Origin: Lachnospiraceae bacterium
GTDB taxonomy: Bacteria; Bacillota; Clostridia; Lachnospirales; Lachnospiraceae
NCBI GenBank assembly: GCA_024684055.1
Contig: JAIKXN010000178.1
Span: 8,741-72,740 of the forward strand
Reading direction: 5' to 3'
Length of the DNA: 64,000 nt
The notes below the pieces were generated by a model. The model was not told the origin of the DNA and searched no databases. It saw nothing but the letters and a program-made list of their open reading frames with translations. The translations under genes and the position numbers were made by a program. Below, piece after piece: positions 1 to 64,000 of the stretch (within the stretch, counting starts at the first letter, position 1; every line of letters starts with the position of its first letter).

Positions 1-469
1 TGACTATAACAAGTTTGTTTCCGTCAGAAGCAGTAAAAGCAAATCCGATACTGTCGGAATCCTTCGGATACTTATCCAGAGTTTCATATCCGCCGAATTC
101 ATATGCAATGTCTTCGGTACCGAGATACTCCGAAATCTTATCTACGGTATATACCTTCTGCGCCTCGCTTACGGGAACATCATCAGGTGTATTCTCCGCT
201 TTCTTTTCTTCCTGTTTTATCTTTTCTTCTTCCTCTATCTGCTTAAGCCTTTCGGCTTTCTGTTTTTCTTCTTCAAGGGCGATCGCCTTTTCCTCTTCGC
301 TTAAAAGCCTTGCCTGATAATTAACGTCATGCTCCAAAACGGCATCCGCCATATATCTGACAACCTTTATCTCCTCTTCTTCGGTCATTTCGGGGATGGC
401 ATTATAACAGCCCGCAAAGAGTCCGAGCGAAGCAAAACATATTAAGCTGTAAATGATTTTTCTTTTCAT
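1..469 (-). CDS. Predicted lipoprotein of unknown function (3' end runs off the window)
   Basis: Manual translation from ATG at 469: MKRKIIYSLICFASLGLFAG-C-YNAIPEMTEEEEIKVV. Basic N-terminus, hydrophobic core, lipobox LFAGC (Cys21), then a Glu/Lys-rich coiled coil. Not in the ORF track. Confidence 0.8.
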   Translation of the reverse strand, partial: MKRKIIYSLICFASLGLFAGCYNAIPEMTEEEEIKVVRYMADAVLEHDVNYQARLLSEEEKAIALEEEKQKAERLKQIEEEEKIKQEEKKAENTPDDVPVSEAQKVYTVDKISEYLGTEDIAYEFGGYETLDKYPKDSDSIGFAFTASDGNKLVIV

Positions 470-515
470 GTGTTTTTTCCATTCAAAGATTATTTATTAA
501 ATAATACCACTCTTT

Positions 516-1970
516 TTAATTTATCGGTAATTCAAAATAAAAATTTACACCGTTGTTTTTGTTCTCGCATCCGTAATCCATATTGTATGACGTCATAATG
601 GCCTTAACTATCGAAAGTCCGATTCCCGTTCCTCCGTAATCTCTGCTTCGCGCTTTGTCGGCTTTATAGAATTTATCCCAGATATGTTCCATATCTTCGT
701 CCTTAATATTTTCACCGGTATTGAATATATTGATCCTTACCGTATCCTCTTTTTTCTCTATAAATAATTTTATTATCTTTTCTTTTGAACAGTAATGAAT
801 AGCGTTTGAAAGATAATTCTGGATAACTTCTTCGGTCCTGAATTCATCAGACCATACATAGATGCTTTCATCCGCGTTTTCAAATTCAAGATTGATCTCA
901 TTCTGTTTAAGCAAAAGGTTGGATGAAGCGATCTTGTTATTCAGAAGTTCGACAATATCAAACCTTTCGATCTCAAGCTGATTGTTTCCGAATTCAAGTT
1001 CCGAAAGAGACATCAGTTCTTTAACAAGGCGGTTCATTCGGTTGGATTCATCGATGATAACGTCAAGATAATAATTTCTGCTTTCCTCATCATCCATAAT
1101 GCCTTCCTTAAGGCCTTCGGAATAGCTCTGAATAAGCGCAATGGGAGTCTTTAATTCATGAGAAACATTGGATACGAATTCCTTTCTCATGTCTTCCATC
1201 GCATCTCTTTTCTGAAGATCCTGTAAAAGAGCATTGTTTGCACATTTCAATTCGGAAATCGTCTGCTCGAGTTTTTCGGACATGTTGTTTATGTTGTATC
1301 CGAGAATATCAATCTCGTTTATTCCCTTGCAGTCATATTTCGTATCGAATTCAAGATTGGAAACTTTTGAAGAAATTTCGGTAAGTTTTAGAAGCGGCCT
1401 TGTAATCCTGTTGGTGATGATAATAACCGTAGTACAGCCCATAAACATGCCAATAAGACCGACAATTAAAAGAAACTTGTTTGCAATAAGAACTGAATCT
1501 TCGACTGCAACAAGCGCACATCTTATCATGAATTTTTCGTTGTTATAAAGAGTACCCCAGAGTTCAAGATATTTATTGCCCGAGTTCGAATCGTGAACCG
1601 TCTGGAAATGAGAGCCTCCCTCTTTCGAAGCAAGCTGATCAACAAGAAAATTGTTTGAAAGCTGATTGATAAGAGTTTTATCATCAGAGCTGACGGAAGC
1701 AAGCACATTGTTGCTGTTGTCAAGAACAACAACAGAAATGTCGTTTACTTCGCAAAGAATCATTAACGACTGTCTGAATTCAGGCGTCATAAGTTTTTTG
1801 TTCTTACTCGCCTCGTCAAGAAACCTGTATGCATCATTTATATTTCTTTTCTTGTTTAAAAGATAATAACTTTTAAGGAAAAAGAAATTCGCTGCCATAC
1901 AGAGCAAAACGGTTCCGGCAAGAATAAAAATAAATATTAAAGTTAGCTGTTTTTTAATCGAGTGTTTCAA
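516..1970 (-). CDS. Sensor histidine kinase (2 TM, HAMP, HisKA, HATPase_c)
   Basis: H-box NVSHELKTPI, N-box NYLSNAIHY, G2 GGTGIGLSIV, HAMP after the second TM; overlaps the upstream response regulator. Confidence 0.95.
   Translation of the reverse strand: MKHSIKKQLTLIFIFILAGTVLLCMAANFFFLKSYYLLNKKRNINDAYRFLDEASKNKKLMTPEFRQSLMILCEVNDISVVVLDNSNNVLASVSSDDKTLINQLSNNFLVDQLASKEGGSHFQTVHDSNSGNKYLELWGTLYNNEKFMIRCALVAVEDSVLIANKFLLIVGLIGMFMGCTTVIIITNRITRPLLKLTEISSKVSNLEFDTKYDCKGINEIDILGYNINNMSEKLEQTISELKCANNALLQDLQKRDAMEDMRKEFVSNVSHELKTPIALIQSYSEGLKEGIMDDEESRNYYLDVIIDESNRMNRLVKELMSLSELEFGNNQLEIERFDIVELLNNKIASSNLLLKQNEINLEFENADESIYVWSDEFRTEEVIQNYLSNAIHYCSKEKIIKLFIEKKEDTVRINIFNTGENIKDEDMEHIWDKFYKADKARSRDYGGTGIGLSIVKAIMTSYNMDYGCENKNNGVNFYFELPIN
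521..547 (-). promoter_or_regulatory. Candidate sigma28 promoter inside the last codons of the kinase, facing the lipoprotein gene
   Basis: Minus strand TAAA-N15-ACCGATAA; could be a by-product of coding constraints. Confidence 0.35.
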
Positions 1971-2634
1971 ATTTGTATCCTATTCCCCAGATAGTCTTAA
2001 TATATTTTCCTTTTTCACCCAGTTTGGATCTGATCTTCTTTACGTGAGTATCGATGGTTCTGTCTTCGCCGTAATAATCGTAATTCCATACATTGTTCAA
2101 AATATTGGTTCTCGGAAGAGCGATTCCTTCATTCTCAAGGAAATACGCAAGCAGTTCGAATTCCTTAAAAGAAAACTCAACCGGCTGCCCATCAACGGTC
2201 ACAACGTGTGTAAGCTTATTCATAACGATGCCATGTGTTTCAAGTATGTCGGAAGCTCCTACACCCTGTGTACGTCTTAATACAGCTTCAACTCTCGCAA
2301 CCAGGATTTTCGGAGAAAAAGGTTTTGAAATATATTCATCAACACCGAGTTTAAATCCGAGAAGTTCATCGGATTCATCCGTTCTTGCAGTAAGCATGAT
2401 AATGGGAACTTTAGAATCTTTTCTGATCTCCTTGCAGACTTCCCAGCCGTCAAGTTTGGGCATCATAACATCAAGAAGAATAAGGTCTATATCCTGATTA
2501 TCGTAAAAAACCCTTAACGCTTCCTCTCCGTCTCCGGCTTCAATAACGGTATATCCGTTTTTCGTAAGGAAATCGTTAATTATCTTACGCATTCTCATTT
2601 CATCATCAACTACAAGAATTTTGGAATTTTTCAT
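1954..2634 (-). CDS. OmpR/PhoB-family response regulator
   Basis: REC domain (LILLDVMMP, phospho-Asp) plus winged helix ending RTIDTHVKKIRSKLG...TIWGIGYKF. Confidence 0.97.
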   Translation of the reverse strand: MKNSKILVVDDEMRMRKIINDFLTKNGYTVIEAGDGEEALRVFYDNQDIDLILLDVMMPKLDGWEVCKEIRKDSKVPIIMLTARTDESDELLGFKLGVDEYISKPFSPKILVARVEAVLRRTQGVGASDILETHGIVMNKLTHVVTVDGQPVEFSFKEFELLAYFLENEGIALPRTNILNNVWNYDYYGEDRTIDTHVKKIRSKLGEKGKYIKTIWGIGYKFETLD

Positions 2635-2702
2635 ATAACCTCCGCATAAAATTTACGCAAAACACGATACGAAAAACATATAAAGAATCACTACATTAAT
2701 TG

Positions 2703-2734
2703 ATTTTACATGGGTATTATGAAAAAAATGTGAA
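2703..2734 (-). promoter_or_regulatory. Pho-box-like direct repeat plus -10 upstream of the response regulator
   Basis: Minus strand TTCACA-N5-TTCATA (11-bp period), 9 nt, then TAAAAT. Confidence 0.4.
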
Positions 2735-2751
2735 AAAACAAGGCAAAAAGA

Positions 2752-3330
2752 CTATTCCGAGGAAGAATTGTTTAATTCTCTCTCTTTTTTGATGATATCT
2801 TTTTCCCGCTGATTAAGTTCTTTTTCTTTGTCCTTTAATTCGGTTTCCCAGGCTGAATATTTGTCTATAACGGCATTTTCATAATTGATTATGTTGGGAT
2901 TTTTTGAAGTCGATGTTATGGCAAACAAAGCGATAATAATAACTACGAGAATTGCATTTATAAATAAAGACCACTTGAAAAAATTCTTAAAGCTGTCAGC
3001 TTCTTTTTTGTACTTTTTCAGATTATCCTTTCGCTCCGCTTCCGTAAGATTGTAATAGTTCTGAGTATTGACGGGAATGGGAACTATAACATCCTTGTAA
3101 GTATCGTCATCTTCAAGAAGCGTTTTTATGTGATGAAGATATTCAAGACCAACGGGAGTTTTAAAAGTATTTTTCTCGATACTTTTATTATAAACCTTAT
3201 AAAGAATATCCGGATTGGCATTAATCAGTTTTTCATTAAGTTTATCGATTTTTTCCTGTTCGACTTTGGCAGCTTTTGCTTCTTCAAGCGATGAAAAATG
3301 ATAATCGCCGACAATTAATTCCTTACTCAT
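2752..3330 (-). CDS. Hypothetical single-pass membrane protein with C-terminal coiled coil
   Basis: 192-aa ORF with an upstream GAGG RBS, one TM (WSLFINAILVVIIIALFAIT) and a charged C-terminal helix. Confidence 0.8.
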   Translation of the reverse strand: MSKELIVGDYHFSSLEEAKAAKVEQEKIDKLNEKLINANPDILYKVYNKSIEKNTFKTPVGLEYLHHIKTLLEDDDTYKDVIVPIPVNTQNYYNLTEAERKDNLKKYKKEADSFKNFFKWSLFINAILVVIIIALFAITSTSKNPNIINYENAVIDKYSAWETELKDKEKELNQREKDIIKKERELNNSSSE

Positions 3331-3494
3331 AATTTAACCTCTGAAAATATAAAATTACATTCAAATATATGTATTTTCAATAGTCCGAAATATTATAAAA
3401 CCGTTTTCTATCCGCTTTATTCTTCGGCATACCAAACAAGTTATTTAATCTTATACAACTCTTATTATTTTACAGTAACCCAAGAAAAATTAAA

Positions 3495-3520
3495 AGAGCA
3501 GGGTCCGAAAACCCTGCTCT
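3495..3520 (-). terminator. Rho-independent terminator of pckA
   Basis: Perfect 10-bp stem AGAGCAGGGT/ACCCTGCTCT followed by a T-rich tract on the minus strand. Confidence 0.85.
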
Positions 3521-3539
3521 GAAATCTCTTATGTAGAAA

Positions 3540-5147
3540 TTATAACTGAGGACCTGCAGAAACAAGTGCCTTACCTGCATCGTTTGTCTCGTATTTCTTG
3601 AAGTTCTTGATGAATCTTTCAGCAAGATCTTTAGCCTTCTCATCCCATTCGGAAGCGTTGGCATATGTATCACGAGGATCAAGGATTGCAGGATCAACTC
3701 CGGGAAGTTCTGTAGGAACTTCGAAATCGAATACGGGAATCTTCTTTGTAGGTGCTTTGTTAACGTCGCCGTTAAGGATAGCATCGATGATTCCACGAGT
3801 ATCTTTGATGGAGATTCTCTTTCCTGTTCCGTTCCATCCTGTATTTACGAGGTAAGCCTTAGCTCCGCTCTTCTGCATCTTCTTAACGAGTTCTTCACCG
3901 TACTTTGTAGGATGAAGTTCAAGAAATGCCTGTCCGAAGCAAGCAGAGAATGTAGGTGTAGGCTCTGTGATTCCACGCTCTGTACCTGCAAGCTTAGCTG
4001 TGAAACCTGATAAGAAGTAGTACTGTGTCTGCTCAGGTGTAAGGATAGATACGGGAGGAAGTACTCCGAATGCATCTGCTGAAAGGAAGATAACATTCTT
4101 TGCATCGGGACCTGCAGAAATACCGTTAACCTTCTTAACGATGTTTTCGATGTGTTCGATAGGATAAGAAACACGTGTATTTTCTGTTACGGACTTGTCA
4201 GCGAAATCGATCTTTCCGTCTGCAGCTACAGTTACGTTCTCAAGAAGAGCATTTCTCTTGATAGCGTTGTAGATGTCGGGCTCAGAATCCTTGTCAAGGT
4301 TGATAACCTTAGCATAGCATCCGCCTTCGAAGTTGAATACACCGTTGTCATCCCAGCCGTGCTCGTCATCACCGATGAGAAGTCTCTTGGGATCTGTGGA
4401 AAGTGTTGTCTTACCTGTTCCTGAAAGACCGAAGAAGATAGCTGTGTTCTTACCTTCCATATCTGTGTTAGCTGAGCAGTGCATTGAAGCGATGCCCTGA
4501 AGAGGTAAGTAGTAGTTCATCATGGAGAACATACCCTTCTTCATTTCTCCGCCGTACCATGTGTTAAGAATAACCTGCTCACGGCTTGTTGTATTGAAAG
4601 CAACACATGTCTCTGAATTGAGACCGAGTTCCTTATAGTTGTCAACTTTTGCAAGAGAAGCTGTGTATACTACGAAGTTAGGCTCGAAGTTAGCAAGTTC
4701 TTCTTCTGTAGGCTGGATAAACATATTCTTTACGAAATGAGCCTGCCAAGCAACTTCCATGATGAAACGAACAGCCATTCTTGTATCTTTGTTAGCGCCG
4801 CAGAAAGCATCCATAACGAAAAGTCTCTTTCCGTTAAGTTCCTTCTTTGCAAGATCCTTAACGATAGCCCATGTCTCTTCTGTCATAGGATGGTTATCGT
4901 TCTTGTATCCTTCTGTGGTCCACCAAACTGTATCTTTTGAATTAGCATCCATAACAATGTATTTATCTTTAGGTGAACGACCAGTGTAAATACCTGTCAT
5001 AACGTTAACTGTGCCGAGTTCTGTCTCTACACCTTTTTCGAAACCTGTAAGTTCGGGCTTCATTTCTTCTTCATATAAGAATTCATATGAAGGATTGTGG
5101 ATAATTTCGCTGGCATTAATACCATACTTGCTTAAATCGATTGCCAT
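3540..5147 (-). CDS. pckA: Phosphoenolpyruvate carboxykinase (ATP)
   Basis: TGRSPKDK, P-loop [26 protein letters not shown] motifs. Confidence 0.98.
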
Positions 5148-5222
5148 AATTTATATCTCCTTATTTTTAATTTTTCGAATATCCTTAAAAGTATGTAAAA
5201 GGATTATTACGCACCGTAAATA

Positions 5223-5251
5223 AGTATAAAAATATTTGCTTTTAAAGTCAA
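5223..5251 (-). promoter_or_regulatory. sigmaA promoter of pckA
   Basis: TTGACT-N17-TATACT on the minus strand. Confidence 0.8.
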
Positions 5252-5266
5252 GAATATTTATTGTGT

Positions 5267-5284
5267 TTGTTAATTGTTTAACAA
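5267..5284. promoter_or_regulatory. Rex operator-like palindrome
   Basis: TTGTTAA-ttgt-TTAACAA, an exact match to the clostridial Rex consensus TTGTTAA-N4-TTAACAA. Confidence 0.7.
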
Positions 5285-5321
5285 AATTTTAACATGTATG
5301 AATTTTTATTGAACAGGGACC

Positions 5322-7061
5322 CTAAACAAGCGTCTTACATTTGTCCTGATAATCATCAAGCCATTTTACTTCCCTGCCGGTCATTTCATCTCTGAGAAGC
5401 AGTTTTTCATCAAGCGGAACATACGTTAAACATTCAAAACAAAAGAACTTCCCGTCAGCCGTTTCATACTTCTCTTTTACAAGCAAAATGTTCTCAATCC
5501 TGATGCCGTATCTGCCTTCTTTGTAAATACCGGGTTCATCTGAAACAAGCATCCCCGGTTTTAACACGGCATCTCTTCCATATGCGCCCTGTATCCATCT
5601 TATCGCCTGAGGACCTTCATGTACCGATAACATGTAACCGACACCGTGACCTGTTCCGCATTTGTAATCATCTCCCTCTTCCCACATCGGTTCTCTTGCA
5701 AGTATATCGAGATTGATCCCGGTACATCCTTCAATGAAAACCGCATTCATCAAAGCAAGCATGCCTCTGGCGACTCTGGTGTAATCATGTTTCATTTCAT
5801 AAGTCGGTATACCTATCGCAACCGTCCTTGTAATATCGGTCGTTCCGCCCTTCCACTGTCCGCCGGAATCCACAAGATAAAGACTGTTATCAAGTATTGC
5901 ACTGCAGTCATCTTTATATGATTCATAATGCATCATCGCAGCATTAGGACCCGATGCCGATATAGTATCGAACGACAGATCGTAACAATCTTCTTCGGAA
6001 AGTCTCATTTCATCGAGCTTGACCATAAGGTCATATTCCTTTAAAGATGTCACGTCATTATTCCCGATCCATTCAATAAAATCTTTAACAACTTTATTGT
6101 CTTTTCTGTAAGCTTCCCTGAGATTATTTATTTCAGTTTCGTTTTTGATCGATTTCATCATTGAAACCTTACAGTCCGAATTTATAAGATCATAGTTTTT
6201 CTCATTAAGAATATTCGCATATTTGACAGGCATTTTATCAAAAAGGAAACAAGCTTTTTTATTATCGGGAAGGCCTCTTAAAACGCTCTCAAATTCTTCG
6301 TAAAGGGCAACAGAAATACCCTGCTTTTTAAGTTCATTTTTAATCTCATCAAAAACATCATCGGATGTGTCTGAATTCTTAAAAAGAAACAAAAAAGCTT
6401 CATCTTTTGTGATCATCACGTAAGAAAGAGCAACGGGATTGTATCTGATTGCTTTTCCTCTTATGTTGCATATCCACATATTTGAATCAAGTACCGCACT
6501 TAAATAGAAATCCGCATCTGTGTCCGAAAGTGTCTTTTGAACTTTTAAAACTTTTGATTCGCAGGATTCTCCGGTTAAATCATCACTGAGAATTGAAACA
6601 GTGTCGTCAGCTTTTAAATCCGGATAATCTTTATTGAAATACTTTTTGTAAGCATTTAAAAAGACGTAATTTTTGTCATCGAGAGCATTGATTCCGTAAT
6701 TCAGGCACTCTTTGTACGAGAAAATATCGGAAGGGCAGGCAACTGTCTTTCCCTTGTCAGCAAATCCCCTGACATATTCGCGTATCGTGGGGTAACCCGG
6801 CGTACTTAATTTCATAAGCTTTATCGAACCGCCCGACAATTCTTTTTCGGCCTGAATAAAATATCTTCCGTCTGTAAAAAGGCAGGCTTCCTCAAGACCA
6901 ACAGCAAGAAGTCCGTTCGACCCCTTAAAGTTCGAAGCAACACTTCTGAATTTATAATAATCGTTTACATATTCGCTTAAATGAGGATCGCAGTCTTTTA
7001 AAAGAAAAAGATCGTATCCTTTTGTTTTCATCTCATCTCTTATACAGTCTATGAATTCCAT
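5322..7061 (-). CDS. Xaa-Pro aminopeptidase (M24B, aminopeptidase P family)
   Basis: Metal ligands in LVDSGG, TTDITRT, GHGVG..VHEGP, SDEPG, IRIEN; creatinase-like N-terminus FTDGRYFIQA. Confidence 0.95.
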   Translation of the reverse strand: MEFIDCIRDEMKTKGYDLFLLKDCDPHLSEYVNDYYKFRSVASNFKGSNGLLAVGLEEACLFTDGRYFIQAEKELSGGSIKLMKLSTPGYPTIREYVRGFADKGKTVACPSDIFSYKECLNYGINALDDKNYVFLNAYKKYFNKDYPDLKADDTVSILSDDLTGESCESKVLKVQKTLSDTDADFYLSAVLDSNMWICNIRGKAIRYNPVALSYVMITKDEAFLFLFKNSDTSDDVFDEIKNELKKQGISVALYEEFESVLRGLPDNKKACFLFDKMPVKYANILNEKNYDLINSDCKVSMMKSIKNETEINNLREAYRKDNKVVKDFIEWIGNNDVTSLKEYDLMVKLDEMRLSEEDCYDLSFDTISASGPNAAMMHYESYKDDCSAILDNSLYLVDSGGQWKGGTTDITRTVAIGIPTYEMKHDYTRVARGMLALMNAVFIEGCTGINLDILAREPMWEEGDDYKCGTGHGVGYMLSVHEGPQAIRWIQGAYGRDAVLKPGMLVSDEPGIYKEGRYGIRIENILLVKEKYETADGKFFCFECLTYVPLDEKLLLRDEMTGREVKWLDDYQDKCKTLV

Positions 7062-7120
7062 GTTAGTCTCCTGTTAGCAAATAAGTCATAACCTGCCTTT
7101 ACCTTTTTCAGATGTACGGC

Positions 7121-7220
7121 TATGCTTTTAAAAATGGTTTTGGTTATGCTGTTAAAAATGGTTTTGGTTATGCTGTTAAAATGGTTTTAGTTATGCTGTT
7201 AAAAATGTTTTCGTATGTTT
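7121..7220. repeat. Intergenic 22-24 bp tandem repeat, 4 copies plus a fragment
   Basis: Consensus TATGCTGTTAAAAATGGTTTTGGT; units start at 7121, 7145, 7169, 7192 (7214 partial). Confidence 0.95.
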
Positions 7221-7314
7221 AGCCGGCTTTTTCGTAACTTTATATATTTTAGAACATTTTTACCCAAAAAACACGTTCTTTATGTAAACTTTTTGTTAAC
7301 TTCAGCCAATCACT

Positions 7315-7343
7315 TTGATAAATCATGCTACTTATGATATAGT
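7315..7343 (+). promoter_or_regulatory. sigmaA promoter of citrate synthase
   Basis: TTGATA-N17-TATAGT with a TGn extension. Confidence 0.7.
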
Positions 7344-7473
7344 TAATATGCTGCGGAAAAATATTATGTTTACTGAAATCATATTTATCAACTGTAATTC
7401 TACAGTTTCTTTTCACAGAATCAGAATCGGATTTGTTCCAGCGCAAAACTAAATCAACGAAAGGGGGAACCTA

Positions 7474-8841
7474 ATGTCTAACAACAAACACAGCGAAATC
7501 ACACCCGAAATAATAAAGCTTGCCGAAAAATCTTATAATAACAGCATTATCGACAATGATTTATTTGTAAAATACGACGTTAAACGCGGTCTTCGCGACT
7601 TAAACGGACGCGGCGTTTTAACCGGGCTCACCCACATATCCGACGTAAGAGCAAATAAAATTGTAGACGGCGAACAGATTCCTTTACCCGGAGAACTGTT
7701 TTACCGCGGATACAATGTAAAAGATCTTGTAAACGGATTTACATCCGAAGACCGTTTCGGTTTTGAAGAAATCTCCTATCTTCTTTTATTCGGAGATCTT
7801 CCTTCAACCAAAGAACTAGAAAAGTTAAAACATATCCTTGCAGATTACAGAGAACTTCCCACAGGATTCGTTCGCGACATCATCATGAAAGCTCCGAGCA
7901 AGGACATGATGAACACGCTTGCAAGAAGCGTTCTGACTTTATATTCATATGACGATCGTGCAGACGACACTTCCATTCCCAATGTATTAAGACAGTGTCT
8001 GCAGTTGATCGCACTCTTCCCTGAATTCGCAATTTACGGATATCAGGCTTACAGTCATTATCACGACGGCAATTCGCTTTTCATTCACAGACCCGTAAGC
8101 GAACTTTCAACAGCGGAAAATATTCTGACTCTTTTAAGAGCAGACAGTAAATATACGGCACTTGAAGCCAAACTTTTAGACCTTGCACTTGTACTTCACA
8201 TGGAACACGGCGGCGGTAACAATTCAACATTTACCACCCATGTCGTATCTTCCACTCTTACCGATACGTATTCAGCTATCGCAGCTGCACTCGGTTCCTT
8301 AAAAGGCCCCCGTCACGGCGGCGCAAACATCAAGGTTGTACAGATGTTTGAAGAGATGAAAAGAGAAGTCAGAGACTGGAATGACGATGATGAAGTAAGC
8401 GTATATTTAAGAAAACTTCTTCACAAGGAAGCCTTCGATCATCAGGGTCTCATTTATGGTGTCGGTCATGCCATTTATTCGACAAGCGATCCCAGAGCCT
8501 GCATCTTCAAAAAATATGTTGAAATGCTCTCCAAGGAAAAAGGACTTGAAAACGAATTCGCTCTTTACTCAAAAGTCGAAGAACTCGCTCCAAAGATCAT
8601 CGCATCCGAAAGAAAGATGTATAAAGGTGTCTGCATAAACGTCGACTTCTATTCGGGCTTCGTTTATAACATGCTCTCACTCCCGAGCGAACTCTTTACT
8701 CCGATGTTTGCCATTGCAAGAATCGTCGGATGGTCTGCTCACAGACTCGAAGAGCTCTCAAATAACGGAAAGATCATACGTCCTGCCTATAAACCGATCA
8801 TGGAAGACTTAACATACATTCCCATGGAAAAAAGAGTGTAA
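7474..8841 (+). CDS. gltA: Citrate synthase (citrate/2-methylcitrate synthase family)
   Basis: LHMEHGGGNNST, GPRHGGAN, YGVGHAIY, NVDFYSG and RIVGWSAH motifs. Confidence 0.93.
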   Translation: MSNNKHSEITPEIIKLAEKSYNNSIIDNDLFVKYDVKRGLRDLNGRGVLTGLTHISDVRANKIVDGEQIPLPGELFYRGYNVKDLVNGFTSEDRFGFEEISYLLLFGDLPSTKELEKLKHILADYRELPTGFVRDIIMKAPSKDMMNTLARSVLTLYSYDDRADDTSIPNVLRQCLQLIALFPEFAIYGYQAYSHYHDGNSLFIHRPVSELSTAENILTLLRADSKYTALEAKLLDLALVLHMEHGGGNNSTFTTHVVSSTLTDTYSAIAAALGSLKGPRHGGANIKVVQMFEEMKREVRDWNDDDEVSVYLRKLLHKEAFDHQGLIYGVGHAIYSTSDPRACIFKKYVEMLSKEKGLENEFALYSKVEELAPKIIASERKMYKGVCINVDFYSGFVYNMLSLPSELFTPMFAIARIVGWSAHRLEELSNNGKIIRPAYKPIMEDLTYIPMEKRV

Positions 8842-8863
8842 CCCTGTAATTTATAAAAAATCA

Positions 8864-8889
8864 AATCCCTCTGCTTTCGCAGAGGGATT
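8864..8889. terminator. Bidirectional terminator between citrate synthase and the cyclase gene
   Basis: Perfect 11-bp stem AATCCCTCTGC/GCAGAGGGATT flanked by A and T tracts, between convergent genes. Confidence 0.85.
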
Positions 8890-8893
8890 ATTT

Positions 8894-10237
8894 TTATTTC
8901 GGTACTATATTTTTTAAATCATAAGTAAGCGTCATGTATTTATCGTCAGAAACATCCTGCCAGGTTGTAATGATTCTCTGAGCAATCTGACGCGAATCTT
9001 CTTCATTTGCGTTCATAAGAAGCGTTACATACTGGAAAGAAGAATACTGCGTGGTAACATCTCCCATTCGTAAAGAAACAACGATTGCTCTTTCCACCTG
9101 CTGCATCGCTTCTTCAAGCTGTTCCGTGGTAAGTTTTTCAGGTCCTGAATGAGTAAGCGTAAAAAGAATCATCCATACTGTCTGATTCGATCTTGCGATC
9201 GTACGCTGAACAAAATGTACGATGTTTTTGAAGCCTTCATATTCGACTCTGAGAGCTCCGTTTTCATAATTCTTCTCTTTCATAAATCCTTCGAGTCTCG
9301 ATAAATCCTGTTCGGAATTAAAGTTCTCGATTGAAGAATTAAGATACTCTTCTCTCTGCTTGTAGTAATGATAATTGTCTTTACCGTTCTGCTTTACGTA
9401 ATAAAGTGCTTTGTCGGCTCTGTGATAAAGCATCTGGAAATCGATACCGTCATCGGGACAAACGGCAATACCGATTGAAACCGTGGGATTGTATGAAAGT
9501 TCCGTCTCATCCCTCATGTCATTGTGAACACGGGTTAATATGAGATCACAGTAGGAATTGATTTCATCGTCCGTATATTCACCTTTAAGGAAAACCGCAA
9601 ATTCATCTCCGCCGATTCTTGCCGCAATGTCTCTCGGTCCGACATTATTCTGTAGGATCTGAGAAAACTTGCAAAGGATATTATCGCCGAAAACATGTCC
9701 GTACGAATCATTGACAATTTTAAAATTATCAACGTCCATAAGGAAAAATACGCCTTTATTTTTGGACATGAAATATTTTTCGATGTCATCCTCGATGAAT
9801 TTTCTGTTCCAGATTCCTGTCAGAGGATCCTTTTTGGCTGAATTTGAAAGATTTTTTCTTAAGTCTTCGATCTGAAGAATCTTTTCTATTCTCGAAAGCA
9901 TAATCTCAGGTTCAAAGGGTTTTAAAATAAAATCCATCGCACCCATCTTTAAGCCTTTAATCTCGCTTTCCCTTTTGTCATCAACAGTCAGAAAAACAAC
10001 CGGAATATTGGAAGTCTCTGAGTTGGCTTTGATATGTTCCAGTGTCTCATATCCATCCATGCCGGGCATTCTGACATCAAGCAAAATAAGATCGGGTTTG
10101 GCTTTTTTCAGAAAATCCAAAGCCATTGCACCTGATTTTGCCATGGAAAGCTGATAGTTGTCTTTAAGAACTTCAGCTGCAAGTTTTAAGTTTGTAGTTA
10201 CGTCGTCGACGATAAGAATATGTTTCTTACGGTCCAT
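8894..10237 (-). CDS. Response-regulator diguanylate cyclase (REC-GGDEF-degenerate GGDEF)
   Basis: REC domain (LILLDVRMP), DPLTG, DVDNFKIVNDSYGH, RIGGDEF; C-terminal GGDEF-like fold with SSFQY in place of GGDEF. Confidence 0.92.
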   Translation of the reverse strand: MDRKKHILIVDDVTTNLKLAAEVLKDNYQLSMAKSGAMALDFLKKAKPDLILLDVRMPGMDGYETLEHIKANSETSNIPVVFLTVDDKRESEIKGLKMGAMDFILKPFEPEIMLSRIEKILQIEDLRKNLSNSAKKDPLTGIWNRKFIEDDIEKYFMSKNKGVFFLMDVDNFKIVNDSYGHVFGDNILCKFSQILQNNVGPRDIAARIGGDEFAVFLKGEYTDDEINSYCDLILTRVHNDMRDETELSYNPTVSIGIAVCPDDGIDFQMLYHRADKALYYVKQNGKDNYHYYKQREEYLNSSIENFNSEQDLSRLEGFMKEKNYENGALRVEYEGFKNIVHFVQRTIARSNQTVWMILFTLTHSGPEKLTTEQLEEAMQQVERAIVVSLRMGDVTTQYSSFQYVTLLMNANEEDSRQIAQRIITTWQDVSDDKYMTLTYDLKNIVPK

Positions 10238-10283
10238 ACTTTTCCCCTGTAGTTTTAGTAATTTCTGAACTGAATAATTTTAA

Positions 10284-11774
10284 TTACAGGCTGAGAAAAT
10301 CAGCGACTTCTTTTTTCATATCTGCTTTTTCACAAACATTTTTGTGTAAAATTTCAGCGTTTCTGATATCTTTAACGGCTTTGGGTATTTCGATACCCGA
10401 AATCTCATTTAATCTGTCTACAAGAACAAAATCTTCCTCATCGTGTTCTGTTGAATCGATCGCCGAAAGAACGGCTCTTGTAAATTTATAAGGTGAAGCT
10501 GTTGAAACTATAACGGTTTCGTTATCATCATCAACTGTTTTTCTGTATTCTTCGTATACGGCACTTGCAACAGCTGTATGTGTATCGAGAACATATCCTG
10601 TCTTGTCGAATACATTTTTGATCCTGTCACTTACCTGCTTCTCACTTGCAAAACCGCCGATGAAACTTTCGTCGATAAACTGCTTCATTTCTGCAGTAAC
10701 TTCATAACTTCCCTTTTCCTTAAGGTCATTCATAAGTTTCTTGTTTAATTCGCTGTTTCCGCCGCAAGAAAGATATACAAGTCTTTCAAAGTTGGAAGAA
10801 ATAAGAATATCCATCGAAGGAGAAGTTGTAAGTATGAAATCTCTGTTTCTGTCGTAAACCGAAGAATTAAAGAAATCATAAAGAACTTTATTCTCGTTTG
10901 AAGCACATATAAGTTTGTTAACGGGAAGTCCGATGCATTTTGCAAAATAACCTGCAAGGATGTTTCCGAAGTTACCGGTGGGAACAACGAAATTGATAAG
11001 ATCTCCTTCTTCGATCTTGCCGTTCTTTAAAAGGTTCGCATATGCATATACGTAATATACAACCTGAGGAATAAGACGGCCGATATTGATAGAATTGGCA
11101 GAAGAAAATCTGTATCCCGCTTTGTTAATCTTCTCGTTAAATTCTTTGTCTGTAAATATATTCTTTACACCTGTCTGAGCATCATCAAAGTTGCCCTTGA
11201 TACCTACAACCTTAACATTGTCTCCGACCTGTGTTACCATCTGCTTTTCCTGAATCGCGGAAACTCCGCCCTTCGGATAAAATACGATGATCTTAACGCC
11301 TTCAACACCTGCAAATCCGGCCAAAGCCGCTTTACCGGTATCTCCCGATGTAGCAGTAAGAATAACAATATCTTCTTTGATATTGTTTTTCTTTGCCGAT
11401 ACTTTCATAAGATAAGGAAGAATCGAAAGTGCCATATCCTTGAAAGCGATTGTCGATCCGTGGAAAAGTTCAAGATAATATGCTTTGTCCACATAAGACA
11501 TTACAACCGTATCTTCCGTATCAAATTTGGAATCGTATGCATTATCTATACAATACTTTAATTCTTCTTCCGAAAAATCAGAGAAGAATAATTTCATTAC
11601 TTCATAAGCAATTCCCTTGTAATCCATTCCGGATAATTCCTCAAGACTCTTTTCAAGCGAAGGAAACTGTTCAGGTACAAACAAACCTCCGTCATCCGCA
11701 ATACCTTTTGCGATTGCGTAAGACGCGCTTACACGTTTGGAATCATCTCTCGTACTCTTGTATAATATTTCCAT
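10284..11774 (-). CDS. thrC: Threonine synthase
   Basis: LELFHGSTIAFKD (PLP lysine), ATSGDTG, SANSINIGRL, VPTGNFGN. Start moved to ATG 11774, which follows a GGAG RBS. Confidence 0.97.
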   Translation of the reverse strand: MEILYKSTRDDSKRVSASYAIAKGIADDGGLFVPEQFPSLEKSLEELSGMDYKGIAYEVMKLFFSDFSEEELKYCIDNAYDSKFDTEDTVVMSYVDKAYYLELFHGSTIAFKDMALSILPYLMKVSAKKNNIKEDIVILTATSGDTGKAALAGFAGVEGVKIIVFYPKGGVSAIQEKQMVTQVGDNVKVVGIKGNFDDAQTGVKNIFTDKEFNEKINKAGYRFSSANSINIGRLIPQVVYYVYAYANLLKNGKIEEGDLINFVVPTGNFGNILAGYFAKCIGLPVNKLICASNENKVLYDFFNSSVYDRNRDFILTTSPSMDILISSNFERLVYLSCGGNSELNKKLMNDLKEKGSYEVTAEMKQFIDESFIGGFASEKQVSDRIKNVFDKTGYVLDTHTAVASAVYEEYRKTVDDDNETVIVSTASPYKFTRAVLSAIDSTEHDEEDFVLVDRLNEISGIEIPKAVKDIRNAEILHKNVCEKADMKKEVADFLSL

Positions 11775-12044
11775 AGCTGCTCCTAAAACAAAAATATACA
11801 AACCGCTTTTTTAACCGGCTTTATTGATATTGTTATTTTTTTTACAAAGTTGTTATTATTATAACATAATATTTCTTCATGATAAAGATTTAATAAATTA
11901 GTTATAAATGATATTATTTTTGTACGGGAATTACAAGATTAATTTGTAATTTCAATCGATTTTTTCAAATTATACGACGTTTTTTTCAATTTTGCGCTAA
12001 ACAATTTTGTTAACATATAGGATTTTTTCGTCTTTTATAAATTT

Positions 12045-12869
12045 ATGGCAAAAAAATCAAAAATGAACGGATATCGGAATCTGCTTATGAAGTCCAAAGG
12101 TATATTCAAAACATATAAAAAAGACAATACTCCCTACTATCGCGTATTCGTTACCAGAAAAGGAAAACACATTTCTCTTGGTTCTTATGAAAAAGAAAGC
12201 GATGCCTGCGAATGTTATAATGATGCCCTTAATATCCTTGAAGATAAAAATATTTCTTACGATGATTACAGGGACTCATACAAAATCTCATTCGATAAAT
12301 TTATCGTTCTGGTGAATTTCAGGGACAGCGGAATCTATATATCAAATCCGATTTATTTAAGACCGAATTTCTTTTATTATTTTCTGGATAAAGATACGAT
12401 TCTTAAATTCGATAAAGACGATCTTTTTTACTATTCAAAACATAAAATCTGCAAAAGAGGCAATCATCTCTTCTGCTATGAATACGGAAACCAGATAAGC
12501 ATTAATGAAAGATACAATATCGGCTCATATGCCGTTGTCGATAAAGATTACAGATTCATTAACGGCGATAAAACCGATTACAGATATTCAAACATAGAAA
12601 TACTTAATTCTTTTCATGGTGTAAGGAAAATAACCGAAGGCGCCAAGACGTTCTATGAGGCAAAAATTCATGTAAACGGCTATATAAAGATCGGCGAATT
12701 CAACAGTGAGATTGAAGCTGCAATAGCATATAACAAAGCCGTCGATCTTTTAAAGAAAAAATATGATAAAAACTTCGTTCAGAATTTCCCGGATCTTAAC
12801 GCAAAGGAATACGCATCAATCTATTCGGAAACAGAAATATCTCCAAGAATATATGAGATGATAAACTGA
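12045..12869 (+). CDS. AP2-domain DNA-binding protein with a central degenerate HNH-like motif (AP2-HNH*-AP2)
   Basis: Two AP2-like segments (YYRVFVTRKGKHISLGSYEKESDACECYN and FHGV..FYEAKIHVNGYIKIGEFNSEIEAAIAYNKA) flank RFINGDKTDYRYSNI, which resembles DHINGDKLDNRRSNL. Confidence 0.75.
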   Translation: MAKKSKMNGYRNLLMKSKGIFKTYKKDNTPYYRVFVTRKGKHISLGSYEKESDACECYNDALNILEDKNISYDDYRDSYKISFDKFIVLVNFRDSGIYISNPIYLRPNFFYYFLDKDTILKFDKDDLFYYSKHKICKRGNHLFCYEYGNQISINERYNIGSYAVVDKDYRFINGDKTDYRYSNIEILNSFHGVRKITEGAKTFYEAKIHVNGYIKIGEFNSEIEAAIAYNKAVDLLKKKYDKNFVQNFPDLNAKEYASIYSETEISPRIYEMIN

Positions 12870-13050
12870 TAATCCGAAATGATGAAGCAACATCCGAAAT
12901 GATGGAACTAACATCCGGAATGATAAAACAACATCCGAAATGACGAAACAAACATACGAAATGATAAACTGAACATCTGAAACAATAAATAAATATCTGA
13001 AACAATAAATAAATATCTGAAATAATTATATATATCCAAATATAAACAAA
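12848..13050. repeat. Degenerate 19-21 bp tandem array, about 10 units, starting inside the AP2 gene's last codons
   Basis: Unit starts at 12870, 12891, 12912, 12932, 12953 (core CATCCGAAATGA), then 12974, 12994, 13014, 13033 (core TATCTGAAA). 12848-12869 matches 12951-12972 at 19/22. Confidence 0.92.
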
Positions 13051-13053
13051 AAC

Positions 13054-13079
13054 GACGGACCGTCTTTCGACAGCCCGTC
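13054..13079 (-). terminator. Rho-independent terminator of the flotillin gene
   Basis: Minus-strand RNA GACGGGCUGUC-GAAA-GACGGUCCGUC pairs fully using two G-U pairs, followed by a U tract. Confidence 0.85.
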
Positions 13080-13136
13080 TGTTTATTTGAAAATCTCTGA
13101 ATATTTTCCGAGTAACTTTTGAAAATCTCTATTCAA

Positions 13137-14627
13137 TTACTCTGTAACTTCCTTGAAATCTTCTTTTACTTCTTCTTTGCCGGTTTCTGCAGCAGATTTT
13201 GCATTATTTTCTGAAGCGTTTCTTGCTGCCGAATAAGCTACACCACCGAGTGCACCGGAAAGTAATGTTTTGATATCGATACCGAGACCCTGTGTAAGTC
13301 CTTCGGAAATCTGAGTGGTTGAATTTACGATATCGGATACCATCTTTGCAGAATTTCCTTCACCGTACATTGTGATCTTATCAACACTCGAAAGAGGTTT
13401 TGCAACATTTTCCGCAATCTGAGGAAGCACTGCGAAATACATTTCCAAAATGGAAGCTTCCTTCATCTTTGCCTGAGCAAGAGCCTTCTTCTCGATACCT
13501 TCTGCTTCAGCGATCGCTTTTGCTCTAATCGCTTCAGCTTCAGCAATACCTTTAACTTTAATTGCTTCAGCTTCCTGCTCTGCAGCATACTTGGCTGCAT
13601 CAGCCTGAGCACGCATCGCTTCTGCTTCCTGTTTCTTACGATAGAGTTCAACGTCAGCCATCTGCTGTGCTTCGTATTTGTCAGCATCAGCTTTCTTTCT
13701 GATTGTAGCAGCAAGTTCCTGTTCCTTAACGGAAGCTTCCTTCTGCTTGAGTTCAATCTCTCTTTCCTGCTTTGCAATATCAGCATTTGCAGAAGCAACT
13801 TCGATCGACTTACGCTGTTCCTCTTCCTGAATACGATAAGCCGCATCAGCTTCAGCCTTCTTGATATCAGCTTCTCTCTTAAGTTCAGCCTGTTTGATTG
13901 CAAGCTGGTTATTTCTTTCGGCAATATCCGTATCAGCAGCAACCTGAGCTTCGTTTGCAAGCTGTTTGGCTTTAGCCTGTTCAATGGCAACGTCTTTTTC
14001 AGCCTGAGCTCTCGCAATGGATGCACTCTTCTGAATCTGTGACATATTGTCCTGACCGAGGGCATTGATGAGGTCGTTCTTATCTTCGATTCTCTGAATG
14101 TTGCATGAAATGATCTCGATACCGAGGTTGTTCATATCACTCTGAGCTTTGGTCTGAACTTCATCACCGAATTTCTTACGATCATTACATAATTCCTTAA
14201 GCGAAACTGTACCAATGATTTCACGCATGTTACCCTGAAGAGAATCTGTAAGGGCTTCTGCGATCTGCTTCTCGTTCATGTTAAGGAAGTTCTTCATCGC
14301 AAGTTTGATTCCCTTTTCATCAGTCATCACACGAACCTTTGCAATCGCGTCGATATCAACACCGATGAAGTCAAGTGTGGGAATGTAACCGTTTGTCTTA
14401 ATATCGATAGACATCTGCTTTACCAAAAGCATATCTTTTCTTTCAAGAAAAGGAAGTTTGATTCCTGCTCTACCGATCAGTACTTTAGGTTCCTTTTTAA
14501 AACCTGAGATGATGTACGCAGTATCGGGTGGAGCTTTAACATAACCTGACGCAATTATTATAATAATAAGTGCAAAAAGAACCAGTGCCGCAACTGCAGC
14601 CGCGCAAATAATTGTTTCAAATGGCAT
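13137..14627 (-). CDS. Flotillin/SPFH-domain membrane protein
   Basis: N-terminal TM, SPFH domain (GRAGIKLPFLE, LQGNMREIIG) and an Ala/Glu/Lys-rich flotillin coiled coil. Confidence 0.93.
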   Translation of the reverse strand: MPFETIICAAAVAALVLFALIIIIIASGYVKAPPDTAYIISGFKKEPKVLIGRAGIKLPFLERKDMLLVKQMSIDIKTNGYIPTLDFIGVDIDAIAKVRVMTDEKGIKLAMKNFLNMNEKQIAEALTDSLQGNMREIIGTVSLKELCNDRKKFGDEVQTKAQSDMNNLGIEIISCNIQRIEDKNDLINALGQDNMSQIQKSASIARAQAEKDVAIEQAKAKQLANEAQVAADTDIAERNNQLAIKQAELKREADIKKAEADAAYRIQEEEQRKSIEVASANADIAKQEREIELKQKEASVKEQELAATIRKKADADKYEAQQMADVELYRKKQEAEAMRAQADAAKYAAEQEAEAIKVKGIAEAEAIRAKAIAEAEGIEKKALAQAKMKEASILEMYFAVLPQIAENVAKPLSSVDKITMYGEGNSAKMVSDIVNSTTQISEGLTQGLGIDIKTLLSGALGGVAYSAARNASENNAKSAAETGKEEVKEDFKEVTE

Positions 14628-14656
14628 TTTGAATTCCTCCTTTTTTGTTTGAGAAA

Positions 14657-14685
14657 ATTATAGCAAAATAAAAGGTACATAACAA
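14657..14685 (-). promoter_or_regulatory. sigmaA promoter of the flotillin gene
   Basis: TTGTTA-N17-TATAAT with a TGn extension. Confidence 0.65.
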
Positions 14686-14771
14686 TATATAAAATAATGA
14701 CAATATACGGTCATATTTCACTTTTACGGAGAAAATAACAGCAATTAATCGCTAAGACATTAAAAAAATAA

Positions 14772-14811
14772 GCACGAATTCGGTCGTAGATTTAAATAAC
14801 CGAATTCGTGC
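14772..14811 (-). terminator. Terminator of the uppS...polC transcript
   Basis: Perfect 13-bp inverted repeat GCACGAATTCGGT/ACCGAATTCGTGC followed by TTATTTTTTT on the minus strand. Confidence 0.8.
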
Positions 14812-14843
14812 ATATATTAATGTTAAATCGATATCTATGTATT

Positions 14844-17800
14844 TTACAGATCGAAAATGCTGAGCTGATCCGATTTGGGCAGGTCTTTGATGATACCGAC
14901 TTCAACAAGTTTGTTGCATACGGATTCACCGATCCTGCATTTCTTCATCATGTCTGCCTGTGAAGTGAATGAACCTTCCCTGCAGCCCTCAACGATATTT
15001 TTGGCAGCGGTATCGGCAATACCGTCAATACTCTTTAACGAAGGCATAAGCTTTCCGTCTATAACCTGGAATTTATCCGGCTTGACAAGTTTTAAGTCAA
15101 TCGGCATGAATTCAAATCCTCTGACATAAAACTCTTCTACAAGTCTCATATCGTCAAGACTGTCTTCTTCCGCATTTGACATTTTCGGAAGGCTCATGAG
15201 GAACTGCATGTTCTGTCTTAAAGTCTGAAGTCCCTTACACATTGTTTCATAGGAAAACTTATTTGCTCTTATCGAAAAATATGCGGCATAATATGCAAGA
15301 GGATAATAAACCTTATAATATCCTACTCTCCAGCCCATTGTAACGTAAGCGGCAGCGTGAGCTTTCGGGAACATGTACTGAATCTGTTCGCATGACCAGA
15401 TATACCATTCGGGTACGTTCTGGGCACGCATATCTTCTTTCCATTTTTCCCATTTGTCATCTACTTTATGCTTAGCTACTTTACCTTTACGAACATTTTC
15501 CATAATGGTAAATGCTTCGGAACTTTCAACACCCATTTTTATAAGATAAGTCATGATATCGTCACGAGTCGAAATAACGCCGGTAATATCGGCTTTTCCT
15601 TCTTCGATAAGTGTTTCGGCATTTTTATCCCACACACCGGTTCCGTGAGTCAGACCTGAAATACGGATAAGGTCGGTAAATGTCTGAGGCTTGGTTTTAA
15701 CAAGAACATTCATGGTATTTCTTGTACCGAATTCAGGTATACCCATGCATCCCAAAACAACACCGTCAATATCATTAGGCTCGTATCCGAGTTCAGTCGT
15801 TGTCTGGAAAATGCTCATAACTCTTTTGTCATCAAGAGGAATATCCCTGCAGTTCGTTCCCGTTGCATCTTCAAGGAATTTCATCATGGTGGGATCGACA
15901 TGTCCTAAAATATCCAGCTTCAGAAGGTTTGAGTCGATGTCATGATACTCGTAATGAGTTGTAATAACATCCGTTTCCATATCGTTTGCAGGTTTCTGAA
16001 TTGCAGTGAATTCATATATTTCTCTTCCGTGAGGAAGAACTACGATACCGCCCGGGTGCTGACCTGTCGTTTTTCTTACACCTTCAACACCTTTGGCAAT
16101 ACGTGCAATTTCGCAGTTTCTCTTGTGTATTCCCTTCGACTCATAAAAATCATGAACATAGGCAATACTTGTTTTATCGGCAATACCGGACATTGTTCCG
16201 GCATGGAATGTATGTCCTTTTCCGAATAAAACTTCTGTATATCTGTGAGCTTTACCCTGATATTCACCCGAGAAGTTTAAGTCGATATCAGGCTCTTTGT
16301 CTCCCGAGAATCCGAGGAAGGTCTGGAAAGGAATATCAAATCCCGCTTTTTCAAGCTTTTCTCCGCACACGGGACAATTCTTATCGGGAAGGTCACATCC
16401 TGCCATACAGGCAAAACTCTTGATTAAATCCGATTCGAAATCACTGTAGTGGCAGTTCTTGCAGTAATAATGCGCATGCAGAGGATTAACTTCCGTAATG
16501 CCTGACATCGTGGCAACGAAAGACGATCCTACAGAACCTCTCGAACCCACTAGATATCCGTCTTCTTCGGATTTTAAAACCAGATTTCTGGCGATCATGT
16601 AAAGCACGGCATAACCGTTTTCAATAATACCGTTAAGTTCTGTTTCGAGTCTGTCTTCAACGTCTTTGGGAAGATTCTCTCCGTACATTTTATGAGCGGT
16701 TTCATAGCAGCAGTTTCTTAAATTCTCTTCGGAATTTTCAAGTTCGGGCGGGCATTTTTCTTTGGAAGTCGGACAGACATCATCACACATATCCGCAATC
16801 ATGTTTGTATTCGTAATAACGATTTCCTCGGCCTTAACCGCTCCGAGATAATCGAACTCCTCAAGCATCTCCTGCGTTGTATGAAGATAAAGAGGAGGCT
16901 GCTTGTCATCAGGCGATTCTTCCGTATCGGGCTTTGCGGTCTTTTTGTTAAACTTGTTCATGTGAACGATCTCTCTGTAGATCGCATCTTCGGGATTGAT
17001 AAAATGAGAGTCGCCCGTAGCGCATACGGGTTTTCGGAAATGTTCGCCGAGTTTGACGATATATCTGTTTAATTCTCTTAGATCATCATCCGTCTGAATA
17101 TTCTTATGCATCGGTTTATCGGAGTATTTCATAAACTCATTGTTACCGATCGGCATTACTTCGAGATAGTCATAAAAATCAACAATACGTGCTATTTCCT
17201 CATCGGATTTTTCTTCAAGAATAGCTTCCATAAGTTCGCCAGCTTCACAGGCAGATCCGATAATAAGACCTTCTCTGTATTTCTGAAGGATCGATCTCGG
17301 AATCTTTGGTGATCTATGGAAATAATTAATGTGCGATTCCGAAACAAGTCTGTTCAAATTTATTCTTCCGGTCTCGTTCTTTACAAGGATCGAAACATGA
17401 TATGCTCTCTTTTTTCTTATCGAATCGGGTGAATTCTTCACAAATTCGTTTAACTCTTTTAACGTAAAGACTTTCCGGCCGATAAGCATGTGTGTAAATT
17501 CAGCAAAGATCTTGGCTGTGACATCGGCATCATTTACTGCTCTGTGATGCTCTTCCTTGCCGAATTTGAATTTGAGCTTGTGAGCGACAGCTTCAAGGTT
17601 AAACCTCGACGAATCCTTAAGAAGTGCTCTTGCGATTATGATCGTATCTATCCAGACTTTGTCGAATATAATATCAAGTCTTCTGCAATTTTCTTTTATG
17701 AAAGAAACATCAAATTTTGCATTGTGAGCCACAAGTACGCAGCCTTCGCAAAACTCCATAAACTTCGGTAATACTTCAGAAATATCGGGTGCATCGCAGA

Positions 17801-19400
17801 CCATGTTGTCATGTATTCCGGTAAGTTTTTCGATTTCGTAAGGAATGGGTACATGAGGGTTTACAAATGCAGAGAACGAATTCTTGATGGCACCGTTAAC
17901 AACCTTAACCGCACCGATTTCTATAATCTGATGTTTGTAAGGCGAAATACCCGTGGTTTCGATATCAAATACCACGAATGAATCTGCCAGTGTTTCATCC
18001 TTGCATCCTACTGCAGCTTCAAAATCGTCATCGACAAGATAGCCTTCCATGCCACATATAAGTTTGAAAGGTTTTTCCTTGTAAAAATCATGCATGATAT
18101 GATCGACTTTCGGAAGTGCCTGAACAACACCGTGGTCTGTAACCGCAAGCGCGGGCCAACCCCACGAAGCAACGGTTTTTACAAGATCCTCTTCTTTTGA
18201 AACGCCGTCCATTTCAGAAAATCTTGTATGGCAGTGAAGTTCGACTCTTTTCTTTAATGATGTATCAAGTCTTGATGTCTTTTTGATGCTTGCAGGTTCT
18301 ATGCCTTTTATTCTCGATAATACGAGTTCGTTTCCGGAATATTTATCCATGGAAACCATACCTTTTAAGGCGATTTCCGAACCCTTTTTGATCATGCCCC
18401 TGCCCTGTTCGTAAAACTCGGGATAAAGCATAAGCTTACAGCTTATCGAATCGGTGCCATCATAGATATCGAAAAGAAGCATGTGATTCTCATTCTTAAG
18501 TTCCTTGTCTTCGTAATTGAAGACTTTGCCTTTTACGCAGATATCATCAATTTCATCTCTGATATCACATAAATCCGTAAAGGGACCGTCAACGCTGTCA
18601 CCGTACATGACACCGGGCTTGTCGGAGCGGATAAATTTCCTCGTATATCCGCCTCCGCTTTTTTTCTGAAAACCATTGCCCTGAAATGATTTTGATTTAT
18701 CATTTTCATAGGGTTTACTGTCTGATGCTTTTTCGTCATTTTCTTTCTTTTTGGTCTCAACTTTCATTGAAACCTTGCTTTCGCTTCCGCCGAGCATTTC
18801 TTCGTCATCGTCTCTTGCCGCTTCGGCGTGCTTTGATATATAGTCCTGAATTAAAATATCAACTTCATGATCGAATTCTTCCTTGATCTCATGAATAGTT
18901 GACTCCTTGTAATCGATCTGTATAACGCCTTCGACGTTACAGCGATATAAAAGTAATGTGTTAAGTGCCTTTAAAAGCCTGGCAGTCTGTATTTCTGAAA
19001 TAAATCCTTCTTCGATAATAACAAACATTGAATTCGGATTTTCGAAAACAATATCGCTTCTTGAGAGCATAGTATATAAAAGACCCGATTTGTTCTTTAT
19101 TTCCTGAAGAACCGTGTCTGAATACTCGTCCCAAAGATTCTGTAGATTATATTGTGAGGAAAGATTAAAAGAAGGAATTATGCTGACGTTTTCATAATCG
19201 TCGAAATAACTCTTCTTAAGATTCTTTAATATCTTTTCAATATTGTTGTAAGATATAAGATAATGTGATTCAGTAAATACCCGGACTGTTTTGGAATCGG
19301 CACTTTTGGAAACTTTTTTTACCCTGATTTCCGAAGCAATTTCATTCAGTTTTGAATCAAGTTTGATCTCAGGGAATACATCCAAAAATAAAACGTCCAT
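14844..19400 (-). CDS. polC: PolC-type DNA polymerase III alpha subunit
   Basis: PHP domain (ELHCHT), inserted exonuclease (VVFDIETTG), GSRGSVGSS, Zn finger (CKNC..CPVC), catalytic PDIDLNF. Confidence 0.98.
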   Translation of the reverse strand: MDVLFLDVFPEIKLDSKLNEIASEIRVKKVSKSADSKTVRVFTESHYLISYNNIEKILKNLKKSYFDDYENVSIIPSFNLSSQYNLQNLWDEYSDTVLQEIKNKSGLLYTMLSRSDIVFENPNSMFVIIEEGFISEIQTARLLKALNTLLLYRCNVEGVIQIDYKESTIHEIKEEFDHEVDILIQDYISKHAEAARDDDEEMLGGSESKVSMKVETKKKENDEKASDSKPYENDKSKSFQGNGFQKKSGGGYTRKFIRSDKPGVMYGDSVDGPFTDLCDIRDEIDDICVKGKVFNYEDKELKNENHMLLFDIYDGTDSISCKLMLYPEFYEQGRGMIKKGSEIALKGMVSMDKYSGNELVLSRIKGIEPASIKKTSRLDTSLKKRVELHCHTRFSEMDGVSKEEDLVKTVASWGWPALAVTDHGVVQALPKVDHIMHDFYKEKPFKLICGMEGYLVDDDFEAAVGCKDETLADSFVVFDIETTGISPYKHQIIEIGAVKVVNGAIKNSFSAFVNPHVPIPYEIEKLTGIHDNMVCDAPDISEVLPKFMEFCEGCVLVAHNAKFDVSFIKENCRRLDIIFDKVWIDTIIIARALLKDSSRFNLEAVAHKLKFKFGKEEHHRAVNDADVTAKIFAEFTHMLIGRKVFTLKELNEFVKNSPDSIRKKRAYHVSILVKNETGRINLNRLVSESHINYFHRSPKIPRSILQKYREGLIIGSACEAGELMEAILEEKSDEEIARIVDFYDYLEVMPIGNNEFMKYSDKPMHKNIQTDDDLRELNRYIVKLGEHFRKPVCATGDSHFINPEDAIYREIVHMNKFNKKTAKPDTEESPDDKQPPLYLHTTQEMLEEFDYLGAVKAEEIVITNTNMIADMCDDVCPTSKEKCPPELENSEENLRNCCYETAHKMYGENLPKDVEDRLETELNGIIENGYAVLYMIARNLVLKSEEDGYLVGSRGSVGSSFVATMSGITEVNPLHAHYYCKNCHYSDFESDLIKSFACMAGCDLPDKNCPVCGEKLEKAGFDIPFQTFLGFSGDKEPDIDLNFSGEYQGKAHRYTEVLFGKGHTFHAGTMSGIADKTSIAYVHDFYESKGIHKRNCEIARIAKGVEGVRKTTGQHPGGIVVLPHGREIYEFTAIQKPANDMETDVITTHYEYHDIDSNLLKLDILGHVDPTMMKFLEDATGTNCRDIPLDDKRVMSIFQTTTELGYEPNDIDGVVLGCMGIPEFGTRNTMNVLVKTKPQTFTDLIRISGLTHGTGVWDKNAETLIEEGKADITGVISTRDDIMTYLIKMGVESSEAFTIMENVRKGKVAKHKVDDKWEKWKEDMRAQNVPEWYIWSCEQIQYMFPKAHAAAYVTMGWRVGYYKVYYPLAYYAAYFSIRANKFSYETMCKGLQTLRQNMQFLMSLPKMSNAEEDSLDDMRLVEEFYVRGFEFMPIDLKLVKPDKFQVIDGKLMPSLKSIDGIADTAAKNIVEGCREGSFTSQADMMKKCRIGESVCNKLVEVGIIKDLPKSDQLSIFDL

Positions 19401-19409
19401 AATAATCTC

Positions 19410-20462
19410 CTAAGTCCAGTTATCAAGTTCATATTTCAAGGCTCCAAGCAGTTCTTCCTGAGGAAGTTTTTTAACCACTTCGCCTTTTTTGATAAGCAGG
19501 CCTTCATTAATACCGCCCGCTATACCGATATCCGCTTCTTTTGCTTCGCCGGGTCCGTTAACCACGCAGCCCATTACAGCCACTTTGATATTAAGCGGAT
19601 AGTCTTTGACCATATCTTCAACCTTGTTTGCAAGGCCGATAAGGTCTATTTTCGTTCTGCCGCAGGTAGGACATGAAATAACTTCAACGCCCTCTTTTCT
19701 TAGGCCGAGTGAACGAAGTATTGTTTTTGCCGATTTGATCTCTTCGAGAGGATCACCTGTAAGGGAAACCCTTATCGTATCTCCTATTCCTTCATGTAAA
19801 AGAATTCCGAGTCCTACGGAAGATTTGATATTGCCGGTATATATCGTTCCTGCTTCGGTAATGCCGACATGTAAAGGATAATCGGTTGCTTCGCTGACAA
19901 GTTCATAAGCCTCGACGCACATCGGAACATTCGAAGATTTGATGCTGATAACGAGGTTGTTATATCCTTCTTCTTCGATCATTCTTACTTTGTCAAGAGC
20001 AGATTCAACAAGTCCTTTTGCAGTAACACCGTTATATTTCGCCACAAGTTCCTTTTCAAGAGAACCCGAATTAACACCGACTCTGATGGGAATGTTTCTT
20101 TCTTTGGCAACTTTTACCACTTCCGAAAGTTTTTCCTTTCCGCCGATATTTCCGGGATTGATTCTTATTTTATCCGCACCGTTTTCCATTGCGAGAATTG
20201 CCATCTTGTAATCAAAATGAATATCCGCAACACAGGGAATATGCACACTTTTTTTGATCTTTCCGAAAGACTCTGCAGCCTCTTTCGTAGGAACGGTTAG
20301 CCTTATGATCTCGCATCCCGCAGCTTCAAGCGCAAGGATCTGATCGATGTTTTTCTGTGTATCCTCTGTGGGAAAATTGGTCATGGACTGAATAAGAATA
20401 GGATTGTTGTTTCCTATAACAGCATTTCCGATTTTAATTTCCCTTGTTAATTTTCTCTTCAT
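19410..20462 (-). CDS. ispG: (E)-4-hydroxy-3-methylbut-2-enyl-diphosphate synthase
   Basis: ADIHF, RINPGN, RVGVNSGSL, CPTCGR and GCVVNGPGEA. Confidence 0.98.
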   Translation of the reverse strand: MKRKLTREIKIGNAVIGNNNPILIQSMTNFPTEDTQKNIDQILALEAAGCEIIRLTVPTKEAAESFGKIKKSVHIPCVADIHFDYKMAILAMENGADKIRINPGNIGGKEKLSEVVKVAKERNIPIRVGVNSGSLEKELVAKYNGVTAKGLVESALDKVRMIEEEGYNNLVISIKSSNVPMCVEAYELVSEATDYPLHVGITEAGTIYTGNIKSSVGLGILLHEGIGDTIRVSLTGDPLEEIKSAKTILRSLGLRKEGVEVISCPTCGRTKIDLIGLANKVEDMVKDYPLNIKVAVMGCVVNGPGEAKEADIGIAGGINEGLLIKKGEVVKKLPQEELLGALKYELDNWT

Positions 20463-20466
20463 AAAA

Positions 20467-20502
20467 ACCTCTGAAATATCATTTGAAATATTATCTGAAA
20501 AA
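20467..20502. repeat. Three 12-bp tandem units spanning the rseP stop codon and spacer
   Basis: Minus strand TTTTTCAGATAA / TATTTCAAATGA / TATTTCAGAGGT. Confidence 0.6.
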
Positions 20503-21591
20503 TTTGGTAATGTCGTTTATCAAAACAAAGACAGACAGGATAAGAAGAACTACGATTCCGGCCAAATGAATATAAGCTTCAGCCGTCTTGGGTACCTTCT
20601 TTCCGATGATTGCTTCGATGACCAGGAATACAAGTCTTCCTCCGTCGAGCGCAGGAAAAGGAAGAAGATTCATGACTCCCAGATTGACATTAAACAATAC
20701 GGCAAGATTAAACATATTGAGTATAACCACGAACGCACCGTAATCTTTTGTTTCTTCGATCGTGGTATCGATAACTTTTGCTATACCGACAGGTCCGGCA
20801 AGATCGTCTTTGTTGAGTTTTCCCGTAAAGAGCATTCTTAAAGATTTGAATGTCGCTTTAAGGAAAAATCTCACTTCAAGCGCCGAATATTTGAAAACCT
20901 TCAGATTCCGGCAGTCGATATAATCATCGGTTACTATACCAAGTAATTTTCCCTGCGTAGAATCGGTAAAGCTTACGGTCTCAGACATTTTCTGACCGTT
21001 TCTTTCGAACTCAACCTCCCATTTATCACCGAGTTCCGTAATAAGCATAAGTTTGATATCTTGGATAAAATAAACCTTTTCGTTATTAATCGCGGTTATC
21101 CTGTCCCCTACGCGGATCCCGGCCTTATATGCGGGATAATCTTCCATTATGTCGGTAACGGTCGTACCGTTTTCTCCGCTGAAAAATACAACAAAAATAG
21201 CAAGCAGGAAAGCAAGAATGATATTAAAGAAAGGTCCTGCGCAGACAGTAGCGATTCTTGCGAAAACCGAAGCATCATTAAATGAAATGTTCTTTTTGTC
21301 TTTTTCAAGATCTTCGGACAGTTTCTCTTCGTTTTCTTTTTCTTCCTCTTCTTCGTCAAGCTCATCGGGGTTTTCAAATATACAGGCTCCCCCGAAAGGA
21401 AGAGCCCTTAATGAATACTCTGTATCGCCTTTTTTAAAATGTATGATCTTCGGACCGAGCCCGATCGTAAATTCAATTACTTTTATGCCGTTTGCCCTGG
21501 CGATCAGGTAATGACCGCCTTCATGGCATATAACAATGAGGCTGAACATAATTATAAAAGAAATTATTGTCCACAAAATTGATAAATCCAT
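20491..21591 (-). CDS. rseP: RIP metalloprotease RseP
   Basis: HEGGH (HExxH), one PDZ-like domain, NLLPFPALDGG; conserved position after dxr. Confidence 0.96.
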   Translation of the reverse strand: MDLSILWTIISFIIMFSLIVICHEGGHYLIARANGIKVIEFTIGLGPKIIHFKKGDTEYSLRALPFGGACIFENPDELDEEEEEKENEEKLSEDLEKDKKNISFNDASVFARIATVCAGPFFNIILAFLLAIFVVFFSGENGTTVTDIMEDYPAYKAGIRVGDRITAINNEKVYFIQDIKLMLITELGDKWEVEFERNGQKMSETVSFTDSTQGKLLGIVTDDYIDCRNLKVFKYSALEVRFFLKATFKSLRMLFTGKLNKDDLAGPVGIAKVIDTTIEETKDYGAFVVILNMFNLAVLFNVNLGVMNLLPFPALDGGRLVFLVIEAIIGKKVPKTAEAYIHLAGIVVLLILSVFVLINDITKFFR

Positions 21592-21692
21592 AGTTAATCC
21601 TTACAGCTTTCAAAACTTCGATTCTGTTTATTTGTACATAAACAGATATATCAGAATTTCCATTCAATTTTTTGCACATAAACTTATTAATT

Positions 21693-22853
21693 TCAAAACT
21701 TCGATCCGATATATCCGTACACTTCCTTCTCGGCGTTTAATATCTCATCCAAAGAAGGAGTAAGGCAGTAATCGAAATCAAGTTTCAGTGCTTCTTCTAT
21801 TACATCGTAAATCTGAAGGAATTTAATCCTGCCTTCCTGAAAATACCTGTTTGCGATTTCATTTGCGGCATTAAATACCGTCGTATAAACATAACCTCTT
21901 TTATACGATTCGGTTGCAAGTTTGATTCCCTTAAAAGTATCATGATCGGGCTTTAAGAAATCAATCTTCGAGAGTTCGAAGAAATCTATCTTTCGATTGG
22001 GCATTGTCTGTCTGTTACCCTCATAAAGCGCATACTGGATCGGAAGTTTCATGTCCGGAAGTCCGAGCTGTGCCAGAACTGCATTGTCTTTGAACTGTAC
22101 CATCGAATGAATAATGCTCTGCGGATGAATGATAACTTCAACGTCCTCTATTTCGACATCAAAAAGCCATTTTGCTTCGATCACCTCAAGTCCTTTATTG
22201 ACAAGCGATGCTGAATCGATCGTAATCTTCTTTCCCATCGCCCAGTTGGGATGATTGAGTGCATCCTTTAAAGAAACATCTTTAAGATCATCGTATGTCC
22301 TGCCGAGAAAAGGTCCGCCGCTTGCGGTTAAAAGAATTTTATCCACCATTGAACGGTCCTGTGCTTTAAGGCACTGGAAAATTGCGGAATGTTCACTGTC
22401 AACCGGATAAAGCGTTACGTTTTTTTCTTTACATAAGGGTATTATAATATGTCCTGCTGTAACAAGCGTCTCCTTGTTGGCGAGGGCTATATCTTTTCCT
22501 GCATTGATTGCGGCAACGGTAGGCCTTATTCCTATCATTCCGACCATGGCGGCAACAAGCATGTCATTCTTATCAAGCGTTGCAATGAATTCGAGTCCTT
22601 CCATTCCGAAAAGTACTTTTACACTGCTTAAGTCCGATACTTTCAATGCGAGATCGTCAGCTGCTTTTTTGTCATATAAAACAGCATATTCAGGTGAAAA
22701 CTCTCTTATCTGTTTTTCCATAAGCTCAACATTCGAATAAGCCGCTAGTGCGAGTATGGAAAAGTCATCTTTTTTATCTCTTACTATCTCAAGCGTCTGG
22801 GTACCGATCGAACCGGTCGAACCGAGAACAACAAGATTTTTCTTTCTGTTCAT
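21693..22853 (-). CDS. dxr: 1-deoxy-D-xylulose-5-phosphate reductoisomerase
   Basis: LGSTGSIG, LANKE, PVDSEHSA, HPNWAMG, NKGLEVIEA. Confidence 0.98.
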   Translation of the reverse strand: MNRKKNLVVLGSTGSIGTQTLEIVRDKKDDFSILALAAYSNVELMEKQIREFSPEYAVLYDKKAADDLALKVSDLSSVKVLFGMEGLEFIATLDKNDMLVAAMVGMIGIRPTVAAINAGKDIALANKETLVTAGHIIIPLCKEKNVTLYPVDSEHSAIFQCLKAQDRSMVDKILLTASGGPFLGRTYDDLKDVSLKDALNHPNWAMGKKITIDSASLVNKGLEVIEAKWLFDVEIEDVEVIIHPQSIIHSMVQFKDNAVLAQLGLPDMKLPIQYALYEGNRQTMPNRKIDFFELSKIDFLKPDHDTFKGIKLATESYKRGYVYTTVFNAANEIANRYFQEGRIKFLQIYDVIEEALKLDFDYCLTPSLDEILNAEKEVYGYIGSKF

Positions 22854-22868
22854 AAAAGCTCCGAAATA

Positions 22869-23759
22869 TTATTGCATAAATAATACGATCAGGAAATATA
22901 CCATGGGCGCTGTAAAAAGAACGGAGTCGAATCGATCGAGAATTCCTCCGTGTCCGGGTATAACATTTCCGTAATCCTTAACATTGTTGTTTCTTTTAAC
23001 AGCAGAAGCAACAAGATCGCCGCACATGGCTATAAAAGCGCCAATGCATCCTATTACAAAGAATATCGGCAGTAAGCCGAGATTATACTTTAATACTTTA
23101 ACATATATAAGACCGAAAAGCGTCGAGGCTATGCCTGAACCAAGAATGCCGCCGATAGCGCCTTCCCAGCTCTTTTTCGGGGAAAGATTGGGCGTCATTT
23201 TATGCTTTCCGATTGCAGAGCCCACGAAATAAGCGGATGTATCCGAAACCCAGGATGTAATAAAAATGATCCAGATAAGGAAAATGCCGTTTTCGAGTTC
23301 TCTTGTATAATATATGAACGACATCATGAAAGATGTGTAAATAAGGCCGAAAATACCGCCTGCCACCTGGTTTATATGGAATTTGGGATAAGCAAAAATG
23401 TATGAGCAGAGAATTCCTATAACGCCAACCATAAAGATAAGCAGGATCAAAATCGTATAATTGTTAAAAAATCCTATCGATGAAAAAAGCCAGTCGTGAA
23501 TATTCTCGGGAAATAACCAGAATACAAATTCATAAAACAAAAGCATGATGTAATATAAAATTATGGTTATTAATCCTATAGCCTCAATTGCATTAAATCT
23601 GTGACCTTCCTGTCTGACTTTACTGGCCTTGGTATATTCGATATAAGCCATGGATGAAAGTATCGCAAGAGCTATGGCAAGAAACGGACCGCCGATAAGA
23701 CCGAATACCAAAGTAAGCGCCAGGATAACAGCTCCGCTAAAAAATCTTTTCCAAAACAT
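22869..23759 (-). CDS. cdsA: Phosphatidate cytidylyltransferase
   Basis: Multi-TM protein with SPKKSWEG and PGHGGILDRFDS. Confidence 0.96.
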   Translation of the reverse strand: MFWKRFFSGAVILALTLVFGLIGGPFLAIALAILSSMAYIEYTKASKVRQEGHRFNAIEAIGLITIILYYIMLLFYEFVFWLFPENIHDWLFSSIGFFNNYTILILLIFMVGVIGILCSYIFAYPKFHINQVAGGIFGLIYTSFMMSFIYYTRELENGIFLIWIIFITSWVSDTSAYFVGSAIGKHKMTPNLSPKKSWEGAIGGILGSGIASTLFGLIYVKVLKYNLGLLPIFFVIGCIGAFIAMCGDLVASAVKRNNNVKDYGNVIPGHGGILDRFDSVLFTAPMVYFLIVLFMQ

Positions 23760-23774
23760 CAGTAGAAATCTCCT

Positions 23775-24485
23775 CTATTTTGCATCGCCGAAGCGTCTGT
23801 CTCTCTTATTGTATTCTTCTATCGCTTTTATAAGTTCTTCTTTGCCGAAATCGGGCCAGTGGCATGAAGCAAAATAAAATTCGCTGTATGCTATTTGCCA
23901 TAAAAGAAAGTTTGAAATTCTCTGTTCACCGCTCGTTCTTATAAGAAGATCCGGGTCCGGAATATCTTTGGTATCCAGATTGTCGGATATATATCTCTCA
24001 TCAATGTCAGAAGGTTCAAGCTCGCCGTTTTTGATCTTTTCGGCTGTCCTTTGCATCATTCGTTTTATTTCGTCTCTTGAACCGTAATTAATGGCTATCT
24101 GGAACTGAAGCCCCGTATTGTTCTTCGAATCCTCTTCAAGATCGCGTATAAGGTCCTGAATATCGGTTGCAAGTCCGGTTTTGTCACCTATGATCCTGAT
24201 ACGGACATTGTTTTTTGCAGCTTTTTTAAAACCCGAAGAAAGATAACTCCTTAAAAGAGTCATCAGTGCTGATACTTCATCTTCGCTTCTTTTCCAGTTT
24301 TCGGTTGAAAATGCATATACCGTGAAATATTTAATACCTAACTCGTCGCAGATATATAACATGTCTTCAACGTTTTTGCCGCCCTGGACATGTCCCATCT
24401 TACGGGGAAGTCCTTTAGCCTTGGCCCATCTTCCGTTTCCGTCCATAATGACGGCCACATGGGTGGGAATTTTTAAATTATCCAT
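23775..24485 (-). CDS. uppS: Undecaprenyl diphosphate synthase
   Basis: IMDGNGRWA, YAFSTENW, RTSGEQRISNFLLWQ. Confidence 0.98.
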   Translation of the reverse strand: MDNLKIPTHVAVIMDGNGRWAKAKGLPRKMGHVQGGKNVEDMLYICDELGIKYFTVYAFSTENWKRSEDEVSALMTLLRSYLSSGFKKAAKNNVRIRIIGDKTGLATDIQDLIRDLEEDSKNNTGLQFQIAINYGSRDEIKRMMQRTAEKIKNGELEPSDIDERYISDNLDTKDIPDPDLLIRTSGEQRISNFLLWQIAYSEFYFASCHWPDFGKEELIKAIEEYNKRDRRFGDAK

Positions 24486-24533
24486 GATTTTTCCATTTCT
24501 TTCGCGAAAGTATTTTCAATCAAATTCTTATAC

Positions 24534-24563
24534 AGTATACCACATAATAATATAAGCGTTCAA
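24534..24563 (-). promoter_or_regulatory. sigmaA promoter of uppS, overlapping the frr terminator-like hairpin
   Basis: TTGAAC-N18-TATACT with a TGn extension. Confidence 0.55.
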
Positions 24564-24582
24564 ACTTATTTGAACGCTTATA
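24551..24582. terminator. Perfect 14-bp inverted repeat downstream of frr (likely terminator)
   Basis: TATAAGCGTTCAAA-CTTA-TTTGAACGCTTATA; only a weak U tract follows. Confidence 0.65.
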
Positions 24583-24636
24583 CAGTAAAATATCTATAAC
24601 TTTTTTCGTTAAAAATTTCTATTGTTTTTTGAAAAC

Positions 24637-25188
24637 CTAGACAGTAAGAATCTCTTTGGCCTTTTCTTCGATAAGTACATCAATATCCTTGATGAACTTG
24701 TCTGTAATTTTCTGAAGTTCATCCTGAAGATCCTTGATCTCATCCTCTGAAATCTCGGTTTTGGAAAGTTTCTTGAAAGAATCGTTTCCGTCACGTCTGA
24801 TATTTCTGATGGCTACTTTGGCTTCTTCGCCTTTCTTTCTTACTTCCTTAACAAGATCTTTTCGTCTTTCCTCAGTAAGTTCGGGGAAAACAAGTCTGAT
24901 AACGGAGCCGTCGTTTGAAGGAGTAATTCCTACGTCAGAAGCCATGATTGCTTTCTCAATGTCTTTAATGATCTTCTTTTCCCAGGGAGAAATCTGAATT
25001 ACTCTGGGTTCGGGAACAGATACGTTTCCAACGCCCTGGATGGGTGTCATTGTTCCGTAATAATCTACCATAACTCTGTCGAGCACGTGAGGATTGGCTC
25101 TGCCGGCTCTGATAGTCTGGAAATCAGCTGTAAGATGCTCGATCGTTTTCTTCATTTTCTCATCATAAGATACAAGTTGTTCTTTCAT
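24637..25188 (-). CDS. frr: Ribosome recycling factor
   Basis: IRAGRANP, PELTEERRK, KVAIRNIRRD. Confidence 0.98.
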   Translation of the reverse strand: MKEQLVSYDEKMKKTIEHLTADFQTIRAGRANPHVLDRVMVDYYGTMTPIQGVGNVSVPEPRVIQISPWEKKIIKDIEKAIMASDVGITPSNDGSVIRLVFPELTEERRKDLVKEVRKKGEEAKVAIRNIRRDGNDSFKKLSKTEISEDEIKDLQDELQKITDKFIKDIDVLIEEKAKEILTV

Positions 25189-25199
25189 ATAAGCCCCCT

Positions 25200-25895
25200 T
25201 TATTCCACGGTAACCTTCGTTCCGTTAAATTCTCCGTAAAGTGCATTAACTATTGAATTCTCTCCCTCGAGTCCGAATACCCAAAGTTCCATCTTATTGT
25301 CTCTTGCAAGAATCGAAGCCGTCATATCTACAACCTGAAGATTCTTGGCAATTACATCGTTAATGCTTATTGTGTCATATTTAACCGCTGAAGGGTCTTT
25401 TGCGGGATCTGCCGAATATACGCCGTCAATGGATTTTGCAAGAAGAACCATATCGGCTTCAATCTCAATGGCTCTTAATACCGTAGGTGTATCCGTTGAA
25501 AAATAAGGATGTCCCGAGCCGCCCGCAAAGAATACCACTTTGCCTTTTTTGAAGTATTTATTGGCTCTGTCTTTTGAAAACAACTTTGTAAAGGCGCCAA
25601 CCTCAAAAGGTGTAAGTATGTCTGTTTCAAGTCCGACAGATCTGAAAATCTCGGAAACATAAATGCAGTTCATTACCGTGGCAAGCATTCCGATCTGGTC
25701 GGCTTTTGTTCTGTCGATATTCTCGCTTGTTCTGCCTCTCCAGAAGTTACCGCCGCCGATGACGATTCCTACTTCGGCTCCTCTGTCATGAATTTCTTTT
25801 ACCTGAAGTGCTACTTTTTTTACGGTTTCTTCGTCAAATCCGAACTTTTTCTCGCCGGCCAACGCTTCACCGCTTAATTTAAGCAATATTCTCAT
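25200..25895 (-). CDS. pyrH: UMP kinase
   Basis: LLKLSGE, IGGGNFWRG, HPYFSTD, DGVYSADP. Confidence 0.98.
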   Translation of the reverse strand: MRILLKLSGEALAGEKKFGFDEETVKKVALQVKEIHDRGAEVGIVIGGGNFWRGRTSENIDRTKADQIGMLATVMNCIYVSEIFRSVGLETDILTPFEVGAFTKLFSKDRANKYFKKGKVVFFAGGSGHPYFSTDTPTVLRAIEIEADMVLLAKSIDGVYSADPAKDPSAVKYDTISINDVIAKNLQVVDMTASILARDNKMELWVFGLEGENSIVNALYGEFNGTKVTVE

Positions 25896-25935
25896 GTAAA
25901 TACCTCTTTATTCAAATTAGTTACTACACTCAAAT

Positions 25936-25964
25936 ATTATACTCTTTTAAGGTATTAAAGGCAA
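25936..25964 (-). promoter_or_regulatory. sigmaA promoter of pyrH-frr
   Basis: TTGCCT-N17-TATAAT. Confidence 0.7.
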
Positions 25965-25975
25965 TAATCGAGGAA

Positions 25976-27184
25976 TTATAAATTATCAAAGAAAGCCGTG
26001 GGTGAAACCTCAGCATATTTCTGAGAACATTTTCCTTCTATTACCGCACCGTTGTTTATCTGAACGTTCTTACAGTCAATATCTCCGAGAACTTTTGCTT
26101 CCGATTCAAGGATAACGGGACCGTTAACATCAATCTTGCCCTTTACCGCTCCTGCGATCTGAGCTTCGTTGGATTCGATGTCGCCGATCAAAACCGCATC
26201 AGCAGTAATAATAATTCCGTTATCGGATTTAACGTTTCCTCTGATCTTTCCGGAGCTGAGCGATACAACAAGCCCTTCTACGTTTCCGATTACAGTTCCG
26301 GTAATAAGAACTTCACCGTTTGCTTTAACATCGCCTTCAACGTAACCGTCGATCTGTGCGGAACCTGAAGCTTCGATTGAACCTTTTACGGAAGTTCCTT
26401 CGCAAATAAGTGTAAGATTGTCGTAATATTCGTCTTTTTTTGTATCCGCAAAAAGTGATGAAGCGGATGCGTTTGTTTCGTTAGTCATATCTTCTTCTGT
26501 CTCATTGCCTGATTTGTTATCGTCAGACTCTTTTATGTTTTCTGTATTTTCGGATGAGTTATTATCTTTGTTGTTAGAACCGGATTCGATATAATTTGTT
26601 ACAGTTTCCTGATCTGATCTGGAATTCTGATTTGATGCGGTATTCTGATTCGTTTCGGAACCGTTATTTGTTACGGAATTCTGATTTGATGCAGTATTCC
26701 GATTCGTTTCGGAACCGTTATTTGTTACGTTATTCTGATTCGTCTGTAAATTCCGGCCGGCATTCGCATTACCGGAAGATGAATTATTGCCGTTTTCCGA
26801 AGACTGGTTGTTATCAGAGGATTCTGCCCCTTCATCAGATACCGAAGTATCGGTATTCTGAACCGCCTCTGATGTTTCTTTATTCGCGAATACATCTCCA
26901 ACATCTTCAAACGTTTCGTTTTTGAAGGAAGGCTTTTCGGAAAAATCATCTGCCGAAACAGGCTTATCATCTATGCCGTTTAAAATATTCTGTATTTCTT
27001 TTTCAAGATTCTCGTTAGGTTTCTTTTCCCTTCTGAATTTCGAAGTTCTTCTTGAAGAATCGAAAGTAGAAACATCATCTTTATAATGTTCTTTTGATAA
27101 AGCAATATCTTTTTCAGCTTTCTCGTCCGTAAGTTCATTTACAGCCGAAGCAAGATCTTCTTTTAAATCATTGAAAAATCCCAT
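25976..27184 (-). CDS. Bactofilin (polymer-forming cytoskeletal protein) with a long low-complexity N-terminus
   Basis: C-terminal beta-helix repeats (TLICEGTSVKGSIEASGSAQIDGYVEGDV...GAVIEGKC) after an Asn/Ser/Glu-rich region. Confidence 0.9.
   Translation of the reverse strand: MGFFNDLKEDLASAVNELTDEKAEKDIALSKEHYKDDVSTFDSSRRTSKFRREKKPNENLEKEIQNILNGIDDKPVSADDFSEKPSFKNETFEDVGDVFANKETSEAVQNTDTSVSDEGAESSDNNQSSENGNNSSSGNANAGRNLQTNQNNVTNNGSETNRNTASNQNSVTNNGSETNQNTASNQNSRSDQETVTNYIESGSNNKDNNSSENTENIKESDDNKSGNETEEDMTNETNASASSLFADTKKDEYYDNLTLICEGTSVKGSIEASGSAQIDGYVEGDVKANGEVLITGTVIGNVEGLVVSLSSGKIRGNVKSDNGIIITADAVLIGDIESNEAQIAGAVKGKIDVNGPVILESEAKVLGDIDCKNVQINNGAVIEGKCSQKYAEVSPTAFFDNL
26621..26742. repeat. 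In-frame 54-bp tandem repeat (about 2.3 copies) in the bactofilin gene
   Basis: Units at 26621, 26675, 26729 (partial); encode VTNNGSETN(R/Q)NTASNQNS. Confidence 0.95.
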
Positions 27185-27196
27185 TTTACACCACCG

Positions 27197-28135
27197 TTAT
27201 TCTTCAGTTTTTTTATGAACATGCTGTATGATTTCCGAATTCTCCGTTATTGGAAGGAATACTACATCATCCCTGCCCTGAAGACTCTGGAAAATGATAT
27301 CCAATGCTTCAATGCTCGAATGTTTGTCATTCGCATCATGCATGAGAATCACAGCATCGCTCTTTCCTTCAATACCCTTTAAGACATTGTTTGCGATCTG
27401 TCCTTTGGAAAGGCCGCCAAATGTCGAGTCGTTACTTGCAACATTCCAGTCGATATAAACAAGACCTTTTTGATCAAGATAATCAAACAGTTCGTTCTTA
27501 TCGCCTTTATAAATGGTATTCGAACTTCCGCCTGGGAATCTGTAGAATACAGGTCTGACCTGAGTTTTCTGTTCCACAAAATCGCAGATATTGTTTACAT
27601 CATTCTCGAAACCTTCCAAACTTCCGTATACATCCGAATATACATGTTTGTAGGAATGAACTCCGAGTGTATGTCCTTCATTGAGAATACGAATGTATTC
27701 TTCATCATAGCCATCCTGAGCAAGCACGAAAAAAGTTGCTTTGGCACCGTATTTATTCAATACGTCAAGCAGTTCGTTTGTATATTGGCTCGGACCGTCG
27801 TCAAAAGTAAGATAAATCCTCGTATAATTTTCATACTCTTCCTTATCGGAAGAAACCTTGAAAACAAAATCGTTGTCAACAAGTGTATCGTTAACTGCTT
27901 CCGATTTTTTCTCGGTTGAAGCTATTTTCTCAACCTCGGTCTGGCTTAACTGAACAATCTGAGTGTTGATATCCTTTATGTTCTCATTTGTTTTGTATAT
28001 CAGTCCCAGAAGAAAGATACAAAAAAGATTGGGAAGCGTTATAAAGAAAATCATCGTTCCAACGATCAGTCTTTTAAATATTTTTATTCGTTTTTTACGA
28101 AAATCGCTTAAACCTGAATTCTCATTTGATTCCAT
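27197..28135 (-). CDS. Membrane-anchored polysaccharide deacetylase (CE4/NodB, PgdA-like)
   Basis: N-terminal TM and coiled coil; CE4 motifs TFDDGP, HSYKH, YRFPGG, DWNV, ILMHD. Confidence 0.92.
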   Translation of the reverse strand: MESNENSGLSDFRKKRIKIFKRLIVGTMIFFITLPNLFCIFLLGLIYKTNENIKDINTQIVQLSQTEVEKIASTEKKSEAVNDTLVDNDFVFKVSSDKEEYENYTRIYLTFDDGPSQYTNELLDVLNKYGAKATFFVLAQDGYDEEYIRILNEGHTLGVHSYKHVYSDVYGSLEGFENDVNNICDFVEQKTQVRPVFYRFPGGSSNTIYKGDKNELFDYLDQKGLVYIDWNVASNDSTFGGLSKGQIANNVLKGIEGKSDAVILMHDANDKHSSIEALDIIFQSLQGRDDVVFLPITENSEIIQHVHKKTEE

Positions 28136-28260
28136 ATTTCTACCTCGAAGAATATATAAAAGTTTATTGCCATATATGAATCAAAAAAACAATAAACAGA
28201 ATAAGAAAAATTTTAACAGAATGCAGAATCCCCACACGTAAACAGGGGTGTGCAAGAGTA

Positions 28261-28289
28261 ATGATAGCACACAGATTTTCAGTATTCAA
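28261..28289 (-). promoter_or_regulatory. sigmaA promoter of the deacetylase-bactofilin pair
   Basis: TTGAAT-N17-TATCAT with a TGn extension. Confidence 0.6.
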
Positions 28290-28489
28290 ACCATAATTTT
28301 TGAAAATAGATTAGGACAAAAATCAAACCACAAGATAATGTATAAAGTCTGAAAATTTAACAAAAAAATTTTTCATGACTGTCATAGGAACATTAAATTT
28401 CGAAAAATACAAAACAAAAAAATAAGATTGAGGAAAATGAAAAAATGATACAAAAATCGCCTGAATCAAAAAAACATTAAAGGCACAAA

Positions 28490-28527
28490 AAAGCACCTTC
28501 AGCGCCATATGACACCAAAGATGCTTT
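28490..28527 (-). terminator. Rho-independent terminator of rpsB-tsf
   Basis: Long stem that pairs fully only as minus-strand RNA (five G-U pairs), followed by a U tract. Confidence 0.85.
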
Positions 28528-28558
28528 AATTTTAGTTTTAATTTTAATTTTTTAAGAA

Positions 28559-29638
28559 TTATGCGTTCATCTGAGCGGCAACTTCTGCTGCGAAGTCTTC
28601 GTTCTTCTTCTCCATACCTTCACCAACTTCGAAACGAACGAACTTGGAAATAACGATATTAGCATCTACGCTCTTAAGGTATGCAGCAACGCTCTGCTTT
28701 CCGTCTTCTGCTTTTACATAAACCTGATCAAGCAAGCAGATTTCCTTAAGCTGCTTTGAAATACGTCCTTCTACGAGACCTGCGAAAATCTTGTCTGTAG
28801 AAATCTCATCCTTCTTTGCAAGTGCTGCCTGAGCAAGTGCTGCCTTACCTGCATCTGAAATGAAGTTGGGAAGATACTTGTTAGTCTTGTTCTCTTCATA
28901 GTTCTTCTTATCTTCATCGCTCCATGCAGAACCGTTAACTGCTTCTTCAAGAAGCTTGTTAAGGATGGGCTTGGGTAATGTGAATGCATCGTTTAATGCG
29001 CTTTCAAGTGTGATATCTTTGATCTTTGCAAGTTCGTCTGCAGAGATATCGTTTCTTGAAATGTATGTAGGATTCATAGCTGCAACCTGCATTGCTACGT
29101 TTGTAAGAGCTTCCTTAACTGCATTGCCCTTAGCACCGGTAGCTGCAACAAGAACACCGATCTTTCCGCCGCCGTGAATGTAAGTAGCAACTTCATCACC
29201 AACAACTCTTTCGAATCTTCTGAAAGAAAGTTTCTCACCGATCTTAAGAGTCTTGTCAGCGATAACTGCTGTAAGACCTGCATCAAGTAAATCCTGAACA
29301 TCTTCGCCGTTAGCGCCGCCGTTCTTTCCTGAAGCAAGTGCTGTATCAGCAACTTCCTGAACGAATTCCTGGAATACTTCGTTCTTTGCAACAAAGTCTG
29401 TTTCCGAGTTAACTTCTACTACAACTGCAACTCCGTCAGAGCAGGCAACTCTTGCAATACCTTCTGCTGCAATTCTGCTTGCCTTCTTTTCCATTTTAGC
29501 TGCACCTGATTTTTTAAGAATATCTACTGCTGCATCCATGTTGCCGTCAGCTTCTGTAAGAGCCTTCTTGCAATCCATCATGCCTGCGCCTGTCATTTCT
29601 CTTAATTCTTTTACCATACCGGCTGTAATAGCTGCCAT
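28559..29638 (-). CDS. tsf: Elongation factor Ts (with an approx. 60-aa insertion)
   Basis: VKELREMTGAGMMDCKKAL, EVNSETDFVAKN, FVRFEVGEG; follows rpsB. Confidence 0.98.
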   Translation of the reverse strand: MAAITAGMVKELREMTGAGMMDCKKALTEADGNMDAAVDILKKSGAAKMEKKASRIAAEGIARVACSDGVAVVVEVNSETDFVAKNEVFQEFVQEVADTALASGKNGGANGEDVQDLLDAGLTAVIADKTLKIGEKLSFRRFERVVGDEVATYIHGGGKIGVLVAATGAKGNAVKEALTNVAMQVAAMNPTYISRNDISADELAKIKDITLESALNDAFTLPKPILNKLLEEAVNGSAWSDEDKKNYEENKTNKYLPNFISDAGKAALAQAALAKKDEISTDKIFAGLVEGRISKQLKEICLLDQVYVKAEDGKQSVAAYLKSVDANIVISKFVRFEVGEGMEKKNEDFAAEVAAQMNA

Positions 29639-29693
29639 TATTATATCCTCCTGTTTTCTTAATTAAATGTTTTCCTGATTCTAATCCGAATAA

Positions 29694-30437
29694 TTATGCT
29701 TCTGCTTCTTCTGCATCTGCTTCAGCAGATTCAGCTTCAACGTCTGACATGATTTCGCCCTGGTTAGCTTCGATGATAGCGTCAGCCATCTTGCTTACGA
29801 TAAGCTTAACGGCACGGATAGCGTCATCGTTTCCGGGAATAACATAATCAAGATCTTCGGGATCACAGTTAGTATCAGCAATACCGATAAGAGTAATACC
29901 AAGTGAATGTGCTTCCTGTACGCAGATTTTTTCCTTCTTGGGATCTACAACAAAGATAGCATCGGGAATTCTTGTCATTTCCTTGATACCGCCAAGGTTC
30001 TTCTCAAGCTTGTCCCATTCTTTCTGAAGCTTTGCAACTTCCTTCTTTGTAAGAACTTCGAAAGTTCCGTCCTGGCTCATCTTTTCGATAGCTTTAAGTC
30101 TGTCGATTGAAGACTGGATGGTCTTGAAGTTTGTAAGCATACCGCCAAGCCATCTCTCGTTTACATAGTACATACCGCAACGCTCTGCTTCTGTCTTAAC
30201 AGCATCCTGAGCCTGCTTCTTAGTACCAACAAAAAGAACAGTTCCTCCTGCCTGTGCAATTTCAGAAATTGCATTGTAAGCTTCGTCAACCTTTCCTACT
30301 GACTTCTGAAGATCGATAATATAAATACCGTTTCTCTCGGTATAAATATAAGGAGCCATCTTAGGGTTCCATCTTCTTGTCTGGTGTCCGAAGTGTACAC
30401 CTGCTTCGAGTAACTGTTTCATTGAAATAACGCTCAT
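29694..30437 (-). CDS. rpsB: 30S ribosomal protein S2
   Basis: [37 protein letters not shown]. True start ATG 30437 follows AAGGAGG. Confidence 0.99.
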
Positions 30438-30444
30438 TAAATTT

Positions 30445-30526
30445 TCCTCCTTGGTTTTTCCTCCGCATGTTTCACAATCAAGGATAACCCTTTGGGCACC
30501 AATCCTTATAACCACATGCGTGTGTT
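30445..30526 (-). ncRNA. rpsB 5' leader (t44-like autogenous S2 regulatory element)
   Basis: CACACGC...GGTGCCC...GCGGAGG layout matches the conserved rpsB leader; lies between the promoter and the SD. Confidence 0.75.
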
Positions 30527-30543
30527 TTTAGCGCAACGCTGAA

Positions 30544-30573
30544 ATTATAACATAAGAAAACCCCTTATTGCAA
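30544..30573 (-). promoter_or_regulatory. sigmaA promoter of rpsB-tsf
   Basis: TTGCAA-N18-TATAAT with a TGn extension. Confidence 0.75.
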
Positions 30574-30582
30574 GGGGTTTTC
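30556..30582 (-). terminator. Terminator of the upstream YceG-like gene, overlapping the rpsB promoter
   Basis: Perfect 11-bp stem GAAAACCCCTT/AAGGGGTTTTC immediately after the stop codon at 30587. Confidence 0.75.
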
Positions 30583-30586
30583 GTAA

Positions 30587-31393
30587 TTAATCTTCATTAA
30601 TGTTCATCATACCGCACAAATATTTGGAAATCGTTTCAAAATCCGCATCTACGGGGATGTTGTAAGAACCTACGCGCAGTCTCTTATCATAACCGTTTTC
30701 GCAGAGATATTTATTGAATTCCGTTTCACTCTTTGCAAGTCCGGCATTCATTACCGAGTTTGAAACCGTTTCGGAACTTTGACCTGATTTGACTTCGACC
30801 AAAACCGTTTTTACATTTCCGGTCGTTTTGTCTGATGCAGGCTTCGTGTCACCGGTATCTGAATCCTTGTCTGTGTCATCGGTATTTTTATCCTTATCGG
30901 AATTCTGTCCGTCTGTATTCTTGTCTGTATCGGAATTCTGTCCGTCCGTATTCTTGTCCGTGTCCGAATTCACTTTAGCAGAATCGTTACCGTCTTCTTT
31001 GTTATCAGAAGAAGTATCAGTTTGCGAATCTGTATTGTTTCCGGTATTTTTGTCATCTCCAAAAAATTTGTTCTTATCCTCGCCTGATCCGGATGAAGCG
31101 CTTTCAGTCTGTTTTTCTCCCCCGTTACCTGTAACGGAAGAATCCTCGTTTTTTGAAGTATCGGATGAAGTTTCTTTATCTTTATCATCAGAAGCACTGA
31201 CTTTAGCGGATTCTCCCATATCGTTTGCAAGAGGAGCCGTAAGAGTCGTGCTTTCCGTCATTCCGAGTTCTTTCGCTCTTTTAATTACGTACTCATCGGA
31301 AACTTTATTGGTCATTTTCCCTGATATTATCAATACAAGGGCCGTAACGATAATACCGATACCAAGCCCTTTTAAATATGCTTTATAATTCAT
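30587..31393 (-). CDS. Membrane-anchored protein with a low-complexity linker and a C-terminal YceG/MltG N-terminal-like subdomain (no catalytic domain)
   Basis: N-terminal TM, Asp/Ser/Thr-rich linker, then VEVKSGQSSETVS..AGL..EFNKYL..GYDKRLRVGSYNI. Confidence 0.75.
   Translation of the reverse strand: MNYKAYLKGLGIGIIVTALVLIISGKMTNKVSDEYVIKRAKELGMTESTTLTAPLANDMGESAKVSASDDKDKETSSDTSKNEDSSVTGNGGEKQTESASSGSGEDKNKFFGDDKNTGNNTDSQTDTSSDNKEDGNDSAKVNSDTDKNTDGQNSDTDKNTDGQNSDKDKNTDDTDKDSDTGDTKPASDKTTGNVKTVLVEVKSGQSSETVSNSVMNAGLAKSETEFNKYLCENGYDKRLRVGSYNIPVDADFETISKYLCGMMNINED
30895..30971. repeat. In-frame 33-bp tandem repeat
   Basis: Units at 30895, 30928, 30961 (partial); encode (T)DKNTDGQNSD. Confidence 0.9.
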
Positions 31394-31426
31394 TTCATCA
31401 CACTCTCGTAAAAACTGTCAGTAAAT

Positions 31427-32197
31427 TTACATCTTTGCAAGATCGATAACAAGTTTTACTTCTCCGACACCGAGTCCGAGTTCTTTTGCTATCGCAACAT
31501 TGCTCTTGCCTTCTTTGTAAAGTCTTAAAATTTCTTCATTATGATTGCTTCCCGCAAGCATTGAATCAGGATTCCTTTTAACGGTCTTTCTCGCTCTCTT
31601 TGATGCAGGAGCGGTTGTATTCGATGCAGTCATCTTCGCTCTGTTTTTGTTGAATTCCTCTTCAAGAGCGGTAAGTTTATTCTTTTCGAGTTCTATTTCG
31701 TTTTCTTTCTGCTCGAATTCCTGAATGAGAGCACTCTTGTTCTTTTCGAAATCGGCATTTGCCTCGTCTTTGGCACTCTCGATCGCTTGAAGAGTATTCT
31801 TTACATCCCTTGATGTGCTTTCAAGTTCCGCCTGGCTCTTTAAGATATCATCATGCTTGTTGTTTAACATGTCATAAAGAAAAACAGCTTCTTCATGATT
31901 CTTGTTGATATCCTTAAGAACGGTATCTCCGTACTCGTTTACAGCCATGATCTTTTCGTTGGAAATTCTCTCGAGTCCTCTTTCGGCTTTTTCAAGGTAT
32001 TCGGAAACTTCTTCCTCAAGTGAATCCTTAAGATTGACTTTGTATTTTTCTATTTCATTTTCTATAAGTTCTTTGATACGTTCTGTTTCTTTTCTTTCTT
32101 CCCAGCTTGTTTTAGCTTTTGTTTTTTCGGGAATAAAGATTCCGGCCGCAAGACATGCTGCGCCAAGAACGAGCAAAATAATTTCAAGTATAGTCAT
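31427..32197 (-). CDS. DUF6115-like membrane-anchored coiled-coil protein with a C-terminal HTH-like motif
   Basis: N-terminal TM, long coiled coil, C-terminal EEILRLYKEGKSNVAIAKELGLGVGEVKLVIDL. Confidence 0.75.
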   Translation of the reverse strand: MTILEIILLVLGAACLAAGIFIPEKTKAKTSWEERKETERIKELIENEIEKYKVNLKDSLEEEVSEYLEKAERGLERISNEKIMAVNEYGDTVLKDINKNHEEAVFLYDMLNNKHDDILKSQAELESTSRDVKNTLQAIESAKDEANADFEKNKSALIQEFEQKENEIELEKNKLTALEEEFNKNRAKMTASNTTAPASKRARKTVKRNPDSMLAGSNHNEEILRLYKEGKSNVAIAKELGLGVGEVKLVIDLAKM

Positions 32198-32261
32198 ATC
32201 GGCTCCATAATTTCAAAATTCAATAATTGAAATAATATAACATTTTCAAAAATTATTCAAT

Positions 32262-33848
32262 TTATAACGGAGACATTTTTATATCTGCCCCGTCTTTATA
32301 AAATCTGCAGTATCTGCAATCGCTTTTGACAGTCATCTGAATGTCGTTAATGCAGATTCTGGTTCCTGCAAATACGGTATCCTTGACGCAAAGCTGTGAA
32401 GGGCTTTCGTTAATGAGAGCATCCTTAATGTCATCAAATTCATCGCCGTATTCTTCACGCTGCCTGAGCAGAGTCTGAACCGCTTCAGACATATCTTTAA
32501 TATTCTTGGCGGTTTCAGGCGATATCTTTATGCCTTTGGCGATTTTCTGCTTGAAAGCTTCTATAACGGGAAGCATCTGTGAAAGGTTTTTGTTTATCTT
32601 TTCGATTTCGGTACCAAGTTCTTCCATTCGAAGTCTCATCTGAGGATCCACACCGAGTCTTACAACTGTATCCGATCCCATCTGCGACCCGAGTGTCTTA
32701 ACAAAGATTTTGTCTCTAGCCGAAACGTTGCTTCCCGAAATGTTTCCTTTTCTTCCGTCAACGGTGATCTCGGTTCTTGCCGATACATTTGAATGCATAA
32801 TGGCTTCGGACTGAATGTAACCGCCTGCTTTTAATGTTGCATTTTCAACATATTTGGTAATAATGTTTCCGCCCGCGGTAATATCGCCCTTGCCCATACC
32901 GTTAATGCCTCTTGCAACGGTAATGTTTCCTTCGGCAACAAGCGTGGCACCTTCAATAACTCCCGCAACTTCAATATTGCCTGTAGCCTTAACCGTAAAG
33001 TTCGTATTAACGTTTCCATTAATCTTAACCGAGCCGTCATAATCAATGTCACCTGTGGAAGCGTCTACATTTTCAACCTCAAAAACATTCGAAACAAAGA
33101 TCTTTCCTTCCACAAGCATTACATGCCCGGACACTTCAGAATAAGCAAGCGTATGATCGTCGTTAAGCGCAACGTTACGCCCGAATTTAAGCATAAGTTT
33201 CTTTACGTCTCTGGGTTTAACAAATCCGCCCGTAACATCCATGCCGCTCTCACCAGGATCTTCTTTGATAAGTTTTGCGAGAAGATCGCCTTTTTTGATA
33301 TGATTTACAGCATTAAGATTAAAGAAATCAACACTGCCATCTTCATTAACGGTAGGTTTTGCTCTTAAATCGGTATTGAAATAATATTCTATCGAAGCAT
33401 CGGTTCCGTGTCTTACTTCTTTTCCTCTGGCAAGCACGAAATCCGTACAGTACTCTCTTTTATTTACAAATTTTTCAATGGCAGCGGTATCAACGCCGTA
33501 TGTTACATTTGCGGATTTAAGGTCGGAAATGATATCTTCCCTGCTTAAAAGATTACCGCCGACACTGGGCGGATAAAATCTGCATACCGCTTCCATCTTG
33601 TTGGGCGATATGGTAACGACTATCATTTCACGCTCGGGATATCTTTTCATGTTATCGAGAGCAATTTTCCCTTTATTGGGTGTCGATATAATTTTTTTGT
33701 TTAAATCGGCAATATCAAAAACGATACCTTTTTTATTAAGGTAATCCGCAATTTCATTTATGCTTAAAGGAGCACCGCCGTCATCGCTTTTAAAAACAAT
33801 AAGGTTTGTACCCGTCTGAGTCATTTCAAGCTGAAAGTAAGAATTCAT
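32262..33848 (-). CDS. FapA/DUF342-family flagellar assembly protein
   Basis: GSVDFFNLN, NVDASTGDIDYDGSVKING, beta-helix repeats and a C-terminal coiled coil; directly after fliA. Confidence 0.88.
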   Translation of the reverse strand: MNSYFQLEMTQTGTNLIVFKSDDGGAPLSINEIADYLNKKGIVFDIADLNKKIISTPNKGKIALDNMKRYPEREMIVVTISPNKMEAVCRFYPPSVGGNLLSREDIISDLKSANVTYGVDTAAIEKFVNKREYCTDFVLARGKEVRHGTDASIEYYFNTDLRAKPTVNEDGSVDFFNLNAVNHIKKGDLLAKLIKEDPGESGMDVTGGFVKPRDVKKLMLKFGRNVALNDDHTLAYSEVSGHVMLVEGKIFVSNVFEVENVDASTGDIDYDGSVKINGNVNTNFTVKATGNIEVAGVIEGATLVAEGNITVARGINGMGKGDITAGGNIITKYVENATLKAGGYIQSEAIMHSNVSARTEITVDGRKGNISGSNVSARDKIFVKTLGSQMGSDTVVRLGVDPQMRLRMEELGTEIEKINKNLSQMLPVIEAFKQKIAKGIKISPETAKNIKDMSEAVQTLLRQREEYGDEFDDIKDALINESPSQLCVKDTVFAGTRICINDIQMTVKSDCRYCRFYKDGADIKMSPL

Positions 33849-33941
33849 AATGTAACCCCCTAAATAATAAACGCAGCCATCGCGTTTAAGAAAATCGAAA
33901 ACGTAATGGCTTGTCCGTTTTTAATAAGCAAAATCTACAGA

Positions 33942-34706
33942 TCAAGTAAATACCATCGTATATTTGCCCAATACATCTTTCATTTTATTAAGAGCTTTTG
34001 TATGAAGCTGGGAAACACGGCTTTCGGATACTTCAAGTACGTTGCTTATCTCTTTTAACGTAAGCTCTTCATAATAATACAAAACCACGACACTTTTCTC
34101 TTTTTCGGTAAGAACTTCAAGGGATTCCATTAATTTACCTTTAAGTTCGTCTTTAAGAAAAGCATTTTCCGGAGAATCGAAATGTCTGCTGGCTCCGCCG
34201 GATTCGTTGGAAATGTCCGCGCCTGTTTCAAGATACTCATTTAAGGAAACAAGATTGCTGACTTTGCACTGAGACTGCCATTCGCAAAGTTCATCTTCGC
34301 TGACACCGATCTTTTCGGCAAGTTCCTCGTCAGTTCCCGGTCTTCCGAGTTCGTTTTCGAGTTCTCTCATCGCAGTATCAAGCTGTCTCTGTCTCTGTCT
34401 TACAGTTCTGGGAATCCAGTCAAGTTTTCTTATCTGGTCGAGAATTGCGCCTCTGATTCTGAGCGAAGCGTATGTTTCGAATTTAACTTCCTTCTCATCA
34501 TCAAACTTGTCAATGGCATCAATAAGACCAAAAAGACCATAACTGCAAAGATCCTCATAATCAACACTGTAACCGAGATACATGCTCAGTCTTCCCGCAA
34601 CAACCTTAACAAGAGGAACGTATTCCAATATGAGTTTTTCACGAGTAGAATCGGATTTGTTTCTTTTATAGTCATCCCATATTTTTCTTTTTGTTAATTC
34701 GTCCAT
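33942..34706 (-). CDS. fliA: Flagellar sigma factor sigma28 (FliA/SigD/WhiG)
   Basis: GLFGLIDAIDKF, FETYASLRIRGAILDQIR, LTLKEISNVLEVSESRVSQLH. Confidence 0.97.
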   Translation of the reverse strand: MDELTKRKIWDDYKRNKSDSTREKLILEYVPLVKVVAGRLSMYLGYSVDYEDLCSYGLFGLIDAIDKFDDEKEVKFETYASLRIRGAILDQIRKLDWIPRTVRQRQRQLDTAMRELENELGRPGTDEELAEKIGVSEDELCEWQSQCKVSNLVSLNEYLETGADISNESGGASRHFDSPENAFLKDELKGKLMESLEVLTEKEKSVVVLYYYEELTLKEISNVLEVSESRVSQLHTKALNKMKDVLGKYTMVFT

Positions 34707-34724
34707 TCCCTTTTACCCCAAATT

Positions 34725-34982
34725 TTAGTTACTTATAGTATCTTTCTCCAGCACCTGACCCTCATCGGATAATTCTCCCTCTTCCTCTTCGGGTTCCTTT
34801 TTATTCATTGAATCCATTATTATTTTCATTGCGAGAACACCCACAAAATAGAAAACAAATAATACAATAAACATAACCAGCAAAGTGGTTATCAAATCCT
34901 GGTTTGTAACATATAGCGAAATACTTGCTATAGCTCCGGCCAAAAGAGTTACGAAAGCAGGTAAAAGTCTAATCTTCTTCAT
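34725..34982 (-). CDS. Small two-TM membrane protein with an acidic tail, unknown function
   Basis: 85-aa ORF packed between cheD and fliA (1 nt after the cheD stop); two hydrophobic helices. Confidence 0.75.
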   Translation of the reverse strand: MKKIRLLPAFVTLLAGAIASISLYVTNQDLITTLLVMFIVLFVFYFVGVLAMKIIMDSMNKKEPEEEEGELSDEGQVLEKDTISN

Positions 34983-35468
34983 CTAAATCACCTTCTCGTC
35001 TTTACCGACCGCTCTTATAACATAATCACCTGTTGCAGGATAGAAAATTACCGTTCGACCGTAATTGAATCCCGTATCCCTGGCAAGGACCGGAATACCC
35101 AGTTCTTCAAGTCTTTTAATGGATGCCTGTACATTCTGTTCCCCTACACGCACCATATCCGACTTGTTCTGGAATGCGAACATCTGAGCTCCGCCTGCGA
35201 TCTTGGCAACCATTCTTGTTTTGGATGCGCCTTCTCTTACAAGCAGTCTTACAAGTTCATCTATACCGGTATCAACAAATTTGTATAAGTTTGTATTACT
35301 TTTAATTCTGGTGGAATCCGGAAGCATACAATGTGCAAGCCCTCCGATCTTAAGTACCGGATCTCTGACCGCTATTCCGACACAGGAACCGAGTCCGAGA
35401 GTCGTCAGTCCGTCGGGAGCTTTGCATATCTTAAGGTCTGCCATCCCCACCTTAATGATCTCTGACAT
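34983..35468 (-). CDS. cheD: Chemoreceptor glutamine deamidase CheD
   Basis: GLGSCVG (catalytic Cys), AHCMLP, KIAGGAQMF, DTGFNYGRT. Confidence 0.97.
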   Translation of the reverse strand: MSEIIKVGMADLKICKAPDGLTTLGLGSCVGIAVRDPVLKIGGLAHCMLPDSTRIKSNTNLYKFVDTGIDELVRLLVREGASKTRMVAKIAGGAQMFAFQNKSDMVRVGEQNVQASIKRLEELGIPVLARDTGFNYGRTVIFYPATGDYVIRAVGKDEKVI

Positions 35469-35480
35469 TTAAATTTCCCT

Positions 35481-36086
35481 TTACATACCTATGGCACTAA
35501 ATATTTTATCATAACTTTCCAAATCAGGCACGAGAATAAAGTAACCTTTTAAGCCTTCCGAAAATTCATTTTCGATAAGCAGGATCTTATCTCCTATAAG
35601 CCCGAATTCGATGGCAGGCACGGAAAGAATCGCAGCAGCCATGTCGATACTCAAAGCAGGTACCGAAGGATAGATCGATAAGTTGGTTAAAGTAGAAAGT
35701 GAATTAAGATATGACGCCGTAATGATATTTCCGATCTCTTTCAAAGCCGATTGTTCGAGTTCGTTAAGTTCTCCTTCCGAATGTTCGGTTCCCATAAGAG
35801 TGGCAATAAGATTTCTGGCTGAATCTTTTTCGAGAAGAAACATGATCGAACCGGTTATATCTCCTTCTACCATCAGATATATACCTGCCATTATTTGTTC
35901 TTCACCGCCCAAAATAGATCCGACATCCTTAAAATCCAAAAGTCTTACTCTCGGAACAAGCATATCGACTTTTCTGTTAAGCATATGAGCAAGTGCCGTA
36001 GTAGCATTGCCGCAGCCGATATTGCCTATTTCTTTTAAGACGTCAAAATAGACGCTGTTTTCATCATTTAAATCAATTTTGTTCAT
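35481..36086 (-). CDS. cheC: CheY-P phosphatase CheC
   Basis: Two EIGN (ExxN) motifs; adjacent to cheD. Confidence 0.95.
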   Translation of the reverse strand: MNKIDLNDENSVYFDVLKEIGNIGCGNATTALAHMLNRKVDMLVPRVRLLDFKDVGSILGGEEQIMAGIYLMVEGDITGSIMFLLEKDSARNLIATLMGTEHSEGELNELEQSALKEIGNIITASYLNSLSTLTNLSIYPSVPALSIDMAAAILSVPAIEFGLIGDKILLIENEFSEGLKGYFILVPDLESYDKIFSAIGM

Positions 36087-36129
36087 AAGTCACCTACTGT
36101 AATCCGCCCAATTAATTTTGCCAATAACA

Positions 36130-36582
36130 TTATATCGCTTTATCATTCAAAACTTCAACGATATCAAGAAGAGAAATCAGACCGTTTTCTGTTTTACCTA
36201 CTCCCGAAAGGAAATTCTGGATAGAATCCGTGTTGTTGTGATAAACTTTTTCAACATCGTTGGAAGCAACATTTGCAACTTCTCTTACTTCATCAACGAT
36301 GATACCTACCGATTCGCCCTCATATTTGAGAATGATTATTCTGAAAGATTTGTTTTCTTCGATTTCTTCAAGTCCCATTTTAAGTCTCAAAGAAAATACG
36401 GGAATAACTTCACCTCTAAGATTGATAACGCCTTTAATATATGAGGGAGCCATCGGAACCCTGGTGATATGCTGCATTCTTACGATATTGTCCACGTATT
36501 TGATATCAATACCGAAATATTCATCCTGTATACGAATCTTAATATATTGTGTAACTTCAGTGGTAATAGCTAATTCTTCCAT
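36130..36582 (-). CDS. cheW: Chemotaxis coupling protein CheW
   Basis: ITRVP..PSYIKGVINLRGEVIPV, GIIVDEVREV. Confidence 0.96.
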   Translation of the reverse strand: MEELAITTEVTQYIKIRIQDEYFGIDIKYVDNIVRMQHITRVPMAPSYIKGVINLRGEVIPVFSLRLKMGLEEIEENKSFRIIILKYEGESVGIIVDEVREVANVASNDVEKVYHNNTDSIQNFLSGVGKTENGLISLLDIVEVLNDKAI

Positions 36583-36594
36583 ATCAAACCCTCC

Positions 36595-38715
36595 TTAAAT
36601 CAAAGCATTTGCGTCGAGGATAAGTGCTACCTCGCCGTCACCTAAAATGGTTGCTCCGGAAATAAGTTTGCAGCTTCCGGCATATTTACCCATGGGCTTG
36701 ATAACGATTTCCATCTGACCGATAAGTTCATCGACTACAAGACCTGCAAATCTGTCGCCCTTCTTTGCTATGAGAACTATCATATCCTGCGACTTGTCTT
36801 CCTTGTCTTCAAGTTCAAGGATCCTGTTAAGTCTTACAAGAGGAATAACCGCTCCTCTTAAATTGATAACTTCCTTGCCCTGAACCTTCTTGATGTCAGA
36901 AGAGCTGATAGACTCGATAGTCTGGATCGCGCCCAATGAAATAGCATATTTTTCATCGCCAACAACAACCATCAATGCCTGAATGATCGCAAGTGTAAGC
37001 GGAAGTCTTATGATAAATGTTGAACCTTCGCCAAGTTTGGTCTTAACTTCGATCTCACCGCTTAAAGCTTCGATCTTTGATTTAACTACATCAAGACCAA
37101 CGCCTCGACCGGATACATCGGATACAACCTTTGCAGTAGAGAATGAAGGCTGGAACAAAAGATCGATAACTTCTTTGTCAGACATTACTTCAGCCTGTTC
37201 TTTTGTAATCTTGCCTTTTTCGATTGCCTTGTTCTTAACTGCTTCGATATCTATACCGTTACCGTCATCTCTAACTTCGATAACAACATTGTTACCGTCC
37301 TGATAAGCATCCAGATAGATCGATCCGACTTCGGGTTTTCCTCTTTCTGCTCTTATCTCTGCACTTTCAAGTCCGTGGTCAGCGGAGTTTCTTAAAAGGT
37401 GCATAAGAGGATCGCCGATCTCATCTACCACCGTACGGTCAAGTTCCGTATCTTCACCTGTCATGTACAGTTCCATCTTCTTGTTCAGTTTCTTTGAAAG
37501 ATCTCTGATCATTCTCGGGAATTTGTTAACCGTATTCTCGATGGGAACCATTCGAACTTTCATAACCGATTCATGAAGGTTGGTTGTTACGCTTTCAAGA
37601 TATTCGATCTGTTCATTAAAAGAAATATTGGATGTTCCCACAACACTTCCTGCCACGGAAACAAGTGAGTTCTTTGAAATAATAAGTTCGGAAACAAGAT
37701 TCATAAGGGAATCGAGTTTTTCAATATCTACACGGACCGTTCTGTTTACAACGGGTTTTCCCGCAGTTTTCTTTTCAACGGCATTATTGTTCGATGCAGC
37801 CGACGATGCAGGAGCACTGCTCTTGGAAGGTGCGGGTTTGCTTTCCGTATTTGCGGGAAGCGTCTGTTCTTCTGACGCTTTCTCTTCACTTGCAGCCGCT
37901 TCTTCCTCAGCTTCCTTTTCTTCACCGAATACCACTTCCGATCCTACGGCATCTTCGATCTCGGAAACATATTTAATTGCCGAAATAACCTGATCGAAAG
38001 GCTTGTCAGTAAGGAATATCACGCTGAAATCAAATTCAAACGATTCGTCTTCGATATCCTGAGCCGAAGGGTTTGAAAGCAACACTTCGCCGAGGTCTTC
38101 AAGAGCCTTGAATACAAGGAAAGCTCTCGCAGCTTTAAGAAGACAGGCTTCCTGGATATAAACAGTGATACCGTAAGCTTTGAAGTTTTTCTTCATGCCT
38201 TCTTCGATAACGGTCTTTACGCTGTCATCGATCTTGATATCTTTCCATTTTTCCTGAAGTTTATTTTCTGTTTTTTCTTCTATCTTTTCTTCTTTTTCCT
38301 CTTTCTTGCCGTCATCGGCTTTGGGAGAATTCTTGGAATTAAGAATGTCGTTTAAGCCTTTGATCAAAGGCTCGTTGTCATTAGTGCCTTCATCAGCCGT
38401 TTCCTGAATGGTTGCAAGATATTCTTCAAGTGCATCAAGGCATTTGAAAAGCAGGTCGATCATATCGGAATCAACCTTAATAGCACCGTTTCTCACTTCT
38501 GAAAATACATTTTCCATATCATGAGTCAGCGTCTGCATTCTCTTGTAACCCATTGTGCCGGCCATACCCTTTAACGAGTGAGCAGCACGGAAAATCTCAT
38601 TGATCGTATCCATGTTCTCACCATCCTGTTCAAGTGAGAGAATATGGGTATTGAGATTTTGCAAATGTTCTTTCGTCTCGTCGATAAAAATGTCCAAATA
38701 CTGACTAACATCCAT
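36595..38715 (-). CDS. cheA: Chemotaxis histidine kinase CheA
   Basis: P1 FRAAHSLKGMA, P2 domain, HLLRNSADHG, GRGVGLDVV, C-terminal CheW-like domain. Confidence 0.98.
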   Translation of the reverse strand: MDVSQYLDIFIDETKEHLQNLNTHILSLEQDGENMDTINEIFRAAHSLKGMAGTMGYKRMQTLTHDMENVFSEVRNGAIKVDSDMIDLLFKCLDALEEYLATIQETADEGTNDNEPLIKGLNDILNSKNSPKADDGKKEEKEEKIEEKTENKLQEKWKDIKIDDSVKTVIEEGMKKNFKAYGITVYIQEACLLKAARAFLVFKALEDLGEVLLSNPSAQDIEDESFEFDFSVIFLTDKPFDQVISAIKYVSEIEDAVGSEVVFGEEKEAEEEAAASEEKASEEQTLPANTESKPAPSKSSAPASSAASNNNAVEKKTAGKPVVNRTVRVDIEKLDSLMNLVSELIISKNSLVSVAGSVVGTSNISFNEQIEYLESVTTNLHESVMKVRMVPIENTVNKFPRMIRDLSKKLNKKMELYMTGEDTELDRTVVDEIGDPLMHLLRNSADHGLESAEIRAERGKPEVGSIYLDAYQDGNNVVIEVRDDGNGIDIEAVKNKAIEKGKITKEQAEVMSDKEVIDLLFQPSFSTAKVVSDVSGRGVGLDVVKSKIEALSGEIEVKTKLGEGSTFIIRLPLTLAIIQALMVVVGDEKYAISLGAIQTIESISSSDIKKVQGKEVINLRGAVIPLVRLNRILELEDKEDKSQDMIVLIAKKGDRFAGLVVDELIGQMEIVIKPMGKYAGSCKLISGATILGDGEVALILDANALI

Positions 38716-38718
38716 AGC

Positions 38719-39300
38719 CTAACCCTCCGCATTTTTTATTATTTCATTTCCTATATCTGATAACTTACAAGTAATACAGTCTTTGTTTCTCTTAAGCACA
38801 CTGCCCGGCATTCCGAACACAACGCATGAATCTTTGTCCTGAACGATCAGTTTGATCTTCTTAGATTGTTTAAGGTATTCAATACCGTCAGAACCATCGC
38901 TTCCCATACCGGTCAGTACAACGCAGATTATCTCATCATATCCCGAAGTCGCAAGCGATTCATACATATAATCCGCACAAGGCTTTACGCCGAGCCTTGT
39001 ATCTTCATCCGTATGAATGATCCTGTGTTCGTTCCTGATCTTCTCGATCTTCAGATGAAATCCTGCTTTAGCAATATATATATTATTATTTTTTAAGATT
39101 TGATTATTTTCGCTTTCGCAAACCGGCAGTTTTGAATTCGCGTTAAGACGATCGGCCAGCGCTTTCGTGAAACCGTCAGGCATATGCTGAACGATCACCA
39201 CCGGGCATCCTATTCTTTCGTCAAGATAAGGAACGACCTGTTGTAGTGCTTTAGGGCCGCCGGTAGAGCAGGCAATAGCTATGATTTTTTTCAATATCAT
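38719..39300 (-). CDS. cheB: CheB methylesterase, catalytic domain only (no receiver domain)
   Basis: Ser-His-Asp triad in CSTGG, QHMP, GMGSDG; 193 aa; starts after a GAGG RBS. Confidence 0.9.
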   Translation of the reverse strand: MILKKIIAIACSTGGPKALQQVVPYLDERIGCPVVIVQHMPDGFTKALADRLNANSKLPVCESENNQILKNNNIYIAKAGFHLKIEKIRNEHRIIHTDEDTRLGVKPCADYMYESLATSGYDEIICVVLTGMGSDGSDGIEYLKQSKKIKLIVQDKDSCVVFGMPGSVLKRNKDCITCKLSDIGNEIIKNAEG

Positions 39301-39335
39301 TACCTCATCTTATTATTTATCCATCATACTCAAGT

Positions 39336-39344
39336 ATTATACCA
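39336..39344 (-). promoter_or_regulatory. Extended -10 sigmaA-type promoter for cheB-cheA-cheW-cheC-cheD-fliA
   Basis: TGGTATAAT 36 bp upstream of the cheB ATG; no clear -35. Confidence 0.5.
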
Positions 39345-39423
39345 TAAAAAATCATCTCATGTATGCATAGTCACTTTACAAATGTAGAATTTTATCTGAA
39401 TCGTTTGTATAAAATTCATAAAA

Positions 39424-39449
39424 AAACAACGAACCGAAGTCCGTTGTTT
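39424..39449 (-). terminator. Rho-independent terminator after the PilZ brake gene
   Basis: AAACAACGGAC-UUCG-GUUCGUUGUUU stem (one G-U) followed by a U tract. Confidence 0.8.
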
Positions 39450-39490
39450 GTATATTTTCAAAAAATTTTATAAAAATACGAATTTGAAAA

Positions 39491-40231
39491 TTAATTCTCT
39501 CTCTTTCTCTTCTTTCTTTCTTCTTCGAAGATATATCTGATGATCATTTCGCGCTCGCCGTTTAAGATGTCGACAAACTGGCACCTGAACTCGTATTTGG
39601 CATCTTTAGTGGGATTGTCAAGCGTTTTGACAGCTAGTATTTTCGCCACATGTTTGAAACGTTTGCCGTTTGAAAGAGCATATTCGGTATAAATCATATC
39701 ATTTATATCGGCGGTATCTTTGCTTATAAATCTGATTCCTCCACCGGAAATATCTACTATCTGGCTTTCATTCATCGGAAGTTCGTCAAAAAGAACATTC
39801 TTCTTGTTTTCAAGCGCGATCTTTTCGGCATTCGTAAGAAGTCTGTAAGAAATCGGAATCATACAGGAGTATCTGTAATATTCTCTTCTCTGATATTTCT
39901 GAAGATTGGAAATAAGTTCGATTTCGAGAAGATAGAGGTTTCCGTTTTTATATCTGTTTACTACTCTTACAAGACACTGAAACAAACCCTTTGTTGTGAA
40001 AAAATGAATATCGTATTCACCGTTCAAAGGTAAAAGAACCAGTTTTGTCTGTTCCATGGGCATAAGAATTTCGAGACGGTCTTCATCTATAACATCAACA
40101 ACCTTGGAATCGAACTTTTTTCTCTGGTAACTGCCGTCTTCCTGAAGAACCCTGTCAATGGCCTCCAATTCGATTTTGGAACCTGGAGCGATATATTTAC
40201 TTAACAATAATCCGGGATCTTTTTCTTTCAT
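39491..40231 (-). CDS. Flagellar brake protein (YcgR/MotI-like, PilZ domain)
   Basis: c-di-GMP motifs QRREYYR (RxxxR) and DISGGG (DxSxxG); follows flhG. Confidence 0.9.
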   Translation of the reverse strand: MKEKDPGLLLSKYIAPGSKIELEAIDRVLQEDGSYQRKKFDSKVVDVIDEDRLEILMPMEQTKLVLLPLNGEYDIHFFTTKGLFQCLVRVVNRYKNGNLYLLEIELISNLQKYQRREYYRYSCMIPISYRLLTNAEKIALENKKNVLFDELPMNESQIVDISGGGIRFISKDTADINDMIYTEYALSNGKRFKHVAKILAVKTLDNPTKDAKYEFRCQFVDILNGEREMIIRYIFEEERKKRKREN

Positions 40232-41106
40232 ACTGATTTCTTAGCAGCCACAATGTGTGAAAAAAACGCCGCCATACCTCTGTTCTTGTTGTTTTTGTTT
40301 ATCTCTCTATTCATTAGTATATTCGCAATAGTCTCATATGCGCAAGCAGATTTTGATTTTGGAGTCTGAATGGAAACTGGCATCTGCTGCATGACCGCTT
40401 TCTGCAGTGCATCATCCTGAGGTATCGAGCCCAGAAAGCATATTGGAAGCTTAAGATATCTCGAAACCACGGTATTTAATTTATTGAATAAAGTCTTGCC
40501 TTCGCTCTCGCTTGATACACGGTTTGCAATGACTTTAATGCTTGTTGATTCAGCTGAAAATCTTTCATGATGAGCAAGCGCTTTAAGAAGCGAATACGAG
40601 TCCGTGATAGATGTGGGTTCGGGAGTTGTAACAACAAGTATCTCTCCGCTCGCAACAAGGAATTCGAGAACCGCATCCGAAATGCCGGCACCCGTATCAA
40701 CAATGATGATATCAGCCATTGCATCAAGCTGAGCAAGGTTCTGGATAATGTAGGTAAGATATTCTCTGCTTAAATTAGACATCCCCGCAATACCCGATCC
40801 GCCGGAAATAAACCCTATTTCCGAAGGTCCCCAGGTAATGATGTCTTCCATTTTCATTCCCTTGTAAATAAGATCGAAAAGATTATGTTTCGGAACGGCA
40901 CCGAACATTATTTCAATATTCGCCAGTCCGAAATCGGCATCGAGAATAATAACTCTCTGCCCCATTTTCTTGAACTGAACCGCAAGGTTAATGGCTGTAT
41001 TTGATTTTCCGACGCCGCCTTTACCGCTGGTAACGGTAATAACTCTGGCAAGCGGTCTTACCTGATTGGCTTTTATTATGTTTCTGAGTCCTGAAGCCTG
41101 ATCCAT
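40228..41106 (-). CDS. flhG: MinD/ParA-family flagellar number regulator FlhG
   Basis: Deviant Walker A SGKGGVGKS, DADFGLAN, TPEPTSITDSY; follows flhF. Confidence 0.93.
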   Translation of the reverse strand: MDQASGLRNIIKANQVRPLARVITVTSGKGGVGKSNTAINLAVQFKKMGQRVIILDADFGLANIEIMFGAVPKHNLFDLIYKGMKMEDIITWGPSEIGFISGGSGIAGMSNLSREYLTYIIQNLAQLDAMADIIIVDTGAGISDAVLEFLVASGEILVVTTPEPTSITDSYSLLKALAHHERFSAESTSIKVIANRVSSESEGKTLFNKLNTVVSRYLKLPICFLGSIPQDDALQKAVMQQMPVSIQTPKSKSACAYETIANILMNREINKNNKNRGMAAFFSHIVAAKKSV

Positions 41107-41109
41107 ATT

Positions 41110-42384
41110 TTACTGCCCTCCGAGGAGCTTCTTTACTATCTGCTGTGGTTTAAATGTGTCTATATCTTCCGGAACATTCTGACCGTACGTTACGTAACTT
41201 AAAGGCGCATTCGTATGAAGTCTCAAGTTGAATATCGTACCGAAAGAATATGTTTCATCCAGTTTTGTAAATATCAGTCTGTAATCCGAAATCTCTTTGT
41301 AGCTGTCCGCAATATGAATAAGGTCTTTCATCTTTGTGGAAGCGGCAAGCACAAGATAAACTTCCGTCTCAGCTTTTTCTTTCGAAAAATCTATGAATTT
41401 CTTCATATCAGCTTTTAATTCCGCATTCTTGTGAGAATGTCCGACCGTATCAACCAGGATATAATCGTAATCATTATATGAATCGAGTCCTTCTTCAAAA
41501 TCATCGATCGTATAGATGATCCTGAAAGGAACATTCATGATATTCGCATAACTTCTTAACTGTTCGGCGGCAGCTATTCTGTAAGTATCGGATGTGAACA
41601 AAGCGACTTTGCTTCCCGAAACAAAAAGTTTTGATGCTATCTTGGCTATCGTGGTTGTTTTTCCGACACCCGTTGTACCCACAAAGAAAATGACCTTGGG
41701 CCCTTTTGTCGCTGCTTCAATGGTTTTGGGTTCGCCGAATCTTAATATAAGTCTCTGATATATATGGGAAAGGACCGTATCCATCGGCGTATTGCTTTTA
41801 AGCCTGTTTCTCGCCTCCTCAACAATCTCTTCCACGTAATCTTCATCTACTTCGTTGTCTATAAGTGTCTGGGAAATAAGTTCGTATACAGCTTCAATTT
41901 CCGTTTCGGGTGTGTTTTTTTCTTCCTTATCGTTTTTGGATGAAACGTATGCGCTTTTTCTTTTTTCCTTAACACTTTCTCTTGACGCGGATTCAACAGA
42001 ATTTTCTTTTTCCTGTTTTTCTGCAGCTGCCGAAGCAGTTTTTTCCTGCGTCGATCCGCTTTCAGAAGCGCCAGCATTTTCGCTTTGTGCCTTGCCTGAA
42101 GGTTTTGTATTCTCATCCACAATCACATTGAATCCTGAAGGCTGATAAATGTTTCTTTCTCCCTGGGAGTTAATGTTGATCGGCTTTATCAGAGACTCGT
42201 AATTCGTCTCGGATTCCTCTTCAAGCGCAACTGTAACTTCAACATAAGGAGCCTTGAAAAGTTTCTTGATTCCTTTCTGTTTGACCTGCTTGACATTAAG
42301 CGAAACACATGATTCGCCGAGTTCGGCTTTCGCAAGGTTCATTGCTTCATTTTCAGTTTTGGCCTGATATTTTTTTATTATCAT
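41110..42384 (-). CDS. flhF: SRP-family GTPase FlhF
   Basis: GTTGVGKTTT, DTYRIAAAEQL, DTVG, FTKLDET. Confidence 0.96.
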   Translation of the reverse strand: MIIKKYQAKTENEAMNLAKAELGESCVSLNVKQVKQKGIKKLFKAPYVEVTVALEEESETNYESLIKPININSQGERNIYQPSGFNVIVDENTKPSGKAQSENAGASESGSTQEKTASAAAEKQEKENSVESASRESVKEKRKSAYVSSKNDKEEKNTPETEIEAVYELISQTLIDNEVDEDYVEEIVEEARNRLKSNTPMDTVLSHIYQRLILRFGEPKTIEAATKGPKVIFFVGTTGVGKTTTIAKIASKLFVSGSKVALFTSDTYRIAAAEQLRSYANIMNVPFRIIYTIDDFEEGLDSYNDYDYILVDTVGHSHKNAELKADMKKFIDFSKEKAETEVYLVLAASTKMKDLIHIADSYKEISDYRLIFTKLDETYSFGTIFNLRLHTNAPLSYVTYGQNVPEDIDTFKPQQIVKKLLGGQ

Positions 42385-44426
42385 TACGCACTTACCATTC
42401 CTACAGACTGCAACTCAACATTGCTTTCTATTTCATTATACGAGATTACAATCAAATCCGCAAAATAATCTTCGCTTAATTTCTTAAAATACATTCTGAC
42501 AATGGGCGAAGTTAAAAGTATGGGCGCCTTGCCAAGCTGTTCAAGTTTTCCGACTTCGGCTTCCACATTATTCATTATCTTTTTAACCTTCTCGGGATCC
42601 ATTGCGATGTACGAACCGTTCTCAGTCTGTTTGATGTTGCTCATCATTTCCTGTTCGAGTTTCGGATCGAGAGTTACTACGCTTGTCGTTTCATTCGGCA
42701 TAAAATATTTGCCTGATATCGCACGCTTAAGTGACTGTCTTACATATTCGGTAAGAATATCCGTATCCCTCGTGGTCTGAGCATGATCTGCAAGAGATTC
42801 GAAAATGGTAAGAAGGTCTCTTATGGAAATACCCTCTTTTAAGAGATTCTGAAGGACCTTCTGAATATCGCCGAGTCCGAGAAGTTTCGGTGTAAGTTCG
42901 TCGATAAGAGCAGGGTTTGTCTCTTTAAGATTGTCAACAAGCTTGGCAACATCCTGTCTTGTAAGGAGTTCGGAAATATAATGTCTGATGATCTCCGTTA
43001 AATGCGTTGCAATGATTGAAGGCGGATCTACAACCGTATATCCGGCTGCTTCCGCTCTTTCTCTCTGACTTTCGGTAATCCACAATGCAGGCAGATGGAA
43101 AGAAGGTTCAAATGTCGGAATACCCGTTACTTCTTCGGTAACAAATCCGGGATTCATGGCCATGTAATGGTCAAAAAGAATTTCGCCTTCCGAAACCTGT
43201 ATGCCTTTAATCTTTATGATGTACTGATTGGGATTCAGCTGAATGTTGTCTCGCAAACGGATGATCGGAACAACCGTACCGAGTTCGAGAGCGATCTGAC
43301 GACGTATCATAACAACACGGTCAAGAAGGTCGCCGCCCTGATTTACATCGGCAAGAGGAATGATTCCGTAACCGAATTCAAGCTCGATCGGGTCAACCTG
43401 CAAAAGCGAATTGACGTTTTCCGGCTGCCTCGTTTCAGCGGCCGCCACCTCGTCTTTGTCGACTTCTTTTTCAACATTTTTGACATCGAGACTGTTGGCG
43501 ATAATTCTTCCGGCAATAAGGAATAAAGCACCGAATGCCACGAAAAGGAAGAAATTTAAAGGTGTTAATATACCGAGAGCCATAATAATGGCACCGACAA
43601 AATACATAACTTTTGGAACGCCGAAAAGCTGCTTTAAAATAACAGGACCGAAATCGGCTTCCTTGGAGCCTTTAGTTACAAGAATACCCGTTGAAAGCGA
43701 GATAAGAAGCGAAGGGATCTGGGAAACAAGTCCGTCACCGATCGTTAAGATAACATACTTGTTTAACGCGTCGTTAAATTCCATTCCCTGCATCATAACA
43801 CCGAGCGCGATACCGCCGACAACGTTAACGCCTGTGATAATGATACCCGCGGTGGCATCTCCTTTAACGTACTTTACGGCACCGTCCATGGAACCGAAGA
43901 AACTTGCTTCCTGCTGTATTTTTTCACGTCTTACCTTTGCTTCTTCATCGGTTATCGCGCCGGTATTAAGATCCGCGTCGATAGCCATCTGTTTACCGGG
44001 CATGGCATCGAGTGTAAATCTAGCGGTTACTTCAGCAACTCTTTCGGAACCTTTATTGATTACGACAAACTGAATAATGATCAAGATAATAAATATAACT
44101 ACTCCGACAATCAGGTTGCCCGATCCCACGAAAGAACCAAATGTCGTTACGACGTTACCGGGATTACCCGTGGTAAGGATAAGTCTGGTCGAAGAAACGT
44201 TAAGCGCAATTCTGAAGATCGTTGTGAACAAAAGAATCGTCGGATAAAAAGACATATCCAGAACTTCTTTTGCAAACATCGTCGAAAAAAGAATAATAAA
44301 TCCGGTGGAAATATTTACGGCAAGCAGAATATCCAGAAGCCAGTTGGGAATAGGAACAATAAGCATAATAAATGCAGCAAGTATATATGCAGCAACAGCT
44401 ATATCGGCTCTTTTCATTCTGCTCAC
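42384..44426 (-). CDS. flhA: Flagellar export protein FlhA
   Basis: GTG start; ERVAEVTARFTLDAMPGKQMAIDADL, GSMDGAVKYVKGD, TIGDGLVSQIP. Confidence 0.98.
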   Translation of the reverse strand: MSRMKRADIAVAAYILAAFIMLIVPIPNWLLDILLAVNISTGFIILFSTMFAKEVLDMSFYPTILLFTTIFRIALNVSSTRLILTTGNPGNVVTTFGSFVGSGNLIVGVVIFIILIIIQFVVINKGSERVAEVTARFTLDAMPGKQMAIDADLNTGAITDEEAKVRREKIQQEASFFGSMDGAVKYVKGDATAGIIITGVNVVGGIALGVMMQGMEFNDALNKYVILTIGDGLVSQIPSLLISLSTGILVTKGSKEADFGPVILKQLFGVPKVMYFVGAIIMALGILTPLNFFLFVAFGALFLIAGRIIANSLDVKNVEKEVDKDEVAAAETRQPENVNSLLQVDPIELEFGYGIIPLADVNQGGDLLDRVVMIRRQIALELGTVVPIIRLRDNIQLNPNQYIIKIKGIQVSEGEILFDHYMAMNPGFVTEEVTGIPTFEPSFHLPALWITESQRERAEAAGYTVVDPPSIIATHLTEIIRHYISELLTRQDVAKLVDNLKETNPALIDELTPKLLGLGDIQKVLQNLLKEGISIRDLLTIFESLADHAQTTRDTDILTEYVRQSLKRAISGKYFMPNETTSVVTLDPKLEQEMMSNIKQTENGSYIAMDPEKVKKIMNNVEAEVGKLEQLGKAPILLTSPIVRMYFKKLSEDYFADLIVISYNEIESNVELQSVGMVSA

Positions 44427-44451
44427 CTCCTTTCCGGATTTTTAGAATAAT

Positions 44452-45561
44452 TTATATTTTACCCTGAATCTTGTAAACATATGCGAGAATGTCGGCAACC
44501 GCTTTGTAAAGTTCAGGCGGTATCACCTGACCGATTTCAACATTGTAATAAAGCATACGCGCCAGGGGTTTGTTTTCCACAATTTCAATATTGTTTTCTT
44601 TCGCAGTTTCCTTAATCTTCCCTGCCAGATAATCGGCACCTTTCGCAAGAACGATCGGCGCTTCCGCAACATCCGCATCATACTTTATGGCGACCGCAAA
44701 ATGCGTAGGGTTCGTGATGACAACATCCGCTTTCGGAATATCCTGCATCATTCTTCTTCTGGAAGCCTGCATCATCCTCTGCTTTATCTGACCTTTAACC
44801 TGAGGATCACCTTCGGACTGTTTATATTCATCCTTTACTTCCTGCTTGGTCATCTTCATGTCTTCCTTGAATTTCCAGGACTGAAAGAAATAATCTGCAA
44901 AAGCGATTATCAGATAAAATCCCGATATCCTGATCCCCAGATCAAGGATTATGTTTCCCATCAGTGAAATACCCTGACTTACAGGCATATCCAAAAGTAT
45001 TAGGATCGACGTCCATTTATCGCGTAAGGTTGAATATGAAATGTACCCGATAAGAACAATTTTAAGTATCGACTTTAAAAGTTCCGCAAGCGACTGTATC
45101 GAAAACATTTTCTTGAATCCGTTTATCGGATTGAATTTATTGAATTTCGGCTGAAGCGGCTTTGCCGTGGGTTTCCATTTAACCTGTGCAATCTCGCACA
45201 CAAGCCCTACTCCGAGTGCAACGAGTAAAAAAGGCGCCATGTATAAAATAAATCTTATTATCAGATTCCTGAAAAGCGTCAGAAAATACCATACCGAGTC
45301 ACCCGATGCCATCTGCGATGCAAGGGAAGGAATCCTGTTGTAAACATAAGTAAACGTCGAAAGAAACTGATTGCCGAGTGTTCCAACCCATATCTTCAAA
45401 AGAATAAACATGGCTAGAAGCGAAAAGCCGATGGCAATTTCCTTGCTTTTTGCAACCTGGCCTTCTTTTCTGGCATCTTCCAGTTTCTTCGGAGTAGCTT
45501 CTTCGGTTTTTTCTCCGCCGGGGCCTTCTTTGGCGAAGAGGTAAAGATCATAATCCAGCAT
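44452..45561 (-). CDS. flhB: Flagellar export switch protein FlhB
   Basis: EKTEEATPKKL, EGDPQVK, autocleavage motif NPTH. Confidence 0.98.
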   Translation of the reverse strand: MLDYDLYLFAKEGPGGEKTEEATPKKLEDARKEGQVAKSKEIAIGFSLLAMFILLKIWVGTLGNQFLSTFTYVYNRIPSLASQMASGDSVWYFLTLFRNLIIRFILYMAPFLLVALGVGLVCEIAQVKWKPTAKPLQPKFNKFNPINGFKKMFSIQSLAELLKSILKIVLIGYISYSTLRDKWTSILILLDMPVSQGISLMGNIILDLGIRISGFYLIIAFADYFFQSWKFKEDMKMTKQEVKDEYKQSEGDPQVKGQIKQRMMQASRRRMMQDIPKADVVITNPTHFAVAIKYDADVAEAPIVLAKGADYLAGKIKETAKENNIEIVENKPLARMLYYNVEIGQVIPPELYKAVADILAYVYKIQGKI

Positions 45562-46342
45562 CCATCAAACCCTCCACAAAAGAAACGATTCCTCTCTGCA
45601 TGGCTTTAAATATCAGGTCGCTGAGTTTCGGAAGAAGTCCTACGGTAATAAACAAGACCGCGAGACCTGTAAATACCTTTAACTGAATACCGACCGCAAA
45701 CATATTCATCTGCGGCGCAACTTTGGCAAGAATGCCGAGTATCGCATTCAGTAACATAATCACACAAAAAACAGGAAGGCAAATCTGCAATCCTATCAAC
45801 ATATACTGTCCCAAAAATTTTATCATTGACTGAAGAAGCGAATCATAATTGAAAACAGCTTTCCCAATCGGAATAAGAATAAATGTTTCCGCAAGCGCGG
45901 ATACAAAATACTTATATAAGCCGGTAACAACCATCAGCATCATAAACATATACTGATAGTACACACCGGAAATCGTCGCATCCTGTTTCGTGGCAGGGTC
46001 CATCTGCGAAGCCATCGCAAAACCCATTTCCATATCAACTATTCTTCCGGCAAACAAAACAATCGTCTGACATATATACGCAGCAAGTCCGAGAAGAAGT
46101 CCCACCGCAGCTTCCTTTAATACCATCATCGCTATACTGAGCAATGTTTCGCCGGAAACATATATATGCGGCATTGTCACATAATAAAGAAGAATCGATA
46201 AAAAAAACGAAAAGCCGATTTTTACCCTGTTAGGCACGGAACCTATCGAAAAGAAAGGTGCCACATAAACAAAACAGGTGATCCTTGTCATTATGAGGAG
46301 GAAATATTCCAGTTCTTCTATGGGAAAAGAATAATCAATCAT
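45548..46342 (-). CDS. fliR: Flagellar export protein FliR
   Basis: Multi-TM; APFF..VPNRVKIG, AGRIVDMEMGF, KVAPQMNMF. Confidence 0.96.
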   Translation of the reverse strand: MIDYSFPIEELEYFLLIMTRITCFVYVAPFFSIGSVPNRVKIGFSFFLSILLYYVTMPHIYVSGETLLSIAMMVLKEAAVGLLLGLAAYICQTIVLFAGRIVDMEMGFAMASQMDPATKQDATISGVYYQYMFMMLMVVTGLYKYFVSALAETFILIPIGKAVFNYDSLLQSMIKFLGQYMLIGLQICLPVFCVIMLLNAILGILAKVAPQMNMFAVGIQLKVFTGLAVLFITVGLLPKLSDLIFKAMQRGIVSFVEGLMDAGL

Positions 46343-46345
46343 AAT

Positions 46346-46615
46346 CTATCGGATATACAGCGGAATATCATTCCACAACTGAGTCATGAAAGTTACCATG
46401 TTATTAATCATCCAGTGTCCGAGAAGCATGATCGTCAGAAAAATACCAAGTATTTTAGGAACAAAAGTAAGTGTCTGTTCCTGAATGCTCGTAACGGTCT
46501 GAAATACAGAAACTATAAGACCTATAATTAGTGAAACCAGCAAAGCAGGTGCAGCCGTGATGATAATACAGTATAAAGCATCCCTTGCAATTACGGTTAC
46601 GCTGTCAGTTGACAT
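46346..46615 (-). CDS. fliQ: Flagellar export protein FliQ
   Basis: VSVFQTVTSIQEQTLTFVPK. Confidence 0.97.
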   Translation of the reverse strand: MSTDSVTVIARDALYCIIITAAPALLVSLIIGLIVSVFQTVTSIQEQTLTFVPKILGIFLTIMLLGHWMINNMVTFMTQLWNDIPLYIR

Positions 46616-46644
46616 TTACTCTCTCCTTTCAGACAAAATGAAGA

Positions 46645-47505
46645 TCAATAAAACGATTTGACAAGATTAACGATAACAAGATTCCATCCGTCCGCAAGAA
46701 CGAAAAGAAGAATCTTGAAAGGTGTTGAAATCGTAGTCGGAGGAAGCATCATCATACCCATACTCATGAGAATTGATGATACAACCATATCTATAACGAT
46801 AAAAGGAATATAAATCAGGAATCCTATAATAAACGATGTTCGAAGTTCGGATAAAACAAATGCGGGAATAAGAACAGTCGAAGGAACAGCTTCCGGATCC
46901 GCGCCGTCCCATTCAAGATGTGCGATTTCCATGAATGTCGCAACATCTCTTGCCTGAGTCTGACCATACATAAATTCACGAAGCGGAACCATACCGGCAT
47001 CAAGGGCTTCCTTGGCAGTAATTTCACCTTTGTCAAAAGGTTTGATCGCTTCTTCGTTTATTCTCGTGAAAACGGGAGCCATTATAAAAAGAGTCAGAAA
47101 GATGGCCATGCCGATAAGCACCTGATTGGGAGGTGCAGTCTGCGTACCTATGGCCGTTCTGGTGAAATGAAGGACTATGATGATTCTCGTAAAACTTGTA
47201 AGCATTACGAGCATAGCCGGAATAAAAGATATTACGGTCAGGATTAAAAGGATACGAAGAGATCCGTTTAATTCACCGTTTCCTGAATCATAATGAATAC
47301 TGAATGTGGAATTTGTATTGCCGTCATTCAGTTCATCTTCCAGATCGCTATCTATGGAAGATGTGATGGAATCGACAAGATTATCGGCGTCGTTAATATT
47401 AGATGCATGTGTTTTAACAGGCATTAAATACAACAATATGCCTGCCGAAACAAGCAGGCATAAATATAATAATACTGTTTTAAAAGATACGCATTGATTC
47501 TTCAT
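46645..47505 (-). CDS. fliP: Flagellar export protein FliP (extended N-terminus)
   Basis: TSFTRIIIVL, QTAPPNQVL, MGMMMLPP..ISTPFKILLFVLADGW. Confidence 0.97.
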   Translation of the reverse strand: MKNQCVSFKTVLLYLCLLVSAGILLYLMPVKTHASNINDADNLVDSITSSIDSDLEDELNDGNTNSTFSIHYDSGNGELNGSLRILLILTVISFIPAMLVMLTSFTRIIIVLHFTRTAIGTQTAPPNQVLIGMAIFLTLFIMAPVFTRINEEAIKPFDKGEITAKEALDAGMVPLREFMYGQTQARDVATFMEIAHLEWDGADPEAVPSTVLIPAFVLSELRTSFIIGFLIYIPFIVIDMVVSSILMSMGMMMLPPTTISTPFKILLFVLADGWNLVIVNLVKSFY

Positions 47506-47514
47506 TACTTTCGC

Positions 47515-47880
47515 CTATTTCTTGAGTTTAAAATTTTTTGCCTTATCAAGCATACTCTTAAAATCCATACCGTCAAAATCAGCGTTCTCCGTAATAACAA
47601 TGGAGTCCTCGTTTATTTCACCGAGCATGCTGACGGTATCTTTGCCTACACCGAGAGCAAAAATCTTATCACCGATTCTGACGATCTGAATGTATTTGTT
47701 GTTGGCAATTTTAAATGTTTCGAGAACCTGAATGTTCCCGGATCTCATTTTTCCTTTCTGATATCCGGCAACAAACTTCGTCGTAAAGGCGCATAAAACA
47801 AGAACTATAATAAATAATACAAAAACCGTAAGAAACTGAACAAATCCTCCGGCAGATGAATTATTAAGTGCCAAAATCAT
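47515..47880 (-). CDS. fliO: Flagellar biosynthesis protein FliO/FliZ
   Basis: One TM, then IQVLET..IANNKYIQIVRIGDKIFALGV; between cheY and fliP. ATG 47880 follows the cheY stop. Confidence 0.88.
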   Translation of the reverse strand: MILALNNSSAGGFVQFLTVFVLFIIVLVLCAFTTKFVAGYQKGKMRSGNIQVLETFKIANNKYIQIVRIGDKIFALGVGKDTVSMLGEINEDSIVITENADFDGMDFKSMLDKAKNFKLKK

Positions 47881-47881
47881 A

Positions 47882-48244
47882 TTAACCAACTACTTTCTTG
47901 ACTGCCTCCAAAACACGGTCGGGCTGGAATGGTTTAACGATAAAATCCTTAGCTCCTGCCTGAATGGATTCGATAACCATTGCCTGCTGGCCCATGGCTG
48001 AACACATGATAACCTTTGCGTTAGGATCGGTCGATTTAATCTCCTTGAGAGCCTGAATACCATCCTTGTCAGGCATGGTAATATCCATAAGTACGAGGTC
48101 AGGTTTAAGCTCATTGTATTTTTCAATGGCTTTAACGCCGTTTTCCGCTTCTCCTGCAACTGTGTAACCATTCTTTGATAAAATGTCCTTAATCATCATT
48201 CGCATAAAAGCGGCATCGTCAACAATAAGAATATTTTTTCCCAT
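47882..48244 (-). CDS. cheY: Chemotaxis response regulator CheY
   Basis: Single REC domain: IVDDAAFMRM, LMDITMP, DFIVKPF; Bacillus-like position after fliY. Confidence 0.96.
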   Translation of the reverse strand: MGKNILIVDDAAFMRMMIKDILSKNGYTVAGEAENGVKAIEKYNELKPDLVLMDITMPDKDGIQALKEIKSTDPNAKVIMCSAMGQQAMVIESIQAGAKDFIVKPFQPDRVLEAVKKVVG

Positions 48245-48260
48245 AATTACTTTCTCCTGT

Positions 48261-49508
48261 TTAATTTATTATCTCAGTAATCCTAATACCAAAACTTTCT
48301 TCGATTACTACTACTTCCCCTTTGGCAACAAATTTACCATTTACCAGAACATCAATAGGTTCACCTGCGATCTTGTCAAGTTCTATGATTGTTCCGGGTG
48401 CAAAATCAAGAATATCCGCAATGGACTTCTTGGTACGTCCGAGTTCTACAGTAACCTCAAGCGGTACGTCCATAATAAGATTTATATTCTCCGGCGTATT
48501 GGCCGATACCGTAGGCTGTGTGAAAGTCTGGAACTGAGCAGGCGCCACATTCACGTTTCCGCCCGGGAACGGAGGTGCCTGATATCCCATCGGAGGTGCC
48601 TGGTAACCCATGGGCGGTGCCTGATATCCCATCGGCGGCACCTGATATCCCATTGGCGGTGCCTGATATCCCATCGAAGGATCGGGATAAGGATTCTGAG
48701 GCATCGGCTGAGGTGCGCTCTGAGGTGCAGGTTCGGGAGCAGGTGCCGGTGCAGGTGCTTCCTCTTTTTGAGCTTCGCCGACCTTCTCGGAATCAGCTAC
48801 CTGATTGTTCATGAATATCTGATACAGTTCTCTCGCAAAATCAAGAGGATATAACTGAAGGATAGTTGAATCAATCAGATCTCCGATCTGCATCCTGAAC
48901 GAAATGCTTACAAACGTTCCCGCAAGGAATCCTGAAAATTCTTCACCTTTGGCAAAATCGTTAATATCGATAAGTGATGCCTCAGGCGGAGAAATATCGA
49001 TCATCTTTCCAAGCATTGACGAAAGACTCGTTGCCGATGAACCCATCATCTGGTTCATGGCTTCCGATATCGCACTCAGATGAAGTTCTCCGAGTTCTCC
49101 TTCTATATTTGTTCCATCGCCTCCCATCATGAGGTCGGTAATGATTTTTACATCGTCTTCTTTAAGAATTAATATGTTAGATCCGTCAAGTCCGACTGTA
49201 TAGTTGATTTTGATGAATACACAGGGTCTGTCATATCTTCCTATAAGTTCATCCCATTTAACTATAGTAACCGTAGGTGTCGTAATATCTACTCTTCTGT
49301 TAACAAGCGAATAAAGAGTCGTTGCGCTTGTTCCCATCGATATATTAGCTACTTCACCGATTGCATCTTTTTCAATATCCGATAAAGCTTCTTCACCGGA
49401 AGAATCCGAAGCGGCGGCGGGTTCGGGATCTGCGGAATTATTGTCAGATAAATCCATGCCCGCCAAAAGGGCATTTATTTCATCCTGGGATAAAATACCA
49501 CCATCCAA
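48261..49508 (-). CDS. fliY: Flagellar motor switch phosphatase FliY
   Basis: CheC-like ExxN motifs (EVAN, EAMN) plus a C-terminal SpoA/FliN domain (IMDVPLEVTVELG). Confidence 0.96.
   Translation of the reverse strand: MDGGILSQDEINALLAGMDLSDNNSADPEPAAASDSSGEEALSDIEKDAIGEVANISMGTSATTLYSLVNRRVDITTPTVTIVKWDELIGRYDRPCVFIKINYTVGLDGSNILILKEDDVKIITDLMMGGDGTNIEGELGELHLSAISEAMNQMMGSSATSLSSMLGKMIDISPPEASLIDINDFAKGEEFSGFLAGTFVSISFRMQIGDLIDSTILQLYPLDFARELYQIFMNNQVADSEKVGEAQKEEAPAPAPAPEPAPQSAPQPMPQNPYPDPSMGYQAPPMGYQVPPMGYQAPPMGYQAPPMGYQAPPFPGGNVNVAPAQFQTFTQPTVSANTPENINLIMDVPLEVTVELGRTKKSIADILDFAPGTIIELDKIAGEPIDVLVNGKFVAKGEVVVIEESFGIRITEIIN
48571..48675. repeat. In-frame 21-bp repeat x5 in the fliY linker
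   Basis: Units at 48571, 48592, 48613, 48634, 48655 encode MGYQ(A/V)PP. Confidence 0.97.
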
Positions 49509-49512
49509 CGAT

Positions 49513-50493
49513 TTATTCCTCCTCTCTTATCACTGATGTCACTTTCACTGCGTATTTATCATTGCTGGCACCCGCTACAGCAGTAAATTTGCGGATATTG
49601 CCAACATATACTTCAAGTGCGGATTCAACATTTGTATCAAGCCTTATAATATCCCCGACCGATAAATTGGTGAAATCCGAAACCGTAACATTTGATTTAC
49701 CGAGAAGACATTTAAGAGGAACATCCACTCTCTTTAACATGCCTTCAATGTATTCATTGTAATCCTCTTCGGAAAAGCTGATCATATTCGAGAACCAGAA
49801 CTTGGTATTCAGGTTGTCTATGACGGTTTCGATTGTCATAAACGGCAAAGCCACGTTCATGAAACCTTCAATGTCTCCGATCTTCATGTTAAGCGTAACG
49901 ATCGCTATCATTTCGTTGGGAGCAATGATCTGTGCGAACTGAGGATTCGTTTCTATCCTGTCCAGTATGGGACTGATCTCGATAACATTCTTCCAGGGTT
50001 CACGCAAAAGCTGCACGCTTACTACAAGAAGCTTTTCCAGAATCTTAATCTCGATCTCTGAAAAATCTCTTACTTTGTCAAGAGATTTTCCCTGTCCTCC
50101 CAGCATCCTGTCAACCATAGCAAATCCAAGATTGGAAGTGAGGTTGATGATAATGTCTCCGGGAAGCGGATCGAATTTTATGATCGATAAAACGGAAGGG
50201 TTGCCCAGCGAATTCGAGAATTCAGAGAAAGTAACCGATTCCGAATATGCCACGTTAACCTGCACGTTCTTTCTTAAATATACAGGCAGGTTGGTCGATA
50301 AAAGTCTGCCGTAATGGTCAAATATAAGTTCCAGCGTACGAAGGTGTTCTTTGGAAAACTTGGAAGGACGTTTGAAGTCATAATTCTTGACGGATGCGTC
50401 ATTATTGTCTTTCATCTCGTCAACGTCAATTTCACCGCTGTTTAATGCCTTTAACAGATTGTCTATTTCATTTTGCGATAAAACTTCGCTCAC
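49513..50493 (-). CDS. fliM: Flagellar motor switch protein FliM
   Basis: LSQNEIDNLL CheY-binding peptide, YDFKRP, VDRMLGG; GTG start at 50493 after a GGAGG RBS. Confidence 0.97.
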   Translation of the reverse strand: MSEVLSQNEIDNLLKALNSGEIDVDEMKDNNDASVKNYDFKRPSKFSKEHLRTLELIFDHYGRLLSTNLPVYLRKNVQVNVAYSESVTFSEFSNSLGNPSVLSIIKFDPLPGDIIINLTSNLGFAMVDRMLGGQGKSLDKVRDFSEIEIKILEKLLVVSVQLLREPWKNVIEISPILDRIETNPQFAQIIAPNEMIAIVTLNMKIGDIEGFMNVALPFMTIETVIDNLNTKFWFSNMISFSEEDYNEYIEGMLKRVDVPLKCLLGKSNVTVSDFTNLSVGDIIRLDTNVESALEVYVGNIRKFTAVAGASNDKYAVKVTSVIREEE

Positions 50494-50554
50494 AAAGTCC
50501 CCCTCCTTTCGCACTTATTTCCCGCCTTTTACGAAGGCGGTACGGAAACGACAA

Positions 50555-51079
50555 TTACTGGAAAACTATATCGCTGAAGGAAACGTCAAAAATGAAATCC
50601 GATCCCGAGTATTTTTCCTGAACAAGTTTTAAAATCTCTTTTTTCATCTTATCCTGGGATACTCTGGCATCATCTATCGTATACTGCGAAATAACATCGT
50701 TAACAATACTCCTGAAGAGTTTTTCCTTGTCAGCAACAGTAGCGCCGTATTTCTTGTAATCTTTATGTTTGTTGTTAATGGAGAAAAATACGGTAACCAT
50801 GCAGAAATGAGCATCACTGTCACCCGGCGCGGGCTTAAGGGCAATGGTCATCTTATCGGGTATTGTATAAGTTTCCGTATTTTCGATGGGAACAGCCGCA
50901 ACAGATTCCGTTTCTGATGAACCGGTACCCAGATCGATGCTGATCGCATTTGCTACATCGGATACGACCTTGGCTGTATTGCGATTTGTGGTCATTACCG
51001 TAAACATCGTGATTCCGGAAATGACAATATTTACAAAGGTTAATCCCAAAATGAGGATCGATAACAAGTTCTTCTTCAT
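50555..51079 (-). CDS. fliL: Flagellar basal-body-associated protein FliL
   Basis: N-terminal TM and a C-terminal FliL-like fold ending VSFSDIVFQ; between motB and fliM. Confidence 0.85.
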   Translation of the reverse strand: MKKNLLSILILGLTFVNIVISGITMFTVMTTNRNTAKVVSDVANAISIDLGTGSSETESVAAVPIENTETYTIPDKMTIALKPAPGDSDAHFCMVTVFFSINNKHKDYKKYGATVADKEKLFRSIVNDVISQYTIDDARVSQDKMKKEILKLVQEKYSGSDFIFDVSFSDIVFQ

Positions 51080-51093
51080 AAATTCCCCCGAAT

Positions 51094-51897
51094 TTAGTAA
51101 TTTTCGCTGTAAAAATTATATATTTTTATTTCTACTCTTCTGTTTAAAGCTCTTCCCTCTGCAGTGGAATTATCAGCAATGGGAACATATTCGCCTCTTC
51201 CCGAATGTTTGATTCTGGCAGGGTCAATCGTTGTATTGTCAACCAGATATCTGAAAACGCTTATCGCTCTGGCAGATGACAATTCATCGTTATCGGAATA
51301 TTTTGCTCCGTTCATCGGAACATTGTCCGTATGTCCTTCGACCTCTATGATGCTTTCCGAATATCTCTCAAGGATTTTCGCTATCTGAGCCATAAGAGGC
51401 AGTGATTCTTCTTTTAATTTTGCATCGCCCGAATTAAAAAGCAATGCGCCGTTCATGGTAAGAAGCACATATTGCGAATTGAACTCAACTCCGACTTCTT
51501 CGGCGATATTGTCTTCTTCAAGAGCTTCTTCTATGAGTTCCGCAAGTTCTTCGCTGGCAGCAAGTGCTGCAGCTTCGTGTTCCTCATATGACTCTTCTTT
51601 CATCTGCTTGTCGGAATCTTCGCCCTGTCCCATTGAATTGATATATTTATCAAGTTCGTTGAGCTGCGAAACACCGTTCGAAATAAGCATGCCTTCGCCG
51701 ATTGCTCTGGCACCTGCGGTAAATATCGAAAAAGTATTCGAAAAAGAAGCCGCTACAAGTTCAAACTTCTGTGCATCCACGGATGACATCGAGAAAAGCA
51801 AAACGAAGAAGCAAAGAAGCAGGTTCATAAGATCCGAAAACGTGGCCATCCATGCCGGAGACCCCTGCGGCGGTTCTTCAGGTTTTTTATTAGCCAT
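51094..51897 (-). CDS. motB: Flagellar stator subunit B (MotB/MotS/PomB type)
   Basis: TM WMATFSDLMNLLLCFFVLLFSMS plus an OmpA-like domain (VEGHTD, LSSARA, NRRVEI). ATG 51897 overlaps the motA stop. Confidence 0.95.
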   Translation of the reverse strand: MANKKPEEPPQGSPAWMATFSDLMNLLLCFFVLLFSMSSVDAQKFELVAASFSNTFSIFTAGARAIGEGMLISNGVSQLNELDKYINSMGQGEDSDKQMKEESYEEHEAAALAASEELAELIEEALEEDNIAEEVGVEFNSQYVLLTMNGALLFNSGDAKLKEESLPLMAQIAKILERYSESIIEVEGHTDNVPMNGAKYSDNDELSSARAISVFRYLVDNTTIDPARIKHSGRGEYVPIADNSTAEGRALNRRVEIKIYNFYSENY

Positions 51898-52690
51898 TCT
51901 CTTCACCTCCCTCACCGCTGGAAGCAGCGCTTCTGTCAGCAGGTGCAAGGAACGATTTAAGTTTCTCTTCGATTACTCTGGGGTTTTCGCCGGCCTGAAT
52001 CGAAAGAAGACCTTCAACCATTATTTCTTTACACTGAATTTCAGTGGCATTGTTCGATTTTAATTTGTTAGAAGTAGGCGTACATATCCAGTTCGCAAGA
52101 AGTGAACCGTAGAATGTAGTAATAAGAGCAACTGCCATGGAAGGTCCGATCGATGATGCGTCAGAAAGGTTCTGAAGCATAAGTACCAGACCGATAAGGG
52201 TACCGATCATACCCCAAGCAGGGCCCATCGCACCGAGATCCGACCAGAAGTTAATGTTTTTCTTATGTCTCTCTTCGGTACTTACTATCTCAGTCTCCAT
52301 GATCGCTCTTACAAGTTCGGGATCGGTACCGTCGACGATCAAGAGGATTCCTTTTTTCATGAAAGCATCATCAAGTTCGCCGGATACTTCTTCAAGAGCA
52401 AGAAGACCTTCCTTACGTGCAACGTTCGAAAGTTCAATGATCTTCGAAATCATGCCGGGAACATCCTGTTTCGGTGATTTGAATATCAAAAGAAAGCTCT
52501 TTAAGCCTCCGAGGTAATCTTTGATCGACATGGAAGCCAAAACAGCAAAGAACGCGCCGCCGTATGTAATCAATAAAGATTTAATATCGATGAAATATTT
52601 GATACCGGCAACACCTGCATCACCTGTCATGATACCCATAAGCATCATGGCCACGCAGATACCGAGACCGATAATCGAAGCTAAATCCAC
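51890..52690 (-). CDS. motA: Flagellar stator subunit A (MotA/MotP/PomA type)
   Basis: GTG start; ARKEGLLALE, PAWGMIGTLIGLV, ALITTFYG, IQAGENP. Confidence 0.96.
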   Translation of the reverse strand: MDLASIIGLGICVAMMLMGIMTGDAGVAGIKYFIDIKSLLITYGGAFFAVLASMSIKDYLGGLKSFLLIFKSPKQDVPGMISKIIELSNVARKEGLLALEEVSGELDDAFMKKGILLIVDGTDPELVRAIMETEIVSTEERHKKNINFWSDLGAMGPAWGMIGTLIGLVLMLQNLSDASSIGPSMAVALITTFYGSLLANWICTPTSNKLKSNNATEIQCKEIMVEGLLSIQAGENPRVIEEKLKSFLAPADRSAASSGEGGEENG

Positions 52691-52746
52691 TATTTACGCC
52701 CTTCTTTACACAATTATACGGGAAATTTACATAATTTCCCCTTACC

Positions 52747-52908
52747 CTACGATTTTACTAAATTTTTAATCTCTTGTCTACCTTCTTTTACAATTATCTT
52801 GCGTCCCGTAGACAGTGTAATAACAGTATCTGGTGTTTCTTCAACTGTTTCGATATATCTCTCATTTAAGAGTATTTTTACTCCATCAAGTTTGGTTACT
52901 TCGATCAT
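52747..52908 (-). CDS. flbD: FlbD/SwrD-family small flagellar protein (53 aa, below the ORF-track cutoff)
   Basis: Manual translation MIEVTKLDGVKILLNERYIETVEETPDTVITLSTGRKIIVKEGRQEIKNLVKS*; AAGGTGG RBS; canonical slot between flgE and motA. Confidence 0.9.
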   Translation of the reverse strand: MIEVTKLDGVKILLNERYIETVEETPDTVITLSTGRKIIVKEGRQEIKNLVKS

Positions 52909-52957
52909 AATTTCCACCTTATGATTTTTCCTTTCAAAACACTTGAATAAACATCAA

Positions 52958-52987
52958 ATATCGTCATTTTCTTTTGAATATTTTTAA
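52958..52987 (-). promoter_or_regulatory. Candidate sigma28 promoter for flbD-motAB-fliL
   Basis: TTAAAAA-N15-GACGATAT just downstream of the flgE hairpin; spacing is N17 if measured from TAAA. Confidence 0.45.
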
Positions 52988-53023
52988 CCTTCAAAGACAA
53001 TTTATAAAATAAAAAAACATCAA

Positions 53024-53054
53024 GGCCGGCAGCGCTGAAATTGCAATGCCGGCC
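53024..53054 (-). terminator. GC-rich terminator-like hairpin after flgE
   Basis: Stem GGCCGGCA/TGCCGGCC followed by TTGATGTTTTTTT on the minus strand. Confidence 0.7.
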
Positions 53055-53070
53055 CCGATTCTGAAAAAAT

Positions 53071-55056
53071 TTATCTCTTAAGATTTACCAGCTCTTCAAG
53101 TAATGTATCTGAAACCGTGATAATTCGGCTGTTTGCCTGGAAACCACGCTGTGTTGTGATCATTTCCGTAAATTCTGCGGAAAGGTCAACGTTTGACATT
53201 TCAAGTACACCGGTTGACATGTATCCTCCGCCTGCGGTTACATCAACGCCGATTCCGTCGAATTCACCCGAGTTAAGCGTTGCCGAATAAAGGTTGTCGC
53301 CTTCCTTCTGAAGACCGGATGCGTTTGCAAAGCTTGCAACTGCGATCTGTCCGAGAAGTCTTGTCTGACCGTTATCGTATGATGCATAAATCATACCGTT
53401 ATTCTGAATGGAAACACCCGAAAGTTCACCGAGTTTACGGCCTGAACCGAGTCCTCTGTCATCACCGTTTACCATGGTGATCGTGGAAGTTCCGTTGTTG
53501 TTGAACATTGACGCCTTGGAGAAATCGATGTCAACATCATTGAAATGCTCAAGGTTAACCACTTCACCCACGAGGTTTGTTGTCATTGTATTGAAATCAA
53601 GTGTCGCAACATCACCGCCGTTAATTGACTTGAATTCACCTGTTGACGTATCGAAAATAAGTGAATTGCCGGAAATGGTTTCTGTTGTTGTGACCTGAGC
53701 CTGTCCGTCGGGAGCAACCATGAATGAATATGTTACGTTCGGATTTGAAGTATCAAGTCCATAAGCCTCTCCCTGAGATATCTCCTTAATAAAGTTATTA
53801 TCTTTAAAATCAGTATTTGCATCAAAAGTGAACTTCTGGACAAAACTGAATTTTACAGTGCCGTCTTCATCCATTTCGGCATTGAATTGATCCAGTCCTG
53901 TCTTATTCAAAACAGTTTCCCAGTTGTCATCCGTATCAGATGTAAGGAAATACTCATTGCTTCCATCCTTATAGTAATAATAATCATATTTATGATTCTC
54001 ATCTCCGCCTTTAACATATACAAGGCCGAAAGCTTCTTCAAGATCGTTCTTTTCGAGTGTACCATTTCCCTTAAGAGTAAAATCACCGCCCTTTGTATAA
54101 GGAGGATTCTCAACCTTGGGATCGGGAATGGTATAATCGATACCCGGAAGTTTATTTGTGTCAAAATCGGAGAAAGTTTCCGAAAGACTTGTTTCCTTGT
54201 AATATGCGCCGTTTCCGCCGTTAGCGGTTGCATCATAAGTTACGCCGTCAAGAAGGTCGTAAAGAGTTGTCGTAGTCTGTACGTGATCCGTACCGAAAGT
54301 AGCGATATCTTTAATACTTCCTACATTGTAAACATCCTTTAACGACTCATTCTTTGCGTTGAGAATATCAGTCATTTCAACGTTGTAAACGCCTTCGGAT
54401 TCTGTATTCTTAATTGCAAATTTAACAGTATAAGCATATCCGAGACCGTCAAAAATAGAAACCGAAATCGTTCTTCCCGATGTAGATGCAGCATTGGGAT
54501 CGTTCTTGTCAAGAATACCCGATACGTAAGCTTTTGATGTGGCTTCAGGCGGATATGTCATATTCTCGGGACTCATGATCCTTAAAGGTTTTACTGTATC
54601 CTGTTTGATAGTCATCGTTGCTTCTTCAACGCCCCATCCCATTACATTGTAACCGGTGGAAGTTGTTGCAAGATTACCTGCAGCATCAACGTAGAAAGAA
54701 CCGTCTCTCGTAAAGAAATTATCGCTGCCGTTGCTTACTATAAAGAATGAATCTCCCGTAATCTTAATATCAAAAGGGTTGCCTGTTGTCTGTGAAGAAC
54801 CGGGAGTTGTGATAGCTGTTGAAATAGCGCCCGAAACAGATCCTAAACCGATCTGCTTGGCGTTGGTACCTGCGGTTCCGGTCGTTGCGTTGGGTCCCGA
54901 TGCAGCCTGCGTTGTCTGATACATAAGTTCAGAAAAAGTAACCGACTGCGACTTGAAGGCCGTGGTGTTAACGTTGGCAATGTTGTTACCGATAACGTCC
55001 ATCTTTACCTGGTGTGTCTTAAGCCCCGAAACGCCGGAGTAAAGTGCTCTCATCAT
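53071..55056 (-). CDS. flgE: Flagellar hook protein FlgE (long form)
   Basis: MMRALYSGVSG..VIGNNIANVNT N-terminus, TRDGSF, LEMSNVDLS..QRGFQAN C-terminus; 661 aa. Confidence 0.96.
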   Translation of the reverse strand: MMRALYSGVSGLKTHQVKMDVIGNNIANVNTTAFKSQSVTFSELMYQTTQAASGPNATTGTAGTNAKQIGLGSVSGAISTAITTPGSSQTTGNPFDIKITGDSFFIVSNGSDNFFTRDGSFYVDAAGNLATTSTGYNVMGWGVEEATMTIKQDTVKPLRIMSPENMTYPPEATSKAYVSGILDKNDPNAASTSGRTISVSIFDGLGYAYTVKFAIKNTESEGVYNVEMTDILNAKNESLKDVYNVGSIKDIATFGTDHVQTTTTLYDLLDGVTYDATANGGNGAYYKETSLSETFSDFDTNKLPGIDYTIPDPKVENPPYTKGGDFTLKGNGTLEKNDLEEAFGLVYVKGGDENHKYDYYYYKDGSNEYFLTSDTDDNWETVLNKTGLDQFNAEMDEDGTVKFSFVQKFTFDANTDFKDNNFIKEISQGEAYGLDTSNPNVTYSFMVAPDGQAQVTTTETISGNSLIFDTSTGEFKSINGGDVATLDFNTMTTNLVGEVVNLEHFNDVDIDFSKASMFNNNGTSTITMVNGDDRGLGSGRKLGELSGVSIQNNGMIYASYDNGQTRLLGQIAVASFANASGLQKEGDNLYSATLNSGEFDGIGVDVTAGGGYMSTGVLEMSNVDLSAEFTEMITTQRGFQANSRIITVSDTLLEELVNLKR

Positions 55057-55063
55057 AATATTT

Positions 55064-55135
55064 GTCCTCCATTATTTTATTTTGGACGGATGTAAGAGGA
55101 CTTCTGCCTCTTAAATTAGCTTCCCGAAGGTCCGG
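55064..55135 (-). promoter_or_regulatory. Structured leader upstream of flgE with anti-SD potential
   Basis: Hairpin TAAGAGG/CCTCTTA; the overlapping GTCCTC is complementary to GAGGAC in the SD region. Confidence 0.5.
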
Positions 55136-55561
55136 CTAAGCGATTACCGCTCCGTCAATGTTTGTAAAAATATTTTCTTCGTTGCCGTTCTGATCCATGG
55201 CCGTTACTACCGTATTGTTGGGAACATTTACGATAAATGCAAGTTCATCAACCAGAACGAGTGATTCTTTGATTCCCTTTTCGCCTGCTTTTCTGGCGCC
55301 TTCATTCAGTCTGTCAAGCTGAGTGTCGGTAATTGAAATGTTTCTGTTTTCAAGTCTCGTCATTGCATGTTTCGAAAATCTTATTTCATTAGATGAATAA
55401 TTCTTTGTATTTTCTTCAAGTTTTCGTTTTAAGACATCATCGAAACTTACCGACTGACCGGGAGCCTGTTGGATTTTTGAAGGTTCATGTACTTTGCCGT
55501 TTCCAAGCAAAGCTTCCTGAATCTGCAGGTTGGAAAGGAATGCCGAATTATTGATATTCAT
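55136..55561 (-). CDS. Flagellar operon protein (TIGR02530 family)
   Basis: FSKHAMTRLENRNI, KGIKESLVLV, VNVPNNTVVTAMD, IFTNIDGAV; between flgD and flgE. Confidence 0.92.
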   Translation of the reverse strand: MNINNSAFLSNLQIQEALLGNGKVHEPSKIQQAPGQSVSFDDVLKRKLEENTKNYSSNEIRFSKHAMTRLENRNISITDTQLDRLNEGARKAGEKGIKESLVLVDELAFIVNVPNNTVVTAMDQNGNEENIFTNIDGAVIA

Positions 55562-55772
55562 GTATTGCCCTCCCTGAAATCAGAATTGTTTTCGTAACTA
55601 AATTATTTATCGGTACGGTGTCCTTCTTTCATTACATTCTTTGAAACAAATTTTGTATAAAATAACCGTTTACCATAATCAAGCCCTCACCGGGATTTTT
55701 CGATAACAGAGGATTTTACCTTTTCATTCAGTCAAAATTTTGTATAAAAAGAATTCCCGTACAAAAGATAAT

Positions 55773-56498
55773 TTAAACTGTCTCCGATTCTCCGATTATT
55801 TCGGGAGCTTCTCCTGTTTCTCCTTCAGGAGCCGGATTATTGTCTTCCGTAAGTGCAGCTGCCATAAGGTCATTTGCCTTGGTAACGTACTGCATAAGAA
55901 GTTCTTCCGTTCCCTTGGGTAAAAGTGAAAGTTGATATTCAGTCATGCCGTTGTAAAGGTTCAATGCTTCAATCACACTCGAAACCTCATTCATTGAGAG
56001 GTTCTCAACCTTCGGAAGTTTGTCGATGATCTCCCGGATCTTGTCAACCGCATTTGTACCCTGAAGGTATTCGCCGTCAATAACTTCCTTGAGTTCATCG
56101 ATGGGATAAAGTGTACCGTCAACGGAAAGGAATGCTTTAGAGCCGTTGTAAACAACTTTTTCAACATAACCCTGAATCGTTTTTGTTTCTCCGTTATCGC
56201 CTTTTGATTCGATGATAACTTCTTTTCCGACAGCTTCACTTGCTCTTGATAAGTTAAGACTGCTGGACATGTTCTGCATCTGTTCAAGCTCGGAGAATGT
56301 AGCATACTGCGAAATATACTCGGTATTGGAAGTAGGTTCCAAAGGATCCTGATATTTCATCTGAGCTACAAGAAGCTGAAGGAATGCATCCTTATCCATT
56401 TCGCTTGAACCTCTCTCAGCAGTTGTTTTGTTGTTAGCAGTACTGTTAGTATTCTGAGTTAAAAGTGAACCGTCAACATACTGTGCCGTTAAACTCAT
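55773..56498 (-). CDS. flgD: Hook capping protein FlgD
   Basis: MDKDAFLQLLVAQMKYQDPLEP, SQYATFSELEQMQN. Confidence 0.96.
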   Translation of the reverse strand: MSLTAQYVDGSLLTQNTNSTANNKTTAERGSSEMDKDAFLQLLVAQMKYQDPLEPTSNTEYISQYATFSELEQMQNMSSSLNLSRASEAVGKEVIIESKGDNGETKTIQGYVEKVVYNGSKAFLSVDGTLYPIDELKEVIDGEYLQGTNAVDKIREIIDKLPKVENLSMNEVSSVIEALNLYNGMTEYQLSLLPKGTEELLMQYVTKANDLMAAALTEDNNPAPEGETGEAPEIIGESETV

Positions 56499-56508
56499 AT
56501 TATTTCTC

Positions 56509-57894
56509 CTATGCTCTGTAATCCATTGTGTTTCCGTTCGCCGCCATCATTTCAACAGCGATCTTTTCGTCGTCCTCGTACTCTTCAACTTCGTCAAGTT
56601 CGATGCCGTCCGAAATATTGATATTTCTTCTGGCAGTCTCTCTTGCCGCTCTTTCGTTGGCTTCGTCTCTGGACTCCTGCTGTGCGTTTTCGTTGAATTC
56701 GTTTGTCGAAACTCTTACTTCAACCTGATCTACTCTGATTCCTGAATGATCGAAATCTTCTTTAAGCTGAATAAGCTGTCCTTCGAGAATTGCACGTACA
56801 TTTTCATTGTTAGTTACAAGTTCCGCTTTCATAAGACCTTCGCTCTGTGTAACTCTTACCTGAATGGTACCGAGTGTTTCGGGCTCAAGTTTAAGCTGAA
56901 CTTCGTTGATCGTTTCCGTCGAAAGATTCCTGATATACTCGCCTATCTGGTCATAAATACGCTGTGCGTCCGTTGAGAAAACGGTATTTTCACCCGAAAC
57001 GCCCTGAAGCTGTTCATTAACCTGTAAAGGAGATTCCGTTGAAGCAAAAGTATTTAAACCGGCTGAATTGTTATCGGAAGAACGCTCGTTTGAACTTTTG
57101 TTTCCACTGTCCGTCTTCTTAACTTCTGCTGTGTTTGCTGTTTCTATTGATGATAATTCGTTATCGTTTTCATTAACTTTCAAATTGTTAATTTCTTCTT
57201 TAACATTGTTATCATCGGCTGCGTTTGCAGGTGCCGCTTCTTTTTCAACTGTTTTTAAAGCTTCGTCAATAAAACTCTTTAAATCTTTTTCGTCGATACC
57301 GAGTTCTTCGGAAAGATTCTTAACTTCTTCGGATGTGAGTTCTTCGATCGATTTGATCGATTCGAATAAAGAATCATCGGTAAGAATGTCAACAGAATCC
57401 GTTATTCCGTTAAGTTCCATAACAATCGCCTGAACTTTGGAAGGATCAAGCAGATCTGTAACCGAAATATTGTTCTCCTCCATGAAGTTCATCATGTCTT
57501 CGGGAGAAATACCGAGAGCCTCTGCGTAAGCATTGATCAATCCGGCAACAGCTTCATTGATTGTTTCTTCTTCGCTCACTGCTTCATCGGTTTCTTTTAC
57601 GGAAACATTGGTCTTGGTTTCTTTTGTTTTGGAAACTTTGTTATCATTCGATTCGATCTTCTTTTCGAATTTTCTGCCGTTTGTTTCCTTAAGATAATTT
57701 TCTTTGACATTGTCCGCAGGCTTAAGTTCATCAACAACATTCACGCCTTTTGCAGCGATTTTTTCAATATCGCCGTTCTGAGAAGCGTTCTCGAATGTTT
57801 TTGCAAATTCACCTGTAGATTCGTTGTTTTGGGGAATATCGACATTGATAAGATTAAAGTCGTTAACGAGATTGGAAATCGGTGATGTACCCAT
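56509..57894 (-). CDS. fliK: Hook-length control protein FliK
   Basis: Acidic low-complexity N-terminus; C-terminal T3S4-like domain (VQLKLEPETLGTIQVRV). Confidence 0.9.
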   Translation of the reverse strand: MGTSPISNLVNDFNLINVDIPQNNESTGEFAKTFENASQNGDIEKIAAKGVNVVDELKPADNVKENYLKETNGRKFEKKIESNDNKVSKTKETKTNVSVKETDEAVSEEETINEAVAGLINAYAEALGISPEDMMNFMEENNISVTDLLDPSKVQAIVMELNGITDSVDILTDDSLFESIKSIEELTSEEVKNLSEELGIDEKDLKSFIDEALKTVEKEAAPANAADDNNVKEEINNLKVNENDNELSSIETANTAEVKKTDSGNKSSNERSSDNNSAGLNTFASTESPLQVNEQLQGVSGENTVFSTDAQRIYDQIGEYIRNLSTETINEVQLKLEPETLGTIQVRVTQSEGLMKAELVTNNENVRAILEGQLIQLKEDFDHSGIRVDQVEVRVSTNEFNENAQQESRDEANERAARETARRNINISDGIELDEVEEYEDDEKIAVEMMAANGNTMDYRA

Positions 57895-57939
57895 GTTTTT
57901 CCTCCTTTCTTAGAATATTTGAGAAAATCTCTAAATATT

Positions 57940-57966
57940 TTATCGAAAGAAAATGAGAATACTTTA
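57940..57966 (-). promoter_or_regulatory. sigma28 promoter for fliK-flgD
   Basis: TAAAGTAT-N11-TTCGATAA (consensus TAAAGTTT-N11-GCCGATAA), in the intergenic spacer. Confidence 0.7.
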
Positions 57967-57968
57967 GT

Positions 57969-58835
57969 TTACGGTTCCATTATTTTCGTAATCTTTGCGG
58001 CCGTATCCGGATTCATGGCACCCAAAATGTTTCCTCTGTCTTCAGCACTCATATTTTCAAGGATTTTTGCGGCAAGCTGAAGATTGTCTGTCATGGCATT
58101 AAAAATACCTGCAGCCTGTTTGGGTTTCATCTCGGAATATGCTTTTGCATATTCCTTAACCTCTGCGGAAACTTCTTCTTCGGCAACCACCTGTCTGTAA
58201 ATATACTCTGCCGTAGCGGGATCGATTGATTCGTAATATCTTGCAAATTCCGAAGCTCCGGGACCTTTTTCGGAATAAACCACTTCCTGATAAAACTGAT
58301 TTTTAATTCTTTCAAATTCAACCTGGTTTGCTTCGAAAGTTTTAAGTCTGTTTACTTCGGTCGTTAAAGCATCGATCTGCTCTTTGTTGACTTCATTTTC
58401 GCTTGTAACATTAGCAAGTTCGGTTTCAAGGACCTTGATCCTGTCAACTGCATCGGAGAGCGAAGTATATCCGTAATAGCTTTCTATATCCGTAGTTTCG
58501 GTAATTGCGTCTTTGGGAAGTATGTATTTTACTACCGGAACATTCTTGAGTACCGGCGCAAAAACATTTGTACCCACTCCGCCGAGGTCCAGTTTTACAA
58601 CAAGACAGAATATTGCGATCCATACCAAAACAAGCACAATCGTAATGACGATCGCACCGAACATGCTCGAAGAAGAATTTTCGTCATAAAGGTCGGATTC
58701 CTGCTTTGCAAGTTCTTTTGCCTTGGCTTTTGCTTCTTTTTGGGCTTTCTTCTGCTCATCCTTTAATTTTTTCTTTTCGTCGGCAATCTTCTTTTTTTCT
58801 TCTTTAAGTTTTAATTCTTCGGGTGTGGCAGCCAT
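57969..58835 (-). CDS. YlxF/MotE-like flagellar protein (MgtE_N-like C-terminus)
   Basis: Lys-rich N-terminal helix, one TM, coiled coil, YSEMKPKQAAGIF..GNILGAMNPDTAAKIT; between fliJ and fliK. Confidence 0.8.
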   Translation of the reverse strand: MAATPEELKLKEEKKKIADEKKKLKDEQKKAQKEAKAKAKELAKQESDLYDENSSSSMFGAIVITIVLVLVWIAIFCLVVKLDLGGVGTNVFAPVLKNVPVVKYILPKDAITETTDIESYYGYTSLSDAVDRIKVLETELANVTSENEVNKEQIDALTTEVNRLKTFEANQVEFERIKNQFYQEVVYSEKGPGASEFARYYESIDPATAEYIYRQVVAEEEVSAEVKEYAKAYSEMKPKQAAGIFNAMTDNLQLAAKILENMSAEDRGNILGAMNPDTAAKITKIMEP

Positions 58836-59293
58836 TATTTATCTCCTCTTCTGGCCCTTTCGGAAAATCTGAAACTGTTAAGTTCGTCTATCTCTTTGCT
58901 TTCCGCTTTTCCTTCTTCCGTCATAAACTCTTTAAAATCATCTTCTTTGAGTTTTTCGTATATTTTGGTTTCCATTCTGGCTTCCATCATTTTTCTTCTT
59001 GCCGCATCAACGTTTTTTCTTGCAACCGCAACTTCACGTTCCTGCTTTTTCTCTGCATCTTCCATGACTTCAACCGCACGTTTGTTTATGTCTATCGAAA
59101 CGGGATCGATCGTCTGCATGCGAAGACTGACGCCCTCCTCGATATAGCTTTCCTTTTTCTTTCTTATCGAATCAAGAAGCGCTTCCTCTTCAAGAAGTCT
59201 TAAATTGGCATTGGCGAATTCCTGTTTTGCCTGAGTTTCAAGTTTTTCCTTGATATCAAGAATTCCCTGCATTTTGTACTTGTATACTGCCAT
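58835..59293 (-). CDS. fliJ: Flagellar export chaperone FliJ
   Basis: YKYKMQGILDIKEKLE coiled coil, EKLKE, EIDEL; follows fliI. Confidence 0.92.
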   Translation of the reverse strand: MAVYKYKMQGILDIKEKLETQAKQEFANANLRLLEEEALLDSIRKKKESYIEEGVSLRMQTIDPVSIDINKRAVEVMEDAEKKQEREVAVARKNVDAARRKMMEARMETKIYEKLKEDDFKEFMTEEGKAESKEIDELNSFRFSERARRGDK

Positions 59294-59341
59294 AAAAAAC
59301 TCTTACCTAAAATCCCGGAATACAGAATCATAATAATCGGT

Positions 59342-59368
59342 TCATCGCTTTTTCATTAAAAAGTTTTA
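59342..59368 (-). promoter_or_regulatory. Weak candidate sigma28 promoter upstream of fliJ
   Basis: TAAA-N15-AGCGATGA in a 131-bp spacer. Confidence 0.4.
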
Positions 59369-59424
59369 AATTCCCAAAACACAAATAAATCAAATAAGCT
59401 GTCCGAAAAATAAAACAGTATTTG

Positions 59425-60732
59425 TCAATCAGTTGTAAATAATTTATGCATTAACTCTCTTGTTTCTTCGTAAGTAAACTTCTCATCAGTACCCTGCATG
59501 AGAAACTCATTGACCTTGCCAATATATGCAATGGATTCGTCAATCGAAGCATTCGATCCTTTTTTGTAAGCGCCGATGTTGATAAGATCTTCAGCATCCT
59601 GATATGTCGCCAGAATATTTTTGAGTTTGCCGGCGTCGATTTTCTGTTCCTTGTCAACTATCGAAGACATACATCTGGAAATAGACTGAAGGATATCGAT
59701 CGCGGGATAATGATTCTTGTGCGCAAGTTTTCTGTTTAACATTATATGTCCGTCAAGAATGCTTCGCGCCGTATCCGTGATAGGTTCGTTAAAATCATCG
59801 CCGTCGACAAGAACGGTATAAAGACCTGTGATCGAGCCTCTCTCATCTCTTCCGGCTCTCTCGAGAAGTTTGGGCATTTCGGCATATACCGAAGGCGGAT
59901 ATCCTCTTGTAACAGGAGGTTCGCCCGAAGCAAGTCCGATTTCTCTCTGTGCCATCGAAAAACGTGTAAGTGAGTCCATCATAAGAAGGACGTCCTTGCC
60001 TTTATCCCTGAAATATTCGGCAATAGCCGTAGCTGTTTTGGCGGCCTTGTTTCTTTCAAGAGCAGGCTTGTCGGAAGTCGCAACAACCACTACACTTCGT
60101 CTCATGCCTTCTTCACCAAGGTCTCTTTCGATAAATTCACGAACTTCACGGCCACGCTCTCCTATAAGAGCGATCACGTTAATGTCGGCCTTTGTATTTC
60201 TCGCGAACATGCCCATAAGCGTGGATTTACCTACACCGGAACCTGCGAATATACCGATACGCTGGCCCTTGCCTATCGTTATAAGACCGTCAACCGCTTT
60301 AACTCCGAGCGGAAGCACTTCATCGATAATTTCTCTGCTCATCGGATCGGGCGGTGCATTTTCAACGCTGTAAGAAGCACCGGATGAAAAAACATGTCCG
60401 TTCATGGGACGTCCGAGTCCGTCCAGTACCTCTCCGAGAAGGAAAGAACCTACCTGGATATTTAAAGGATGACCTTCATTTTCAACAAGGCATCCAAGTC
60501 CGATTCCGCTTGTGACCTCGTAAGGCATGAGCAGTGTTTTGTTGTCTTTAAAACCGACAACCTCAGCCGCAATGTAATTCGACTTAAGATTGTCCGTATA
60601 TATTTTACAGATATCGCCGAGTGTTGCATCAGGACCGGACGATTCAACAGTAAGCCCGACTACGTTTACCACTTTGCCGAGCTTGTTGAAAAATTTCTTA
60701 TATTTTACTTCCTGATATTTGGCAATATTCAT
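59425..60732 (-). CDS. fliI: Flagellar export ATPase FliI
   Basis: Walker A GSGVGKS, IGERGREV, Walker B LLMMDSLTRF, LDGHIML. Confidence 0.98.
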   Translation of the reverse strand: MNIAKYQEVKYKKFFNKLGKVVNVVGLTVESSGPDATLGDICKIYTDNLKSNYIAAEVVGFKDNKTLLMPYEVTSGIGLGCLVENEGHPLNIQVGSFLLGEVLDGLGRPMNGHVFSSGASYSVENAPPDPMSREIIDEVLPLGVKAVDGLITIGKGQRIGIFAGSGVGKSTLMGMFARNTKADINVIALIGERGREVREFIERDLGEEGMRRSVVVVATSDKPALERNKAAKTATAIAEYFRDKGKDVLLMMDSLTRFSMAQREIGLASGEPPVTRGYPPSVYAEMPKLLERAGRDERGSITGLYTVLVDGDDFNEPITDTARSILDGHIMLNRKLAHKNHYPAIDILQSISRCMSSIVDKEQKIDAGKLKNILATYQDAEDLINIGAYKKGSNASIDESIAYIGKVNEFLMQGTDEKFTYEETRELMHKLFTTD

Positions 60733-60747
60733 AGTCTGTAAATAAAA

Positions 60748-61617
60748 TTAATCTTTCTGAAAACTTAGAACCTGAAGCGTCTTTCGAAGATTTTCAAGGT
60801 GTGTGGTAACCGAACAGTCGAAAATACCTCCGCCCGTTTCTATAAAAGCATTTCCCTGAGTAAGCGTTTTATCTTCGATAAATTCAAGAGCTTCAACGGG
60901 AATACCGCTTCCTTTGACAAGTTCCCTCTTCTGCATGGTAAGGAAGTTAAAATCATCCGGCGAAAGTCTTAAAGTATAAGTCTTGCCGCTTTCCATCGAT
61001 GCAAGAGTGTTCTTTGCAAGATGGTAAATGACTTCCTTTCTGTCTGAAAAATCGACCTGAAATACATGCTCGTAAATATCCGTAAGGACATCCACCAGAG
61101 CAGGCTCTATCTCATCGATTTTCGCTCTGTAATCCTCAAGAAGTTCTTCTTTCTGCTTATTTAAAAGAAGCTCTTTTTCTATCAGAGCTTCCTTACCGGC
61201 ATTAATACCCTCATCATATCCTAAAGCCCTTCCCTGTTTGTAAGCCTGATCTTTGATGCTCTGAGCTTCTATCTGGGCTTCTCTCACAATTCTTTCGGCA
61301 TCGGAATTCGCCTTGGCCATAATATTGCTGGCCATGTTATTGGCAATCTGAACCGATTCCTTGCTCATGGATCTCTGAGAACCTATATTCTGTGTAATAT
61401 CCCCACCGGACCTGTTGTCGTTTTCATCACGAAGAAGATTCGCCACATTAACCGGCGAAGTCTCATTCATGATACCGTCACTGAATCCGTCGGAATTCTC
61501 GGATATTACGGAATTTGCGATCGAATCAAGTTTCCTTGCAACCAGATCGTTGGATTCGATGATACGTACTTTCTGTTCCTGGTTTACATGATTTGATTTG
61601 TACAGGTTATTATACAA
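60748..61617 (-). CDS. fliH: Flagellar assembly protein FliH
   Basis: AxxxG repeats (AYKQGRALGYDEG), C-terminal IETGGGIFDCS; between fliG and fliI. Confidence 0.92.
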   Translation of the reverse strand: MYNNLYKSNHVNQEQKVRIIESNDLVARKLDSIANSVISENSDGFSDGIMNETSPVNVANLLRDENDNRSGGDITQNIGSQRSMSKESVQIANNMASNIMAKANSDAERIVREAQIEAQSIKDQAYKQGRALGYDEGINAGKEALIEKELLLNKQKEELLEDYRAKIDEIEPALVDVLTDIYEHVFQVDFSDRKEVIYHLAKNTLASMESGKTYTLRLSPDDFNFLTMQKRELVKGSGIPVEALEFIEDKTLTQGNAFIETGGGIFDCSVTTHLENLRKTLQVLSFQKD

Positions 61618-62626
61618 TTATCTCATCTCCTCCGCCTCTGGAGATTACGATTTCTCCTGAATCTTCAAGTTTTCTGATAGTATTAACGATCTTCTGCTGT
61701 GCTTCTTCAACATCCTTCATACGAACAGGTCCCATGAAGTCCATGTCTTCCTTGATCATAGTGGCAAGACGTTTAGACATATTGTTAAATATAGCATTCT
61801 GTACTTCTTCGTTCGAACCTTTAAGCGAAATTGAAAGGTCATTATTGTCAACATCACGAAGAACTCTCTGAATTGCTCTGTCATCAAGCAAAAGAATATC
61901 TTCGAATACGAACATTTTCTTTCTGATCTCGTCGGCAAGTTCGGGGTCCTCGATTTCGAGTGTTTCCATGATGTGTTTTTCAGTACCTCTGTCAACATTG
62001 TTGAGGATTTCAACAACATGATCAACACCGCCGATGATCGTATAATCCTGATTAACAAGATTGGCAAGTTTGGATTCGAGTACTTTCTCGACTTCTTTGA
62101 TCACATCGGGGCTCGTTCTGTCCATCGTTGCGATTCTTCTTGCTACATCAGCCTGAAGTTCGGGAGAAAGAGAAGAAATGATTGCCGAGCACTGTGCAGG
62201 ATTAAGATACGACAAAATCAAAGCAATGGTCTGAGGATGCTCATCCTGAATAAAGGATAAAAGCTGTGATGCATCGGTTTTACGTACGAATTCGAAAGGT
62301 TTAACCTGGATTGAAGATGTAAGTCTGTTAAGGACATCATTGGCTTTATCCGCACCAAGAGCTTTCTCAAGAAGTTCTTTCGCATAACCGATACCGCCTT
62401 CCGCAATATACTGCTGGGCAAGGCAGACTTCGTAAAATTCATTTATGATCTGTTCTTTTATCTGAGGAGCAACCGAACGTGTATTGGCAATTTCCAGTGT
62501 AAGTTCTTCGATTTCCTCTTCTTTCAGATGTTTGAAAACATTGGCTGATTTCTCGGGTCCGAGCGATATCAAAAGTATCGCCGCTTTCTGAAGTCCCGGA
62601 ATCTTATCGTCTGAGTTACGCATCAT
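61610..62626 (-). CDS. fliG: Flagellar rotor protein FliG
   Basis: QKAAILLISLG, EHPQTIALIL, MFVFEDI, GPVRMKDVEEAQ. Confidence 0.98.
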   Translation of the reverse strand: MMRNSDDKIPGLQKAAILLISLGPEKSANVFKHLKEEEIEELTLEIANTRSVAPQIKEQIINEFYEVCLAQQYIAEGGIGYAKELLEKALGADKANDVLNRLTSSIQVKPFEFVRKTDASQLLSFIQDEHPQTIALILSYLNPAQCSAIISSLSPELQADVARRIATMDRTSPDVIKEVEKVLESKLANLVNQDYTIIGGVDHVVEILNNVDRGTEKHIMETLEIEDPELADEIRKKMFVFEDILLLDDRAIQRVLRDVDNNDLSISLKGSNEEVQNAIFNNMSKRLATMIKEDMDFMGPVRMKDVEEAQQKIVNTIRKLEDSGEIVISRGGGDEIIV

Positions 62627-64000
62627 TTACCCCCAATCCTCGTTTAGCCAGTTGCGAAGTAAATTGGCAACCGCTTCGGGATTTTCGTCAACAAATTTTT
62701 CGATCATTTTTCTCGTTTCCGATTTAGCTTCAAGATCTATATCTTCAAGCTGTTCGGCAGGCATAGTCTGAAGAAGATTCTCAACTGATATTTCTTCAGG
62801 TTCCTCATCCTTGGTCTTTTCAGTCCTAAGCGTACGAAGAACAACCATTCCGAGAAGAAGAAGGATTATAACGATAAGAGCTATCTGAATGATATCAGTC
62901 CAGTTAAAGTTAGCTTTCGTCTTGTCAACAAAGAAAGGTTCTTCGTAAGCCACGATCGTAATATCAGATACGCCGATACCGGAAGCATCGGATATCAGTT
63001 CGTAATAATCGTCATCTATAGCCAGTTTTGTTCTTTCGCTGTTTTCGAGTTTATATTCATCCCAGGTCATTTCTTCGAGAAGTCCCTGAGCTTTTGCTTC
63101 CTCTTCCTTGATCACTTTAAGTTTGATCGCGGTTACGGCGATCGAAGATTCATCATATTTGATACCGCCGGCCGGAATAGTCTGCAATACTGTTTCCGTA
63201 TTGGGAAGAAAATCTTTTTCATACTGAGTAACGGTACTCGAATTTCCTCCGCCGTTTTCGTAAACATAAGTCTGTTCAACGTTGGAATCCGTACCGGGAA
63301 CAAGAGCCGTTCCGCCCTCAGATTCAGCTTCATAGTTTGTCTCATGCGAAAGAAGCCCCTGAGTCTGTCCTTCAGCGGGAGTATAAGTTGTTTTCTGTAC
63401 TTCCTGAGAAGACAGATCGAGAGAAAGATTCGGAGAAACAACTACGTAATCAAATTCATTGGTGCCCAAAAGTACATTCTGAACATCATTTTTTACAACA
63501 TTTTCAGCTTCCTGCTTAAGGCTCAGAGTATTAGCGGCATAGCCCGAAAGAGTCGCATCATCTCCGCCGGAGAAAAGAAGGTTTCCGTCAGTATCGAGAA
63601 TCACAACATTGTCGGTAGTATTGTTTCCGACAACAGTTTTGGCCATTCTTGCTATGGCTGCGGCATTTTCATTGCTGCACTCTCCCGACAGCTTTAATGT
63701 AATCTGAACCGAAGATTCTTTATCATTTTGAATAAGAGTTCCGTCATTTTCGGGAACATACATATTTACGCTTGCGGATTCGACAAACGAAAGAGACTCC
63801 AGATCTTTCTTGAGTTTTACTTCTTTGTAAGCAGTATATTTCTTGGCTTTATCCGCTTCCGTGGTAGACAGGGAAGAATTTAAAACATTGTCGAGATTCG
63901 AATATGTATCAGTAAGGATATTGTTCGAGCCGAGAAGAATGTTGGCATCGGAAAGCCTTGTTTTGTCAACCGAAAATGACATGCCGTTTTCGGATACCTT
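62627..64000 (-). CDS. fliF: Flagellar MS-ring protein FliF (5' end lies beyond the window)
   Basis: Frame is open to the window edge; C-terminal TM and ENPEAVANLLRNWL FliG-binding motif; abuts fliG. Confidence 0.95.
   Translation of the reverse strand, partial: KVSENGMSFSVDKTRLSDANILLGSNNILTDTYSNLDNVLNSSLSTTEADKAKKYTAYKEVKLKKDLESLSFVESASVNMYVPENDGTLIQNDKESSVQITLKLSGECSNENAAAIARMAKTVVGNNTTDNVVILDTDGNLLFSGGDDATLSGYAANTLSLKQEAENVVKNDVQNVLLGTNEFDYVVVSPNLSLDLSSQEVQKTTYTPAEGQTQGLLSHETNYEAESEGGTALVPGTDSNVEQTYVYENGGGNSSTVTQYEKDFLPNTETVLQTIPAGGIKYDESSIAVTAIKLKVIKEEEAKAQGLLEEMTWDEYKLENSERTKLAIDDDYYELISDASGIGVSDITIVAYEEPFFVDKTKANFNWTDIIQIALIVIILLLLGMVVLRTLRTEKTKDEEPEEISVENLLQTMPAEQLEDIDLEAKSETRKMIEKFVDENPEAVANLLRNWLNEDWG

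Follow-up and report, generated by a model that had tools for sequence, protein, structure and literature searches.

We find that a gene in a 64,000-nucleotide stretch of Lachnospiraceae DNA (the window) encodes a protein that is probably domesticated and catalytically dead, descended from an HNH-AP2 homing endonuclease, vertically inherited as a chromosomal gene of the Lachnospiraceae and acting as a DNA-binding regulator or an architectural protein. Its domains follow the order AP2, degenerate HNH_3-type, AP2 (Table 1), a layout that a sequence-only reading of the same DNA had put forward and that is recovered here, at 96.5-97% hhalign probability for the AP2 domains and, for the middle domain, by Foldseek at E 1e-5 with a TM score of about 0.55. 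Sequence comparison and structural models support the descent of the family from an HNH-AP2 homing endonuclease with absence of the catalytic His, and the distribution of the gene supports its being domesticated and not selfish. Judged from its sequence, the protein most likely works as a DNA-binding regulator.

The open reading frame described earlier is present at 12045..12869 (+) and would encode 274 aa; the true start is probably at 12087, giving a protein of 260 aa. Conservation begins at Met15 (12087), from which all homologues align, the first 14 codons of the longer frame are not conserved, and in the database the identical sequence carries a gene call (P0001) of 260 aa as well. Scanning the window protein against Pfam and NCBIfam yielded nothing useful, no functional annotation for family members was found in databases, and literature searches found no description of the family. 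The full-length AF2 model has a pLDDT of 91.8 and a pTM of 0.74. The protein as a whole is basic (pI about 9.1, net charge +7), as is each of its three modules (pI about 9).

Table 1. Features of the AP2-HNH(dead)-AP2 locus in window coordinates; residues are numbered on the 260-aa form.
Feature	Position	Strand	Evidence and remarks
Intergenic region common to the divergent thrC gene	11775..12086	.	presumably holds both promoters
CDS of the AP2-HNH(dead)-AP2 protein	12087..12869	+	260 aa plus stop; ORF list, gene call P0001, homologue alignment from Met15
N-terminal AP2-like domain, aa 4-55	12096..12251	+	three beta-strands then helix; hhalign, WRI1 alignment, AF2, PHROG_99
Linker with conserved helix, aa 56-85 (...SFEKxVxLxNFRDNGIY)	12252..12341	+	AF2 helix 69-81; invariant K71, L75, N77, R79, D80, Y84
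Degenerate HNH_3-type (His-Me finger) domain, aa 86-178	12342..12620	+	Foldseek of lone-domain model, dN/dS, column conservation
HNH core motif remnant, D154-I172 (DYRFINGDKTDYRYSNIEI)	12546..12602	+	hhalign register, sub-threshold HNH_3 matches, residue counts in 145 members
C-terminal AP2, aa 179-225 (HGV...Y.AKIHINGxxxIGxYxxEIEAAIAYNKA)	12621..12761	+	hhalign, PDB profile, Foldseek
C-terminal helical tail, aa 226-260	12762..12866	+	AF2 helices 239-248, 253-259; moderate conservation (N233, Y242, Y246)
Tandem array, about 8 copies of a 20-21-nt unit (consensus about ATGATAAAACAACATCCGAA)	12858..13026	+	TRF, repeat finder
GC-rich hairpin between the convergent AP2 and flotillin genes	13054..13079	.	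terminator scan: 11 pairs, called on - strand

Both flanking domains have the AP2 fold, a three-stranded antiparallel sheet with one helix, which appears twice in the AF2 model as strand-strand-strand-helix at pLDDT >90 (strands 6-10, 16-24 and 27-34 and helix 37-52 in the N-terminal copy). Against genuine HNH_3-AP2 proteins, hhalign gave the N-terminal domain (alignment A1) a probability of 96.5% and E 8.6e-10, and the C-terminal domain 97% and E 8e-11 to 2e-11. The two AP2 domains of plant WRI1 align with this pair, domain 1 with aa 4-55 and domain 2 with the C-terminal AP2 (domain i-E 0.0017); the PDB profile search matched WRI1 at E 3.3e-6, and ERF was also among the PDB matches. The N-terminal domain, an addition to the usual phage layout that had been proposed from the letters of the DNA, also has a PHROG_99 match (aa 24-79 in 274-aa numbering, E 2e-8), and the best Foldseek matches of the full-length model in PDB were the AP2 domain of TEM1 and WRI1. 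The gathering score of Pfam AP2 (PF00847, 33.3 bits) was not reached, the window protein having no match, and among 24 homologues nine match at E<=1, the best at 26.3 bits, below that score. The basic pI of both AP2 domains lends indirect support to a predicted sequence-specific binding of double-stranded DNA.

The middle domain is the best-conserved segment of the protein (22 of 93 columns conserved at >=95%). Because the multi-domain full-length query returned only AP2 domains from PDB, masking the middle, this domain was modelled alone (pLDDT 78.7). Nine BFVD entries then matched in Foldseek at E<=1e-3, and every named one is an HNH or homing endonuclease; the matches to viral HNH/homing endonucleases have E 1e-5 to 1e-3, TMq 0.50-0.57 and rmsd 3.2-4.7 A. 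In sequence comparison, a first hhalign run showed the N-terminal AP2 only, and trimming the alignment exposed the HNH register: the middle domain together with the C-terminal AP2 aligned at E 8e-11, the 19-column HNH core alone at E 0.0075. Since the profile of the domain alone reaches E 0.0075-0.028 in hhalign, the case for sequence homology here depends on a short motif together with the fold match. DYRFINGDxxDFRYSNIEI pairs in this register with QIDHINGNxLDNRxSNLR of genuine HNH_3-AP2 proteins, and, in greedy and global modes, LKFDxDDLFYYSxHKI pairs with alVDDeDyexvsxxkW; these are the two motif resemblances quoted in the sequence-only reading, and the fold comparison that it called for, made here with Foldseek, hhalign and AF2 models, recovered similarity to both the HNH_3 and the AP2 folds. 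Pfam HNH_3 (PF13392, gathering score 24.8 bits) has no match in the window protein; weak matches occur in 11 of 24 homologues (11.4-16.8 bits in those rescanned), always on the HNH core remnant at profile positions 23-41 of 46.

What the domain has kept and what it has lost can be followed residue by residue, with I-HmuI D74, H75, N87 and N96 mapped through alignment A2 and the roles of H75 and the helix Asn in I-HmuI taken from PMC3384342. Of the beta-beta-alpha finger it retains the hairpin (strands 155-157 and 170-172 in the AF2 model), and its beta-rich core is also preserved. The alpha-helix is gone, and with it the metal-binding Asn (I-HmuI N96), through a deletion of 16 residues seen as a gap in hhalign against genuine HNH_3-AP2 proteins; in the model, strand 170-172 runs directly into AP2 strand 179-184. 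Of 145 members, 144 have Phe at the general-base position, which lies at the end of beta-strand 1 (I-HmuI H75), and one has Thr; none has His there. The Asn position of the HNH_3 'DNR' motif (I-HmuI N83) is Tyr in the window and F/Y/L/M/W across the family. Phe171 and Tyr179, named earlier at the catalytic His and Asn positions (F157 and Y165 of the 260-aa form, codons 12555-12557 and 12579-12581), are both upheld, and the replacement of the two residues extends to the whole family, with the nuance that the classical structural Asn, which braces the hairpin (I-HmuI N87), survives as N183, or N169 (12591-12593), in 144 of 145 members. The metal-ligand position equivalent to Asp74 varies among members. 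From the His-to-Phe change, the variable Asp74 position and the deleted metal-Asn helix we infer that the domain is catalytically dead.

The family comprises 4658 clusters at 90% identity and appears to be largely confined to Lachnospiraceae: at least 573 GTDB species genomes carry an intact copy, and the 80 listed are almost all from this lineage. One copy is present per locus examined, and none of the 83 copies checked, from 82 loci and the window, is interrupted. Selection across relatives is strongly purifying, with a dN/dS of about 0.09 overall, 0.045 in the dead nuclease domain (the lowest) and 0.09-0.17 in the AP2 domains, values that are rough because dS is near saturation (about 1.0-1.4). 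We saw no mobility of the homing-endonuclease kind, with no insertion in a host gene, intron or intein, and tblastn against phage genomes found no genuine phage record carrying the gene. Two 'UNVERIFIED Bacteriophage sp.' contigs were considered as phage carriers and set aside, one being a bacterial fragment with citrate synthase and thrC and the other probably likewise; the remaining phage matches are 30-residue AP2 stretches in T4-like HNH genes. No PADLOC defence-protein model matched at E<=1. The patchy, prophage-associated and pseudogenised distribution that would speak for a selfish element was looked for, and what emerged was 83/83 intact copies and linkage to thrC at 71/83 loci. With intact copies in so many species, conserved chromosomal synteny and strong purifying selection, the proposal of domestication stands.

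Inspection of the neighbourhood bore out the housekeeping surroundings, with no phage or IS genes nearby. Upstream and divergent lies thrC in 71 of 83 loci, in 44 of which a SleB/CwlJ-like hydrolase gene (Hydrolase_2) sits between the two and is itself the divergent neighbour. The association of our gene with thrC is mostly one of synteny, and regulatory pairing of the two was dropped as the main reading because the hydrolase gene separates them in most genomes. Citrate synthase, ApbE and Rnf genes make up the wider synteny in relatives, the flotillin/polC neighbourhood is limited to the window and its closest relatives, and no gene consistently co-oriented or co-operonic with ours was found in the relatives' loci. 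K-mer enrichment found no conserved operator upstream of the gene in the window or its relatives, promoter-like sites in the intergenic region shared with thrC are no more frequent than in shuffled sequence, and no Rfam family was found in the intergenic regions. The k-mers enriched upstream in relatives resolve into a ribosome-binding site, an extended -10 and, on the Hydrolase_2 strand, the palindrome-like AAATATTTC. We read AAATATTTC as the -35 of a promoter of sigmaE/K type that serves the divergent Hydrolase_2 gene; the window lacks it. The k-mers enriched downstream probably lie in the 3' coding end of the convergent neighbour gene. The GC-rich hairpin between our gene and the flotillin gene is probably a bidirectional terminator. 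By eye, similar GC-rich inverted repeats occupy the equivalent place in two relatives (L083 and L084). In a Butyrivibrio strain, assembled RNA-seq reads from four libraries span the homologue without a break, weakly suggesting that it is expressed there; the assemblies give neither local depth nor strand, and the contigs may contain DNA.

Several other explanations deserve weighing against domestication as a DNA-binding regulator or architectural protein. That the protein is still an active site-specific endonuclease, homing or nicking, with substitute catalytic residues, would agree with a fold and domain order that match HNH-AP2 homing endonucleases, with the replacement of the His in some His-Me enzymes (Tyr in PacI) and with the invariant D111, D112, H127, D154 and D164 left in the middle domain. 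We regard it as highly improbable, since a Phe fixed in 144/145 members is incapable of the general-base role, the metal-Asn helix is deleted, the Asp74 equivalent is variable, and the gene keeps a single chromosomal position family-wide, outside host genes, introns, inteins and genuine phage genomes. A shade less improbable, and still very unlikely, is the earlier proposal that the protein and the adjacent 20-21-nt array form one system, taken here to mean that the array is a set of iteron-like AP2 binding sites. The array is real and far from random (five matches to the unit in the window, all inside the array, versus 0.05 expected), its period equals about two helical turns, it abuts the gene, and two further loci (L017, L019) have tandem arrays directly after the gene. 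However, the closest syntenic relatives (58-67% identity) have a spacer of only 33-129 nt in its place, which in the two read (L083 and L084, 83 and 129 nt) holds a terminator-like hairpin alone. About 77 of 80 loci are free of a downstream array, and the 2-3 that have one differ from the window in unit and period. The unit is missing elsewhere in the window, and the first copy includes the gene's last codons and stop codon, consistent with slippage duplication; RNA structure in the array is not significant (z -1.0). An independent metagenome contig spans 12798-12990 with zero differences, metagenome contigs being sparse. Being specific to the window's lineage, the array does not belong to a conserved system, and the coupling of protein and array is not supported.

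The two remaining alternatives, both of which we consider unlikely though less so than those above, concern what the protein now does. One holds that it is nucleoid-associated or architectural, binding DNA without strict sequence specificity in chromosome organisation, replication or segregation. Its high pI and positive charge fit such a role, as do its presence as one copy per locus and as a core gene of the whole family, the extended -10 promoters of housekeeping type in relatives, the finding of neither a ligand-sensing domain nor a conserved operator, and the nearby polC in the window and its closest relatives. The polC neighbourhood is lost beyond those relatives, however, characterised AP2 domains and the I-HmuI-type sheet are all sequence-specific, and 260 aa in three structured modules differs from the small, abundant proteins typical of the nucleoid. 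The other holds that the middle domain has been re-purposed for a protein partner, RNA or a small molecule while the AP2 domains merely tether it, or that the whole protein acts on RNA or protein. Constraint is indeed strongest on the dead domain and weaker on the AP2s, many of its invariant residues are aromatic, and inactive His-Me domains that bind substrates other than DNA are known, for example in the Enpp family; against this, all three modules are basic, and no particular partner is indicated, no co-oriented or co-operonic gene recurring across loci.

We return to the domesticated, catalytically dead HNH-AP2 descendant as the preferred explanation. The protein would have lost the ability to cut DNA, and its three basic modules, two AP2 beta-sheets and the dead His-Me beta-sheet, may grip a long composite DNA site, the protein binding as an extended monomer; in I-HmuI, the His-Me beta-sheet reads the major groove. 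The protein could then be a sequence-specific regulator of transcription or a DNA-binding protein with an architectural role, and its gene would be expressed from a promoter of housekeeping type. The downstream array would have arisen when the 3' end of the gene was duplicated locally, and would lie within the 3' UTR of one lineage and be dispensable for the function of the family. Set against this explanation are the position of both AP2 domains and the HNH remnant under Pfam's curated thresholds, the extreme conservation of the dead domain, which could mean a non-DNA role (protein partner, ligand), and the absence of a conserved operator motif near the gene.

Among known systems, the nearest are the HNH_3-AP2 homing endonucleases of phages and giant viruses (His-Me finger group 2, I-HmuI-like; PF13392 plus PF00847), which share the order HNH_3-type then AP2, the colinear register DHINGxxLDNRxSNL against RFINGDxxDFRYSNI, the middle fold (Foldseek E 1e-5) and the AP2 profiles (97%). 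Our family departs from them in the His-to-Phe change, the deleted metal-Asn helix and the extra N-terminal AP2; it is chromosomal, with fixed synteny, vertical inheritance and strong purifying selection, whereas they are mobile. WhiA (DUF199), a transcription factor of Gram-positives that stems from a LAGLIDADG homing endonuclease, offers an analogy: a homing-endonuclease scaffold that lost catalysis, kept its DNA-recognition surface and, with an additional DNA-binding domain, turned into a conserved protein of the host (PMC3384342). The folds are unrelated, WhiA being built on LAGLIDADG and HTH where ours has a His-Me finger and AP2, and WhiA is near-universal in Gram-positives and experimentally characterised, whereas our family appears to be largely of the Lachnospiraceae and is described here from sequence. 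The SMAD MH1 domain, too, is a devolved beta-beta-alpha-Me fold that lost its catalytic residues and kept the hairpin or sheet for major-groove reading; it is eukaryotic, zinc-stabilised and retains the helix, and it has neither AP2 nor detectable sequence relation to our family. CasPR anti-CRISPR repressors of Bacillota phages (CapR plus AP2) use AP2 as a sequence-specific transcriptional silencer (bioRxiv 10.64898/2026.02.23.707548), but they are phage-encoded, act on cas genes and couple AP2 to a zinc module, CapR; no sequence match links the window protein to them, and it lies outside any prophage context and matches no PADLOC defence protein. WhiA and MH1, as devolved nuclease folds with DNA-binding roles, are precedents for the role proposed here, as are the CasPRs for AP2 proteins that repress transcription in Bacillota.

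For the plant AP2/ERF factors, an HNH-AP2 origin was proposed by Magnani et al. 2004, as cited in PMC5714182. Like our family, they carry an AP2 DNA-binding module freed from nuclease activity, and double-AP2 proteins such as WRI1 also have two AP2 domains per polypeptide. In plants the HNH domain is fully lost, whereas here the dead HNH is kept between the AP2s as the most constrained part, and the Lachnospiraceae case is a bacterial event independent of the plant one. The family would supply an evolutionary intermediate missing from the plant AP2 story, in which catalysis is lost while the nuclease scaffold is still carried and depended on, and it would add the HNH-AP2 class to the few homing endonucleases, such as WhiA and SMAD MH1, listed as domesticated. 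Should its binding site prove long and modular, like those of I-HmuI-like monomers, an architecture of three modules could also interest those who engineer DNA-binding proteins.

Lachnospiraceae are among the most abundant gut bacteria and one of several dominant families in mammals, and their regulatory proteins are poorly known. With thousands of clusters under strong constraint and no annotation, this protein is a good target for lineage-wide regulator discovery. Tentatively, and with slightly less than even confidence, we suggest that it may represent the first chromosomal AP2-type regulator family fixed across a major bacterial lineage, a second and independent 'WhiA-like' domestication, this time of the HNH-AP2 class, in which the dead His-Me finger serves as an indispensable third DNA-reading (or partner-binding) module controlling a conserved Lachnospiraceae regulon. 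If true, the family would offer a living counterpart, in bacteria, to the origin proposed for plant AP2/ERF factors.

The gene lying between thrC and the flotillin gene very probably encodes a domesticated, catalytically dead derivative of an HNH-AP2 endonuclease, in which a degenerate HNH_3-type middle domain (HNH*) sits between two AP2 domains. The open reading frame is present exactly as the sequence-only reading reported it; its start is likely at Met15, giving 260 aa, because the identical protein is called at that length in the database and all homologues align from this residue, the first 14 codons showing no conservation in the homologue alignment. Residue numbers here refer to the 260-aa form; those of that reading are 14 higher.

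Coordinates of the AP2-HNH*-AP2 gene and associated features (in the window unless a locus of a relative, L, is named)
Feature	Coordinates	Strand	Remarks
AP2-HNH*-AP2 gene, longest ORF	12045-12869	+	274 aa; likely start 12087
thrC	10284-11774	-	divergent to AP2 gene
Flotillin gene	13137-14627	-	convergent with AP2 gene
Tandem array	12858-13026		~8 copies of a 20-21-nt unit
Probable terminator hairpin	13054-13079		beyond array
Antisense ORF	12796-13005	-	69 aa, TTG start
Putative palindromic hairpin	14755-14824		between flotillin gene and polC
Hydrolase_2 gene	L086:6105-6773		equivalents e.g. in L001, L009, L032
Butyrivibrio 33-43-nt repeats	L017:2668-2840, L017:6856-7073, L007:12615-12722

Direct scans of the window protein against Pfam and NCBIfam gave no matches, and its similarity to PHROG_99 'HNH endonuclease' (E 2e-8) runs through the AP2 part of that family. 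Four lines of evidence from sequence profiles and structural models agree on an HNH_3-type middle domain. With the N-terminal AP2 domain (AP2-N) trimmed off, the hhalign match to A2, an alignment of genuine HNH_3-AP2 proteins seeded with a T4-like phage HNH gene, extends colinearly from the C-terminal AP2 domain (AP2-C) into the middle domain, placing DYRFINGDxxDFRYSNIEI of the family on QIDHINGNxLDNRxSNLR, with a 16-residue gap where genuine enzymes read 'AtxxQNxxNrk...'; the 19-column HNH core alone reaches E 0.0075. An upstream resemblance suggested earlier also held, since greedy and global modes both aligned LKFDxDDLFYYSxHKI with alVDDeDyexvsxxkW in the same register. Pfam HNH_3 matched 11 of 24 homologues below threshold, and in the members rescanned singly the match always covered aa 160-180 and positions 23-41 of the 46-position profile. 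Modelled alone, with no AP2 domain present, the middle domain (pLDDT 78.7) gave nine matches at E<=1e-3 to predicted viral structures (TMq 0.50-0.57, rmsd 3.2-4.7 A, 90-100 columns), of which all the named ones are HNH or homing endonucleases, and viral HNH endonucleases likewise ranked first for the full-length model (E 2e-10). The profile and structure searches uphold the HNH-AP2 layout proposed for the middle and C-terminus.

Since I-HmuI, a homing endonuclease of solved structure (1U3E), is matched by A2 at E 1.5e-9, residue roles can be transferred to the family. The metal ligands of I-HmuI are reportedly D74 and N96, and N87 is said to be a structural Asn. H75 is the general base, and metal is bound by an Asn at the start of a helix (PMC3384342). 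Of 145 full-length members, 144 have Phe and one has Thr at the H75 position, confirming the replacement of the catalytic His by Phe (Phe171 in the 274-aa form), the D74 position varies (R, I, H, L, Y), and the helix bearing N96 is deleted in the hhalign alignment; in the AlphaFold2 model, strand 170-172 leads straight into the AP2 sheet with no intervening helix. The second substitution proposed, Tyr179 (Y165 here), does replace a nuclease Asn, but that of 'DNR' (N83) and not N87, whose position stays Asn in 144 of 145. We infer from these positions that the protein is predicted to be unable to hydrolyse DNA by the standard His-Me mechanism.

The additional AP2-like domain suspected at the N-terminus is real by several measures. 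hhalign against A2 gave probabilities of 96.5% for AP2-N and 97% for AP2-C; the two AP2 domains of Arabidopsis WRI1 find their counterparts at aa 18-60 and 206-234 (274-aa form), a match that rises to E 3.3e-6 with the family profile; and the full-length AlphaFold2 model, built with 24 homologues (pLDDT 91.8, pTM 0.74), contains strand-strand-strand-helix twice, its top PDB matches being the TEM1 AP2 domain and WRI1. Distant relatives of ~350 aa (P0129, P0144, P0146, P0152 and P0164, the last at L089:3536-4588; 33-43% identity) carry an additional AP2 domain, their third, at the C-terminal end, and here too the catalytic His is missing; the one locus inspected lies among housekeeping genes (transketolase), with no thrC linkage. 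The representative search also returned P0252 (882 aa), an eukaryotic-looking, Ala/Gly/Arg-rich protein with at least seven tandem AP2 repeats, and P0190 (401 aa), in which a membrane-transporter-like N-terminal half precedes the C-terminal half of the family, probably a chimeric gene call or frameshift.

Among clusters at 90% identity, 4658 are related to the window protein (E<=1e-3), almost every one 257-280 aa long and named 'hypothetical protein'; at 50% clustering they collapse to ~40 strong representatives (E<=1e-30), so the family is compact. With one genome scanned for each GTDB species, at least 573 relatives were confirmed, the best 80 being almost all Lachnospiraceae (Butyrivibrio, Pseudobutyrivibrio, Acetatifactor, Roseburia, Waltera, Herbinix, Anaerosporobacter). 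That the gene is domesticated rather than selfish is borne out by intact copies in 83 of 83 cases (82 loci and the window), one per locus, by a stable chromosomal position and by the dN/dS comparison that had been called for: over 110 pairs of 70-97% identity it was ~0.09 overall and, region by region, rose from 0.045 for the dead nuclease domain through 0.09 (AP2-C), 0.13 (linker) and 0.15 (tail) to 0.17 (AP2-N), values that are rough because dS is near saturation. Invariant columns are most numerous in the dead domain. The housekeeping setting described earlier also stands, neighbour annotation and PADLOC finding no phage, IS or defence genes near the window's copy; the flotillin gene is followed by polC, ispG, rseP, dxr, cdsA, uppS, frr, pyrH, tsf, rpsB and a flagellar/chemotaxis block. 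Rfam gave weak plant/insect miRNA matches, judged spurious, between the flotillin gene and polC; their shared coordinates on both strands suggest a palindromic hairpin that may be a terminator or a regulatory element. The AP2 gene (12087-12869) has a G+C content of 33%, lower than the 39.9% of the window and the 38-43% of the neighbouring genes, a mild bias that could be a faint foreign trace or just a normal property of this gene.

The family also turns up in two GenBank records titled 'UNVERIFIED: Bacteriophage sp.'. We rejected a phage assignment for MT836856.1 (L082), a bacterial chromosomal fragment carrying citrate synthase, thrC and the AP2 gene in bacterial order; MT837267.1, from its similar tblastn match, is probably another. 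Of 83 loci, 71 have thrC upstream in the opposite orientation. It is the immediate neighbour in only 20 of these 71; in 44 a ~210-aa Hydrolase_2 (SleB/CwlJ-like) cell-wall hydrolase gene intervenes, which the window does not contain and which has been lost from the lineage of the window and from Butyrivibrio. We favour inherited synteny over a regulator-target pair as the explanation of the thrC linkage. Recurrent among the more distant neighbours are citrate synthase, a response-regulator GGDEF protein, GH25 lysozyme, ApbE and the Rnf operon, and flotillin and polC follow only in the closest relatives (58-67% identity); the gene occupies a stable core-genome site, the opposite of homing-endonuclease behaviour. 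Many relatives share an upstream extended -10 (TGnTAnAAT) preceded by a TTG-type -35, which we read as a putative housekeeping promoter. A second conserved element, AAATATT, 14 nt, CATAGAATA, lies on the Hydrolase_2 strand and was rejected as an operator in favour of a putative sigmaE/K-type sporulation promoter for the hydrolase gene. Neither an operator candidate, in the upstream regions of the window and relatives, nor an Rfam family, in the intergenic regions around the gene, was found.

The adjoining array had been proposed to form a system with the gene, and it recurs in an independent metagenome contig. In syntenic relatives, however, the corresponding spacer is only 33-129 nt long (in L083 and L084, the two spacers read, a terminator-like hairpin and nothing else), and tandem repeats directly after the gene occur only in L017, L019 and weakly L053/L061, with unrelated units; this makes the array a 3'-UTR repeat specific to one lineage, and the proposal is not supported. 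Because the first copy of the array holds the gene's last codons and stop codon, slippage duplication of that 3' end is its probable origin. The unit was found nowhere else in the 64-kb window, no significant RNA fold of the array was found, and we consider it very improbable that the repeats are binding sites for the protein. The antisense ORF overlying them we take to be their by-product and not a gene. Several intergenic regions of Butyrivibrio loci hold 33-43-nt tandem repeats with hairpin-like cores (GGGGAAGG...CCTTCCCC), which look like a genus-specific element with no relation to this array.

In I-HmuI-type enzymes a small antiparallel sheet beside the active site reads the major groove, and tethered domains lengthen the site (PMC3384342). 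Each of the three modules here has a pI of ~9, the protein as a whole having a net charge of +7, and by analogy it may bind double-stranded DNA as an extended, I-HmuI-like monomer, the middle-domain sheet being flanked on both sides by AP2 sheets; with cleavage lost, it would serve either as a sequence-specific regulator or as an architectural factor. Precedents exist for each element: WhiA and SMAD MH1 are nuclease folds devolved into DNA binders (PMC3384342), the AP2-containing CasPRs silence transcription in Bacillota (bioRxiv 10.64898/2026.02.23.707548), and an HNH-AP2 origin has been proposed for the plant AP2/ERF regulators (Magnani et al. 2004, as cited in PMC5714182). Domestication combined with DNA-binding regulation is the reading we lean towards, with less assurance than for the dead nuclease itself. 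Homing-endonuclease domestication as a principle and AP2 domains are already known, and no description of this family was found in Pfam, NCBIfam, PHROGs, PADLOC or the searchable literature. What is new is the combination: a dead HNH domain, retained and highly constrained between two AP2 domains and fixed across a bacterial family.

Follow-up and report, generated by a model that had tools for sequence, protein, structure and literature searches.

The tandem array that follows the AP2-like gene of the window (the whole stretch of Lachnospiraceae DNA that was analysed, 64,000 nucleotides in length) is best explained as a neutral, young, lineage-specific minisatellite, born of a duplication that straddled the stop codon of the gene, and with no detectable function (probability of about 0.8). 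The array itself is well beyond chance and is private to the window's lineage; slippage as the mechanism, the order of events, and the neutrality of the array are what we infer. The functional readings of the array, even taken together, are unlikely, and neutral slippage, one of the hypotheses put forward in an earlier note on this DNA, is the one that the evidence favours.

Structure of the array

Ten head-to-tail units, each of 19–22 bp, fill positions 12850-13053 between the AP2-like gene and the flotillin terminator. The array takes in the final 20 nt of the AP2-like gene, from 12850, and ends at the terminator (13053), and the number and size of the units given in the earlier note (about ten, contiguous, 20–21 bp) are borne out by both TRF and the unit matrix. 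TRF reports two arrays, one at 12858-12982 (period 21, 6.1 copies, 75–80% matches, with an alternative reading as a 41-bp dimer) and the other at 12975-13026 (period 20, 2.6 copies, 96% matches); the repeat finder gives the same register of units. The best TRF score of the region is 145 (130–145), whereas none of 500 dinucleotide-preserving shuffles scores above 93; the stretch is 52% A.

All units are given on the plus strand. U0 (12850-12871, TATATGAGATGATAAACTGATA) comprises the last codons of the AP2-like gene, its TGA stop codon, and the following TA, and is the in-gene member of the repeat (it is also taken in by the repeat family D1, 52 nt). The next five units, U1 (from 12872, ATCCGAAATGATGAAGCAAC), U2 (from 12892, ATCCGAAATGATGGAACTAAC), U3 (from 12913, ATCCGGAATGATAAAACAAC), U4 (from 12933, ATCCGAAATGACGAAACAAAC), and U5 (from 12954, ATACGAAATGATAAACTGAAC), form the older 20/21-bp subfamily (12872-12974, consensus ATCCGAAATGATGAAACAAC), with lengths of 20, 21, 20, 21, and 21 bp; the spacing of repeat family D2 is 20, 21, 20, 21. 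The younger 20-bp subfamily (12975-13033) consists of two identical units, U6 (from 12975) and U7 (from 12995), both ATCTGAAACAATAAATAAAT, and of U8 (from 13015, ATCTGAAATAATTATATAT), and corresponds to the second TRF array. The last unit, U9 (13034-13053, ATCCAAATATAAACAAAAAC), is degenerate and is followed by the terminator hairpin.

Random pairs of matched composition, which served as the null for the unit comparisons, show on average 11.4 matches, with a 99th percentile of 15. The pairwise matches are 16–18 of 20–21 positions within U1-U5 and 16–20 positions within U6-U8, and U9 matches U3-U5 at 16 of 20. U0 and U5 are alike at 17 of 21–22 positions, also above the 99th percentile, and the claim that the array was seeded from the 3' end of the AP2-like gene itself stands. 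The likeness between the last 22 nt of the gene and positions 12951-12972 was correctly given as 19 of 22, and so was the single-base difference between the units at 12974 and 12994. Divergence is greatest at the two edges of the array, in U0 (inside the gene) and U9 (beside the terminator).

The units had also been described as a conserved core with a variable tail, and this description holds in part. Eight of the 21 columns of U1-U5 are variable, and six of the eight fall inside one 7-column stretch (two in the other 14 columns), in agreement with the description; the scan p for this clustering is, however, only ~0.05, before correction for the choice of scan width, which makes the pattern only marginally non-random. 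A weak constraint on AACATCCGAAATGA could be one reading of the clustering. The tails, 7–9 nt in length, are variants of one another and have the look of drift and not of acquired spacers, as had been supposed.

Neighbouring genes and the common terminator

The AP2-like gene (12087..12869, plus strand) encodes a protein of 260 aa from the ATG at 12087, with the TGA stop codon at 12867-12869. Its longest open reading frame spans 12045-12869 (274 aa), and the ATG at 12087 is the likely true start because homologues begin at the position of M15. The family comprises more than 4600 homologues, mostly in Lachnospiraceae, where the gene is conserved; in most of the 81 orthologous loci it lies downstream of, and divergent from, thrC, which is on the opposite strand. 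Words upstream of the gene, such as AGAAATATTT and TGTATAAA, are common to 30–40 of 88 loci of the family and may represent a conserved promoter or operator.

The protein of the window gives no Pfam match at E ≤ 1, and no Pfam family covers the whole protein. The profile of 30 family members, on the other hand, aligns with the two AP2 domains in Arabidopsis WRI1 (E 5e-6), and PF00847 is matched by six of the 30 homologues (best E 1e-5). The AlphaFold model (AF2, pLDDT 92) shows a module of three strands and a helix at each end of the protein: strands 6-10, 16-24, and 27-34 with helix 37-52 in the first, and strands 179-184, 187-195, and 199-205 with helix 208-225 in the second. Such a three-stranded antiparallel sheet packed on one helix is the AP2 fold, and the top Foldseek matches in the PDB are plant AP2 domains, namely TEM1 (probability 1.00, with a weak E of 7e-3) and WRI1 (probability 0.66, with a weak E of 3e-2). 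The layout is that of two AP2-like domains placed around a central domain without a match. The protein resembles AP2/ERF domain proteins in its two sheet-plus-helix modules, the WRI1 profile match, and the TEM1 fold match, and differs from them in that it falls below Pfam reporting and has the unmatched central domain. The AP2 label that the gene had received is acceptable on the basis of the WRI1 profile, the PF00847 matches among homologues, and the predicted fold, and the gene probably encodes an AP2-like, putative DNA-binding protein. Most phage and bacterial AP2 proteins carry an HNH nuclease, unlike the protein of the window, which has no nuclease domain; the PHROG match named 'HNH endonuclease' covers the AP2-like stretch only.

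The array is followed by a G+C-rich terminator hairpin (13054-13079) that is common to both convergent genes and is called on the minus strand by the terminator scan. The hairpin is stronger on the minus (flotillin) strand, where it includes two G-T pairs that are mismatches on the plus strand; the plus-strand fold is a hairpin with two mismatches, followed by TGTTTATTTG. It is kept in five relatives (L111, L083, L084, L085, and L001), and the layout in the relatives is a stop codon, an A-rich run, and the hairpin. U9 is at the same time the A-rich terminator lead-in that the relatives carry directly after the stop codon. On the far side of the hairpin lies the flotillin gene (Band_7/Flot; 13137..14627, minus strand), an open reading frame assigned through the Pfam families of its syntenic orthologues and facing the AP2-like gene in convergent orientation. 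Besides the AP2-like gene, the array has as neighbours flotillin, thrC, and polC, which make up a context of chromosomal core genes.

Comparison with related loci

Relatives of the AP2-like locus were gathered by an alignment-based scan of contigs (a scan with the single protein found only one). The metagenome contig L111 encodes a protein 91% identical to the AP2-like protein and is collinear with the window over 9654-12856 and 13034-15367, at 86–91% DNA identity. Between these two blocks the window has 177 bp (12857-13033) and L111 only 19 bp: the contig reads ...IYELIRESTIHI with the stop codon, then TACAAAAAC, and then the same hairpin as in the window. The gap between the AP2-like gene and a downstream flotillin gene, 267 bp in the window, is 128 bp in L083 (the same as L112), 54 bp in L084 (the same as L114), and 82 bp in L085, with no repeat in any of the three; L085 shows the full gene order of GGDEF regulator, thrC, AP2-like gene, flotillin, and polC. 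The array is likewise absent from L001 and L082. Among 81 more distant orthologous loci, 78 have no noncoding array within 300 bp downstream of the gene.

The three exceptions, L017, L019, and L080, have units of 33/66, ~40, and 87 bp, respectively, unrelated to each other and to the units of the window. Three of 81 compares with ~0.7 expected from the rate in all sequence, a reference that is mostly coding DNA and therefore not a fair test. The earlier note had proposed to look for a downstream array in orthologues; its absence from L111, from the other close relatives, and from 78 of the 81 distant loci makes the array a gain in the window's own lineage. The locus thus differs between close relatives in its length and in the presence of the repeat, as minisatellites/VNTRs do.

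The three downstream arrays of the distant loci are each of a different kind. In L017 (Butyrivibrio sp. VCD2006) the array lies within a dispersed element, two copies of which are present in the locus (630-870 and 4815-5115); each copy encloses a different 33-bp tandem array and is bounded by long inverted ends (CCCCTCATCCG...CCTTCCCCCCAAGGGGAAGG / CCTTCCCCCTTAGGGGGAAGGTGCCCGAAGGGCGGATGAGGGG), so that the element looks MITE- or REP-like with a variable repeat interior. L019 carries an A-rich degenerate array with a period of ~40 bp (4769-4930) downstream of the orthologous gene, the last 15 nt of which (TACAAAGTGCAACAA) are found again ~106 bp further on, with 14 of 15 positions matching. In L080 an 87-bp unit is repeated 2.4 times (1900-2128) directly after the stop codon of the orthologous gene, with a small palindrome, GCAAACTTGTTTGC, in each unit. 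Two upstream arrays were set aside as unrelated to that of the window: the one in L056 is inside an open reading frame and has a heptad-like period of 21 bp, and the one in L069 looks like a coding 24-bp repeat.

Occurrence of the core elsewhere

In the 64-kb window, outside the array, the core is matched with up to two mismatches 40 times (40.4 expected), and exact or one-mismatch copies are found almost only inside the array. The check for dispersed repeats likewise found no other copy of the array within the window. A search of the tails against phage and plasmid sequences had been suggested; searches of phage and plasmid collections with the whole array region gave no match, and tails of 7–9 nt are too short for a meaningful search.

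A pattern of two cores 8–11 nt apart was scanned through 185,579 genomes, one per species. With 596 Gb, two strands, four gap lengths, and 20 fixed plus two two-fold bases, about one match is expected under uniform composition; 25 were found, scattered over unrelated phyla, and most of them are coding repeats or repeats with just two copies (a heptad repeat in Paenibacillus and a 42-bp repeat in Verrucomicrobiaceae are examples). The idea that these matches form a family of arrays was rejected, as only one, in Oribacterium, is comparable to the array of the window, and none is near an AP2-like gene.

The Oribacterium array (L096, Oribacterium sp. oral taxon 078, NZ_GG729935.1, 497-690) is noncoding and consists of about nine 20-bp units (TTATCCGRAATGATRYGCYN), with a 13-nt core and the 20-bp period in common with the units of the window. 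It lies directly against the stop codon of a minus-strand LysR-type gene (671..1597), the last 19 nt of which are matched by the unit. Relative to its seeding gene it runs the other way from the array of the window, and it has no AP2-like neighbour. The likeness of the cores is tentatively attributed to the design of the search pattern; a motif truly in common is the less likely reading.

The window contains other tandem repeats as well. A second noncoding array at 7121-7211 (24 bp, 3.9 copies, 92% matches, TATGCTGTTAAAAATGGTTTTGGT) is found in the divergent gap between the open reading frames 5322..7061 (minus strand) and 7474..8841 (plus strand), and so in a promoter region. The repeats at 13499-13574, 26609-26740, 30882-30971, and 48570-48680 (periods of 33, 54/18, 33, and 21 bp, respectively) lie inside long open reading frames (flotillin and three others) and are presumably coding repeats.

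Assembly support and copy number

The window apparently derives from a low-abundance organism of a gut metagenome, with a depth of ~3–6 in the public run X1, and it could be asked whether all or part of the array is an artefact of the metagenome assembly. The independent Logan assembly of X1 reproduces positions 12798-12990 without a difference, which shows that U0-U6 are not such an artefact. In the distal part, a single low-depth X1 contig (depth 6) has AACTGAAC joined directly to 12995 and so is short of one 20-bp U6/U7 unit relative to the window, and no other contig spans U6-U8 for comparison. The array is not a case of identical repeats collapsed or expanded in assembly, since its units differ from one another; within the U6-U8 tract, moreover, no repeated string exceeds 28 nt, which is less than a 31-mer, and assembly of the tract should be unambiguous. 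On this evidence an artefact is scarcely likely. For the same reason (28 nt being less than a 31-mer) the deficit of one unit in X1 is more probably a true length difference than a graph ambiguity, and the contig gives a hint of a difference in copy number, which may be a copy-number polymorphism or a difference of assembly; the comparison relies on this one contig, no other strain having been found.

Searches for a function of the array

The first hypothesis of the earlier note has the adjacent AP2-like protein binding to the array, in autoregulation or a centromere-like process; titration would be a further role, and a site would recur at every second helical turn. In favour of it, the product of the gene, with its two AP2-like domains, is a probable DNA-binding protein, the period of 20–21 bp corresponds to two helical turns, and the conserved columns of U1-U5 cluster marginally. 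The protein family, however, is present in thousands of Lachnospiraceae, yet the array is missing at the 91%-identical orthologue and at all the other close relatives. The core word is found neither in the promoter and upstream region of the gene itself nor in the 88 orthologous promoters, where the conserved words (AGAAATATTT and TGTATAAA) are quite different; the array stands 3' of the gene; and the loci elsewhere that share the core have no AP2-like gene nearby. Binding by the AP2-like protein is, as far as sequence can tell, very unlikely, and the lack of an array in orthologues is what the earlier note had itself named as speaking against the idea.

A role as RNA within the 3' UTR of the gene, in the form of unit-length pieces, of a sponge for a protein or an sRNA, or of a stability element, is highly improbable, and the processed RNA that had been suggested received no support. 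From its location between the stop codon and the common terminator, the array is probably included in the transcript of the gene, but its plus-strand fold is no better than that of shuffles (z −0.62). The Rfam scan of 11000-14000 gave no family, only a chance-level match to an L20 leader over the terminator. The array is not conserved in any relative, and a repeat-spacer system would need longer and less similar units.

The CGGAUG motifs of the minus strand had been regarded as possible CsrA-type binding sites. On the minus strand, three units contain UUUCGGAUG and one contains UUCCGGAUG, but the minus-strand terminator (hairpin and T-run) precedes the array, and flotillin transcripts should therefore end before reaching it. 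Folding of the minus strand does not surpass that of shuffles (z +0.44) and offers no hairpins presenting GGA, so that the motif is a CGGAUG without a hairpin loop; there is no promoter-like excess, and the relatives lack the array. CsrA/RsmA-titrating RNAs have their own transcript with many GGA motifs in hairpin loops, features that were not found here, and the Rfam scan gave no match to them. The chance that these motifs are CsrA-type sites is close to negligible.

It can also be imagined that the array is a newborn cis-element, caught in one lineage at its origin. It would then act as a decoy or as an operator for the AP2-like protein, or else as a part of the 3' UTR that alters the fate of the mRNA. 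The sole hints in this direction are the marginal clustering of conserved columns and the core in common with the Oribacterium array, and the probability of such an element is very small. In more general terms, duplications straddling a stop codon could be a recurrent source of new 3' elements: they are seen in the window, at the Oribacterium LysR-type gene, and at the flotillin gene of L111, and less directly in L019.

Proposed origin and growth of the minisatellite

The neutral minisatellite would have started from a short direct repeat with a spacing of ~21 bp at the very end of the AP2-like gene, the counterpart of which can still be seen in the sister lineage L111. In that contig two copies of the 8-mer GAATCTAC, with a spacing of 21 bp, sit exactly where the AP2-like gene ends, which is the homologous spot. 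A short direct repeat at such a spacing is the usual substrate of slippage duplication, and the GAATCTAC pair of L111 is plausibly such a substrate, or a proto-repeat. The likeness between the units of the window and these two segments of L111 is weak but detectable (14–15 of 20 positions, 95–99th percentile of the null).

Replication slippage, or unequal exchange between the repeats, would then have duplicated a 20–21 bp segment straddling the stop codon. A duplication of this kind would leave the first copy, the open reading frame, and the stop codon intact, and the extra copies would land in the untranslated gap before the common terminator, where they would be tolerated. With the stop codon retained in the first copy, and the protein therefore unchanged, the array can begin inside the gene.

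The unit matrix suggests growth by further slippage in at least two waves. The first would have produced the older subfamily, U1-U5, the units of which are now 75–85% alike, partly as a 41-bp dimer; duplication of such a dimer is suggested by the alternation of the unit lengths (20, 21, 20, 21). The second, recent wave would have given the 20-bp subfamily U6-U8, with two of its copies identical. If the transcript of the AP2-like gene reaches the common terminator, as the layout in the relatives suggests, the array would add ~180 nt of A-rich 3' UTR.

The convergent gap between the AP2-like and flotillin genes seems prone to small duplications. A 32-bp tandem duplication at 13086-13130, adjoining the flotillin stop codon, contains TTTGAAAATCTCT exactly twice (repeat family D5), and a different, 34-bp duplication in L111 (3395-3445) repeats the segment with the flotillin stop codon, CAGTTACTCTGTAACTT. 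Unrelated arrays that echo the 3' end of a gene are those of Oribacterium, abutting the LysR stop codon, and of L019, ~106 bp downstream.

In itself the array matters little. It illustrates cleanly the birth of a minisatellite from a short direct repeat at the end of a gene, and it shows why such repeats can start inside a gene harmlessly, with the stop codon kept in the first copy. The pair of AP2-like gene and thrC, in which a widespread double AP2-like protein is encoded beside thrC, is arguably a more interesting lead than the array.

Comparison with known repeat systems

With CRISPR arrays the array has in common, superficially, the alternation of a conserved part with a more variable one. 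CRISPR repeats are ~23–50 bp long, with unique spacers of similar size and usually cas genes. In the window, by contrast, the conserved part is 11–14 nt and the variable part 7–9 nt, far below these sizes, with whole units of only 19–22 bp, mutually similar tails, and no adjacent cas-like open reading frame.

Plasmid iteron and par arrays are likewise formed by direct repeats of ~20 bp at a two-helical-turn phase, and the array of the window stands, as they do, beside a gene for a putative DNA-binding protein. It differs from them in its chromosomal context, without a rep or par gene as neighbour and without similarity to plasmids, and it does not travel with the AP2-like protein family, so that co-inheritance with a binding protein is not observed.

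The MIRU-type repeats of Mycobacterium are tandem units in short intergenic gaps and can overlap the stop codon of a flanking gene, as the array of the window does. MIRUs measure 40–100 bp, and a single genome has them scattered over many loci; the unit described here is 20–21 bp long, and its core forms an array nowhere else in the 64-kb window.

The closest likeness is to bacterial minisatellites/VNTRs of the kind used in MLVA. Apart from the origin of the array, which comes from an uncultured gut Lachnospiraceae and has no typing context, the correspondence extends to several features: head-to-tail copies of a 10–100 bp unit, beyond chance, in an intergenic gap; degenerate edge units with recently homogenised internal copies; and presence in one lineage with absence from close relatives. 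Variation of copy number between strains, typical of VNTRs, is at most hinted at by the one-unit difference in the X1 contig. The array could serve as a strain marker for this uncultured gut Lachnospiraceae.
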